Shown here: positions 1 to 64,000 of the stretch, in pieces
How positions within the stretch are numbered: position 1 is the stretch's first letter
Layout: each line of letters begins with the position of its first letter
Source of the DNA: Anaeramoeba ignava BMAN
Taxonomy: Eukaryota > Protista > Anaeramoebae
Length of the DNA stretch: 64,000 nt
Direction: 5' to 3'
Assembly: GCA_028826165.1 (NCBI GenBank)
Contig: JAPDFW010000067.1
Location: 310,001 to 374,000 of the forward strand
The notes under the pieces: generated by a model
The model's input: the letters and a program-made list of their open reading frames with translations, nothing else
Database searches by the model: none
What the model was told of the DNA's origin: nothing
Position numbers and translations under genes: made by a program

Positions 1-138
1 AATATTTAATTAATATTTAATCAATATTTAATCAATAAATAATCAATATTTAATCAATATTTAATCAATATTTAATCAATAAATAATCAATAAATAATTA
101 ATAAATAATCAATATTTAAATTATTCTATTTTCTTTAG

Positions 139-1558
139 ATTGTCCTTTCTTTAATGAGAGAAGGATCTTATCAAATGAAACAAGGAATTAAACAATTTTT
201 TGAAAAAAATCAAGTCAAAGGAAATCTTATACTCCAAAATAAAAGATTACAAATTGTTTCTATTTATAAAACCTTGAAAAAATTGGAACAAGAAAACAAT
301 CAAGATAATCCTGAAAAACTTGCAAATTTTATTGAAAAATTAAATATTCAACAAAGTTTAAAAGAATTTAAAAATTGGATTCGTTCAAAATTACTAAAAT
401 ATTCTCCAACAAAAATAGAAGAAGTAATTTTATCCAAATTTTTTGATTATTTAATTTTAATTTAATATTTTTTTCATTTAAATACTTGATTTAGTTTGGG
501 GTTAAATATCAAAATTTTTATCTAAAAGAACTTTTAGATGCTTCAACAATGACTTTAAAAGATTTTGAACTTGTAACTTCTGGTCAAAATGATTCAGTTA
601 TAAATTTTTTTTCCGAAATTTTTTTGAAAGATAAAAAAAGGAAAAAAAAGGATGGAATTGAAAACAAAAAAGAAAAAGAAAATAAAAACCAAATTAAAAA
701 TCAAATCAAAAATCAAATAAAAAATCGAAATATCAAACAAAATCCAATTAAAACAAATTCTAAAAAAATAAAAATAAAAATAAAAATAAAAATAAAAATA
801 AAAATGTCAAATCAAAAGAGAAAAAATTAAATCGAAAAGATTCGCCAACAAAAAAACCAAGAAAAAAAAGAGCAAAATCAAAAAGAGTTTTTTGGACTGA
901 TATGGAAACAAATTATTTAATTTATGGAACTCAAAAACATGGAGTTGGAAAATGGTCAACAATTCTTTCAGATCCAACTTTAAAGTTTCATGATAAAAGA
1001 AAACCACATGATCTCAAAGATAAATGGAGAAATTTAATTAAAAGATATTCAAATAATCCCAATGAAACTCAAAACCAAAACCAAAATCAAATTCAAAATC
1101 AAAATCAAAATCAAATTGAAAATCAAAATCAAATTGAAAATCAAAATCAAATTCAAAATCAAATTCAAATTGAAAATCAAATTCAAATTGAAAATCAAAA
1201 TCAATTTCAAAATCAAAATCAATTTCAAATTGAAAATGAAAATCAAAATCAATTTCAAAATCAAATTGAAAATCAATTTCAAATTGAAAATCAAATTGAA
1301 AATCAAATTCAAAATCAAAATCAAAATGAAAATCAATTTCAAAATCAAATTCAAATTGAAAATCAAATTGAAAATCAATTTCAAAATCAAATTCAAATTG
1401 AAAATGAAAATCAATTTCAAAATCAAATTGAAATTCAAAATGAATTTATTGAAAATATCCAAAAAAATATTCAAAACATTTCCAAAAATCAAGAAATGAT
1501 TTATGAAGAAAAACAAAAGAGGAAATCAACTCAAAACAAAATTAAGAAAAAAATATAA
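139..1558 (+). CDS. Telobox-type Myb/SANT protein (TRF/TRB-like telomere-repeat-binding factor), 5' partial; exons 139-423 and 495-1558 with a probable 1-nt indel near 762-768
   Basis: Translation gives FWTDMETNYLIYGTQKHGVGKWSTIL...DLKDKWRNL, containing the telobox LKDKWRN motif. AG acceptors at 137-138 and 493-494, GT donor at 424. The frame switches inside an A-run. QN/EN-rich tail. Confidence 0.75.
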
Positions 1559-1816
1559 TTTAGTTTCAATTTTAAATTATAGAAAATTTAAAGTATGAAT
1601 TCCTTTTTTTTTTATAAGGAAATTTTTTTAAGTAATGCAGATAGTTCCTTTTTTTTTTGATTAAAATTTCTCTTTTTCTTTTTCTTTTTTTTTTGTTAGA
1701 AAAAAAGTTAAATTTTTTTCTGTTAAATTAGTTAAGAATTGAAAAATTCTTTCTTTCTTTTTTGTTTTGATTTATTATTTAATTTAAAAAGAAAAATTAA
1801 TTAATTGATTAATAGA

Positions 1817-4800
1817 TTAATATTTGCTATAATGAAATGAATGTGTTTTTGCTAATTCTTGATAACCAAGATAAATAGGATCATAATAACCAGATAAATG
1901 AAGCATTGAATCTCCTTCAATTCTCCATTGAAATTCTTTTTCTAAATTTATAAGTAAATTTATAAGTAAATTTGTAAGTAAGTTTATAAGTAAATTTGTA
2001 AATAAGTTTATAAGTAAATTTATAAGTAAATTTATAAGTAAATTTATAAATAAATTTATAAGTAAATTTATAAATAAATTTATAAGTAAATTTGTAAATA
2101 AGTTTATAAGTAAATGTATAAGTAAATGTATAAATAAATTTATAAGTAAGTTTATAAGTAAATTTGTAAATAAATTTATAAGTAAATTTATAAATAAATT
2201 TGTAAGTAAGTTTATAAATAAATTTATAAATAAATTTATAAGTAAATTTGTAAATAAATTTATAAGTAAATTTGTAAATAAATTTATAAATAAATTTGTA
2301 AATAAATTTATAAAGTAAAGAAAAATTTATAAATAAATTTATAAATGAATTTATATAAGAATAAGTTTGTAAATAATTTATAAATAAATTTATAAGTAAA
2401 TTTATAAATAAATTTATAAAGTAAAAATTTGTATAAGTAAATTTGTAAAATAAATTTATAAATAAATTTATAAATAAGTTTATAAATAAATTTGTAAATA
2501 AATTTATAAGTAAATTTATAAATAAATTTATAAGCAAATTTATAAAAGTAAAATGTATAAGCAATTTAAAGTAAGTAAGTAAATTTATAAATAAATTTGT
2601 AAATAAATTTGTAAATAAATTTTATAAATAAATTTATAAATAAATTTATATAAAAATAAAAAATAAAATTTATAAAATTTGTAAACAAATTAAATAAATT
2701 TATAAGTAAATTTATAAAAATAAATTTATAAAAAAATAAAAAAAAATTTGTAAATAAGTTTATAAACAAATTATAAAGTAAAATAAAGGGCAACCAAAAG
2801 GCAATTCAAGCAAAATAAGTAAATTTGTAAATAAATTTGTAAATAAATTTATAAGTAAATTTGTAAATAAGTTTATAAGTAAATTTGTAAATAAATTTAT
2901 AAATAAGTTTATAAAAAGTTTGTAAGTAAATTTATAAATAGATTTGTAAGCAAGTTTGTAAAGTAAATTTATAAGTAAATTTATAAGTAAATTTATAAAT
3001 AAATTTATAAGTAAATTTATAAATAAATTTATAAGTAAATTTATAAATAAATTTATAAGTAAATTTGTAATTAAATTTAAAGTAAATTTATAAATAAATT
3101 TGTAAATAAATTTATAAGTAAATTTATAAGTAAATTTATAAGTAAATTTATAAAAAGGGGAAATTTATAAATAAATTTATAAATAAATTTATAATAAATT
3201 TATAAATAAATTTATAAATAAATTTATAAATAAATTTATAAATAAATTTATAAATAAATTTATAAATAAATTTATAAATAAATTTATAAAGTAAATTTAA
3301 GTAAATTTATAAATAAATTTATAAATAAATTTTATAAAAAGATTTGTAAGCATAAAATAAATTTATAAGTAAATTTATAAAAGAAATTTATAAGTAAATT
3401 TATAAATAAATTTATAAAATTTATAAAAAAAGTTTATAAGTAAGTTTATAAGTAAATTTATAAATAAGTTTAAATGAAATTTTATAAGTAAATTTATAAA
3501 TAAATTTATAAATTTAAAAAGTAAATTTGTAAATAAATTTGTAATAAAAGATTGCAAAGATAAAATAAATTTATAAGCAAGTTTATAAAAAATTTAAATA
3601 AGTTTTATAAATAAATTTATAAAATAAATTTATAAGTAAATAATTTAAGTATAAGCAAATTTATAAATAAATTTATAAATAAATTTATAAATAAATTTAT
3701 AAGTAAATTATTTATAAATAAGTTTATAAATTTTATAAATAAATTTATAAATAAATTTATAAATAAGAATTTGTAAAGGAACCCATTTAAAAAAATTTAT
3801 AAGTAAATTTATAAGCAAATTTATAAATAAATTTATAAACAATTTATAAAATAAATTTATAAATAAATTTATAAATAAATTTATAAATTTAAAGTAAATT
3901 TATAAATTTCCATAAGCAAATAAATAAAGTTTGTAAATAAATTTATAAGTAAATTTATAAATAAGTTTATAAAATAAGTTTTTAAAATAAAATTTATAAA
4001 GTAAATTTATAAATAAATTTATAAGTAAATTTATAAATAAAAAATTTAAATAAATTTATAAGCATTTTAAAGTAAATTTATAATTTATAAAAATTTGTAA
4101 ATAAATTTATAAATAAATTTGTAAATAAATTTATAAAACAAATTTGTAAATAAATTTATAAGTAAATTTATAAGTAAATTTATAAATAAATTTATAAATA
4201 AATTTATAAATAAATTTATAAATAAATTTATAAATAAAATTTATAAATAAATTTATAAATAAATTTATAAGTAAATAAAAAATTTATTTGTAAATAAATT
4301 TATAAGTAAATTTATAAATAAGTTGTAAATAAATTTATAAATAAATTTATAAATAAATTTATAAAATAAATTTAAAATTTATAAATAAATTTATAAGTAA
4401 ATTTATAAATAAATTTGTAAATAACAACCTTATAAAAATAAATTTATAAAATAAATTTATAAATAAATTTATAAAATAAACCATAAATAATTTGTAAATA
4501 AATTTATAAATAAATTTGTAAATAAATTTATAAATAAATTTGTAAATAAATTTTATAAATAAATAAATAAATTTAATTTAAATTTATAAGTAAATTTATA
4601 AGCAAGTTTATAAGTAATTTATAAAATTTATAAATAAATTTATAAATAAATTTATAAGTAAATTTATAAATAAATTTATAAGTAAATTTATAAGTAAATT
4701 TATAAGTAAATTTATAAGTAAGTTTGTAAGTAAATTTCGTTAAATTTTTTTTTTATAAAAATATAAAATTAAAAAAAATAACAAACCAGCTTGAAAAAGA

Positions 4801-5003
4801 AGATCAACTCTTGCAGTTGTTTTTTTATTTTGATAAAGAGTACATAATAAAATCTCTAAATCACCATCAATATAATAAAGACGAACTTTTGAATTTTCAA
4901 CAGCTTCAGGTCCAAGTGAAATAGTTGTAAGTCTTTGATCAATTGAAGGTTTAATTGTATAAGTTCGATTTGGTTCAAATGAATGAGCCCAAAAACTTTC
5001 CAT
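1817..5003 (-). CDS. Small nucleoplasmin-like (NPL, FKBP39/HD-tuin type) domain protein; exons 5003-4787 and 1941-1817
   Basis: Exon 1 MESFWAHSFEP...LLCTL...VDLLFQA splices in frame (G|AA) to EKEFQWRIEGDSMLHLSGYY. FW and HLSGYY are NPL signatures. Confidence 0.75.
1944..4740. repeat. Intronic satellite, ~12-bp unit TAAATTTATAA(A/G)
   Basis: Hundreds of degenerate copies fill the 2845-bp intron 1942-4786. Confidence 0.95.
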
Positions 5004-5105
5004 TTAAATTTTAAAATGAAAAAAAAAATGAAAAAGAAAAAATGAAAAAAAAAAGTGGAATAAATTTTTTTATTAATCAAATAAATTTTATAACTTCTTC
5101 TTTCT

Positions 5106-5516
5106 TTATTTTTGATTTTGATTTTGATTTTGATTTTCATTTTCATTTTCATTTTGATTTTGATTTTGATTTTCATTTTGATTTTCATTTTGATTTTCAT
5201 TTTGATTTTTTTTCTCTTTTTCAGTTTCGAAAAAATGTTTTAATCTTGAATAATAAATAATTAAAGGTTCAATAAAATTATCAAATCCTAAATTTTCCAT
5301 TGCTTGCAAAATATTTTCAGTTTGTAATATTTTTTTTTTAGATTTTCTTGATAAATCTACTGCTTCAGAAGTGATAAAACTGATAAATTCAGTTGCACAT
5401 TCTTGCATTAATATTTTTGCTTCTTTTGAAAATTTAACGTTTTCTTCTGGAATTGCTTTTTTCATCATTTGGTGAATTAAATGGAAAGGAATTTTTTCAT
5501 TTACACGTAAACTCAT
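5106..5516 (-). CDS. Histone-fold protein of the NF-YB / NC2-beta (Dr1) family
   Basis: IPFHLIHQMMKKAIP...KFSKEAKILMQECATEFISFITSEA...NILQAMENLGFDNFIEPL. Confidence 0.85.
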   Translation of the reverse strand: MSLRVNEKIPFHLIHQMMKKAIPEENVKFSKEAKILMQECATEFISFITSEAVDLSRKSKKKILQTENILQAMENLGFDNFIEPLIIYYSRLKHFFETEKEKKNQNENQNENQNENQNQNQNENENENQNQNQNQK

Positions 5517-5653
5517 TTGTAAAAATAAAAGAATAAAAATATTTTTGATAAATTTGATATTTTTGATAAATCGGAAAAAAAAAATAAAGGAAAAAATGGT
5601 TTTTGTTTTTTGTTTTTTAAAATTATTTTTTCTTTAATCTTTCATCTTCTTTT

Positions 5654-7496
5654 TCAATAAGTCCAAATTTTTGCTAATTTAACTTTAAATTTCTTGTGAT
5701 ATTTAATATAATTTTCAGGAGGAAATTGATATTTTTTAATTTGATCTTTTTGTTCTTGATCTAAATAATTTTTAAATTGAGGATCTTTTTTGAATTTTTG
5801 GAAATTTTTACCAATTTGAATCATACAAAATTCTTCAAGAATTTGAGCGTTACATTGACTTGCAACATTTAAAGCAAAAACAAGCATATCTTCATGAAGA
5901 TTTTCCATTAAATCCTTTTGGCATAATTGATGAAGTCTTGGAAGTTGGAAATAATCACAAATAATAAGAAGTTCCAGCATAATTTTATTAGCTTGAATAA
6001 TTTGTTTTGTATTCTCTGTTTGTTTTGCTGAAGTGAGATTCGGGGGCAAGAATCTATCTGAATAAATATATTCAATAGCAAGTAAAAAGGAATCAAAACT
6101 AATATCAGAAAGTAATATTTCTTCTTTCTTTTTTTCCATCATTTCATTTCGAAGAACTAATTGAAAATATTTGCATCTTTGTGAAAGAATTGGTGAATGA
6201 GCAAAGAATCTTCTTTCTCTTGTATTTTCATCTTCTTTGATTATAATTCTGAAATCACTAAATGGTGATTTTCTAAGAAGCATTGCAAATCGATTTGAGA
6301 TTGTTATCATTTCGTTTGAAAGTAAATCTGAAATTTCTTTTAATATTTGGTTTTGATTTTGATTTTGATTTTTTAAAAGAGAAATATTCTTATTCATAAT
6401 TTGCTTCAAACTATCAATTTTGAAAATTTCTGCAACTGAAAGTAAATCATTTGATAATTCAACACTTTTCTTTACTTCTTCATCAATAATTGCTGAATAT
6501 AAAAATCTTATCATTGAATAAAAAGATTGAATCGAGAAATATTCAGTTGAAAGAGTAAGTATTTCTCCTTTGTTTTCAATCAATTTCAATTTAGCATTGC
6601 TACAAGTTTGTTGAACTTCCTCAAGTTTGTTTTCTTTTAATCCTCTGAAAATTTTACCAAATGTAAAGCATCTTGAAGCAAGAATAGCTTGATGAGCATC
6701 AAATGATGAATAACCTTGATTGTTTGAATTATCAACAAAACTAAATTTAACATCAGTATTGATTTTATCTTGGAAAATCTTATCACAATCAAATTGGAAA
6801 GAGCTTGATTGGATATCAATAGAAGGAAGAGTAAATTCATCAGGTAATTCACATTCCTTTTTGGGAACTAATAATTTCCTTAACCATTTCTTTTTGTTTT
6901 GCAATTCATATTTTCTTTTTCTCAATCGCTTTCTTTTCTTTGTAGATTTTGACTTCTTTGCATAATTGAATAACAACTGATTCAACTTGTTGGTAGTTGT
7001 GGCAATCCAATTCCATAAAAGGCAAATTTCTTTCATTACAAAAAGCTTCAGCTTCCTCTTTTGTAACTTGTCTTTGATTTTCCAAATCAATTTTATTTCC
7101 AACAACAAAGAGAGGAAAATAATCCTCATCTTTTATTTGAACAAATTTATTATAAAATTGAGGGATTTCCAAAAAACTATTTCTATCAGTTATTGAATAA
7201 ATTAGAATAAATCCATCAGTATATCTCATTAAATATTCAACTTGAAAAATTAAATAAGGTTCTGGATCGACTGTATCAGTAAAATTAATTTCAATTTCTG
7301 TTCCATCTATTTTGATTTCTTTTTTGTACCATTCTTCTAATCCTGGATCATATTCTTCTGAAAATCTTTGTTTTATAAATTGAATTGAAAATGTACTTCT
7401 TCCTGAATCACTTGCTCCAAAAATTGAAATTTGATAACTTGGTTTTGCTTCTTTTTCATTTTCTTTTTCAATTTCTTTATTATTTTTTCTTTTCAT
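5654..7496 (-). CDS. Ras-like GTPase domain followed by two BTB/POZ domains; split by a frameshift near 6906-6920
   Basis: Ras part 7496-6906 (YDP, GFILIYSIT, VVGNKID) overlaps a BTB ORF (TDVKF...AHQAILASRC; SDFRI...AHSPILSQRCKYF...EYIYSD) in the +1 frame. Confidence 0.75.
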
Positions 7497-7629
7497 TATT
7501 TTATTATTATTATTTTAAAAAAGAGAAAAGAAGAAAAATAAATAAAATTTTTTTTTCTCCTTTTTTAATTTTTTTTAATTTTTTTTAATTTTTTTTTTCA
7601 TTTTTATTTTTTTTTTGTTATTTTTTAAA

Positions 7630-7741
7630 ATGAGTGAAGCACATTTGAACAGAAAATTAAATGAAATTGATCGTTTGGAAAAAGAATTAAAACAACTTGG
7701 ATCTGCACAAAAAGTTAGTGCAATTTGCTCAAGGTTTGTTA

Positions 7742-7773
<32 letters not shown>

Positions 7774-7988
7774 ATAACGATAAAAAAAAAAACAAAATAT
7801 AAATTTAACATTTACAAATATAAATTTAACATTTACAAATAAAAATTTAACATTTACAATTATAAATTAGTTTGATTTTATATACTGAGAATATTAAAGA
7901 TCCATTATCTCCTGGTTATGATTCTTCAAAAAATCCTTGGGTAAAGGAAGTTGTTAAACCAAAATCTGGAATGTGTATACTGATTTAA
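7630..7988 (+). CDS. Heterotrimeric G-protein gamma subunit (~73 aa); exons 7630-7733 and 7871-7988
   Basis: Spliced product MSEAHLNRKLNEIDRLEKELKQLGSAQKVSAICSSLILYTENIKDPLSPGYDSSKNPWVKEVVKPKSGMCILI has an N-terminal coiled coil, KVS, DPL, NPW and a CaaX box (CILI). Confidence 0.85.
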
Positions 7989-8476
7989 CTTCCTTTAATT
8001 CTCATCAATAACAACAAAACAAAAACACATTTACATTTACATTGACATTTACAATTCAAAAACAATTCAAAACAAAACAAAACTCACAATTCAATTCAAT
8101 TCAATTCAATTTCTTTTTCTCTTGTTTTTTTCTTTTTTTCTTTTTTCAAAGTTCCTATTGTTTTTTTTTTCTCTTTTCTTTTCTTTTTAAAATCAAATTT
8201 AAAAAGCAAAAACAAAAATTTTTTTTTAATATTTTTTTTTTTCATTTTTTTTTAAATTTTGATTTTAATTTGTTAATCAATGATGAAATCTAGAGGTATT
8301 AAATAAAAAGTTTAGTTGTTTTATTTTTCTAAAAACATCAATGACTAAAAACTCTTCTAGATAATGCTGCCTTCCTTCTGAGATTAACATTTAATAATTT
8401 TTATTTTTTTTAATAATTTTTTTTTTCATTTTTTTTCTTTTCATTTTTTTTTTCTTAATAAAATTAAATAATAAAA

Positions 8477-11400
8477 ATGAATCCAATTAATGAAATTATT
8501 AATCAAATTCTTATTAATAATGATAAACCTAAACCTTGTAAAAGATATACACAAACAAAAATCATTTTTTCCTTTTATTTTAAACAAAACTAAACAAAAC
8601 AAAACAAAACATAAATTCTTTCTTTAAGTGAATGATGATAAATCTATTTTAATTACGTAAATTTAATTATAAATATAATTATAAATATAATTATAAATTT
8701 AATTATAAATTTAATTATAAATATAATTATAAATTTAATTATAAATATAATTATAAATTTAATTATAAATTTAATAGATAAATATACTTATAAATATAAT
8801 TATAAATATAATTATAAATTTGATTATAAATATAATTATAAATTTAATTATAAATATAATTATAAATTTAATTATAAATATAATTATAAATTTAATTATA
8901 AATATAATTATAAAAATATAATTATAAATTTAATTATAAATTTAATTATAAATTTAATTATAAATATAATTATAAATATAATTATAAATTTAATTATAAA
9001 TATAATTATAAATATAATTATAAATATAATTATAAATATAATTATAAATTTAATTATAAATTTAATAGATAAATTTAATAGATAAATTTAATAGATAAAT
9101 TTAATTATAAATATAATTATAAATTTTGTTATAAATTTAATTATAAATATAATTATAAATATAATTATAAATATAATTATAAATTTAATAGATAAATTTA
9201 ATTATAAATATAATTATAAATTTAAAGCCAGACTCCGGAGTCAAAAAATTAGTCATCCAAAAATGTATATAGAAAAAATTTTTTATTGATTTTTTTTTAT
9301 TGATTTTTTTTTATTGATTTTTTTTTCTTTTGGATTTCCCTCAAATTCCAATCAAAGTCAATTTTGTGTTTTGAAATTATCATTTTTTTTTTTTCTCTTA
9401 GACTTCATAAGAATTCTTCCAAATTGGTTATCTTTCCTCTCTCTTTCCCTTTTCATTTCCCAAGAAATTGAACTTTGAATAAAAGAAAACAAAAGAAAAA
9501 GATAATTCGATTCATGAAATTTATTTCCTTTTATTTTCCACAAACTCAATCCTTTTTCATCGCTTATTGTTCTGAATTCAAAAATTTTTCAAAACAAAAT
9601 GAGAAAAGAGAAACAAGAAAATTCCAAATAATCAAAATAACCAAAATAATCCAAATAATCAAAATAATCAAAATAATCAAAATAATCAAAATAATCAAAA
9701 TAATCAAAATAATCAAAATAATCAAAATAATCAAAATAACCAAAATAACCAAAATAACCAAAATAATCAAAATAATCAAAATAATCAAAATAATGAAAAT
9801 AATCAAAATAATCAAAATAACCAAAATAACCAAAATAATCAAAATAATCAAAATAATCAAAATAATCAAAATAATCAAAATAATGAAAATAATCAAAATA
9901 ACCAAAATAACCAAAATAACCAAAATAATCAAAATAATCAAAATAATCAAAATAATCAAAATAACCAAAATAATCAAAATAATCAAAATAACCAAAATAA
10001 TCAAAATAATCAAAATAACCAAAATAACCAAAATAATCAAAATAATCAAAATAATCAAAATAATCAAAATAACCAAAATAATCAAAATAATCAAAATTTC
10101 AATTTTGAAAATCGGTTTCTCTTCGAAAGAGAGAGAGAATTTTTTCTAATTCATAATTGTTAAATTGATCTTACTTAATTCTCTCGAGATCCACTGGAGA
10201 AAAATACTCTCTTTCTTCTTATTTATCATTCTCTCTCTCGTAATTATATATCTCTCTTCAAAAAAAGTTTCCAAAAAATAAGAAAAAGAATCTCTTATAA
10301 CAATGAAGAACTTTTGTATACTGTGAAATGAAATTTAAGAATAGGAAATAATAAGGGAATAAAAAAGAAAGAGGGTTTGCGAAATTTAAGTTCTCAATTT
10401 TTCAAGTTAGATCAAAAAATTTAAAAGTGGATTTTCCCAAAAAAAAATTTTTTTCTTCTCCTTTTTGATTTATTATTTTAAAGAAATTTGTAATTCATTT
10501 TTTATTGATTTTCTTTTCATTTTGGATGACTCAAATTTATATTTGCTGAATAATTTTATTCTCGAGGGGTGACCGGAGTCTGCCTTTAATTATAAATTTA
10601 ATTATAAATTTAATTATAAATTTAATTATAAATATAATTATAAATTTAATTATAAATTTAATTATAAATTTAATTATAAATTTAATTATAAATTTAATTA
10701 TAAATTTAATTATAAATTTAATTATAAATATAATTATAAATTTAATTATAAATTTAATTATAAATTTAATTATAAATATAATTATAAATATAGTTATAAA
10801 TATAATTATAAATTTAATTATAAATATAATTATAAATTTAATTATAAATATAATTATAAATATAATTATAAATTTAATTATAAATTTAATTATAAATTTA
10901 ATTATAAATATAATTATAAATTTAATTATAAATATAATTATAAATTTAATTATAAATTTAATTATAAATATAATTATAAATATAATAGATAAATTTAATT
11001 ATAAGTTTAATTATAAAGATAATAGATAAATATAATAGATAAATTTAATTATAAATATAATTTATAAATATAATAGATAAATATAATAGATAAATATAAT
11101 AGATAAATTTAATAGATAAATTTAATTATAAATTTAATTATAAATATAATTATAAATTTAATTATAAATTTAATTATAAATTTAATTATAAATTTAATTA
11201 TAAATTTAATTATAAATTTAATTATAAAATTAATTATAAAATTAATTATAAATTTAATTATAAATATAATTATAAATATAAATATAAATTTAATCACGTA
11301 AATTTAATTATAAATATAAATTATAAATTTAATTATAAATATAAATATAAATATAATTATAAATATAATTATAAATATAATAGATAAATTTAATTATAAA

Positions 11401-13099
11401 TTTAATTATAAATTTAATTATAAATATAATTATAAATATAATTATAAATTTAATTATAAATTTAATTATAAATTTTGTTATAAATATAATTATAAATTTA
11501 ATTATAAATTTAATTATAAATATAATTATAAATTTAATAGATAAATTTAATTATAAATTTAATTATAAATTTAATTATAAATTTAATTATAAATTTAATT
11601 ATAAATTTAATTATAAATTTAATTATAAATATAATTATAAATATAATATAAATATAATTATAAATATAATTATAAATATAATAGATAAATTTAATTATAA
11701 ATTTAATTATAAATTTAATTATAAATTTAATTATAAATTTAATTATAAATATAATTATAAATTTAATAGATAAATTTAATTATAAATATAATTATAAATA
11801 TAATTATAAATTTAATTATAAATTTAATTATAAATATAATTATAAATATAATTATAAAATTTATTATAAACTTAATTATAAATATAATTATAAATATAAT
11901 TATAAATATAATTATAAATTTATAAATATAAATAAATAATTATAAATTTAATTATAAATATAATTATAAATATAATTATAAATATAATTATAAATTTAAT
12001 TATAAATATAATTATAAATTTAATTATAAATATAATAGATAAATATAATTATAAATATAAATATAAATTTAATTATAAATTTAATTATAAATTTAATAGA
12101 TAAATATAATTATAAGTTTAATTATAAATATACTTATAAATTTAATTATAAACTTAATTATAAAGATAATAGATAAATTTAATAGATAAATATAATTATA
12201 AATTTAATTATAAATTTGTTTATAAATTTAATTATAAATATAATTATAAAATTTATTATAAACTTAATTATAAATTTAATAGATAAATTTTGAAATAAAT
12301 ATAATAGATAAATTTAATTATAAATATAATAGATAAATTTAATTATAAATATAATTATAAATATAATAGATAAATATAATAGATAAATATAATAGATAAA
12401 TATAATAGATAAATTTAATTATAAATTTAATTATAAATATAATTATAAAATTTATTATAAATTTAATTATAAATTTAATAGATAAATTTTGAAATAAATT
12501 TAATAGATAAATTTTGAAATAAATTTAATAGATAAATTTAATAGATAAATTTAATTATAAATTTAATTATAAATATAATAGATAAATATAATAGATAAAA
12601 TTAATAGATAAATTAAAAATAGTTTAGGAAATTTATTCCCAAATATGATTGAAAAATCACTTGAAATATTAGATGAATTAGAATTAAAAGATAATGAATG
12701 GGGAACAAGAGAAATAACAGCAGAAGATATACTTGAACCACCAAAAACACTTCCACCAATAATTAAAATTATTTGTTCAAATTCTGAAAAATTTTTCTAT
12801 AAATTTGGAAATAATCCATCATATATTATATTTCAAAATAATTATTGCACTTGTCCTTCTTTTTATTTTCAAGTTATTAAAAAAAAAACTCAATCTTTAG
12901 TAAAAAAAAAATTTGGTTTTTGAATTTATTTAATTAATTTTTAATTTGATTTTCTTCTTTTTTAAAGTGTAAACACCAACTTACAATTAAACTTGCTAAT
13001 TATTCTGGAATGATTAAATCTTGTTTTGTTTCTGAAGAAGAATATACAAATATACTTTCCAAAAATTTAGAAATTTCCAAAAAAAGAAAAGAAATTTAA
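8477..13099 (+). CDS. ZSWIM7: SWIM zinc-finger protein, ZSWIM7/Sws1 (Shu complex)-like; exons 8477-8537, 8629-8656, 12623-12899, 12968-13099
   Basis: All junctions are GT-AG and phase-consistent. LGNLFPNMIEKSLEILD, then YCTCPSF...CKHQL completes the CxC...CxH SWIM motif across the last intron. Confidence 0.75.
9226..10585. mobile_element. Non-autonomous TIR DNA transposon (Kolobok-like ends), 1360 bp
   Basis: TTAA|AGCCAGACTCCGG ... CCGGAGTCTGCCT|TTAA: 13-bp TIR with 1 mismatch, TTAA duplication at 9222-9225 and 10586-10589. Removing it restores the host 12-mer repeat. Confidence 0.88.
9625..10096. repeat. 9-bp tandem repeat AAAATAA(T/C)C inside the non-autonomous element
   Basis: About 50 near-perfect copies. 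Confidence 0.95.
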
Positions 13100-13236
13100 A
13101 ACAAATTCAATTTTAATTTTATTTATATTGTTTTAATTAAAGACTGAAAAAATTTCCCTAAAAATAACTTTTTTTTCATTTTTCATTTTTCATTTTTCAT
13201 TTTTCTTTTTTTCTTTTTTTCATTTTTTTAAAAAAT

Positions 13237-16200
13237 ATGTCAAAAAAAACTAGAAAAATCCATCAACATCATTTAACGGAATTATCCAAACTTTTAAGAA
13301 AAGATGGAAAACAAAAAACATTTAACAATTTAAATCAAAACGGATTTGTTTTAGTATCAAACCCATCAAACTCATCAAATATAATAAGAAAAATAGGGCA
13401 TTCAATAGATCAAAGCAACGAAAATTTAAATTACAAAGAAATTCTTAAAAACAGAATAAAATTCACAACTTTTTTAACAAGAGAAAAATTAAGTTTGAAA
13501 TTCCATCAACGAATACAAGCAGATTCATGCGATAATTGCAACTCAATATTCACTGAACTCAACAAAAAGCATTTGTGTGATATTTGTGGAGGCTTTTTTT
13601 GTTCTCAATGTGTTAAATTTATAGTTACAGAATCTTTTGGTTTTGACTCTGAAATTTGTACTTGTGAAAATTGTTCAATTCAATTTGAAAATTATCAAAA
13701 AAAACCAAATTATCCAAATCAAATCGTTGGAAATCAACAGTCAAATTTGGATATTCCTAATGAATATTCCCTTCAAAGTTTATCTAAAACAAATCCTTTT
13801 CCAAAAAAGTTTTTGGAACAGAAAAATCATTTTGAAAAAAATAATCTTGAAAAAAATAATCTTCAATCAAAAGAAAATATCCAAGAACTCTCACAAGAAA
13901 TCGAAATTAAAAGAAGAACAATCAACGAAATGAAAGGCGATAAGCTAAAAAAAATCAAATACAAAGAAGAATCAATTAAAGATTATGAAATTCAATTCCA
14001 AAATGCTCATTTGAAGAGATTGAAAAATAAAAATATAAAATCAGACAAGAAATTATTAAGAAGAGCAATAACGTCTCCTGAATCTTCTCTTCAAGAAATT
14101 TATCACAAACCAGAAAAAAATCGACCGATTGAAACCAATACAAAAAGAAAAAATATTTGTAAAAAAATTAAATTTGAAATTAAAATGAAACTAAATTAAA
14201 TTAAATTTTAATTTATATTTTAATTTTGAAGGTAAAATCAAGTTGCCGCAATTTAATTTCATTCGCAATTATTTTTTAACTGTTTTCAAATCACAAAATT
14301 CAGAAAAACCAAAAGAACCAAAAGAAATCATGACTAGACTCAAAAGACACATGCTTAATCTTACAGAAAATGAAAACATTCATATACAAAATATCATCAA
14401 GGAATCACTCAAACTCAAAGAACTCGATTCAGAAAAATGGACTGAAATCATTTCCTTGATTTCGGAAGAAGCAGACTCAATCATCCAAAAATATTTGAAC
14501 GATACTTACTCAAAAACACATCAAATAAGAACACCTTTTAATACAGAAAACAGCGCAGAAAATCAGAACAAAAACATTGATATCAACTTCGGAATCAAGG
14601 AGCATTTAAAAATCAAGCGAATTTCAGGCGGAAATCCAATGGATTCGGAGATGATCAACGGAATCATTTTTTCCAACAACGTGATCCACAAAAAAATGAG
14701 AACTTATATTAAAAATCCAAGAGTATTATTATTTAAAGGGTTTATCGACTATTGCCACAACTTCAAATATCCTGAAAATATATTTGCTTTCTCTTCAGAA
14801 ACGAACAAGCAAAACCAGTTGAGAATTTTTTCTGTGGATTCAGTTCTGATGAACGAGAAAAAATTTCTGAATGAAATTGCTGATCAAATTATTGAATTGA
14901 AACCAGACCTTATTTTTGTGGAGAAGTCAATGTCAGGAATTGTCATTGACACGTTGTGCCAACATAACATCACGGTGATTGTCAATGTCAAGATTAAGAT
15001 ACTCACAAAATTAGCAGAATTCACAGGCACAAAAATTATTGAATCACTTAAAGAAGAACTACAATCATCGCAAGTCGGAACCTGCCAAGAATTCTTTATA
15101 TATTCATTTCCTTCTGAAGTTTATCAGAAACCCTTTTTGAATAGGATTTCCAACCAAGAATATGGGATTATTGAAGAAAAACCTCCATCAGGAAAAACTA
15201 TTGTTTGTGTTCGTGATACAAACATAAAGGTTCCAAATTGCTCAATAATTTTGCGAGGAGAATCAAACGAGCAACTCTCCAAAATCAAGGAAATTGTTAA
15301 ATTCGCTGTTTTTCTTTATCGAAATGCCTTTTTGGAATCTCATTTATATTTTGAATTAAGAGGAACTTTTTCATCCAAATTTGATCACAAAAACCATCAA
15401 AATTCTCAATCAAGAATCCTCTCAACTTCTCCCCATATTAATTTTCTTTCGCAGATAATTGTTAAAAAGCGGGTCGAGTGCGAAAAGCAATCAGAAAATG
15501 AAACTCAAAAATTGTTGGTTAAGGATGTAATGGGAGAGAAAGAAAAGCAAAAGCAAAAGCAAAGACAAACAAAGAAAAGATCCAAATTAAATTTTATAAC
15601 AAAAAGAATTCAAGAAGTTTTGAATTCGGGACAATCAAAAGATGAGCAAAAACCACAAATTTCAGAAGGAGAAGAAGAAGAAAAAAAGAAGAATGAAAAT
15701 ATAAGTGAAAATATAAGTGAAAATATAAGTGAAAATGAAAATGAAAATGAAAGTGAAAATGAAAATGAAAATCAAAGTGAAAATGAAAATGAAAATATAA
15801 ATGAAAATGATCCAAAATTGCAAAATTCAAGTTTGAAATTTGAAATATCTCTGTCATTAGAAGAAGAGAAAATCAAGATTATTGATGAATCAAGAAGAGA
15901 TCTTTTTCAGCATTTGAGCATCATTTTTCTCACTACAAATTGGAGAAAGCAGTATTCTCTTGGAAAGAAAGAAGGAATTGAGAAGACAATATTGCAGAAA
16001 AAAATGATATATTATTACAAAAGAACAGACATGACATTAGGACAATTTTTGGAAAACGAATGCTTTTCAAATGAGCACTATTTGGAGTTGGAAGATATCA
16101 CAAATCAAAACTCAGTAAAAACACAGATAAATTTTGAAGAAAATTTAGTGAGCACTCAAAAAGGCATTTCCCTGCAAGAACCAGAACAAAAATTAATAGG

Positions 16201-18700
16201 ATATGTTCAAACAATCTTCCACAACCAAGATTGTTTGTGGATATTCTTGCAGAAACAGGGAAATCATTCTTTATTAAAAAATTCAAACTCAAATATCCAA
16301 ATTTGGACATATTGTCCGTTATGCCAAAAAAGCACAGAACCTATTGCTTTATCATCTGATAGCTGGATGTATTCTTTTGGCAAATTTCTTGAGATTACGT
16401 TTTACGACAAAAACCTGCAAACGCAAAAGGATATCACTCTTAAAACATGCAATCACTCCATAAACGATACACACTTTAAATTCTTTGCCTTTAAAGGAAT
16501 GGTTGCTTGCTTTATTCACGAAAAAATACAAGTTTTGGATATTGTTTTTTCATCTTCAAATTACAAATCAATCCAAACTCAAAAATTTGTCGAATCAGCC
16601 AAACAATTCATGACAGCATTGATTGATGTGATGATTCAAAACAGCTATTTATATATCACCAAAAAAATACAGAAATATCAATTTATTCTTGAAAATATAA
16701 ACAGAAAAAAAAATATCACTTTCTCAAAACAAGAAATTGAAGAACAAGAGAAATTGCTATTAAAACTGTCGCAATATTCAGGTTTTATCAAAGAAGAAAA
16801 AGAGATCTTTGATAAGCAAATTACTAATCCTCATTTGAAACCCTTTAGAACTAACCAAATTAAGCAGAGTTTATTCCAAACAATTTTGAAGTGGAGTGGA
16901 ATTTTTGATTCAGTAAAAGAAAAAATCAAAAAACAACTTAAACAGAAGGAGAAGTATCAACAACAAAAGCAGCAGCAAGACTACGATCAAAAATATAATC
17001 GACATTCAAGCGAAAACCAAATACAAACCCAAAATGAAAATCAAAATCAAAATGAAAACGAAAATCAAAATCAAAATCAAAATCAAAATCAAAATCAAAA
17101 TCAAAATCAAAATCAAAATCAAAATCAAAATCAAAATCAAAATCAAAATCAAAATCAAAATCAAAACGAAAATGAAAAAACTCTCTCTATAAAAACCACT
17201 GAATCAAAAATCTTCAAAATGATACAAGAAAGAGATTACTTTGATATTGGGTATAAATACCAAAGCGATGATAACGAAGATAGTGATGATACATCTGATC
17301 AAGAATTCATTGCAGTAAAAAAAGAACCGAAAAAAACTGCGAACATGAAAGAAAAAGAAAAAGAAAAAGAAAAAGAAACCAAAAATGACATGTTAGCGAA
17401 ACAACCTCAATACAACATCGACAAACTAATCCAAGAAATATATTATGACATTGCACCAGATGAAGTACCTGATTTGAATTCGCTTCTTGAAAAGGAATCA
17501 AAATCTTGCGTGCATATTTCCTGCGGAATTAAAAACAGATTGGTTGTGATTTATCCCTCTGATCCAATCTCAGTTGTCGCTCATAGTTTAAACTCATCAG
17601 AGTATCGGAGCGGATTGAAAGAATTGGGGAAGTTAATTTCATCAGGATACCAGGAAAAAAACATTAGTTTGTTCAGGAAGTTCATAGTTTCCGAGGATAA
17701 AAACTCGATCATAATATCAAACAACGATAGCCAAACAAAATTGAAAGTGGATTGCATTGTGTTTTATTCAAAACAATTCGAGGCATTAAGAAGAATATTT
17801 TTTGCGCAAACAGGAATTTCTCACTCAGATTTTATTCATTCAATCACAAAAAGCAGGAAAATCAAGGAACTTAAAGAACATCAAGAATCAAGTTCTCTTA
17901 AAGAATCAACAATGTCAATTACTCTTGATGGTCGTTTTTTGGTGAAGAAAATCACTCGTTCGCAATTTTTGTCATTTACCCAAATGGAAAAGAATTATTT
18001 CCAATATATGGAAAAGAAAATTTACGAGGGACTTCCCTCAATGCTAGTTCAAATATTGGGACTGTTCAGAATCACTTTGATTCAAGAAAAAAAAGCAGAA
18101 ACTCACGACTTGATAATTATGGAAAATATTTTCAACGGAAGATCAGTTTCCAAAATTTACTACTTAAAATTCCAAGAAAAGAAAAGAAAAGAAGCTGAAA
18201 ATCAACCCAGCGAAATTAATTACTACGACCCTCAAGATTTGGAGTCAGGAAACAAGCAGGAAAATGAAGAAACAAATCCACAAAATGCTTTTTCCAATTT
18301 TTTGAACTTGAATGATGCGAAAAATTCCATTTTTGGAACACCTTTTCTTTGTGACGAAGTGGCAAAAAGCAAGCTAATTGTTCATGTTGCAAATGATACC
18401 TTATTTCTTTCCAAGATGGGGATTGTGGATTATTTACTTGTTGTTGGAATTGATGAAATTCAACATGAATTTGTAGTTGGAATAATTGATTATTTTAAAC
18501 AATCTTCATCTGATAAAAGTTCAGGTTTGAAACTTATCCAAGAAAAACTTTTTAAGAAGAAAAAAACTGTTTCAGAAGATGATTACAAATCTAATTTCAG
18601 ACAAGGAGTTGCGAAATATTTTGTTTCTATTCCACATAAATTTTCAGTTCGACCAAATACAAAACAAAATTTAAGAAAGAAGAATTTTTATCAGAATTGA
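13237..18700 (+). CDS. FAB1: Fab1/PIKfyve-like PI3P 5-kinase family protein (FYVE, CCT-like and PIPK domains); exons 13237-14158 and 14232-18700
   Basis: FYVE-type Cys pattern (CDNC...KKHLCDICGGFFCSQC...CENC). CCT-like region KIKRISGG...GIIFSNNVIHKKM...NPRVLL. Also SFGKFLE, and C-terminal NDTLFLS...VDYLLVVG...VGIIDY. Confidence 0.9.
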
Positions 18701-18857
18701 TTTAGATTAAATTAAATATTGATTTAAATTAAATATTGAATTGATTTCTTTTTTTTAGTTTAATTTTACTTTTTGTTTTCTTTGAGGAAACAATTTTAAA
18801 AACAAAAATAAAAACAACAAAATTATTTTTTTCATTTTCATTTTTATTTTCCCAAAA

Positions 18858-20123
18858 ATGAATCAACCAAAACCTTTTTATGAATTGAATTTAAAAGAAG
18901 AAAATATTTATAAATGGGAAGAAATTGTCACAATTGTATCAGATTTGGGATCTTTTGTATCTAAAACTGGATTTGCCGGAATGAAATTTCCCATTCAACT
19001 TTTTGCTTCAGTAGTTGGTGGACCAAAATATAAGCAAATTATGGTTGGAATGGGAGGAAAAGATACATATGTCGGAGATGAGGCAATATCCAAAACAGGA
19101 ATTTTGAATTTATATTATCCAATTCAAAGGGGAATTATTACTAATTGGGATGATTGGGAAAAAATTATTCACCATCATTTTTATAATGAATTAAGAGCTG
19201 CTCCTGAAGAGCATCCAATGCTATTTATCCAGCCACCTCTAACTTCAAAATCAGCCAAAGAGAAGATTCTCCAAATCATGATGGAAACTTTTTGTGTTCC
19301 TGCTTTTTATTCAGCTAATCCAGCTGTTTTATCTTTATTTGCTTTGGGAAAGAAAACAGGAATTGTTTTGGAAAGTGGAGCTGCTGTTACTCATTGTGTT
19401 CCTGTTTTTCAAGGTATTGATTTACCTTATCAGACCCAAAAACTCAACTTGGGTGGAAATGATTCCTCAAAATATTTCAATCAATTATTATCCAAAAAAG
19501 GTTATTCCTTTGAAAATTATTCCCAAGAAATATTCCTTAAAGAAATTAAAGAAAAATTTGCTTATGTTTCCTTTGATTTTCAAGAAGAAATGATGCTTGA
19601 TGAAAAAAAAATTCAAATTGAAAAAGAAGATCTTGAGAATCGCAAGTTTATTTTCGGAAAAGAACTTTTTCAAGTTCCAGAAATTCTTTTTCAACCTTCT
19701 TTATTTCAAAATGAAAATGAAAATCAAAATCAAAATCAAAATGAAAATGAAAATCAAAATGAAAATGAAAATCAAAATCAAAATCAAAATCAAAATCAAC
19801 AAAAAGGAATTCCTGAATTGATTTGTGATTCCATTTTAAAATGTGATAAAGATATCCAAAAAGAATTAATGAGTAATATTGTTTTATCAGGAGGATCAAC
19901 TTTATTTCCAGGTTTTGTTGAAAGATTGAGAAAAGAATTATCGAAATCAAAATTGTTTGAAGATTTGAATGATATTAATATTATAGCTCCTGATGAAAGA
20001 AGATTTTTAAGTTGGATCGGAGGATCATGTTTAGGTTATAATTCTGTTTTTGAAAAGATGTGGGTTTCAAACGAAGAATATGATGAATATGGACCAACAA
20101 TGATACATAAAAAATGTTTTTGA
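18858..20123 (+). CDS. Divergent actin / actin-related protein, intronless, with an N/Q/E insertion
   Basis: DLGSFVSKTGFAG, YPIQRGIITNWDDWEKI, IVLSGGSTLFPG, WIGGS, C-terminal HKKCF. Confidence 0.92.
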   Translation: MNQPKPFYELNLKEENIYKWEEIVTIVSDLGSFVSKTGFAGMKFPIQLFASVVGGPKYKQIMVGMGGKDTYVGDEAISKTGILNLYYPIQRGIITNWDDWEKIIHHHFYNELRAAPEEHPMLFIQPPLTSKSAKEKILQIMMETFCVPAFYSANPAVLSLFALGKKTGIVLESGAAVTHCVPVFQGIDLPYQTQKLNLGGNDSSKYFNQLLSKKGYSFENYSQEIFLKEIKEKFAYVSFDFQEEMMLDEKKIQIEKEDLENRKFIFGKELFQVPEILFQPSLFQNENENQNQNQNENENQNENENQNQNQNQNQQKGIPELICDSILKCDKDIQKELMSNIVLSGGSTLFPGFVERLRKELSKSKLFEDLNDINIIAPDERRFLSWIGGSCLGYNSVFEKMWVSNEEYDEYGPTMIHKKCF

Positions 20124-20870
20124 TTTTTGATTTTTGATTTAATTTGATTTGATTTTGATTTGATTTGATTTTATTTTGATTTTTAATTTTTAATTTTTAA
20201 TTTTTGATTTTTGATTTTTGATTTTGATTTTTAATTTTTAATTTTTAATTTTTGATTTTTGATTTATGATTTTTTTGATTTTTGATTTTTGATTTTTGAT
20301 TTTTGATTTTTGATTTTTGATTTTTGATTTTTGATTTGATTTGATTTAATTTAATTTAATTTGATTTGATTTGATTTGATTTGATTTAATTTGATTTGAT
20401 TTAATTTGATTTGATTTAATTTGATTTAATTTGATTTAATTTGATTTGATTTGATTTTGATTTAATTTTTGAAATGAATTTATGATTTTTGATTTGATTT
20501 AATTTGATTTAATTTGGTTTGATTTGATTTGATTTGATTTTTAATTTGATTTGATTTGATTTGATTTGATTTTTGATTTGATTTGATTTGATTTGATTTA
20601 ATTTGATTTAATTTGATTTGATTTGATTTTTGATTTGATTTTTGAAATGAATTTATGATTTTTGATTTGATTTAATTCGATTTAATTTGGTTTGATTTGA
20701 TTTGATTTGATTTAATTTGATTTAATTTGATTTAATTTGATTTGATTTGATTTGATTTGATTTTTGATTTGATTTGATTTGATTTGATTTAATTTGATTT
20801 GATTTGATTTGATTTGATTTTTGATTTGATTTGATTTGATTTGATTTGATTTTTGAAATGAATTTATGAT
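20124..20870. repeat. Intergenic simple repeat (TTTGA/TTTTTGA)n
   Basis: Direct reading. Confidence 0.9.
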
Positions 20871-21053
20871 TTTGCTTTATTTTTTTTTGAGGAATTTTTC
20901 TTTAGGAAGAAAAAAAAAAAACCGGAAAAAAAAAATGAGTCTAAAAAAAGAAAAAAGGAAAAGGAAAAGGAAAAGGAAAGTAAAAGAGAAGAAGAATCAA
21001 GGAAAACTTTTTTTAAAAAAAGCAAATGAAAGAAAGAAAGAAAGAAAGAAAGA

Positions 21054-24000
21054 TTAAAATCTTGCGCCTCTTGTGGGTCTTAGCATTTGTTTTTGTTGTT
21101 GAATTTGTTTGTTTTGTTCTTCACTTGAATTAGGATTTTTAACGGTTTGATCGACAGAAAGAATCAAACAAGCAGCTTCAGTAGCTGCATTAATAGCGTT
21201 TCTTTTGATTAAACTTGGTTCCCAAACGAAAGTTTTAAAAGTGTCACAAACATCTTCATTATCAATATCAACGCCGATCCACATTTTATCAGGATTTGGA
21301 TCAGCATGTTCTTTTCTGAGCTTATTAAGAATAGCCATTGCATCAAAACCCGCGTTTTCTGCGAGTTGTTTTGGTGTTATTTCTAATGCTTTTGCAAATG
21401 CTTCGATTAAAATTTGTTCTTTTCCAAAAATTTTTTTTGCGTGTTCAATTAAATATCGACTTAATTCCATCTCAATGGCTCCTCCTCCAGCAACAATTGT
21501 GTTGTTTTTAATTGCTCTTTTTACTATCATGATTGAATCGTGAAGTGATCTTTCCATCTCGTTAAGGAATTGTTCTGCTCCTCCCCGTAATATTATTGTT
21601 GATGTTGATTTGTGTGGGAATCCTGATAAAATGTTGTATCTTTCTTTTCCCATTTGTTTTTCTTCCATTAGATCGCATTCTCCAAGCATTTCATGAGTTA
21701 GTTTGCTAACTGTTGATTGGATTTGTTTTCCTGTTGCTTTGCTTAATCTATTCAAGTCCTTTTTTGAATTTTTTTATTTATTTTTTTATTTATTTGAATA
21801 TTTATTTTAAATATTTTTTTGAATATTTATTTTGAATATTTTGAATATTTTGAATATTTTTTTGAATATTTATTTTGAATATTTATTTTTGAATATTTAT
21901 TTTGAATATTTATTTTTGAATATTTATTTTTGAATATTTTTAAATATTTATTTTGAATATTTATTTTGAATATTTATTTTTGAATATTTTGAATATTTTT
22001 ATTTATTTTGAATATTTATTTTTGAATATTTTTAAATATTTATTTTGAATATTTATTTTAAATATTTATTTTGAATATATATTTTAAATATTTTTAAATA
22101 TATATTTTGAATATTTTTAAATATTTATTTTGAATATTTATTTTTGAATATTTTTGAATATTTTAAATATTTTTATTTATTTTTGAATGTTTTACTTCTT
22201 CAGGAACTCTTCCTGCACAAAATACATCTCTATCTGCAAAATATTGTGTTGCTAAATCTCCAATAGCTAATCTTGATAATACAACATTTGCACCTGCTTT
22301 AACAATAGTATCTAACTTTTTATAAATAATATCCCATTCTGCATCAATAATTGATTGATATTCCTAAATAAAATTAAAAATAAATAAAAAGAAATAAAAA
22401 GAAATAAAAAGAAATTTAAAATTTAAATTAAAAATTAAAATTAAATTACTTGTGGATCTTCAATTCTAACTTCAGCTCCTGTTTTTTCACTTTTTAATTC
22501 TAATTCAACATTTAATAACGCAATTTTTGGTTTTATGAATTTTTTTGGTTGTTGTTCAAAACCAGCATATGAGAAAGTTTTTTTAAAGGCAACACCATCA
22601 ATAAACAAAGAATCTTGCATTGCACCTCCACTTACTTTCTTGATTCCAATTAAATCTAAGTCTAATAATTCTTGATCCAAATTTGTTACAGCTTTAACAA
22701 CAATTTTTGAAAAGAATTCTTTATAACTTGCTATCAATTTAGAATTTAAAGCTGTTCCTGCACATTTTTCTAGCATTTCTAGTGATTTATCTTTATCTGT
22801 TGTGTCTATTTTTACTGCAATTTCATCTATTCTTTTTAAACAAAGTTGAGCAGCTTGTCGATAACTTTTGATGATTATTTTTGGATGAACATCATCTTCA
22901 ATGTATTTTTTAGCTTGTTTAAGTAATTCATAAGCTAAAATGACTACTGTTGTTGTTCCATCACCAACCTTTAATTTAATTTTAATTTTAATTTTAATTT
23001 AAATTTTTAATTTTGATTTTTAATTTTTAATTTTAAATTTAATATTAATTTTAATTTTAATTTTAATTTTAATTTTAATTTTAATTTTAATTTTAATTTT
23101 AATTTTAATTTCAATTTTAATTTTAATATTAATTTTAATTTTGATTTTATTTTTTAATTTTAATTTTTAATTTTAATTTTAATTTTATTTTTATTTTTAA
23201 TTTTATTTTTATTTTAATTTTAATTTTAATTTTAATTTTAATTTTAATATTAATTTTAATTTTAATTTTAATTTTGATTTTGATTTTAATTTTTAATTTT
23301 GATTTTGATTTGATTTGATTTTTAATTTAATTTTTAATTTTAATATTAATTTTGATTTTAAATTTTAATTTTAATTTTAATTTTAATTTTAATTTTAATT
23401 TTTGATTTGATTTTAATTTTGATTTTATTTTTAATTTTGATTTTAATTTTAATTTTGATTTTAATTTTTAATTTAATTTTAATTTAAATTTTTAATTTTA
23501 ATTTTAAATTTGATTTTAATTTTATTTTTAATTTTAATTTTAATTTTAATTTTATTTTTATTTTTATTTTTATTTTTAATTTTAATTTTATTTTTATTTT
23601 TGATTTTAATTTTAAATTTGATTTTAAATTTAATTTTAAATTTAATTTTAATTTTAATTTTAATTTTAATTTTTGATTTTAAATTTAATATTAATTTTAA
23701 TTTTAAATTTTAATTTTAATTTTGATTTTTTCTTTTTCTTGTAATTATAAAATTTCGATATTCCAATTTTTTTTAAAAAGAAAAAAATAATTTTAACAAG
23801 ACAAAAAAGAAAAAGAAAAATAAAAAAGAAAAATAAAAATAAAATTACTTCAGCATCTTGAGATTTAGCGATATCAACCAACGTTCTTGCAGCAGGATGA
23901 ACAATATCTAAAAGATCTAATATAGTAGCACCATCATTTGAAACTGTAGAATATCTTCCAGTATTAATTAATTTATCCATTCCTCTAGGACCTAAAGTTG

Positions 24001-24121
24001 TTCTAATTGTATCAACTACAAAACTGCAAGCATTAATATTTCCAATTAAATGTTGTTTTCCTTGAGCAGTATCTGTTCCGTCTTTTAATAAAAGAATAGT
24101 TGGTTGTAGAAAATTAGACAT
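21054..24121 (-). CDS. CCT7: T-complex protein 1 subunit eta; exons 24121-23849, 22968-22450, 22363-22196, 21758-21054
   Basis: [63 protein letters not shown]. Junctions are in phase. Confidence 0.96.
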
Positions 24122-24264
24122 CTAAAAGAAAAAGAAAGAAAAAAATGAAAAATTTTTTTTAAATTTTTTTTATTTTATTTTTAATTTTTCTCCTTTTGTT
24201 TTTTTTTTATTTTTTATTTTTTCTCCTTTTTTTTTTTTTTTCATTTTTTTCATTTTTTTCAATT

Positions 24265-26209
24265 ATGAAATTTTTCTTAATTTCCTTTATTTTTGCTTTT
24301 CTTTTCTTTTCCATTTATTCCCAAGTAATTCATGTAACTCAAACAGCCAAAAACACAGATGATCGATTAACGCCTAAACCTGATATTTATTTTCAAGATA
24401 AAAAAATAAACGAAAATGAAATTATAATTGATCAAAATCAAATTTATCAAACAATTTACGGATTTGGGGGAGCATTTACAGAAGCCTGTGCAGTAAATTG
24501 GATTAAATTAAACTCTACTCTTCGGCATCAAATACTCTATGAATATTTCCACAATCTGCATTATCGAGTGGGAAGAGTTCATATAAATTCGTGTGATTTT
24601 TGTGAATCTTCTTATTCTTTTGATAATATTCCAAATGACTATGAATTGAAGAATTTCAGCTTAAGAAACGGTCATGATTTATACACTGTGATTCCGTTAA
24701 TTAAGCAAGCTCTTGAAATTGTTGATGATGAATTTAGACTTTTTGGTTCTCCTTGGAGTCCTCCTTTTTGGATGAAGCAAAATCAAAATATGAATACTTC
24801 TACTACTCCAGGTCTTATTAATTCTCCTCAGATCCATCAATCTTGGGCTTTGTATTTTAGTAAATGGATTAGTGCTTATGAAGAACAAGGAATTCCTATT
24901 TGGGGAATGTAAATTCAATTCTATTCGATTCTATTCAAATTAAAATAAAATAAATTCAATTAAAATTAATATTTAATATTCAATATTTAATTCAATTTAA
25001 TTCAATATTCAATATTCAATTCAATTCAATTCAATATTCAATATTCAATATTCAATTCAATTCAATTCAATATTCAATATTCAATTCAATTCAATTCAAT
25101 ATTCAATATTCAATTCAATTCAATACTTAATATTCAATTCAATTCAATATTTAATATTTAATTCAATTCAATTCAATATTTAATATTCAATTCAATTCAA
25201 TTCAATTCAATATTTAATTCAATTCAATTCAATATTTAATTCAATTCAATTCAATATTTAATATTTAATATTCAATTCAATATTCAATTTAATATTTAAT
25301 ATTCAATTCAATATTCAATTTAATATTTAATATTCAATTCAATTCAATTCAATTCAATTCAATATTTAATATTTAATATTCAATTCAATATTCAATTTAA
25401 TATTTAATATTTAATAAAATTAAAATCAAAATTATAATAAAAGAACAATACAAAATGAACCAGCAAATGATGCATTATGGGAATCGTGCTGTTATACAGT
25501 AGATGAAGAAGCTGATTTTCTAGCGAATTATCTTGGACCACAATTAAAAAAAGATCATCCAGATGTCAAAATCATGATGTACGATTACAACAAAGATCAC
25601 GTATACGATTGGGCGCAAGGAATATTAGGGAACCGACCTGACGCATCAAAATACGTAGACGGTGTTGCATTTCATTGGTATTCAGGATCTGAATTTGGAA
25701 ATGTTGAAAAAATTCACGATGAATTTCCCGGCTATTTTCTTTTAGCAACAGAAGCTTGTGTTTGTCCTTATACATTTGCTTATGATTGGGCAACTGGAGA
25801 ATCTTATGCATTCGATATTCTTGGTGACTTGAACTCTTGGGCTGTTGGTTGGGTCGATTGGAACCTCTGTCTTGATACTCATGGTGGCCCAAATCATTTG
25901 AATAATTTTTGTGGTTCACCTATTATGATCGATCCTGATACTCACCAGATCATTTATCAACCTGCATTTTACTATATGGGCCAAATTTCTAAATTCGTTC
26001 TTCCTGGTTCAAGAAGAATTTATTCTTATGTCTTGAATCAAAATATTGATATTGTTTCTTCTGCTTTTATCTCTCCTACTGGTGATATTGTTCTTGTTGT
26101 TTTGAATCAATCTTATGAAGAACAAAGTTTTGATATTGTTTTTAATCAAAGATATGCTAATGTTACTCTTCCTGAAAATTCAATTGCTACTTTTGTTTTT
26201 GAGAATTAA
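24265..26209 (+). CDS. Glycoside hydrolase family 30 (glucosylceramidase-like), with signal peptide; exons 24265-24908 and 25444-26209
   Basis: GFGGAFT, SPWSPPFWMK, ITIQNEP (acid/base, formed at the splice), AFHWY, LATEAC (nucleophile), WVDWNL. Confidence 0.93.
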
Positions 26210-26219
26210 TTCCTTTTGC

Positions 26220-26850
26220 AATTCCTTTTAAAATTTAATTAAATTCAATTCAAAATTTAATTCAAAATTTAATTCAAAATTTAATTAAAATTTAATTCAA
26301 AATTCAATTTAAAATTTAATTAAAATTCAATTTAAAATTTAATTAAAATTTAATTTAAAATTTAATTTAGAATTTAATTTAAAATTCCTTTTAAAATTCC
26401 ATTTAAAATTTAATTTAAAATTTAATTCAAAATTCAATTTAAAATTTAATTTAAAATTTAATTTAAAATTTAATTCAAAATTCCTATTAAAATTTAATTT
26501 AAAATTTAATTTAAAATTTAATTCAATTCCTATTAAAATTCCATTTAAAATTCCTTTTAAAATTCCTTTTAAAATTTAATTAAATTCAATTCAAATTCAA
26601 TTTAAAATTTAATTCAAATTCAATTTAAAATTTAATTAAAATTCAATTTAAAATTCAATTTAAAATTTAATTTAAAATTTAATTTAAAATTTAATTTAAA
26701 ATTTAATTTAAAATTTAATTAAAATTTAATTCAAAATTTAATTCAAAATTTAAAATTCAATTTAAAATTTAATTTAAAATTCAATTCAAAATTCAATTAA
26801 AAATTCAATTTAAAATTCCATTCAAAATTCCTTTTAAAATTCAATTTAAA
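26220..26850. repeat. Intergenic ~11-bp repeat AAAATTTAATT / AAAATTCAATT
   Basis: Direct reading. Confidence 0.85.
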
Positions 26851-27089
26851 AATAAAAATTCAAATTGAAAAAGATAAAAAAAATTGATTTTTTAATGAAA
26901 ATTTTTTGTGATTTGGTTCTTTTTGAATTTTAAAATTAGTTAAAGAGTTTTAAAAAAAAAAATATTTCGTGGTTTTTTGTTTTGTAAAAAACGGATCAAT
27001 AGTTTAGAGGAAAAAAAAAAAGATTTTGAAATTAAATGAATTTCCAAAAAAATATGGAAAAAAGAATAAGAAGAATCTAAACGAGAAAT

Positions 27090-29886
27090 TTAATCATCTT
27101 TTTCTTTTTCTTTTTCTTTTTCATTTTCATTTTCATTTTCATTTTCATTTTCTTTTTCTTTTTCTTTTTCTTTTTCTTTTTCATCTTGATTTGTGTTTTC
27201 ATTTGTGTTTTCATTTTCATTTTCATTTTCATTTTCATTTTTCTTTTTATCATATTGTTCTTGATTCCAAATTGGAATTCCTAATTTATCAATTGGTTTT
27301 GGTTCTGGATCTTTCTTTTCATCATAAAGTGTTGTTCTAACAAAAAATTTCAATTTAAAAATTTCAATTTAAAAAATTTCAATTTAAAAAATTCAATTTA
27401 TAAATTTCAATTTAAAAAATTTCAATTTAAAAAATTTCAATTTAAAATTCAATTTATAAATTTTAAAATAAATACGTTGGATTGTTAAACCACCAATTTC
27501 CATCTTTTTCATGGAAATATTTAACTTTCCATTCTTCTTTGGTTTTGTTTCGAAGATTTCTTTCTTGTCTTTGTCTTTCTTCAAGTTCAGATTTATATTT
27601 AGTAGCTTCATCTACATCTCCTTTATTTAGACTTAATTTTAATTTTAATTTTAATTTCAATTTTAATTTAAATTTGATTTTAATTTTAATTTTAATTTTA
27701 ATTTTAATTTTAATTTTAATTTTAATTTTAAATATTAATTTTAATTTTAATATTAATTTTAATTTTAATTTTTAATTTTAATTTTTAATTTTAATTTTAA
27801 TTTTAATTTTAATTTTAATTTTAATTTTAATTTTAATTTTTTAATTTTAATTTTAGTTTTAATTTTAATTTTAGTTTTAATTTTAATTTTAATTTTAATT
27901 TTGATTTTGATTTTAATTTTAATTTTGATTTTAATTTTAATTTTGATTTTAATTTTAATTTTAATTTTAATTTTAATTTTAATTTTAATTTTAATTTTAA
28001 TTTTAATTTTAATTTTAATTTTAATTTTAATTTTAATTTTAATTTTAATTTTACGCAGCAGTGACTTTTCTCCATAAATTTCTAGATTCAAATTCTTCTT
28101 GGTCTTGTTCAGGTGGAACATAAAGTTTGTGATGACGAAGTTTTGAAACATCAAGAAATTCTTTTTTTTGAGGTTTATACTTCTTAATTCCTTTTTGTTT
28201 TATTGCTGCTTTTACAAACTGTTTAGTTTCCTTGATATACATTATTGAATCCCATTTCCCAGATAATTCATACATCTTAGTATCATTTTGGAAAATATTT
28301 CCACCAATATGATTAGGTTCACCTTTCCAAAAAGACTATATTTTAATTTTAAATTTAATTTTAATTTTAATTTTATTTAATTTTAATTTTAATTATGATT
28401 TTATAAATGAATTTTAATTTTAATTTTAATTTTAATTTTAATTTTAATTTTAATTTTAATTTTAATTTTAATTTTAATTTTAATTTTAATTTTATTTAAT
28501 TTTAATTTTAATTTTAATTTTAATTTTAATTTTAATTTTAATTTTAATTTTAATTTTAATTTTAATTTTAATTTTAATTTTAATTTTAATTTTAATTTTA
28601 ATTTTAAATTTTAATTTTAAATTTTAATTTTAATTTTTAATTTTAATTTTAATTTTATAAATGAATTTTAATTTTTAATTTTAATTTTAATTTTAATTTT
28701 AATTTTAATTTTATAAATGAATTTTAATTTTAATTTTAATTTTGATTTTAATTTTAATTTTAATTTTGATTTTAAATTTAATAAATGAATTTTAATTTTA
28801 TAAATGAATTTTAATTTTTCATTTATTGAATTTTGTATTCTATTGTAGATTGAATTGAGATTTTCATTTATTGAATTTTATAAATAGATATAAATTTTAA
28901 TTATAAATTTGATTAAAAAAAAATACCTTTGATTTAAACTCAATAATAGCACGACATTTTGTTTTAGGACAACGAACAAAAACCTTATCACAATTTTCCA
29001 TAAAAGTTTTACCAAGAATAATACCTCTAGCATAAACATCAGGAAGATTAAATTCATAAACCTCATCCAAATTGAGGAAATTAAGAGTACACAAACTAGA
29101 ATTAGCCATCAAACTTGCGGCAGAATTCCCATAAAATTTGCTTTTAGTATGAATCCAACCGTTGATAGTCCAGTTATGCTTTCTGTTCTCAACATAAAAA
29201 CTAGAAATAGGCGGATGATGAGAAACTTGTTCACAAAGTTGGGTCGTTATTCCGTTGCCGGATTCTTTATGATTTAAATAACAACGGAAAGTCTCCCCCA
29301 AAATTGAATTATACGGTTTTTTAACCCCTTGTGGTCCCATATGAAAACCTGACAAGTAAAACTTTGTAACTGTCAATAGTCGCTCAAGTGGATCTGTCTG
29401 TTTTTCAATCTCAAATAGTAAGTTGACATGGATTAAAAAGTCAGATGTTCTTTCTAAAAATGACCGAGGTTCTAAAATGAATGTTGGTAATGTCACTCGT
29501 GTTAAATCCATCCCGATTGACAGTTGTTTTATCATTGCCATTATTATGGACCCGTGTTTTTGCATAAGTTCTTCTTCTCGTTTCACTTTTTTGATTTTTA
29601 CTTCCTCATCTGGTAAATACTCTTTTGCATCTTCTGCTGCTTTATAATATTCTTCGATTTTTTTTTTCACTTCTTCACTGTCTTCTTGTTCTTTTTCTTT
29701 TTCTTTTTCTTTTTCTGTTTCTTTTTCTGTTTCTGTCGTTTGTTTTTCATCCGTTTTTTCCGGCTCAAATGTTAGATCTTGCCAATCATTTTCACCATCT
29801 GAATCTGTGTCATTTCCATTATCATTTTCATTGTCATTTTCATTATCATTTTCATTGTCAATTTTGTTTTTTTCTTGATCGCTCAT
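27090..29886 (-). CDS. Oxysterol-binding protein-related protein (ORP/Osh); exons 29886-28927, 28335-28055, 27631-27476, 27336-27090
   Basis: GMDLTRVTLPTFILEPRSFLE, KKPYNSILGETF, EQVSHHPPIS signature, KSELEERQRQER. Confidence 0.93.
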
Positions 29887-30260
29887 TTTTATTTGTTGTA
29901 ATTTTTTTATTGAATTTTAATTTTTTTTATTTTAATTTTTATTTTAATTTAAATGTAAAAAAAAAAATGAAAAAAAAAATAAGAAAAAAAAAAAATTTTT
30001 TTAAATAAAACAAATTAAAAAAAATAAAAAAAGAGAAAAAGGAGAAAAATTTTTTTTTTTTTTTTGCTTTTTTTTTTTCATTTATTGATTAAATTAAAAA
30101 AAGGGGTTATTTATTTAGATTTAATTTAGATTTTAATTTTATTTTTAATTTTAATTTTAATTTTAATTTTAATTTTATTTAAAAAAAAAAATGGAAAAAT
30201 TTAAAATGTCAAAATTTTTTTTTTTCATTTTTTTTTTTCATTTTTTTTCTTTTTTTAAAA

Positions 30261-33200
30261 ATGAAATCACAAAGGAAACATTTTCAACAATTTGTAAATT
30301 AATAAAATTAAAAATTAAATATTAATATTAAAATTTAAATATTAATATTAAAATTAATATTAAAAAAGAATGATAAAGGATTTGAAATTCATGATTTTTC
30401 AGTTTCTTCTCCTTGGGAAAAATTTATATCAGAAATTGAAATGAATTTAAGAAAATTATCATTAGATGCTGTTCAATATTTTTCAAGAAACGTATTTTAA
30501 AAACAACAAAAAACAAAACAAAAAACAAAATAATTTTTTTTAATTTTCAAATTAAATTAAAAAAAAATAGAATAAAAAACAAAATATAACAAAAATAATT
30601 GAAGTTAATGGAAAACAAACGAAATTAAAATATAAAAATTTTGGTTCTTTTCAAAAAAATTCAGATTCAAAATTTTTCCCTTTAATGAAAGCAATGATGG
30701 AAACTAAAAAGGAATTTAGTTCACCAGAACTTTTACAAAGATGGTTCAAACAAGAAAAAAAACAAAAATTAGTTTTTTTTATTTTAATTTTTTTATCATT
30801 TTAATTTTAGGTTTGGTCTTTCTGAATTTATTATTATAAAAATTAAAGATTTTTCTTTAAATGAAGCTAGTATTATTCTTAGTAGTTTATCCATTGCTTT
30901 AGATAATTGTGGAAGGTTTATTTTCCGAGTTTATTATCAATTCAAATTTAAATTCAAAATCAATTCAAAATTAAAATTCAAAATCAATTCAAAATTAAAA
31001 TTCAAAATCAATTTAAAAATTAAAATTAAAATTAAAATTAAAATTAAATTAAAATTAAAATTAAAATTAAAATTTAAATTCAAAATCAATTCAAAAATTA
31101 AAATTAAAATTAAAATTAAAATTAAAATTAAAATTAAAATTAAAAATAAAATTAAAATTAAAATTCAAAAATTAAAATTTAAATTCAAAATCAATTTAAA
31201 ATCAAAATCAAAATCAAAATCAATTTAGAAATCAATTTAAAATTCAAAATCAATTTAAAAATTAAAATTAAAATTAAAATTAAAATTAAATTAAAAATCA
31301 ATTCAAAATCAATTCAAAATCAATTTTAAAATCAATTCAAAATCATTTTAAAAATCAATTTAAAATCAATTCAAAATCAATTTTAAAATTAAAATTAAAA
31401 TTAAAATTAAAATTAAAAATTAAAATTAAAATTAAAATTAAAATTAAAATTCAAATTAAAATTCAAATTAAAATTCAAATTAAAATTCAAATTAAAATTA
31501 AAATTAAAATTAAAATTAAAAATAAAATTAAAATTAAAATTAAAAATCAATTCAAAATCATTTTAAAAATTAAAAATATTTAGTCCAGTTCCTGTTTTTG
31601 TTTTATTAATTGATGGACTCAAAAAACATTATATTGGTTATGCAACCCATAATAATATTACAACAAAATTCGATTCTTTAATTCAAAGTAATGATGATAT
31701 TATTGATTTCCCTCATTTACTTGATATGTTTTGCATGAAACTTGTAATTCTTTCTATTTTTTTTTTTCTTAAATTTTCTATTCATTTCATTTCTTTTTAT
31801 GAAACTAAATCAATAGGAAATTCCTCCAGAAAAAACAAAGAAAATTTCCATATCTTCTCATTTTACTTACGATATTAATTCGGATGATATTCCAGTTGAT
31901 AAAAAATATATCGGAATTTTTCCTTATAAACAAAAAGAATATGAATCAACTATTAATTATAGCAAATATAGTGATCCAATTTCTAGTAAAAAGAAAAAGA
32001 AAAAAAGAAAAAAAGAAAAAAGAAATATCGATCAAATTTTTCTTATTAAATTTCATTTAGGAATCCTTTTGGAAGTAAAATGGCCTTATTTCCAAGATAA
32101 AAAAATTTTAGAGAAAGATTCTTTAACTTTATTTAATCCATTCTTATCAAAATTTTGGAGATTAAGAGTCGAATTTTTGGAAAGGTTTAATATATTAATA
32201 TATTTATTATCAAATTCAATTTGAATTTTAATTTTAATTCTCATGTTATTTTTATTAAATTATCAAAAAAAAAAGTCCTCAATGCTTATTATGTGAAGGA
32301 TTAACTCAATTAATGAATTTTTTTATAAAAGGAAAGAAAATTGAATCCTTATTAGGTTTACTTGAAAAAAATACAAACAAAACTAAAAAATCAGGAAAGA
32401 TCATTGGAATGTTTGGAAGAATTAAAAACTCTTTACAAAATAGTTTATCAAAAAAATCACCACTTCCTAATTTAGATATTAAAGATATAATCCAAGATTT
32501 ATTTATTTTTAATCAAGATGAAAATTTGAATGAAAATGAAAATGAAAATTCAAATGAAAATCAAAAAGACAATGAAAAATTAGATCGCAAAGAGTCTTTG
32601 AATTTGCCAAGATTATCTATTAAAACAGCTCCATCTAATACTTTAATTTCTCGATTAGCACTTCATTGTGCATTTCAAGAAAATCTTAAAAGTATATTAT
32701 TTTTTATTCTCAATTAATTAAATCTAATTTTCTGGATTTCTTAAAAAAAAAAAACAATATATTGATTTTTTTTTTCTTATCAAATAGAAATTGCTCAAAT
32801 TTGGAATCAATTTTTAATTCATTTGAGGTGGTGTTGGGAAAATGGAAAAAAACTCCCAGGAATACCTTTAAGTCCACCTGATTTAAGATATTCTTTAATT
32901 TATCAAAAATTACAAATGCTTAATTTATGCATTGAAAAGAAAACACGAGAAAAAAACGAGAAACAAAATTTAAAAGAAAATTCAAAAGAAAATTTAAAAG
33001 AAAATTCAAATGAAAATTCAAATGAAAATTTAAATGAAAATTCAAATGAAAATTCAAATGATAATTTAAAAGATATTTTGAATGAAAATTCAAATGATAA
33101 TTTAAAAGATATCTTGAATGAAAATGATTCAACAGAAGTTGCTAATGGATGGGATATTGGAGAAGATATTCTTGATGAAATGATTGGAGAAGATGATAAT

Positions 33201-35669
33201 AAACAAAATCATCAAGAATATATTAAAGAAAATGTAAATATAGAAAAAGAAAATGATTCTATAGAAAGTTCTGGAAATGATTCTGATGAAGATTCGCAAG
33301 AACAACCAGATTTAGATTTAGATAATCTTGATGTTCCAGATTTTGATTTTCAAAATATTTCTTCAGATGAATCAGAAAATGAATCAGAAAATAATTTAGG
33401 AAATAAATTAGAAAATAATTTAGAAAATGAATCAAAAAGTGAATCAAATAATAATTTAGAAAGCGAATCAAATAATAATTTAGAAAGTGAATCAAATAAT
33501 AATTTAGAAAATGAAAAAATCCAAAATTTCCAAAATTTTCAACCATCAGGTCAACTTAAATTTGTTGATGGAATGCTACTTCTTAAAACAGGAGAAAAAA
33601 TGTGGGAACCAATTACACAAGATCCACTTCATTTAACAGAAGATAAACTTATTGAACAACAAGAACTTTTTGTTAGATTAGGAACAAGTGAACATGGAGC
33701 AAATATTCGTGCACAAATTCAAAGTAAACAATTATTAGCTGATATGCAAGCCTTTAAAGCAGCAAATAAAAATAGTATTCTCGAGGATTTTGTTCGTTGG
33801 TATTCACCTCGAGATTGGATTGTTGATTCCTCAAATATTAATCAAGGAAAATTAAGCTCAAGAATGATAAAACAAAATAATATTTGGGTTAAAACTTGGG
33901 AAGAAGCTAATCCTATTCCTGCTCAAAATCAAAAACCTTTATTTGATCATATTAAAGAAGCCGAAGTTGCACTTCATTATTTTGACACTTTGTCATCAAA
34001 AGAAATTCTTCGGCAGTATTTTTATTTTAATTTAAATATTTTTATTTAATTTTAATTTAAATATTTGATTTTGATTTAAATATTTAATTTTAATTGATTT
34101 TAATTTAAATATTTGATTTTAATTTAAATAATTGATTTTGATTTTATTGATTTTAATTTAAATATTTTTATTTGATTTTAATTTAAATATTTGATTTAAA
34201 TATTTGATTTTAATTTAAATATTTAATTTTAATTTAAATATTTTTATTTTAATTGATTTTAATATTTAATTTTAATTTATTTGATTTTGATTTAAATATT
34301 TAATTTTTAATTTAAATATTTTTATTTTAATTGATTTTAATTTAAATATTTGATTTTAATTTTAATATTTAATTTAATTGATTTTAATTTAAATATTTAA
34401 TTTTAATTTAAATATTTGATTTTTAATTTTGATTTAATTTAAATATTTGATTTTAATATTTAATTTTTGATTTTAATATTTAATTTTTGATTTTAATTTA
34501 AATATTTGATTTTAATTTAAATATTTGATTTTTAATTTAAATATTTGATTTTAATTTAAATATTTGATTTTAATTTAAATATTTGATTTTAATTTTATTG
34601 ATTTTAATTTAAATATTTTTATTTGATTTTAATTTAAATATTTGATTTTAATTTAAATATTTGATTTTAATTTAAATATTTGATTTTTAATTTAAATATT
34701 TGATTTTAATTTAAATATTTTGATTTTAATTTATTTAATTTTATTGATTTTAATTTAAATATTTGATTTTGATTTAAATATTTAATTTTAATATTTAATT
34801 TTGATTGATTTTAATTTGATTTTAATTTTTGATTTAATTTAAATATTTAATTTAAATATTTGATTTTTATTTATTTGATTTTGATTTAAATATTTGATTT
34901 TAATTTAAATATTTGATTTTAATTTTATTGATTTTAATTTGATTTAAATATTTGATTTATTTGATTTAAATATTTGATTTTAATTTAAATATTTGATTTT
35001 AATATTTAATTTTTGATTTTAATTTGATTTAAATATTTGATTTAAATATTTGATTTAAATATTTGATTTAATTTATTTGATTTTAATTCAGGCTTTTGGG
35101 AATTGCTATAAGTAGTACTGTAGATCTTTTAATTAATACACCTGTTTCAAAATGTTCAAAAATTAAAAATCAACTTATAAATTTAATCAATCAAATTAAT
35201 TCTTTATATTCTACAAAAATGAAGTAAATAATTTTTTTCTTTCCTTTTTAAAAAGTTTTATTTATAATTTTTTTAATTTCTTTCTCTTTCAAAAAAAAGA
35301 AAAAATGAAATTGAAAAATTAATTGAAATGATTCAAGAAATTGAAATCGAAATTATTCAATTAAATTCATTATGGAAAAAATTAAATGGAGATTTAGAAA
35401 TGATTCAAGAATTTTTATCTTCAACAAATTTTAGAATTAAAATCAATGATGAACGTAAAAGAGAAATTGTACTTCATTTATTTAATGAATTTTCACAAGA
35501 AAATGAAAATGATTTTTCACTTCCTGAACCAGAAAATAAAGAATTTATATTTAGAATTTCATCTCCATATCCAATTCAATCATCAAATCCTGTTTCTCAT
35601 CGAATGTATGCTTTTGTTTCAAATGGTGTTCTTAGAATTTCTACAGCAATTTCAGAATCTTATATTTAA
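30261..35669 (+). CDS. RAB3GAP1: Rab3 GTPase-activating protein catalytic subunit (11 exons by my reading)
   Basis: DFSVSSPWEKFISEIE, QRWFGLSEF, LRWCWE, LLADMQAFKAAN...LEDFVRWYSPRDW...LSSRM, QKPLFD. GT donors at 30294, 30492, 30744, 30916, 31744, 31986, 32185, 32692, 34016 and 35225. Confidence 0.92.
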
Positions 35670-35788
35670 TCAATAATTAATTTTAAATTTTCAATCAATT
35701 TTCAATCAATTTTCAATCAATAATAAATAAAACAAATACATGATTTTTCATTTGGATTATTTTTTTTTTCTTCCTTTTTTTTTTAAAA

Positions 35789-38700
35789 TTATTTTTTTTT
35801 AGATGATCTTAATCTAGAACGTATTGTTATATTTGAGAAATTCTTTTTACTTTTTGATTTTGATTTTGATTTTAAATTTGATTTTAAATTTGATTTAGAT
35901 TTAGATTTAGATTTTAAATTTGATTTTAAATTTGATTTTAAATTTGATTTTAAATTTGATTTTAAATTTGATTTTAAATTTGATTTTAAATTTGATTTTA
36001 AATTTGATTTTGATTTTAAATTTGATTCATTTTCATTTGATTCATTTTCATTTGATTCATTTTCAGAATTATATTCTTTTTTTGATTTTGATTTAGATTT
36101 TAAATTTGATTTTGATTTAGATTTAGATTTAGATTTAGATTTAGATTTAGATTTAGATTTAGATTTAGATTTAGATTTAGATTCAGTTTGTTCATTTTCA
36201 TTTGATTCATTTTCAGAATTATATTCTTTTTTTGATTTTGATTTAGATTTAGATTTAGATTCAGTTTTTTCATTTTCATTTGATATATTTTCATTTGATT
36301 CATTTTCATTTGATTCATTTTCAGAATTATATTCTTTTTTTGGTTTTGATTTTGATTTTAAATTTGATTTTAAATTTGATTTTGATTTAGATTTAGATTT
36401 AGATTTAGATTTAGATTTAGATTCAGTTTGTTCATTTTCATTTGATACATTTTCATTTGATTCATTTTCATTTGATTCATTTTCATTTGATTCATTTTCA
36501 TTTGATTCATTTTCATTTGATTCATTTTCATTTGATTCATTTTCATTTGATTCATTTTCATTTGATTCATTTTCAGAATTATATTCTTTTTTTGATTTTG
36601 ATTTTGATTTAGATTTAGATTTAGATTTAGATTCAGTTTGTTCATTTTCATTTGATTCATTTCCAGAATTATATTCTTTTTTTGATTTAGATTTAGATTT
36701 TAAATTTGATTTTGATTCATTTTTATTTTCATTTGATTCATCTTCTCTAAAATTATCTTCTCTTTCAAATTTTGCTTTGGATTTAATTTCATTTTTAATT
36801 CTTCTTTCACTTTCAATCGAAATTCTTGTTCTCGAATCAAGAGAATTTAAATTTTTAGATTTTTGCGAATCAGAAAAATGATCTTCTTGATGAATTTTAC
36901 TAATCAAGGGAATTCCATAACAAACAGGAGCAGAACCAATTATATAATTCAATACACATGATTTTCGTGAATTTGCAACAACATCAAGTAAGTGAGATTC
37001 GAATAAATGATTTTCCTTCATTTTATCAGGAACCCAAGTCTCAATAATCATCTTGGAAAATCTATCAATATCTTTATCAGTAACATCCCACAAATTAGCA
37101 ACAACCAAAGAAGAACCGGATAATAAATAAGATAAAGGTGTCCCAAAAACCTCATAATCTCCATCATTTCGTAGTAATCCACTTGAACACCCCATTAATA
37201 GCAAAATACCACATTTTCTTATTTTCTGGATTTGGTTGTGATTGAAATATTGCTCTCCTCCTCCATGTCCGCAATAAATAATCCCATCACTACTTTCTAA
37301 TCCTTCTTGAAACTCTTTCTTTGTTGGTGCTTTCCCAATAATTCCTTCCCATTTTCCCATTGATTTGAATAAATCTTCAAAATTCTTTTGTGTTGAATTA
37401 AGATCGCCTCCAGGATTCAAAACATAAAATACTTTTTGGATATTCTTCTTGAGATAATAAAATTTTTCTTCTTCTTTTTTTTGTGGGGAATTTTTGGAAA
37501 CTGACATTTGAGAAAATTTATATGATAAATTTCCCATTTCATTTTGATTTTGATTTTGATTTTGATTTTGATTTTGATTTTGATTTTGATTTTGATTTTG
37601 ATTTTGATTTTGATTTTGATATTCATTTTGATTTTGATTTTCTTTTTCTTTTGATTCTTCTTTTTCTTTTTCAGAGATTAAGTGATGATGTATAAATAAT
37701 AAACTGGGCATCCGTGAAACTGGTTGATTCCGAAGAATTGGAATACTTTCCCATGGAAAATTCTGCAATCGCGAATCCAATATTAAGATTACTGGATGAT
37801 TCTTATTGAAAACTTGATCTTGTTGTTTATTTCCATTTTTGTTCGTTTCACTTGGTTGAAGTTTGATAATTTCTTGCACTGATGAATTGAAAACCGAAAA
37901 ATACTTCTTTAATGTTAAAACAATTCCTTGCTTAATTGATGAGAATTTCTTTTTGTCTGAAAGAGATAATTGCACTTCCTTTTCCGAAATGCCAAAAAGT
38001 AAAGTATCAGAAACAATTTCTTGTAATTGTTTATCTTGAAGAAAATTATTTGATGATAGAATGATATCCAGCAATCTCAATGAAAAGGAAACTGAATATG
38101 TTTGTAAAATTTTATCACGAATCATTTTGCAATATTTCGATTTCAAAGTTTGTAATGATAAATCACTTTCTATTCCAGTAATTATTCCTTTCCATTTGCC
38201 AAGTATTCCATCTTCTAAGGTTTTTCCAAAGTTGTTCATCTCTTGATCAATTGCAAATCTTGTTTCCCACCATTTTTTCTTTTCTTTTTCTGATTGATTT
38301 TTTTTTGAATTTGAATTTGAATTTGAATTTGAATTTGAATTCGTTGTTGATTTTTGGCTTTTCTTCAAAATTTCTGTAAATTCACTAAATAATTGATGAA
38401 TAGATACTTCTTTGCAGGGAACTCGAATCACTAAAGGCTTAGACTCGCAGCTTCGGATTCTTGATACTAAAATATGATTTGTATTTGGCTCAAATTTCAT
38501 TGATACAATTGTCCATTCTTTCGGCAAATTTTGGAAATTTTCATTTGGATCAGAATCTTTATTAAATTCCATCAAATCAAATGATTTTGTGAGTAAAATA
38601 TCATCTTTGAAACCAATTTTGATTTGTTGTTTTTTTCTTTCAAGTATATGAAGCATTCGATGTCTCAATGAAATAGCAAAAGCTAAATTATGATAATAGG

Positions 38701-41700
38701 CTGTTTTTAATGGATACATTCTTCCATAAATTAAGGCAAGAAAATCACATACTTTTTCAAAAAGACTGAAAATTCCACTTTTGGAAACTGCTCGATAGGA
38801 ATGCAATAAGAAGGTTTGCGCCTTTTGGATCTTGGATAACCCTCTTTTCATTTCATTTTTGGCAAATCTTTGTGGGAAATCTTTTGAGAATAATTTCTTG
38901 AAATTTTGCGTATTTTTCTTTCGATTAAACCCCCAGATGTAGTTGAAAATATCTTGATTTTTAATCACTAATATTTTTGCAAGATACAAATTAATTTGCG
39001 CTAAATCCACTTGATTTAAATGATCTTTCCATCCAGAAAGTAATTTGTTGAAAATTCTTTTGCATTTTCGTAATTCATTTTGATGAAAATAACAAATTCC
39101 TATTTGGATCATTATTTTTGCTTTCGTTTTATAAAGTAGATAAAAAGGAAATTCAACAGAATTTTTTTGAATTTTTTGCAAGTCAATTTCCTTTTGTTTT
39201 GTTGTGCTTTTAATTTGTGAAAACAATTCATTCAATTTTGCAATTTTTGATTCTTCGAGTATTTCTGATGAAATCATTTTGCTCATTAACTCATTTTCTT
39301 TTTTGAAATTCTTGAGTATTTTTTTATAATCACCCAATACTTCCATCGATTTTTCAAAATGATTTTGATTTTGATACAGAAAATTTTGATACTTCAATTT
39401 TTTGAGTAAATATTTAGGATCTGAAATGGAAATTTGGGTTTTTTGGTTTTGAGTTGGTTTCTTTTGTTTCAAGGAAGATTTGTGGGGAATTTCTTTTGAT
39501 TGATTTGCTTCATTTAAACTTTCATACAAATTTTGAATTTTTGATCCTTGGAATTTTATGTAATTGGTTGAAAGAATTTCATTATTATCGATATTAATAT
39601 CATTTTGGGTTGAATTTGAATTTGAATTTGAATTTGAATCATTATCATGAAATGATAATAATGCAGAATTCAGATAAGTAAAACACTTTTCCCAGTTATT
39701 TCGCTTACTTTCAATGTAAGCAAAATTGATTAAAGAATCTGCAATCATGGAAGAGACATGAAGTTTCTCTCCTAATTTCAAATGTTGTTTCAAATAAAAT
39801 GAAGATTCATTTGGCAAACCTTGAAGATCATAAATTTTCCCATGAAGTTTTAAGCATTTATATAACCATTTGATTGCAGTCCATTGGAATTTGATAAATA
39901 AATTTTGGGAAGGAAGATGATAGAAATGATTTCTTAAATTTCCGTTTTGATTTGCCTCTTTATTTTCATCAAATGGAGACACTTTTTCTTTTTGTTTGAA
40001 GCAAATTGAGGAGAAAATTTCATTTGCTTGATTGATAAATTTCATTGATGAATGCAATTTTCCTCGTTTTTTGTGTATTTTAGCTATTAAATAATAACTT
40101 ATTCCAATTAATAAAACTTGCTCTTTTGACGTGAAATTTTCCAAAATTAATTCATTTTCTTTTGGATTGTTTTTGTTCAGAAATGATATTATTTTATCGA
40201 TTTGAATCTCACAAGAATTCAAGTGATTCATCTTGATTAAATGACTCATAAATAGCAACTCATGGAATATTTGATATAAATTATTTGATTCTTCATTGCT
40301 TTGTTGAGTTTTGGCTGTTATTTTTGAAATGAATTTTGGATATAATTCGCGACTGACAACCTGAGAATCCAAAAAGAGTTTTGCATTTGCTGAGTATCCA
40401 AGTTTTGAATATGCATCGCCAATCATCCCACAACAAAAGCTCAACGTTTTGATTGATATTTTTTGATAACAGTAGAAAATCATCAGAAAAATTAACTTTG
40501 AAATTAATAGTTGACTTGAAGGAGATTGCAAGAGATCAAAATATTCAGAAATTGTCAGCATCATTTGCAAGGTTCTTTCAAAAGAATCAAACATATTGAA
40601 ATTTTTATCCTGATATTCTTGATTCTGAGATGGGGTTTCAAGTAAATTTTCTGTAAAAATCTTTGTCCAATAAGAAATTGATTTGATAAAATGAAATTGA
40701 GGTTCTTGAATTTCTGAATTGTTTTCAATAATAAATATACCTTTCCAAAAATGAGAAATTGCAAGGTTATCAAGAACAGAAACAAGATTCAGATCCAGAT
40801 TTACTAAGAAAGAATCGAAAAGAGAAAAAAAAAATGAGGAATTTGTTTTGTTTTGTTTTTTTAAATGAAAAACTCACTTAATTTGTTATTTGAAAGTTTT
40901 TCTAAAATATTGATGGATTGGTCTAAAAGATTATCTGCAGCTTGAATGCCGACATCTTCTTGAATAAATTTGTAATTGTGATCAATTTGCAATTTTCTGA
41001 TGATTTTTGCCTTTTCGCAAAGAAGAGAGGCATAAATCAAAGAACTTTTTTTTGATTTTAATTGATGGATAATATGTTGAATAACGATCCATTGACGCTC
41101 TATTGTATGCAAGGTATTGTTTGTTTTTTCTGCAAAATCTTGCTCAGATTTGATAAGCCAAAAGAGAAATTTATTGACAATCTCGCTTGAATTGAGAGAA
41201 TTGAGTTGATGAATTAGAAATTTGTTGATTGAGTTGATTGAGTATTTTTCGCCATCTTGCATTTTCAAGAAAGATGAAGAAGAATTTTTCTTTGATGAAA
41301 AAGCTTGATGAGAAAGAATAACATATTGATTCAGAAGAACGATGATTTGATTTTTTGAGGTTTGAAAATCAGGAAGTAAAAGCACTATAGACTTGACTAA
41401 AAAATCAATTGCATTTGGATATTGTTGCGACTTGAGATAGCAATTAAACACAATTTGATATCTTTTGGAAAGAACATCTTTGGATTGGTTTTGTGAATGG
41501 AGATGTTGATAGAATTGACAGGAAAGAATAATTGGCTTTAAAGCATATGAATAACTTGTTTCGTTGAAAAGATGAACAGCAAAATTAAACAGAAAAGTTG
41601 ATAGCCAATGATATTCTGAGTTGAATCTGTCTTTGTATTTGCTAATTTTTTCAGAGGCGTTGATGAGAATTTGGAAGGAAGAAAAAAGTGCATTTTCTTC

Positions 41701-42760
41701 ATCACATCCTTCAAGTTTTCTCTTATAAAAAATGAGTTGAGAACTGTGATATAACGAGTCGAATAGGCTTTTCCCGCTTTTTAAGAATTGGGAATTGTGA
41801 GAAAATCCGTTTTGTGGAGATGGGAATGCAAGCTCAATATCACATCCCAATTCAATAGCCTCAGAAAAAACGGATAAAAATTGTTGGCTTAGATCAATTA
41901 GTTTGGATGAAGGAAACATATTGTTATTGAATTGTGATTTCCATAAAGAGATATGCTGATCTGAATTTGATAATTTGAAAATATTCTGTTTGTTTTTTGT
42001 GAAAAATTGCTCAAGAGAAATTGAGTATTTCAATAAAAATTTGCGGAATTTACTAGCACTTGCAATAATTTTACACAGGAATTGATAATTAGAAACAGAT
42101 TTTTCATTTTTTAATTGGTTCATAAATTTAGTAAAGAGTGAATTTGATTTTTCAAAATATTGAATGAATAATTTCTGAGAATCAGAATTTGTTTGTGATT
42201 GTTGAAATAAATTAGAAATGGTTCGAAAGTAAATGGATAATTTTGACGCATCAATTGTGAATAAGTTGGATTGATTTTTTTCATAAAGTTTAATATTGAT
42301 ATTTTTGCAGTGAGTTAATTGTAGATTAAGAATTTGTGATAAAATGTGAAAATTTTGAGTTTGTTCCAATAAATCAGAATAAAAATCTAACCAAGAAAGA
42401 AATTTGAGACTGAAAATTTGTTTTGAATGAAAATTAGGTAGTAAAGAAGTTTGAATAAAATTTAAAGTTTTGGAAGTGGTTTGAATTAATGATTTTTGGA
42501 AATGCTTTTGTTTTTCTGTTAAATTTGTTTTTGAAATGAGTTGTTGATGAAATTGCTTGCTTATTAAATGAATTTCTGAAATGAATTTTTCGAATTTGAT
42601 ATTTTTTTGTTTTATTGATTGAATTGATTGAGAAATTTGATTTTCAAATGATTGAATTGGATCTTTTAATTTGGAAAAATCAACTATTAATTTTTAATTT
42701 AAAATAAAATGAAATTTAATTTAAAAATTAAATTGAAAGAAATTATTTGATTTTACTCAT
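35789..42760 (-). CDS. ESP1: Separase (peptidase C50), ~2270 aa; exons 42760-42757, 42683-40878, 40803-35789
   Basis: PWESIPIL, SRMPS, YVLNPGGDL, YCGHGGGEQY (catalytic His), LLMGCSSG (catalytic Cys), VANLWDVTDKDIDRF, PVCYGIP. Confidence 0.95.
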
Positions 42761-42867
42761 TTTTTTCTAAATAAAATTAAAAGAAAAAAAAATGGAATTT
42801 GAAAAAACAAAAAACAAAAAAAACAAATTTTTTAAATAACGGTCAGAAAATAAAACAAAACAAAACA

Positions 42868-44400
42868 ATTTTATATTTATATTTTTAATAATAATTAATT
42901 TATTATATTTAATTAAATTTATTTATTTTAATATAAATAAAAAAAATTAAAAATTAATTATTTAATAAACTTATTTTCATTTTTAAAATAATTAAATTAA
43001 ATAATTTTTATTCCACTTTTTATTTATTAATTTTATATTTATATTTTTAATAATAATTAATTTATTATTTTTAATTAAATTTATTTATTTTAATATAAAT
43101 AAAATAAATTTAAAAATAAATTATTTAATCAAATTATTTTTATTTTTAAAATAATTAAATTAAATAATTTTTATTCCACTTTTTATTTATTAATTTTATA
43201 TTTATATTTTTAATAATAATTAATTTATTATTTATAATTAAATTTATTTATTTTAATATAAATAAAATAAATTTAAAAATAAATTATTTAATCAAATTAT
43301 TTTCATTTTTAAAATAATTAAATAAAATAATTTTTATTCCACTTTTTATTTATTAATTTTATATTTATATTTTTAATAATAATTAATTTAATATATTTAA
43401 TTAAATTAATTTATTTTTAATATAAATAAAATAAATTTAAAAATTAATTATTTAATTAACTTATTTTTATTTTTAAAATAATTAAATAAAATAATTTTTA
43501 TTCCACTTTTTATTTATTAATTTTATATTTATATTTTTAATAATAATTAATTTATTATATATAATTAAATTTATTTATTTTTAATATAAATAAAATAAAT
43601 TTAAAATAAATTATTTAATAAAATTATTTTCATTTTTAAAATAATTAAATTAAATAATTTTTATTCCACTTTTTATTTATTAATTTTATATTTATATTTT
43701 TTAATAATAATTAATTTATTATATTTAATTAAATTTATTTATTTTAATATAAATAAAATATATTAAAAATAAATTATTTAATAAAAATTATTTTCATTTT
43801 TAAAAATTAAATTAAATAATTTTTATTCCACTTTTTATTTATTAATTTTATATTTATATTTTTAATAACAATTGATTTATTATATTTTAATTAAATTTAT
43901 TTATTTTAATATAAATAAAAATTTAAAATAAATTATTTAATCAAATTATTTTCATTTTTAAAATAATTAAATTAAATAATTTTTATTCCACTTTTATTTA
44001 TTAATTTTTATATTTATATTTTTTAATAATAATTAATTTATTATATATAATTAAATTTATTTATTTTAATATAAATAAAATATATTAAAAATAAATTATT
44101 TAATAAACTTATTTTCATTTTTAAAATAATTAAATAAAATAATTTTTATTCCACTTTTTATTTATTAATTTTATATTTATATTTTTAATAATATTTAATT
44201 TATTATTTATAATTAAATTTATTTATTTTAATATAAATAAAATATATTAAAAATAAATTATTTAATTAAATTATTTTCATTTTTAAAGTAATTAAATAAA
44301 ATAATTTTTATTCCACTTTTTATTTATTAATTTTATATTTATATTTTTAATAATAATTAATTTATTATTTTTAATTAAATTAATTTATTTTAATATAAAT
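42868..44400. repeat. Satellite A, ~163-bp unit, ~9 copies
   Basis: Marker TTCCACT recurs at about 43011, 43174, 43337, 43501, 43664, 43826, 43986, 44149 and 44311. Confidence 0.93.
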
Positions 44401-44453
44401 AAAAAAAAATATAAAAAAAAAAAGAAAAAAAAAAAAGATTAAATTATCTAAAA

Positions 44454-44524
44454 CTCGGCCACCGAGATTTGAACTCGGGCCACCTGAGTGACAGTCAGGC
44501 ATTCTACCCCTATACTATGGCCGA
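44454..44524 (-). tRNA. tRNA-Asp(GTC)
   Basis: TCGGCCA/TGGCCGA acceptor stem, CCTGA-CTGTCAC-TCAGG anticodon arm, CCGAG-TTCAAAT-CTCGG T arm, G discriminator, followed by TTTT. Confidence 0.95.
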
Positions 44525-44619
44525 TTATATTTAAATATTTTAAATATTTTATTTTTTCTTATTTTTTTTTTTAAATTTTGTTATTATTTATTTACTTTTT
44601 TTATTTTTTATTTTTTTTA

Positions 44620-45310
44620 TTAAATTTATATCAAAATAATTAATTATATTTAATTAATATTTAATTAGTAAATATCTTTAGAAAATGAAATAGAAAAAGA
44701 CTGTAAATTTAATCTAAATTATTTTAATTAATAAATTAAATAATAAATTAAATAAAATATTTTATTAAATTTATATCAAAATAATTAATTATATTTAATT
44801 AATATTTAATTAGTAAATATCCTTAGAAAATGAAATAGACAAAGATTGTAAATTAAATTTAAATTATTCTAATTAAAAATTAAATAAAAAAATAAATAAA
44901 ATATTTTAATAAATTTATATTAAAATAATTAATTATATTTAATTAATATTTAATTAGTAAATATTCTTAGAAAATGAAATAGAAAAGATTATAAATTAAA
45001 TCTAAATTATTCTAATTAAAAAATTAAATAATAAATTAAATAAAATATTTTATTAAATTTATATCAAAATATTTAATTATATTTAATTAATATTTAATTA
45101 TAAAATATCCTTAGAAAATAAAATAGAAAAAGATTATAAATTTAATTTAAATTATTCTAATTAAAAAATTAAATAATAAATTAAATAAAATATTTTAATA
45201 AATTTATATCAAAATATTTAATTATATTTAATTAATATTTAATTAGTAAATATCTTTATGAAATAAAATAGAATAAGATTATAAATTTAATTTAAATTAT
45301 TCTAATTAAT
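44620..45310. repeat. Satellite B, ~145-bp unit, ~5 copies
   Basis: Marker TTAGAAAAT(G/A)AAATAG recurs at about 44677, 44823, 44967, 45111 and, degenerate, 45256. Confidence 0.9.
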
Positions 45311-45364
45311 TTTTTTTTTCATTTTTCATTTTTCATTTTTCATTTTTCATTTTTCATTTTTAAA

Positions 45365-46498
45365 ATGAATGATTTTGTTCCTGAAACAATAGTTATTGAT
45401 AATGGTACATCAGAAATAAGAGCAGGAATTGCAGGAGAAGACGAACCAATAAAAATTTTACCAACAATAATAGGAAAACCAAAGAATTTTGGAGTTGTAC
45501 TTGGAATGGGAAAAAAAGACTATTATATTGGAAAAGAAGCACAATTTAAAAAAGAAATATTGAATCTAGAAAATCCAATTCAAAAAGGAATAATAACAAA
45601 TTGGGAAAACATGGAAAAAATATGGAATTATCTTTTCGAAAATGAATTGAAAATCAATCCTTCAGAAACTCCCATTTTATTAGCAGAAACTATTTTAACT
45701 CCAAAAAAAGACAGAGAAAAAGTGACTGAAATTATGTTTGAAAAATTTCAAGTTTCACAATTTTATGTTGGATTTCAAGAAGTATTATCACTTTATGCAA
45801 ATGGAAGAACAACAGGAATAGTAATTGATTTAGGTGAAGAAATTTCTAGAGGAATTCCTATTATAGAAGGTTATAGTGTTCCCAATTCAATTTTTAGTGT
45901 TGATATTGGTGGTTCTGATTTAACTGAATATTTGATTCAAATGATAAATCAAAAAAATTATCCATTTACTCATTCGCTTGAAAAACAAGTTTTCCAAGAA
46001 ATCAAAGAAAAAATTTGTTATGTTGATATGGATTTTAATGACAAAATGGAAATTCCTTTTCAATCAAATTTGGAAAATGAAATTGATTTTGATTTGGGTG
46101 ATGGAAATGTTATCAAATTAGGAAATGAACGAATAAAATGTCCAGAAGCTTTCTTTAAACCTTTATTAATTGGAAAAGAGGAGCCTGCAATTCATGAAAC
46201 TGTTTTTAATTCAATTATGAAATTTGAGCCAAGCAAACAAAAGGATTTTCTTTGTCATATTCTTTTAACAGGCAGATCTTCATTTTTTCCAGGAATTCAA
46301 GAACGTTTTCAAGCTGAATTATATTCTTTGTTAAATCCAAAAACACCACTCAAAGTTGTTCTAAATCAAGATTTCAAATATACTGCTTGGGTTGGTGGTT
46401 CTATTTTGGCTTCACTTACTTGTAATTATCACATGTGGATTCGAAAAGAAGAATATAAAGAAAGTGGATGCCAAATAGTTCATAAAAAATGTTATTAA
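45365..46498 (+). CDS. Divergent actin / actin-related protein, intronless
   Basis: IVIDNGTSEIRAGIAGEDEP, NPIQKGIITNWENMEKIW, GRTTGIV, ERIKCPEAFF, WVGGSILASL, IVHKKCY. Confidence 0.93.
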   Translation: MNDFVPETIVIDNGTSEIRAGIAGEDEPIKILPTIIGKPKNFGVVLGMGKKDYYIGKEAQFKKEILNLENPIQKGIITNWENMEKIWNYLFENELKINPSETPILLAETILTPKKDREKVTEIMFEKFQVSQFYVGFQEVLSLYANGRTTGIVIDLGEEISRGIPIIEGYSVPNSIFSVDIGGSDLTEYLIQMINQKNYPFTHSLEKQVFQEIKEKICYVDMDFNDKMEIPFQSNLENEIDFDLGDGNVIKLGNERIKCPEAFFKPLLIGKEEPAIHETVFNSIMKFEPSKQKDFLCHILLTGRSSFFPGIQERFQAELYSLLNPKTPLKVVLNQDFKYTAWVGGSILASLTCNYHMWIRKEEYKESGCQIVHKKCY

Positions 46499-46534
46499 AT
46501 GCAAAACAATTTAAATATTTAAAAATAAATTGAT

Positions 46535-47765
46535 ATTCCACTTTTTATTTATTATTTTTATATTTATATTTTTAATAATAATTAATTTATTATTTATAAT
46601 TAAATTTATTTATTTTAATATAAATAAAATAAATTTAAAAATAAATTATTTAATTAAATTATTTTCATTTTTAAAATAATTAAATAAAATATTTTTATTC
46701 CACTTTTTATTTATTAATTTTATATTTATATTTTTAATAATAATTAATTTATTATTTATAATTAAATTTATTTATTTTAATATAAATAAAATAAATTTAA
46801 AAATAAATTATTTAATAAAATTATTTTCATTTTTAAAATAATTAAATTAGATAATTTTTATTCCACTTTTTATTTATTAATTTTATATTTATATTTTTAA
46901 TAATAATTAATTTATTATTTATAATTAAATTTATTTATTTTAATATAAATAAAATATATTTAAAAATAAATTATTTAATAAACTTATTTTCATTTTTAAA
47001 ATAATTAAATTAAATAATTTTTATTCCACTTTTTATTTATTAATTTTTATATTTATATTTTTAATAATAATTAATTTAATATATTTAATTAAATTTATTT
47101 ATTTTAATATAAATAAAAAATATAAAAATAAATTATTTAATAAACTTATTTTCATTTTTAAAATAATTAAATAAAATAATTTTTATTCCACTTTTTATTT
47201 ATTAATTTTATATTTATATTTTTAATAATAATTAATTTATTATTTATAATTAAATTTATTTATTTTAATATAAATAAATAATATTAAAAATAAATTATTT
47301 AATAAACTTATTTTCATTTTTAAAATAATTAAATTAAATAATTTTTATTCCACTTTTTATTTATTAATTTTATATTTATATTTTTAATAATAATTAATTT
47401 ATTATTTATAATTAAATTTATTTATTTTAATATAAATAAAATAAATATAAAATAAAATATTTAATAAAATTATTTTCATTTTTAAAGTAATTAAATTAAA
47501 TAATTTTTATTCCACTTTTTATTTATTAATTTTATATTTATATTTTTAATAATAATTAATTTATTATATTTAATTAAATTTATTTATTTTAATATAAATA
47601 AAATAAATTTAAAAATAAATTATTTAATAAAATTATTTTCATTTTTAAAATAATTAAATTAAATAATTTTTATTCCACTTTTTATTTATTAATTTTATAT
47701 TTATATTTTTAATAATAATTAATTTATTATATTTAATTAAATTTATTTATTTTAATATAAATAAA
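46535..47765. repeat. Satellite A, ~163-bp unit, ~8 copies
   Basis: Same unit as 42868-44400. Confidence 0.93.
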
Positions 47766-47815
47766 AAAAAATTAAAAAAAAAAAGAAAAAAAAAAAAAGA
47801 TTAAATTATTTAAAA

Positions 47816-47886
47816 CTCGGCCACCGAGATTTGAACTCGGGCCACCTGAGTGACAGTCAGGCATTCTACCCCTATACTATGGCCGA
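47816..47886 (-). tRNA. tRNA-Asp(GTC), identical to the copy at 44454-44524
   Basis: Same 71-nt sequence with near-identical flanks. Confidence 0.95.
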
Positions 47887-47979
47887 TTATATTTAAATAT
47901 TTTAAATATTTTATTTTTTCTTATTTTTTTTTTTAAATTTTGTTATTATTTATTTACTTTTTTTATTTTTTATTTTTTT

Positions 47980-49242
47980 TTATTAAATTTATATCAAAAT
48001 ATTTAATTATATTTAATTAATATTTAATTAGTAAATATCTTTAGAAAATGAAATAAAAAAAGATTATAAATTTAATCTAAATTATTTTAATTAATAAATT
48101 AAATAATAAATTAAATAAAATATTTTAATAAATTTATATCAAAATAATTAATAATATTTAATTAATATTTAATTAGTAAATATCTTTAGAAAATAAAATA
48201 GAAAAAGATTATAAATTTAATCTAAATTATTTTTAATTAATAAATTAAATAATAAATTAAATAAAATATTTTTATTAAATTTATATCAAAATAATTAATT
48301 ATATTTAATTAATATTTAATTAGAAAATATCTTTAGAAAATGAAATAGAAAAAGATTATAAATTTAATCTAAATTATTCTAATTAAAAATTAAATAATAA
48401 ATTAAATAAAATATTTTAATAAATTTATATCAAAATAATTAATTATATTTAATTAATATTTAATTAGTAAATATTCTTATAAAATAAAATAGAAAAAGAT
48501 TATAAATTTAATTTAAATTATTCTAATTAAAAATTAAATAATAAATTAAATAAAATATTTTAATAAATTTATATCAAAATATTTAATTATATTTAATTAA
48601 TATTTAATTAGAAAATATTCTTAGAAAATAAAATAGAAAAAGATTATAAATTTAATTTAAATTATTCTAATTAAAAATTAAATAATAAATTAAATAAAAT
48701 GTTTTATTAAATTTATATCAAAATATTTAATTATATTTAATTAATATTTAATTAGAAAATATCTTTAGAAAATAAAATAGAATAAGATTATAAATTTAAT
48801 TTAAATTATTCTAATTAATAAATTAAATAAAAAATTAAATAAAATATTTTATTAAATTTATATCAAAATATTTAATTATATTTAATTAATATTTAATTAG
48901 AAAATATCCTTAGAAAATGAAATAGAAAAAGATTATAAATTAAATCTAAATTATTCTAATTAATAAATTAAATAAAAAATTAAATAAAATATTTTATTAA
49001 ATTTATATTAAAATAATTAATTATATTTAATTAATATTTAATTAGAAAATATCTTTAGAAAATAAAATAGAAAAAGATTATAAATTTAATTTAAATTATT
49101 CTAATTAAAAAATTAAATAAAAAATTAAATAAAATGTTTTATTAAATTTATATCAAAATATTTAATTATATTTAATTAATATTTAATTAGAAAATATCTT
49201 TATAAAATGAAATAGAAAAAGATTATAAATTTAATCTAAATT
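47980..49242. repeat. Satellite B, ~145-bp unit, ~9 copies
   Basis: Marker recurs about every 145 bp from ~48041 to ~49200. Confidence 0.92.
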
Positions 49243-49659
49243 AAAAAAAATTTAATTGATGAAATTGATCTTAATTTAAATTTTAAATAAAAAAAATAAA
49301 TAATTTTTTGAGTTGGATTTGACAAAGAAAATTAAAAAGGAGATAAAAGGAGAATTTTATTTAAAAAAAATAATTAAAAAATAAAATTGATCAATAATGC
49401 CCAAATAAACAAAAGAAGAAATTAAATTAAAAGAAGAAATTTTTTTTTTCATTTTTTTATTTTTCATTTTTCTTCTTTTTTTTTTTTGCTTTTTTTTAAT
49501 TATAAAATCTTAATTTTTTTTAATTAAATATAATTTTGTTTTTGTTATTTTAAAATTAATTTTTTACAAAACAAAACAAAACAAATTAAATTATAAAAAA
49601 TTAATCAAAAAAAAAATATAAAAAAAAAAAACGAATTTTCTTATAAATTTCAAAAACGA

Positions 49660-51740
49660 ATGGAACAAGAAAAATCATTTACAAAAATTGAAACACATGA
49701 AAACTTTGCAAAAGTAAGAAATAAAAAATAAACAAAAAAATAAATAAAAAATAATAAAAATAAAAAATTTGAAGTATTCAAAAATAATTGGAAAAGGAGC
49801 TTTTAAAACAGTATTTTATGGAATTAATTTAGAACAAGGAAATGAAATTGCATGGAATGAAATAGATTTAGGAAGAATTAGCGAGCAAGATTACAAAAAA
49901 CTAAAAAAAGAAATAGAAATATTAAAAATAATAAAAAATTCACAAATAATTCGACTTCTTGGTTATTGGTTGGATTCAAACAATGAAAAATTAATTTTTA
50001 TAACGGAAATGATGCAATCAGGAAGTTTAAGAAATTATATTGATAAATTCAAACAAATAAGTGTTCGCGCAATTAAAAAGTTTAGTTATCAAATTTTACA
50101 AGGAATTGATTATCTTCATTCTCTTGATCCTCCAATTATTCATCGTGATATTAAATGTGATAATATTTTTTTTAATGGAAGTGATGGTTCAATTAAAATT
50201 GGTGATCTTGGAGAATCTACAATTCTAAATAATGGTTATGCCAAGAGTGTTATTGGTAAATTTCACAATAATTCAAACAAATCAAAAGATTTATTTATTA
50301 AATCCAAATTAAATTCAAATTAAATTCAAATTAAATTCAAATTAAATTCAAATTAAATTCAAATTCAAATTAAATTCAAATTAAAATTAAATTCAAATTA
50401 AATTCAAATTAAATTCAAATTAAATTAAATTCAAATTAAATTTAAATTCAAATTAAAAATTAAATTCAAATTAAATTCAAATTCAATTAAATTCAAAATC
50501 AAATTCAAATTAAATTCAAATTCAAATTAAAAATTAAATTCAAATTCAAATTAAATTCAAATTAAAAATTAAATTCAAATTAAATTCAAATTAAATTAAA
50601 TTCAAAAAAAAAATGGATCATCTTCTCTCTTTTAGGTACACCTCAATTTATGGCTCCAGAATTATATGATGAAAAATATACAGAAAAAGTCGATATTTAT
50701 GCATTTGGAATGTCTGTTTTAGAAATGGCAACAGGTGATTATCCTTATTGTGAATGTGAAAATCCTGCTCAAATTTTCAAAAAAGTTACTTCAGTAATTT
50801 TAATTATAAAATATTTGATAAATATAAATAATTTTTATATTAAATGTGCTTTTTTATTATTCATTTTATATTTTAATAGGGAATTCCTCCAAAATCATTA
50901 AATAAAATTGCAAATCAAGAAATTCAAGATTTTGTAAAACTTTGCTTACTTCCAGAAAATGAAAGACCTTCTGCAAATCAACTTTTAAATCATCCATTTT
51001 TTGCTTCATTAAATGTGTCTCAAAATCAATTTTCGACAACAAATGGAAATTTTGAAGATAATTCAACTGATGAACAAATTTCAAATCAAATCCTTGAAAC
51101 TATTAAAGAAAATGAAAAAAATCAAGAACTGATAAAAATTGAAGAATTTATAAAAATTGAACAAATTATCCAAAATGAAGTTGAACAAAAAAACGAAGAA
51201 GTTCCAAAAATTCAAAAAAATTTAAAACAATTCATTAAACCAAGACATGCAGTTTCATTACAAGAAAAAAAAGAAAGAATGAAAAAATTAAAAATTATGA
51301 TCCAAAAAGAATATCTAAAAGATGATTTTTCAAAAACATCAGAAAATTTGAAAGATTTGTTAAATCAAAAAGAAGAAAAAATTGTTGTTTCAAGAAAAAA
51401 TAGGAGATTTAGTATTTCTGCTATTAAAGACAAAGGAACAAATAGGAAAAATGATTCACCAAATTTTTTAACTCCAATGACTTCAGTTATTCTTGAATCT
51501 GAAGAGAACCAGAAAAATTCAAATTCATTTCAATCAAGTTTATTAGAATTTCCATTTTCTTCACAAAATGAAAATTGTGCTTTGGATATAGAAATTCAAA
51601 AAAAAAGACAAACCAAATTAACAAATGCTATTAAAAAATTTGATTTGAAATCTAATTTTAGCCCAAATCAAGAATTGGTTCCAATGTCATTAGTTGTTTC
51701 AAATAAATTAAAAGAAAGTCCTAATTCAACTTTCTTTTAA
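49660..51740 (+). CDS. WNK-family Ser/Thr kinase; exons 49660-49713, 49775-50255, 50636-50793, 50880-51740
   Basis: [10 protein letters not shown] with the Lys in the glycine loop and IAWNEI lacking the VAIK Lys. Also [44 protein letters not shown]. Confidence 0.92.
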
Positions 51741-51925
51741 AAAGAACTAAAAAATGACACTTTCCTTTTCTTAAAACAAAAAAAATTTCAGTTCATTTTG
51801 TTTATTGTTTTTGTTTTTGTTCTTGTTCTCTTTTTTTTTTAAAAAAGATTAATAATAATAATTCAAAAAGAAAAGAAAAAATTTGTTTTTATTCCAACAA
51901 CAAAATTTGTTTTATTTTTTATTTT

Positions 51926-54900
51926 TTAATTTTGGTTTTCATTTTCATTTTGATTTTGATTTTGATTTTGATTTTTTTGAAGAATCTTTTTTTTAAGATG
52001 TTTTTTCTTTTGTTGATTATTTTTATTATTTTGTTGATTATTTTTTGATTTTTCAAATTTTGGGATTCGATCAATAGTTGCTTTTTCAAGATGAATATAA
52101 TTAGTTGGATAATATATTAATTCTTTAGGTAATTTTACTTCTGCTTTCACTTTTTCCAATGATTTAAGAGCAAGAAGAAGATAAACTTCGAGAGATTTTG
52201 GAAAATAAGTAAAATCAACAAAATCTTTAAAAATTTCGATCCATTCATTTTTTTCAAGAACTGGTTCATATTTTTGACTAAAATTAGAGAATTTCATTAA
52301 ATCATAACCAGTTCTCTCTTCGATTGAACGGAAACGAAGTTCAATTTGAGTGAATAATTTCTGGTCTTGAGTTTGTTTTTCAGGTTCCAAAGCAAAACCT
52401 GTTCTTATTTTTGTTCTTTGCACTTTGAAAACTACAATGTAGCAAAAATAATCACGAACAACTTCAAAACTTGATAAAAAGAATTTGAAAAAGAATTTTT
52501 CACTCAAAATAAAATCTGATATCAATTGATTTCGGAAATTGTCAGGAAGAAAATCGATGATATTGTAAATAAAAGCAAGAGTTGTCATTAAATTTTGGTA
52601 GTTATCAGTTTCAAGGAGAGTGCGGATTGATTCCAAAAGAAGATTGAGATTAAGAAACTTCAAAGTTGATGAATTAATGAATTTGAGGTTTGAATTCTGG
52701 CATGATTTCAAATACACTCTTTTTATTATTGTTTCGCAGTTTGAAAGTGTGCAATCAACACAATGAGCGTTATATGCATTTGTTCTTTTGAGATAGACTT
52801 GGAAAATGATATTAATTATTTGTATGTTTGATAATTCGTCAATAAGTTTTATTGTTAATTCTTTTGTGATATCTTCTGGTTTAATTTTGCAAATTTCGAA
52901 AATTAGGGCTTTGATTATTTCAATGAATCCAGGAAATTTCCAATAACTAAGATTTTTTCCGTATATTGGCTCTACAAATCGGAAAATAGATCCAATAAAC
53001 ATAATAAGAAAGTTCATGTGCTCCATTCTAGAAAGTTTATATTATCAAAAAAAATATTTGTTTTTTATATTAATTGAATTTTTTTTTTTACAAATTTCAT
53101 GTTTTTTCAAAAATTTTTTTATCAACCTATCGATCCAAACTGGTCCTTCGTTTTCCCATCTTTCAAAAACGGCAATTTGACTGACAATTGATGTTGGATT
53201 AGCTTGAAAAGTTGTTGAAGCCCATTTATTATTGTTCTTTTTCTTGAAAAGATTTAATTTCCCAGCTTGCATTGTTCGAACTTGAAAAAGATCTGTTGAG
53301 TTTTTTGTTTTTTTCAAATCATTTGCAATGGATAAAGATTTCTCAAGTTTTTTTGGAAATACAAAAGGTTGAGCGAGACTTTTTTCAAGTTCTGTATTGA
53401 ATTGATAAAAATATCCTTGATTTGAAAATATTTCTTGTGAGTTGATTGGAATTTGTTTGTTTTCTTGAAAGTTCAATGATTGAAGTGATTTTTCAAATGA
53501 ACTAAATATTTGAAAAATTCGACGAAAGTGAAGATTATGTTTCACTTTTTTTCTTTGATACTAAAATTGAAATTAAAATTAAATCAAATTTAAATCAAAT
53601 TAAAATCAAATTTAAATCAAATTTAAATCAAATTTAAATCAAATTTAAATCAAATATAAATCAAATTTAAATTAAATTTAAATCAAATATAAATTAAATT
53701 AAAATCAAATTAAAATCAAATTAAAATCAAATATAAATCAAATTTAAATTTAAATATAAATCAAATTTAAGTCAAATATAAATCAAATTAAAATCAAATT
53801 TAAATCAAATTTAAATCAAATATAAATCAAATTTAAATCAAATTTAAATCAATAAATTTAAATCAAATTTAAATCAAATTTAAATCAAATTTAAATCAAA
53901 TTTAAATCAAATATAAATCAAATTTAAATTAAATTTAAATCAAATATAAATTAAATTAAAATCAAATTTAAATCAAATTTAAATCAAATTTAAATCAAAT
54001 TAAAATCAAATTTAATCAAATATAAATCAAATTTAAATCAAATTTAAATCAAATATAAATCAAATATAAATCAAATATAAATCAAATTTAAATCAAATTT
54101 AAATCAAATTTAAATCAAATTTAATCAAATTTAAATCAAATTAAAATCAAATATAAATCAAATATAAATCAAATACAAATCAAATACAAATCAAATTTAA
54201 ATCAAATTAAAATCAAATTTAAATCAAATTTAAATCAAATTTAAATCAAATTTAAATCAAATTTAAATCAAATATAAATCAAATATAAATCAAATATAAA
54301 TCAAATATAAATCAAATATAAATCAAATTTAAATCAAATTTAAATCAAATTTAAATCAAATTTAAATCAAATTTAAATCAAATTTAAATCAAATTTAAAT
54401 TAAATTTAAATCAAATTTAAATCAAATTTAAATCAAATTTAAATCAAATTTAAATCAAATTTAAATCAAATTTAAATCAAATTTAAATCAAATTTAAATC
54501 AAATATAAATCAAATATAAATCAAATTTAAATCAAATATAAATCAAATTTAAATCAAATTTAAATCAAATTTAAATCAAATTAAAATCAAATTAAAATCA
54601 AATTAAAATCAAATTTAATCAAATATAAATTAAATTTAAATCAAATATAAATCAAATTTAAATCAAATATAAATTAAATTTAAATCAAATATAAATTAAA
54701 TTTAAATCAAATATATAAATTAAATTTAAATCAAATTTAAATCAAATATAAATCAATTTAAATCAAATATAAATCAAATTTTAAATCAAATATAATTTAA
54801 ATCAAATTTAAATTAAATTTAAATTAAATATAAATCAAATTAAAATCAAATTAAAATCAAATTTAAATCAAATTTAAATCAAATATAAATCAAATATAAA

Positions 54901-56661
54901 TCAAATTTAAATCAAATATAAATCAAATTTAAATCAAATTTAAATCAAATATAAATCAAATTTAAATCAAATTTAAATCAAATTTAAATCAAATTAAAAT
55001 CAAATTAAAATCAAATTAAAATCAAATTTAATCAAATATAAATTAAATTTAAATCAAATTAAAATCAAATTAAAATCAAATTTAAATCAAATTAAAATCA
55101 AATATAAATTAAATTATAATTAATATTATAATTATATTATATAAGTACATTATCCCAGAAATGAGAAACAAGAGCATGTGAGACACCAGGAAGTCTAAAA
55201 AAATTAACAGCAAGCATATCAACACAAAAAGGAAAAATCAAAGAAAAACCTTTTCCTTTTTCTGTGATTAATTTAGAATCAACCAAAGTTTGTGTTTCAA
55301 TCATTAAAGATCTATATTGGCTCAAAATTCGATCATTTTCAGGTTGGTTTGATAGAATGCTAAATTCTTCTCTTCTTGCAATTGCAGATATTGATTTATA
55401 AAAGAGATGCCTTTTATCAAATATTGCTGCTCCAACATCATTCAATAAATGCGACCAAATTCGAAGAAAAATTTGTATCATAGCTCTTTTTTTTGATATT
55501 TTTTTATAATCTTTTTTATTTTGATTTTAATTTTGATTTAGATTTAGATTTAGATTTATATTTATATTTATATTTAGATTTTAATTTAGATTTTAATTTT
55601 GATTTAGATTTATATTGGTTTAGATTTAGATTTAGATTTATATTTAGATTTATATTTAGATTTAGATTTAGATTTAGATTTGGATTTAGATTTAGATTTG
55701 GATTTAGATTTGGATTTAGATTTAGATTTTGATTTTGATTTTAATTTTGATTTAGATTTAGATTTAGATTTAGATTTAGATTTAGAATTTTGATTTTTGA
55801 TTTTGATTTGAATTTTAGATTTTGAATTTGATTTAGATTTGATTTATATTTGGATTTGGATTTTAGATTTGATTTAGATTTGGATTTGAATTTAGATTTA
55901 TATTTAGATTTTGATTTTAATTTAGATTTTGATTTTGGAGATTTGGATTTAGATTTGATTTTAGATTTAGATTTAGATTTAGATTTATATTTAGATTTTG
56001 ATTTAGATTTTGATTTAGATTTAGATTTGGATTTTAATTTAGATTTTTGATTTTTAATTATAATTTTAATATTAATTTTAATTTAGATTTTTAATTATAA
56101 TTATAATTTTAATATTAATTTTTAATTTTAATTTATATTTAGATTTTAATTTATATTTTAATTTTGATTTAGATTTAGATTTAGATTTAGATTTAGATTT
56201 AGATTTAGATTTAGATTTAGATTTATATTTATATTTATATTTAGATTTATATTTAGATTTTAATTTTGATTTAGATTTAGATTTGGATTTGGATTTGGAT
56301 TTAGATTTAGATTTAGATTTTGATTTTAATTTTGATTTTAATTTAGATTTTAATTTTAATTTTAATATTAATATTAATATTAATTTTGATTTTAATTTTA
56401 ATTTTAATTTTAATTTTAATTTTAATTTTAATTTTAATTTTAATTTTAATTTATATTTATATTTTAATTTTAATTTTAATTTTAATTACGAAATGAATGA
56501 AGTTGAAGAAAAGGTAAACATTCTAAAAGATTTTCAGCTTTTTCTCTAATTGAACTTTTTATATTAAAGACATTTTCTAGTTTTTGCATTAACTTAAACA
56601 ATTCACTTAAATTTTTTAATATTTTCTTTTGTGGTTCTGTAAGAAAAATTTGATTTTGCAT
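51926..56661 (-). CDS. Conserved helical protein, probably DUF1765/UPF0592 family; exons 56661-56490, 55483-55149, 53560-53127, 53027-51926
   Basis: Phase-consistent GT-AG junctions. AVNFFRLPG, FPGF, RTNAYN, TLAFIYNI and FF...VVRDYF resemble DUF1765 proteins (from memory of the family). Confidence 0.6.
53561..55148. repeat. Intronic satellite, 11-bp unit AAATCAAAT(T/A)T
   Basis: Direct reading. Confidence 0.95.
55500..56489. repeat. Intronic simple repeat (GATTTA)n / (AATTTT)n
   Basis: Direct reading. Confidence 0.9.
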
Positions 56662-56670
56662 TTTAATTAA

Positions 56671-59600
56671 AGCCTTCTCCCAAAAAAATTTTTTTTCGAA
56701 TTTTTGATTTTTTTTTTTAACACGTGTCAGTTTTTTAAATAAAAAAAAAAAAAGTTTTTCCTGTTCTTCTTTTCTTTTGGAATCTTTTCTTCTTTTTATT
56801 AAATTCCATCAAAAATTTGTGTATTTTTTTGGCATTTTTTTTGAATTTCTTGTTTGAAAAAATCAAGAAAAGAAAAAGAAAAAAAAGAAAAAGCAAAGAA
56901 AAAAGAAGAAAGAAAGTGATAAATTTTGGAATTGCGTGATTCAATATGTAATTGTTGATTGGGGTTTCAGAAAAAATGATACTCTCTTTTTTCCCCATGG
57001 ATGATTTGCCATGAGAGTTTCAATTTGATTTTGTGGTTTAAGATAAATGGGAATTTTTTTTTTGTTCAAAATTTGGACTAGTATCATCAATCTGAATCGC
57101 AATGCTAACCAATGATTCATCACCTGAAGACATTTTTCAATTGGCATTCCCCATGTCAAAACTAACCAAAGAAAGAGAAGAACGAAAATCCCACATTGGG
57201 CTCGGTCAATTTGAAGGTTTGTGGTATCCAAAACAATCCTTTCAAATTTTCTATTATTAACTCCTTCCATAAAAAAGGTGATTCTCTCACCGAAATTGGC
57301 AACTTCCTCTTTCCAACATTGAGGAAAACTGTTAAATTGTAAAATTTGATTCTTATTATGATCAACTATAAAACAGACATAATGATTCACATACCACCAA
57401 ATTAAAGGAACTGGGCTCTTATTTTTATCTTGATCAAATCTCAGAATTCTTTTGCATTCCTCCATGTTTTCAAAAAACTTCTCTTTTTCCATCCATTCTT
57501 TTGATTCTGTTTCAAAAATCCTGATTTGTTCATTTTGGGCCAAATCATTTCTTAGATCTATTGAGGATAGCCAATTAGAAAAAGCTTTCAATTTATTCAA
57601 GTGTGGATTATTGGATTGAAAATTTTGGAAGTACTCAATCAGATTTGGTAGTGTTTGTTGTGTTTTCTCTAAAAATTGGTCAAAATTCTTTCTATCTTCT
57701 GCCTGTTGGTTTTCAAATTCTTGGAGATTTCGGTATCCAGCTGAAAATTTTCTCATAGTAGGATCGAGAATCAATTTAGTCCAATCGGGATCTAAATGGT
57801 ATTGATCCTGAAATAAAAATCTCAGGACAATAGAAATATCCTCAAATTCAAGCCATCCGTTTATATCCCACCTTTCCCACCAAGCTTCATGAATTTCATA
57901 AGTGAGTTGAATGGGTGTTGGCTCATTAATCAAATGATTCAAAAAATCATCTATCTCCGACCGATTCCTCCTTATTTCTTCTTGATATGGATAATTTTGA
58001 AGCATTTTTTGGAGTGGAAAAACTTCTCTTCTTGTTCGGTTTCTCTTTTTTTCATTGGCAAAATCAATTAAACGAGGATTCATTTTTGACCTAATTTTTG
58101 TAATTGGTTCCTTTTTTTTTTTGCCATTACTTTGAGTTTCTCTTTTTTTTGTTTTTGTTTTTGTTTTTGGTCTTTTTGGTTTCAATTTGGTTTCCGATTT
58201 ACAATTTCTTCTCTTCTTTGTTCTTTTTTTTTTTTCTTTTGGAGAATTGGAATTAAAATTTGATTTTTCCACCTCTTTTTGATTCGAAGGTTCATCAATT
58301 TGAAAGATTTCTGGGAGAGATTGATGAAGGAGAATTTTTTGCCAGTTCATATCCTTTTTTTTTCTTCTGTTTTTCTTGTTTTTGTTTGAAAAAGATTCTT
58401 CATCTTCATCTTCATCTTCATCTTCATTTTGAGATTCGTGATATTGTGAAATTTCTTCTCCAAATTCTATTTCCACTTTATATTTTACTTGATTTTCATT
58501 ATTTTGATTATTTTCATTATTTTCATTATTTTGATTATTTTCATTATTTTCATTATTTTTATTATTTTCATTATTTTCATTATTTTTATTATTTTCATTG
58601 TTTTCATTGTTTTGATTATTTTCATTATTTTCATTATTTTTATTATTTTCATTGTTTTCATTATTTTCATTATTTTTATTATTTTCATTGTTTTGATTAT
58701 TTTCATTATTTTCATTGTTTTGATTATTTTCATTATTTTGATCATTTTCATTATTTTCATTATTTTCATTGTTTTGATTATTTTCATTTTGACGTTCTTG
58801 TTCCTTTTCCAAATCACTTTTTTGCCTAGTTCTATTATAATTCCAATCTAAGGAAGCTAATTTATACAAAAGAGGGTAATTTCCTGAATGTGTAAGTTTT
58901 GATCGATAAAGGTTCAGCACACTAAAAAAAGACTCACAATGGCTTGTAGATAGATCATATCGACAATATATCAATTTTTGTAGAATGGGCACATCAGATA
59001 GAATGAGTTTAAGTAATTCAAAATCCTGATTTGTATTGATTTTTTTCTTAACAGTGCAAGGAGGCGTGCTATTATTAGGATCTTTTGAATATTTTTCATT
59101 GAATTTCACGCAGAATTCATGATTTCCATTTGAATGAATGAAATAAATGAACCAATTTTTAAGGAGAATTGGAATATCTCCATGACAACTTTTGATACAT
59201 CTCAAAAAATGAGAAATAATAGAACCTCTCCATTCCAAATATTTATCTTTTTCTTTTTTGAGCTCTTCTCTTTCTTTTTGTGTTAGTTTTCCTACTTTTT
59301 CTGTTTCTTCTCTTTTTTTTCTTTGTTGTGCTAAGAATCTTGTGATTATTTTTGCAATTCTTCTTCTTATACTTCTTGTCACATGCCAAGGATCGAGCAA
59401 ATGCATCACATGTGGCAATTTTTTTGTGATTTCCATACAAGTTTTTTGGTCGTGGATTGTTGCTATGATCGAAAAATTATTTTCTACAGCTTTCACTCCA
59501 TTTGGAATTATAACATTTTCTAGTCCTTGAGATTTGATCGTTTTTGTAGTAGATGAACTTTCAAGATGGCATATGTAGTTGAACTTTGTATTCTTTTCGA

Positions 59601-62376
59601 TGAAAGCCCCACATGCATTTGAAGATCTATTGTTTCTATGAGCAAAACCAGTATCATGAGCCAAAATCAAATACACTTTTGGTTTTTCATCCTTCATTTC
59701 TTGAGTTTTAGGTGGATTTTGAATGAGATTGAAATCATAATTTTGATTGGAACAATTCAAACTGTTTTTTTCAACCCTTTTATCATTATTTTCATTATTT
59801 TTATTATTTTCATTATTTTCATTATTTTCATTATTTTCATTATTTTCATTATTTTCATTATTTTTATTATTTTCATTATTTTCATCATTTTCATTGTTTT
59901 GATTATTTTCATTGTTTTGATTATTTTCATTGTTTTGATTATTTTCATTATTTTCATTATTTTGATTATTTTCATCATTTTCATTATTTTCATTGTTTTC
60001 ATTATTTTGATTATTTTCATTGTTTTCATTATTTTGATTATTTTCATTATTTTCATTATTTTCATTATTTTCATTATTTTCATTATTTTCATCATTTTCA
60101 TTATTTTCATCATTTTCATTGTTTTCATTGTTTTGATTATTTTCATTATTTTGATTATTTTGATTATTTTCATTATTTTCATTATTTTCATCATTTCCAT
60201 TATTTTCATCATTTTCATTATTTTCATTATTTTCATTATTTTCATTATTTTCATTATTTTCATCATTTTGTGAATCCTTGTGATGATGTTTTTTATGATG
60301 TTTTTTATGATGTTTTTTATGATGTTTTTTCGTCTTCTTATTCTTATTCTTATTCTTATTCTTATTCTTATTCTTATTCTTATTCTTATTCTTATTCTTA
60401 TTCTTATTCTTATTCTTATTCTTATTCTTATTCTTATTCTTATTTTTATTTTTATTTTTATTCTTATTCTTATTCTTATTCTTATTCTTATTCTTATTCT
60501 TATTCTTATTCTTATTCTTGCATATTCCTTCTTTATTTTCAATACAGTGTATGACTTTTTCAGTTAATTCAGTTTGGAAATTCAAGATTTCTTCTTTTTC
60601 TTCCAATTTATTCCCTAAGAAAAGTGATTTTGCAAGTTTCGCGATTTTTGGAATTTGTTCATTTGAAATAAAATTTTCTTTCATATGTTGAATCATGTCC
60701 GATTGTTCAGGGTCTGTTTCTTCTCTAATTTTATTATCAATTTCTTTAATTTTTGTTTGGTACATTTCTTCAACGTTATGACTTAACTTGTATTTGACAT
60801 CCTGGCAATATTCTTGTCGTCCTTCTTGTGTTTTAATATTCAACATATTGAGAACACGATAAAGTTTGGAAATGACGAGTCCATTTATTTTGGCTCCTAT
60901 ATTGAAAACTGAACGAAAATTTCTATCTGTTTCGTATGAATCTTTGAAATTTTGTATAGCTTGACGAGTTTCTTGTGGTGATTTTCGGGATTTATATAAT
61001 GAATCTTGATTTTCCCCAGTATTTTTAGTTTTACTTTCTGTTTTTTTCTTCGAATTACTTGATTTTTCGCAAGATTCTTGTTTTGATTTCTCATTTTTGG
61101 GTTTTTCCACTTCATGATAATAAAGTCTTCTTCTAGTTTCTTTTAATTCTTCTTCCTTTTTCATGAGTTGTTTGTATAAATTTTCTTTCTCCGCTCGTAA
61201 ATCAAGAACTAATTTGGAATTTTCTAAATAAGAACCATCTTTTAGTCTCATGTTTTCTTCCATAGATTGCACTAATTTTCTTCTCAATTCTAAAATTTCA
61301 AGAGATAAAGCTTCTATCTCTTGTGATTTTTTGTTTACTAAAGTTTCAACTTTTTTCATTTGTGTCATCAATTTTTCTTCCATTTGTACATGCAAATCTA
61401 TATGAGCATCTTTTGAATAAGACAAATTAATCCATTTTTTGTTCGTTTCTTCTAAAATTTTGATTTGATTTTCCAATTCTTTATATTGAGTATTTAATTC
61501 CATTATTTGATCTTTTAATGTCTTTATTTTGTTCTTTTTCTTGATCTATCAAAAAAAGAGAATTAAAAAAAAATAAAAGGGAGAAAAACAAAAAATTTAC
61601 CATTTTTGCATTATCATTATAGCATCTTGAACAACAATATTTGCTCTTAATAGCTTCTTTGGAGCATTCTAGAAGAATTTGGGTTGGTTTTTTTCCTTTT
61701 TTTGGTTTCATTTTCCCACATATATAACAAAGACGAAGATTAGTTTTTTTTTTTTTGAAATTTTTCATTTTTTTTTTCAAAAAACAAATTGAAACAAAAT
61801 TGAAAGAGAAAAATAAAAGAAAACAAAAAAAAAGTTGTCAAAAAAAAAGTGAATATTGATCTGCCAGAAAAAAAAATATTTTTTTTATATTGTGTGATCT
61901 TTTAAATAAACAAAAAAAAAAAAAAGGAAAATACAAAAAATTGATTGATTAGAGGTAAATATTTTTCTTTTATTTTTCATTTAAACATGGCAGTTTTTGC
62001 ATGATATTAAAAGAAGAATATATCTTCAAATTAAAGCATGGAAAAAATAGCCAAAAAAAATTGTTTTTGTTGAAAAAAAAATTAAAAAAAAAAATTGCAC
62101 ATTCCTATAAAATTTTAATAAATTTTTTCAGTTATTTCGTGCTAACTTTTTCTGAGAATGCTGTTAGAATAAATATAAATGTTTCTTCTGTGTATTTCTA
62201 TTTATAATTTTTGAAAAAAAATGAATAAGAAAAAATGAATAAAAAAAAAAAAAATTTAAAATGAAATTGATGATAATCTTTTCTCAATTTTTTGATAAAA
62301 ATAAATTCACAATAGAAAAATCAATAAAAATAAAAGAAAATGACTGGGAAAAAATTTTTTGCTTTGGGGGAAGGCT
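56671..62376 (-). mobile_element. Autonomous-type Kolobok-like DNA transposon, ~5.7 kb
   Basis: Left end TTAA|AGCCTTCTCCCAAA; right end TTTGGGGGAAGGCT|T-TTAA. This is a 14-bp TIR with 1 mismatch and one extra T before the right TTAA. It encloses a single transposase gene. Confidence 0.85.
56941..61768 (-). CDS. Kolobok-type DDE transposase with N-terminal Cys4 finger and coiled coil and a C-terminal Ulp1/C48-like protease domain (~1590 aa); exons 61768-61601 and 61545-56941
   Basis: Exon 1 has CYIC...CSRC. Core has AHDTGF (D), IHDQ (D), LDPWH, IISHF, HSNGNHEFC, TSHCESFFS (E), LASLDWNYN. C-terminus has WLEFEDI, NHYVC, QFNSF, LQIDRAQCGIFVL. Confidence 0.82.
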
Positions 62377-62562
62377 TTTAAGAAAAAAAAATTTTTTTTG
62401 AAAGAAATAGAAAGATTTTTTTTTATTATTAATTTTAAATAAAGAAAAAGAAAAAGGAAAAGAAAAGGAAATTAAAATGAAAAATAAAACATTTTTTTTT
62501 GCTTATTTTTATTTTTTTATTTTTTTTTTCATTTTTTTTTTCATTTTTATTTTTATTATAAA

Positions 62563-64000
62563 ATGGAATTTTCTATTAATTCAGAAAGACTTGAAGAAAT
62601 TATTGAAGATGACGGTGGTTTAATTTTACCTCAAAAGAAAATAAAAATATAAATGAAAAATATAAATGGAAATATAAATAAAAATATAAATGAAAATATA
62701 AATAAAAATATAAATAAAAATATAAATGAAAATATAAATGAAAATTCAGATGAAAAGCATTCACATAAACATAGAGATGAAAAACATTCATATAGACATA
62801 GAGATGAAAAATATTCATATAAACATAGAGATGAAAAATATTCATATAAACATAGAAATGAAAATAATGATATTTCTACCAACTCAAGAAAACATAAGAA
62901 TTTATATTCAAATTCAAATGAAAAAAATTATAAAAATTATCCAAATTATTCATATTCAGATTCAAAATATTCAGATTCAAATGAAATAAATGAAAAATTA
63001 TCCAAATTATTCATATATTCAGATTCAAATTCAAAAATTCAAAATATTCAAAATATTCAAAATATTCAAATTATAAAAATGAAAAATTATTCAAATTATT
63101 CAAATTATTCAAATTCAAATAAAAAATGAAAAAAAATTATTCAAATGATTCAAACGAAACAAATGAAAAATCAAACAAAATTTCGAACACAAAAATATCG
63201 ACAAATTCAACCACCAACACACCTTTTCACACAGGAGGAGTTAATGAAAAACACTCCAACAAATAGAAGAAAGAAAAAAAGGAATGCAAAAGGAATCCAC
63301 TATTCAGAAATAAAAGAAAATCCAAAAAGAAAAAGAAAGCGGATGGGATATAAAAGACCCAAAATTAAAAACGAAAGTATCAGGAGAAGAACTAATAGAA
63401 ACACTTAAAAAAACATCATGGGATGGAAGAACACCACAAAGAAATAAAAACTCAGAATGGGATCCAACACCCCAAAGAAAACCATCTCAAACATTTGAAG
63501 CATATCGAACACCATTAGCAACGCCATCATACAAATACAACAAATGGTTCAGTCAAAACAAAGGCAACGTGAAAAAAACCACGAAGCCAAAGTTTCTCGA
63601 GAAAAAAGACGATGAAACTGACGAGGAGTTCGAAGAAAGATTGAAGGAATTTGAGGAAGCTGAGATCGATGTGGAGCGGAATTGGTACGATGCTGAAGAA
63701 TCAGGAGCTGTTGAATCAACTTCAAATACATTTTATGGAAAATTGGAAAAATTCGAATCTGTTGAACAATCTTTAGCTGTCAGACAAACACAAAAATTGA
63801 CAGCAAGACAAAACCAAATCAATCGAGAAAATGACAATTGGGAGGAAAACAGATTAATCACTAGTGGTGTTGTTGAAAGAACACAAAAGGAGGAAAACAC
63901 GCAAATAGAGCAGGATGAATCACGCATTAGCGTTATGGTTCATGATTTGAAACCGCCTTTTTTAGATGGAAGAATCGCATTTACAAAGCAAAAAGAACCT
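62563..64000 (+). CDS. PRP16: Pre-mRNA splicing helicase PRP16/DHX38, N-terminal part (3' truncated by window, several apparent indels)
   Basis: ATPSYKYNKW, ERNWYD, DNWEENRLITSGVV and VHDLKPPFLDGRIAFTKQKEP, read in an unlisted frame from ~63400. Confidence 0.88.

Follow-up and report, generated by a model that had tools for sequence, protein, structure and literature searches.

C48 proteases travel as cargo on Zisupton transposons, and Helitron is among the DNA transposons that have captured proteases acting on ubiquitin-like modifiers (Ubls). Reasons why transposons carry Ulp1-type proteases have been proposed since 2006-2010, but to our knowledge none has been demonstrated. Ginger1 transposases possess an in-frame C-terminal Ulp1 or OTU domain, and Mutator elements with ULP genes occur in Arabidopsis, maize, rice, melon, hydra and lancelet (PMC2836005). 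The original prediction had named Mutator, Ginger, Zisupton and Dada as carriers of Ulp1-like domains; the Ginger1 and Mutator precedents are borne out by this source, whereas Dada remains unconfirmed as a precedent because the original Dada paper mentions neither Ulp1 nor any protease. The Kolobok superfamily is defined by TTAA target sites, 5'-RR...YY-3' termini and a C/DxxH motif, and the 2022 survey lists as its accessory proteins only KolX, a DEDDh exonuclease, a PD-D/ExK nuclease, a RecQ helicase and a His-Me nuclease, without any protease cargo (PMC9587614).

We analyzed a stretch of 64,000 nucleotides from the anaerobic amoeba Anaeramoeba ignava (the window), which harbors, on the minus strand at 56671-62376, a 5.7-kb Kolobok element whose transposase is fused to a Ulp1-like protease. 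While Ulp1 cargo was already known in Ginger1 and Mutator, the fusion appears to be new for Kolobok: as had been presumed at the outset, no such lineage appears in the 2022 survey, and we found no report of a protease-carrying Kolobok in the papers searched. The CE-clan protease would thereby represent a sixth kind of accessory protein for the superfamily. With Kol0, KolobokD, E, H and P and the trichomonad elements Kolobok_TV and TrFo, the element shares TTAA, RR...YY termini, short terminal inverted repeats (TIRs), the D-D-DxxH-E motifs and a zinc finger between DxxH and E; as in KolobokE and KolobokH, the accessory enzyme is located downstream of the transposase domain (PMC9587614). It differs from these lineages in the nature of that enzyme, and from the named ones (Kol0, D, E, H and P) in the absence of a KolX frame, of long terminal direct repeats and of a CCHC finger after the first D. 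Only one gene is encoded, and none of the accessory proteins of the named lineages (KolX, DEDDh, PD-D/ExK, RecQ, His-Me) is present. Ginger1 displays the same architecture, in which a DDE transposase continues in frame into a C48 protease at its C-terminus (PMC2836005), but has a Gypsy-integrase-type core, CCGG/CCGT targets and longer TIRs. Mutator likewise carries a C48 protease as cargo but is distinct in both its transposase and its target duplication; plant proteins of the Mutator-ULP kind contain PMD/DUF1985 domains and match the window protease weakly (E about 1e-4).

Structure, ends and copies of the element

The features of the element, which belongs to a family referred to as A, are listed below together with its likeness to a sister family, B, whose core is 48% identical.

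56667-56670, no strand: copy of the TTAA target site flanking the element on its right (3') side
56671-56696, plus strand: 3' TIR, about 26 nt, imperfect; the element ends in CT
56941-61545, minus strand: exon 2, 1534 codons without a stop (61545-56944) plus stop codon; encodes the transposase core and, without a change of frame, the protease
56980-57930, minus strand: predicted cysteine protease domain of the CE clan (Ulp1/SENP fold); W 57855, putative catalytic H 57384, N 57333, oxyanion Q 57213, C 57195
58490-58790, minus strand: in-frame 9-nt repeat that gives the linker an Asn/Glu-rich spacer, which family B lacks
58830-59720, minus strand: Kolobok-type DDE transposase core; D 59655, D 59451, DPWH 59394, zinc-finger H-x4-H-x2-C from 59136, E 58935
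59790-60510, minus strand: in-frame low-complexity tracts (Asn-Lys, His/Lys, Asn/Glu repeats), differing in length between two family-A copies
60550-60963, minus strand: N-terminal stretch with a conserved counterpart in family B (40% over 138 aa) and no hit in Pfam; it probably belongs to the transposase
61546-61600, minus strand: intron, 55 nt, GT-AG, phase 0
61601-61768, minus strand: exon 1, 56 codons, with a CxxC...CxxC motif common to family B that may form a zinc-binding, DNA-binding module
62349-62376, minus strand: 5' TIR, about 28 nt; the element starts with AG
62377-62381, no strand: left flank; the assembly shows TTAAA here (minus strand), whereas the duplicate of the locus at C68:465750 has TTAA

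The motif positions given in the original prediction all lie within a few bases of the codon starts listed here for core and protease, and the predicted spliced, stop-free frame of about 1590 aa is recovered as 56 plus 1534 codons, i.e. 1590 aa. Family B has its intron donor at the same position, and so does the gene model publicly available for one of its copies; spliced reads over the intron were not seen among the reads examined, which provide no RNA evidence. As assembled, the whole frame is open in the window copy only. All searches were carried out with separate exon pieces rather than with the joined spliced protein.

The short TIRs, running from AG at 62376 to CT at 56671 as predicted, agree at 13 of the 14 outermost nt, and an imperfect match continues to about 26-28 nt. 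The 14-mer has no other occurrence in the window at up to two mismatches; genome-wide, the exact pattern matched four times, always at ends of family A, and the reversed control gave no match. TTAA flanks had been predicted on both sides. A clean copy is present only on the right, and the left flank has one A too many, which is likely a homopolymer error, since the duplicate locus C68:465750 reads TTAA; the reads examined do not span this junction. A second family-A copy (C69) also ends in CT|TTAA within a different flank. From the window alone, a 3-bp TAA duplication of the PIF/Harbinger-like type could be read as well; this reading was discarded, as TTAA is seen at every family-B copy and empty site.

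Family B comprises five copies with perfect 27-bp TIRs and TTAA on both sides, and reciprocal filled and empty sites were identified, the empty sites containing a single TTAA. Near-identical copies at separate sites and the empty sites, mainly those of the sister family, support the recent mobility that had been proposed. Transposase and protease occur in the same order in seven separate copies of both families. Their fusion is the family state, as the reading frames of the family-B copies run through the linker with an in-register overlap and frameshifts at the junction are private to single copies; continuity was judged from the overlapping real frames of the copies and not from the majority sequence. 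A frame break in that majority sequence proved false, having arisen from gap placement in homopolymers, and a hidden 37-nt intron postulated at the start of the family-B protease was unneeded, the underlying shift being private to one copy.

Assignment of the transposase to Kolobok

The core residues D687, D755, DPWH 774-777 and E927 are invariant between families A and B, so that a DDE triad with the C/DxxH motif between the second D and E is present, and dN/dS of the core between the two families is about 0.17. Both families have AG...CT termini with TIRs, and the 4-bp TTAA duplication is evident from the five copies and two empty sites of family B. A zinc finger between DxxH and E characterizes all Kolobok lineages except Kolobok1 (PMC9587614). 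The H-x2-G-x-H-x2-C...C finger of A and B resembles rows of Data S5 of that study, and the motif layout as a whole agrees with its alignment, both compared by eye. Together, TTAA duplication, termini, motif layout and zinc finger support the Kolobok assignment made originally. The top matches of the core in an Atlas search, at 0.94-0.95, were Mutator-like (PF20700) transposase clusters and support it as a transposase. An AlphaFold model of the core (pLDDT 47) yielded no structural match above Z 7.5 and none that was informative.

Pfam, with scores below cut-off, likewise names the core 'Mutator-like', and Mutator-Ulp1 combinations are known (PMC2836005); nevertheless, with a strict 4-bp TTAA duplication and RR...YY ends, membership of the element in piggyBac or in a C/DxxH superfamily other than Kolobok (MuDR, P, hAT, Dada) is highly improbable, and so is, given the domain order recurring in seven copies of two families, an artefactual fusion in the nanopore-based, indel-bearing assembly.

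The protease domain and its relatives

The C-terminal domain, for which a Ulp1 motif order had been noted, is modeled with a CE-clan fold (AlphaFold, pLDDT 73.5). The model aligns with NEDD8 protease at Z 17.0 (rmsd 3.1, 191 residues) and with Ulp1 at Z 16.6 (186 residues), and every one of the top 29 rows of the fold search belongs to the CE clan or is closely related to it; proteases for SUMO, NEDD8 and ubiquitin occur at similar Z. Foldseek, suggested earlier as a check, returned SENP5 at E 8.8e-4, and Foldseek and VIA matches include SENP5, SENP8 and Ulp1; Pfam C48 (PF02902) remained just below the curated cut-off (E 0.0013, 19.1 versus 20.7 bits). With Ulp1/SENP/NEDP1 (MEROPS clan CE, C48) the domain thus has in common the predicted fold (Z 15-17), the His...Cys order and the oxyanion Gln. 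It differs from them in an identity of only 12-19%, in Asn as third triad residue, in Tyr or Phe instead of Trp after the His, and in an insert of about 100 residues, modeled as helical, before the catalytic sheet. The His-Asn-Cys triad itself is common in the protease family (30/87 aligned domains). H1444, N1461, Q1501 and C1507, the putative triad and oxyanion Gln, are invariant in six transposon-borne copies that are otherwise only 17-37% identical, and dN/dS between families A and B is about 0.31 with synonymous sites near saturation; by this ratio, the domain is under purifying selection.

The protease is fused to a Kolobok transposase as predicted, but is not particular to it: the same lineage is found at the C-terminus of Harbinger/ISL2EU-type (DDE_Tnp_4) transposases in the A. 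ignava genome, suggesting that different superfamilies have one module in common. These elements encode an unrelated IS5-like transposase with HTH_Tnp_4 and, in the one family examined, have GGCCC at the 3' end. Their proteases retain the full triad and share N- and C-terminal extensions with the Kolobok-borne ones. In a quickly searched tree, for which the same profile had supplied the outgroups and which contained no host C48 genes, the six transposon-borne proteases grouped together with modest support (SH-aLRT 82). Based on these sequences, we propose that in this host the module resides on transposons and may have been exchanged at least once between Kolobok and Harbinger/ISL2EU-type elements, or that both took it from one source. 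No description of protease-bearing Harbinger/ISL2EU-type elements was found in the papers searched. DNA transposons have captured Ubl proteases repeatedly (Ginger1, Mutator, Helitron), and this pattern is extended here to two more superfamilies within one metamonad genome, and a single protease lineage on two unrelated transposases offers a compact test set for the question of why transposons carry such enzymes.

Word-based protein searches revealed no homolog of the core outside A. ignava and no such protease within full-length candidates, and scans of viral and metagenome contigs and an Atlas search with core and protease together gave no relatives, all of these methods being insensitive to distant kin. 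An HMM search of the protease among 1.84 billion representatives returned only four strong matches, all from A. ignava; Pfam detected no transposase domain in 17 of the longer weak matches.

Possible roles of the protease

We consider it probable that this is an autonomous-type Kolobok whose spliced gene would yield a single protein with an N-terminal Cys4 motif and helical region, the DDE core and, behind a flexible linker, a CE-clan isopeptidase as a module shared with Harbinger/ISL2EU-type elements. The core would bind the TIRs, excise the element and insert it at TTAA; target choice and duplication are seen in copies and empty sites, and the chemistry is deduced from the superfamily. Most likely remaining attached to the transposase, the protease would remove Ubls (SUMO, ubiquitin, NEDD8 or a host-specific one) from the transposase or from chromatin or repair proteins at the element, and this may help transposition or blunt silencing or degradation. 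Specificity for SUMO and a role against silencing, as suggested originally, are conceivable on this basis. As a more tentative possibility, it might be speculated that A. ignava silences or destroys transposases by means of a Ubl, and that unrelated superfamilies share one deconjugase as a counter-defence acquired by domain swapping, the helical insert possibly tuning it to a host-specific Ubl.

Somewhat doubtful, compared with a deconjugase acting beside the transposase, is a protease that acts in trans on other host pathways (stress, DNA-repair or cell-cycle Ubl signalling), or that binds Ubl-modified chromatin and steers integration without catalysis. A link to DNA repair has been proposed by Bao et al. 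for transposon Ulp1/OTU domains (PMC2836005), the large insert could alter specificity, and many divergent ubiquitin-like domains exist in the host (127 matches). However, that two unrelated transposases carry the domain speaks for a site of action beside the transpososome, and invariance of the full catalytic set at 17-37% identity argues against mere binding.

CE-clan proteases usually cleave at Gly-Gly or Ala-Gly. Self-processing, also raised originally, would mean that the protease releases or matures the transposase from its own polyprotein, in the manner of the CE-clan enzymes encoded by large DNA viruses; the in-frame fusion behind a long disordered linker, a weak match to the vaccinia I7 family (E 0.014) and the I7, ASFV and adenovirus proteases among the fold matches (Z 11-13) would fit. 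It is nonetheless unlikely, because Gly-Gly is absent from the family-A and family-B proteins altogether and neither Gly-Gly nor Ala-Gly occurs in the 361-aa linker; SENP, Ulp1 and NEDD8 proteases also outscore the viral ones in the fold search.

That the protease is neutral cargo, a captured piece of a host gene without benefit to the element, is very improbable: gene capture by DNA transposons is common and other C48 genes are present at six host loci, but these are mostly unmatched by the transposon-protease profile, and the reading appears largely refuted by the selection on the domain and by its retention in two Kolobok and at least four Harbinger-type families.

Insertion, target site and recent movement

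The element runs on the minus strand from an AG start at 62376 to a CT end at 56671, in an AT-rich host genome of 42.8 Mb on 147 contigs. The published assembly derives from polished nanopore reads (10.1101/2023.03.03.530753), so that single-base indels are to be expected in homopolymers and repeats. The two ends are alike at 13 of 14 bases, with imperfect likeness out to about 26-28, and the exact end pattern has four matches genome-wide, all at ends of the family to which the window element belongs (family A), compared to none for the reversed control. Of the TTAA flanks originally predicted, the right one was found as such, whereas the left one reads TTAAA as assembled. An inverted, error- and indel-rich duplicate of the element at the contig end (C68:465750; stretch L039, C68:460500-470365), which represents either an assembly artefact or an inverted segmental duplication, includes at least 1.6 kb of the left flank (97% over 1.6 kb) and reads TTAA at this junction. 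The second family-A insertion, on contig C69, has its own right flank (CT followed by TTAA), differs by about a dozen substitutions outside repeats and two frame disturbances, and has no left terminal inverted repeat (TIR). The window element is bracketed by two outward-pointing host reading frames, and the following features were observed in the neighborhood:

49748-51737 (+), two-exon protein kinase, WNK-like as judged by eye
56661 (-), possible host start codon, 9 nt past the 3' end of the element
63314-64000 (+), frame rich in TP/SW repeats, heading toward a helicase just past the window end

A sister family, family B (48% identity to family A in the core, 37% in the protease), comprises five copies, each 5048-5098 bp long, which lie on C13, C67, C75, C89 and C107 and are all of the form TTAA-AG...CT-TTAA with perfect 27-bp TIRs and pairwise substitutions of 0.2-1.5%. 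C89 (L032) and C107 (L036) are duplicated host regions with reciprocal occupancy, each harboring a family-B element at a position that is an unoccupied single-TTAA site in its counterpart. These filled and empty sites, together with the copies, directly demonstrate target choice, target duplication and recent movement, as had been anticipated. The two sites are 1.7 kb apart, reflecting either two independent insertions into one duplicated region or a local hop. Older relics of both families, diverged and internally deleted, reside at C35:492000-510999 (L037, L038).

Kolobok, as defined by Kojima and Bao, is characterized by TTAA duplications and RR...YY termini; the C/DxxH motif is common to Kolobok, hAT, P, MuDR and Dada, and Kolobok transposases are described with a zinc finger that separates DxxH from the E (PMC9587614). 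D687, D755, DPWH (774-777) and E927 are invariant in families A and B, and the motif H-x2-G-x-H-x2-C...C and the remaining motif spacing fit the published alignment by eye (PMC9587614). Pfam matches of the core were weak and below cut-off (PF20700 Mutator-like, E 5e-4; ISL3, E 4.5e-4), and feature matches in Atlas scored 0.94-0.95 for Mutator-like transposase clusters of eukaryotes and 0.89 for a parabasalid one. Judged by its termini and motif layout and by the TTAA duplication of its sister family, the window element is a real member of Kolobok. Another Mutator-like (PF20700) match at C37:37413-38210 is probably a further Kolobok-type family.

The transposase-protease fusion

The gene of the window element was predicted as follows:

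Exon 1, 56 codons
Intron, 55 nt, phase-0, GT-AG, predicted
Exon 2, 1534 codons, stop-free

Together, both exons encode the anticipated spliced protein of 1590 aa; protein searches used separate exon pieces. In family B a donor site is present at the identical position, and the public gene model of the family-B protein splices there. None of the reads spans the predicted splice, and no run listed is recorded as RNA. In the assembly, none of the five family-B copies has an uninterrupted frame over its full length. On C13 and C89 the open frame covers core and linker, and on C75 it covers the linker and the protease to its end; in the same register, the former two overlap the latter by 132 aa (99% identity) and 177 aa (95% identity), respectively. 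Each break near the core-protease junction is private to one copy, and by these reading frames the fusion is the family state.

The C-terminal 330 residues (model pLDDT 73.5) adopt, as proposed, a predicted clan-CE fold, matching NEDD8 protease (Z 17.0, rmsd 3.1, 191 aligned), Ulp1 and SENP3 (both Z 16.6), bacterial deubiquitinases and viral proteases (Z 11-16), with unrelated folds at 6 or below; Foldseek and Atlas concur. About 100 helical residues are predicted to be inserted ahead of the catalytic sheet. In clan CE, the region before this sheet shapes substrate choice, and thus the fold does not give the substrate. H1444, N1461, Q1501 and C1507 are unchanged in six transposon-borne sequences 17-37% identical to the window protease, and asparagine is not unusual as the third residue of the triad in the C48-type family (30 of 87 domains). 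Between families A and B, dN/dS (Nei-Gojobori) comes to about 0.17 in the core and about 0.31 in the protease, dS being close to saturated; purifying selection on the transposon-borne protease is evident from the coding sequences.

Among 1.84 billion representatives, the protease search yielded only four proteins with scores better than 1e-10, all from A. ignava; the other 78, with E-values of 6e-8 at best, are generic C48 domains, and none of 17 longer weak matches scanned had a transposase domain. Further homolog searches among proteins, viral and metagenome contigs and Atlas returned nothing outside A. ignava. Ginger1 with C-terminal Ulp1 or OTU domains, Mutator with Ulp1, Helitron with OTU and a Trichomonas IS5-like transposase with a C19 hydrolase are documented (PMC2836005), so that the precedents originally cited were confirmed for Ginger1 and Mutator, but not for Dada, the paper on which mentions no protease. 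The Kolobok accessory proteins of a 2022 survey are DEDDh, PD-D/ExK, His-Me, RecQ and KolX, with no protease (PMC9587614), and none of the papers covered by our literature search pairs Kolobok with Ulp1. The fusion is an accessory domain unreported for Kolobok in the literature compared, in an architecture already known from other superfamilies.

A protease shared with Harbinger/ISL2EU-type elements

Beyond the Kolobok copies, the genome search with the protease identified long frames on C74 (L051), C117 (L054), C134 (L056) and C137 (L055), matching over about 280-300 aa (E 1e-23 to 4e-8). N-terminally, these frames encode transposases that combine DDE_Tnp_4 with HTH_Tnp_4 (E 1.9e-26). A protease profile combined with Pfam coordinates added C126, a second site on C134, C35:574420-576054 and C98:18492-20162, the last two with both domains in a single open frame. 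At least four families of Harbinger/ISL2EU-type transposases have the same C-terminal CE-clan protease; the 3' end of the C134/C137 family is GGCCC, followed by differing flanks. In a quick tree of modest support, whose outgroups came from that protease profile and included no C48 gene of the host, the six transposon proteases cluster (SH-aLRT 82) and the two Kolobok proteases pair (86). One protease lineage common to two transposon superfamilies in one host, as these alignments suggest, is the most notable part of our results. Six other C48 loci above the Pfam cut-off (C109:127747, C1:785183, C41:8872, C20:8105, C114:172949 and C64:986884) are host genes or further elements; C20:8105 and C114:172949 also weakly match the transposon-protease profile. 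A 301-aa frame on C1 (L040:2815-3717, minus strand) with an HSLR-like motif at its end appears tyrosine-recombinase-like (Crypton-like) by eye.

Possible role and ubiquitin-like background of the host

TIR-bounded movement into TTAA, a single frame, intact catalytic sets and purifying selection are established for these elements. It appears fairly probable that the tethered putative protease would strip a ubiquitin-like (Ubl) modifier from proteins close to the transpososome, either the transposase or factors of silencing and repair. Self-processing, the other role originally considered, is unlikely, because Gly-Gly is absent from family-A and family-B proteins and the linker has neither Gly-Gly nor Ala-Gly. 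None of the 127 Ubl-profile matches in the host (on C65, C147, C70, C59, C24, C87, C66, C56 and C75) outscored ubiquitin, and no SUMO gene in a single exon stood out among them. The matches include arrays of two periods, 228 nt (polyubiquitin) and 231 nt, as well as long proteins in which several divergent Ubl domains are combined.
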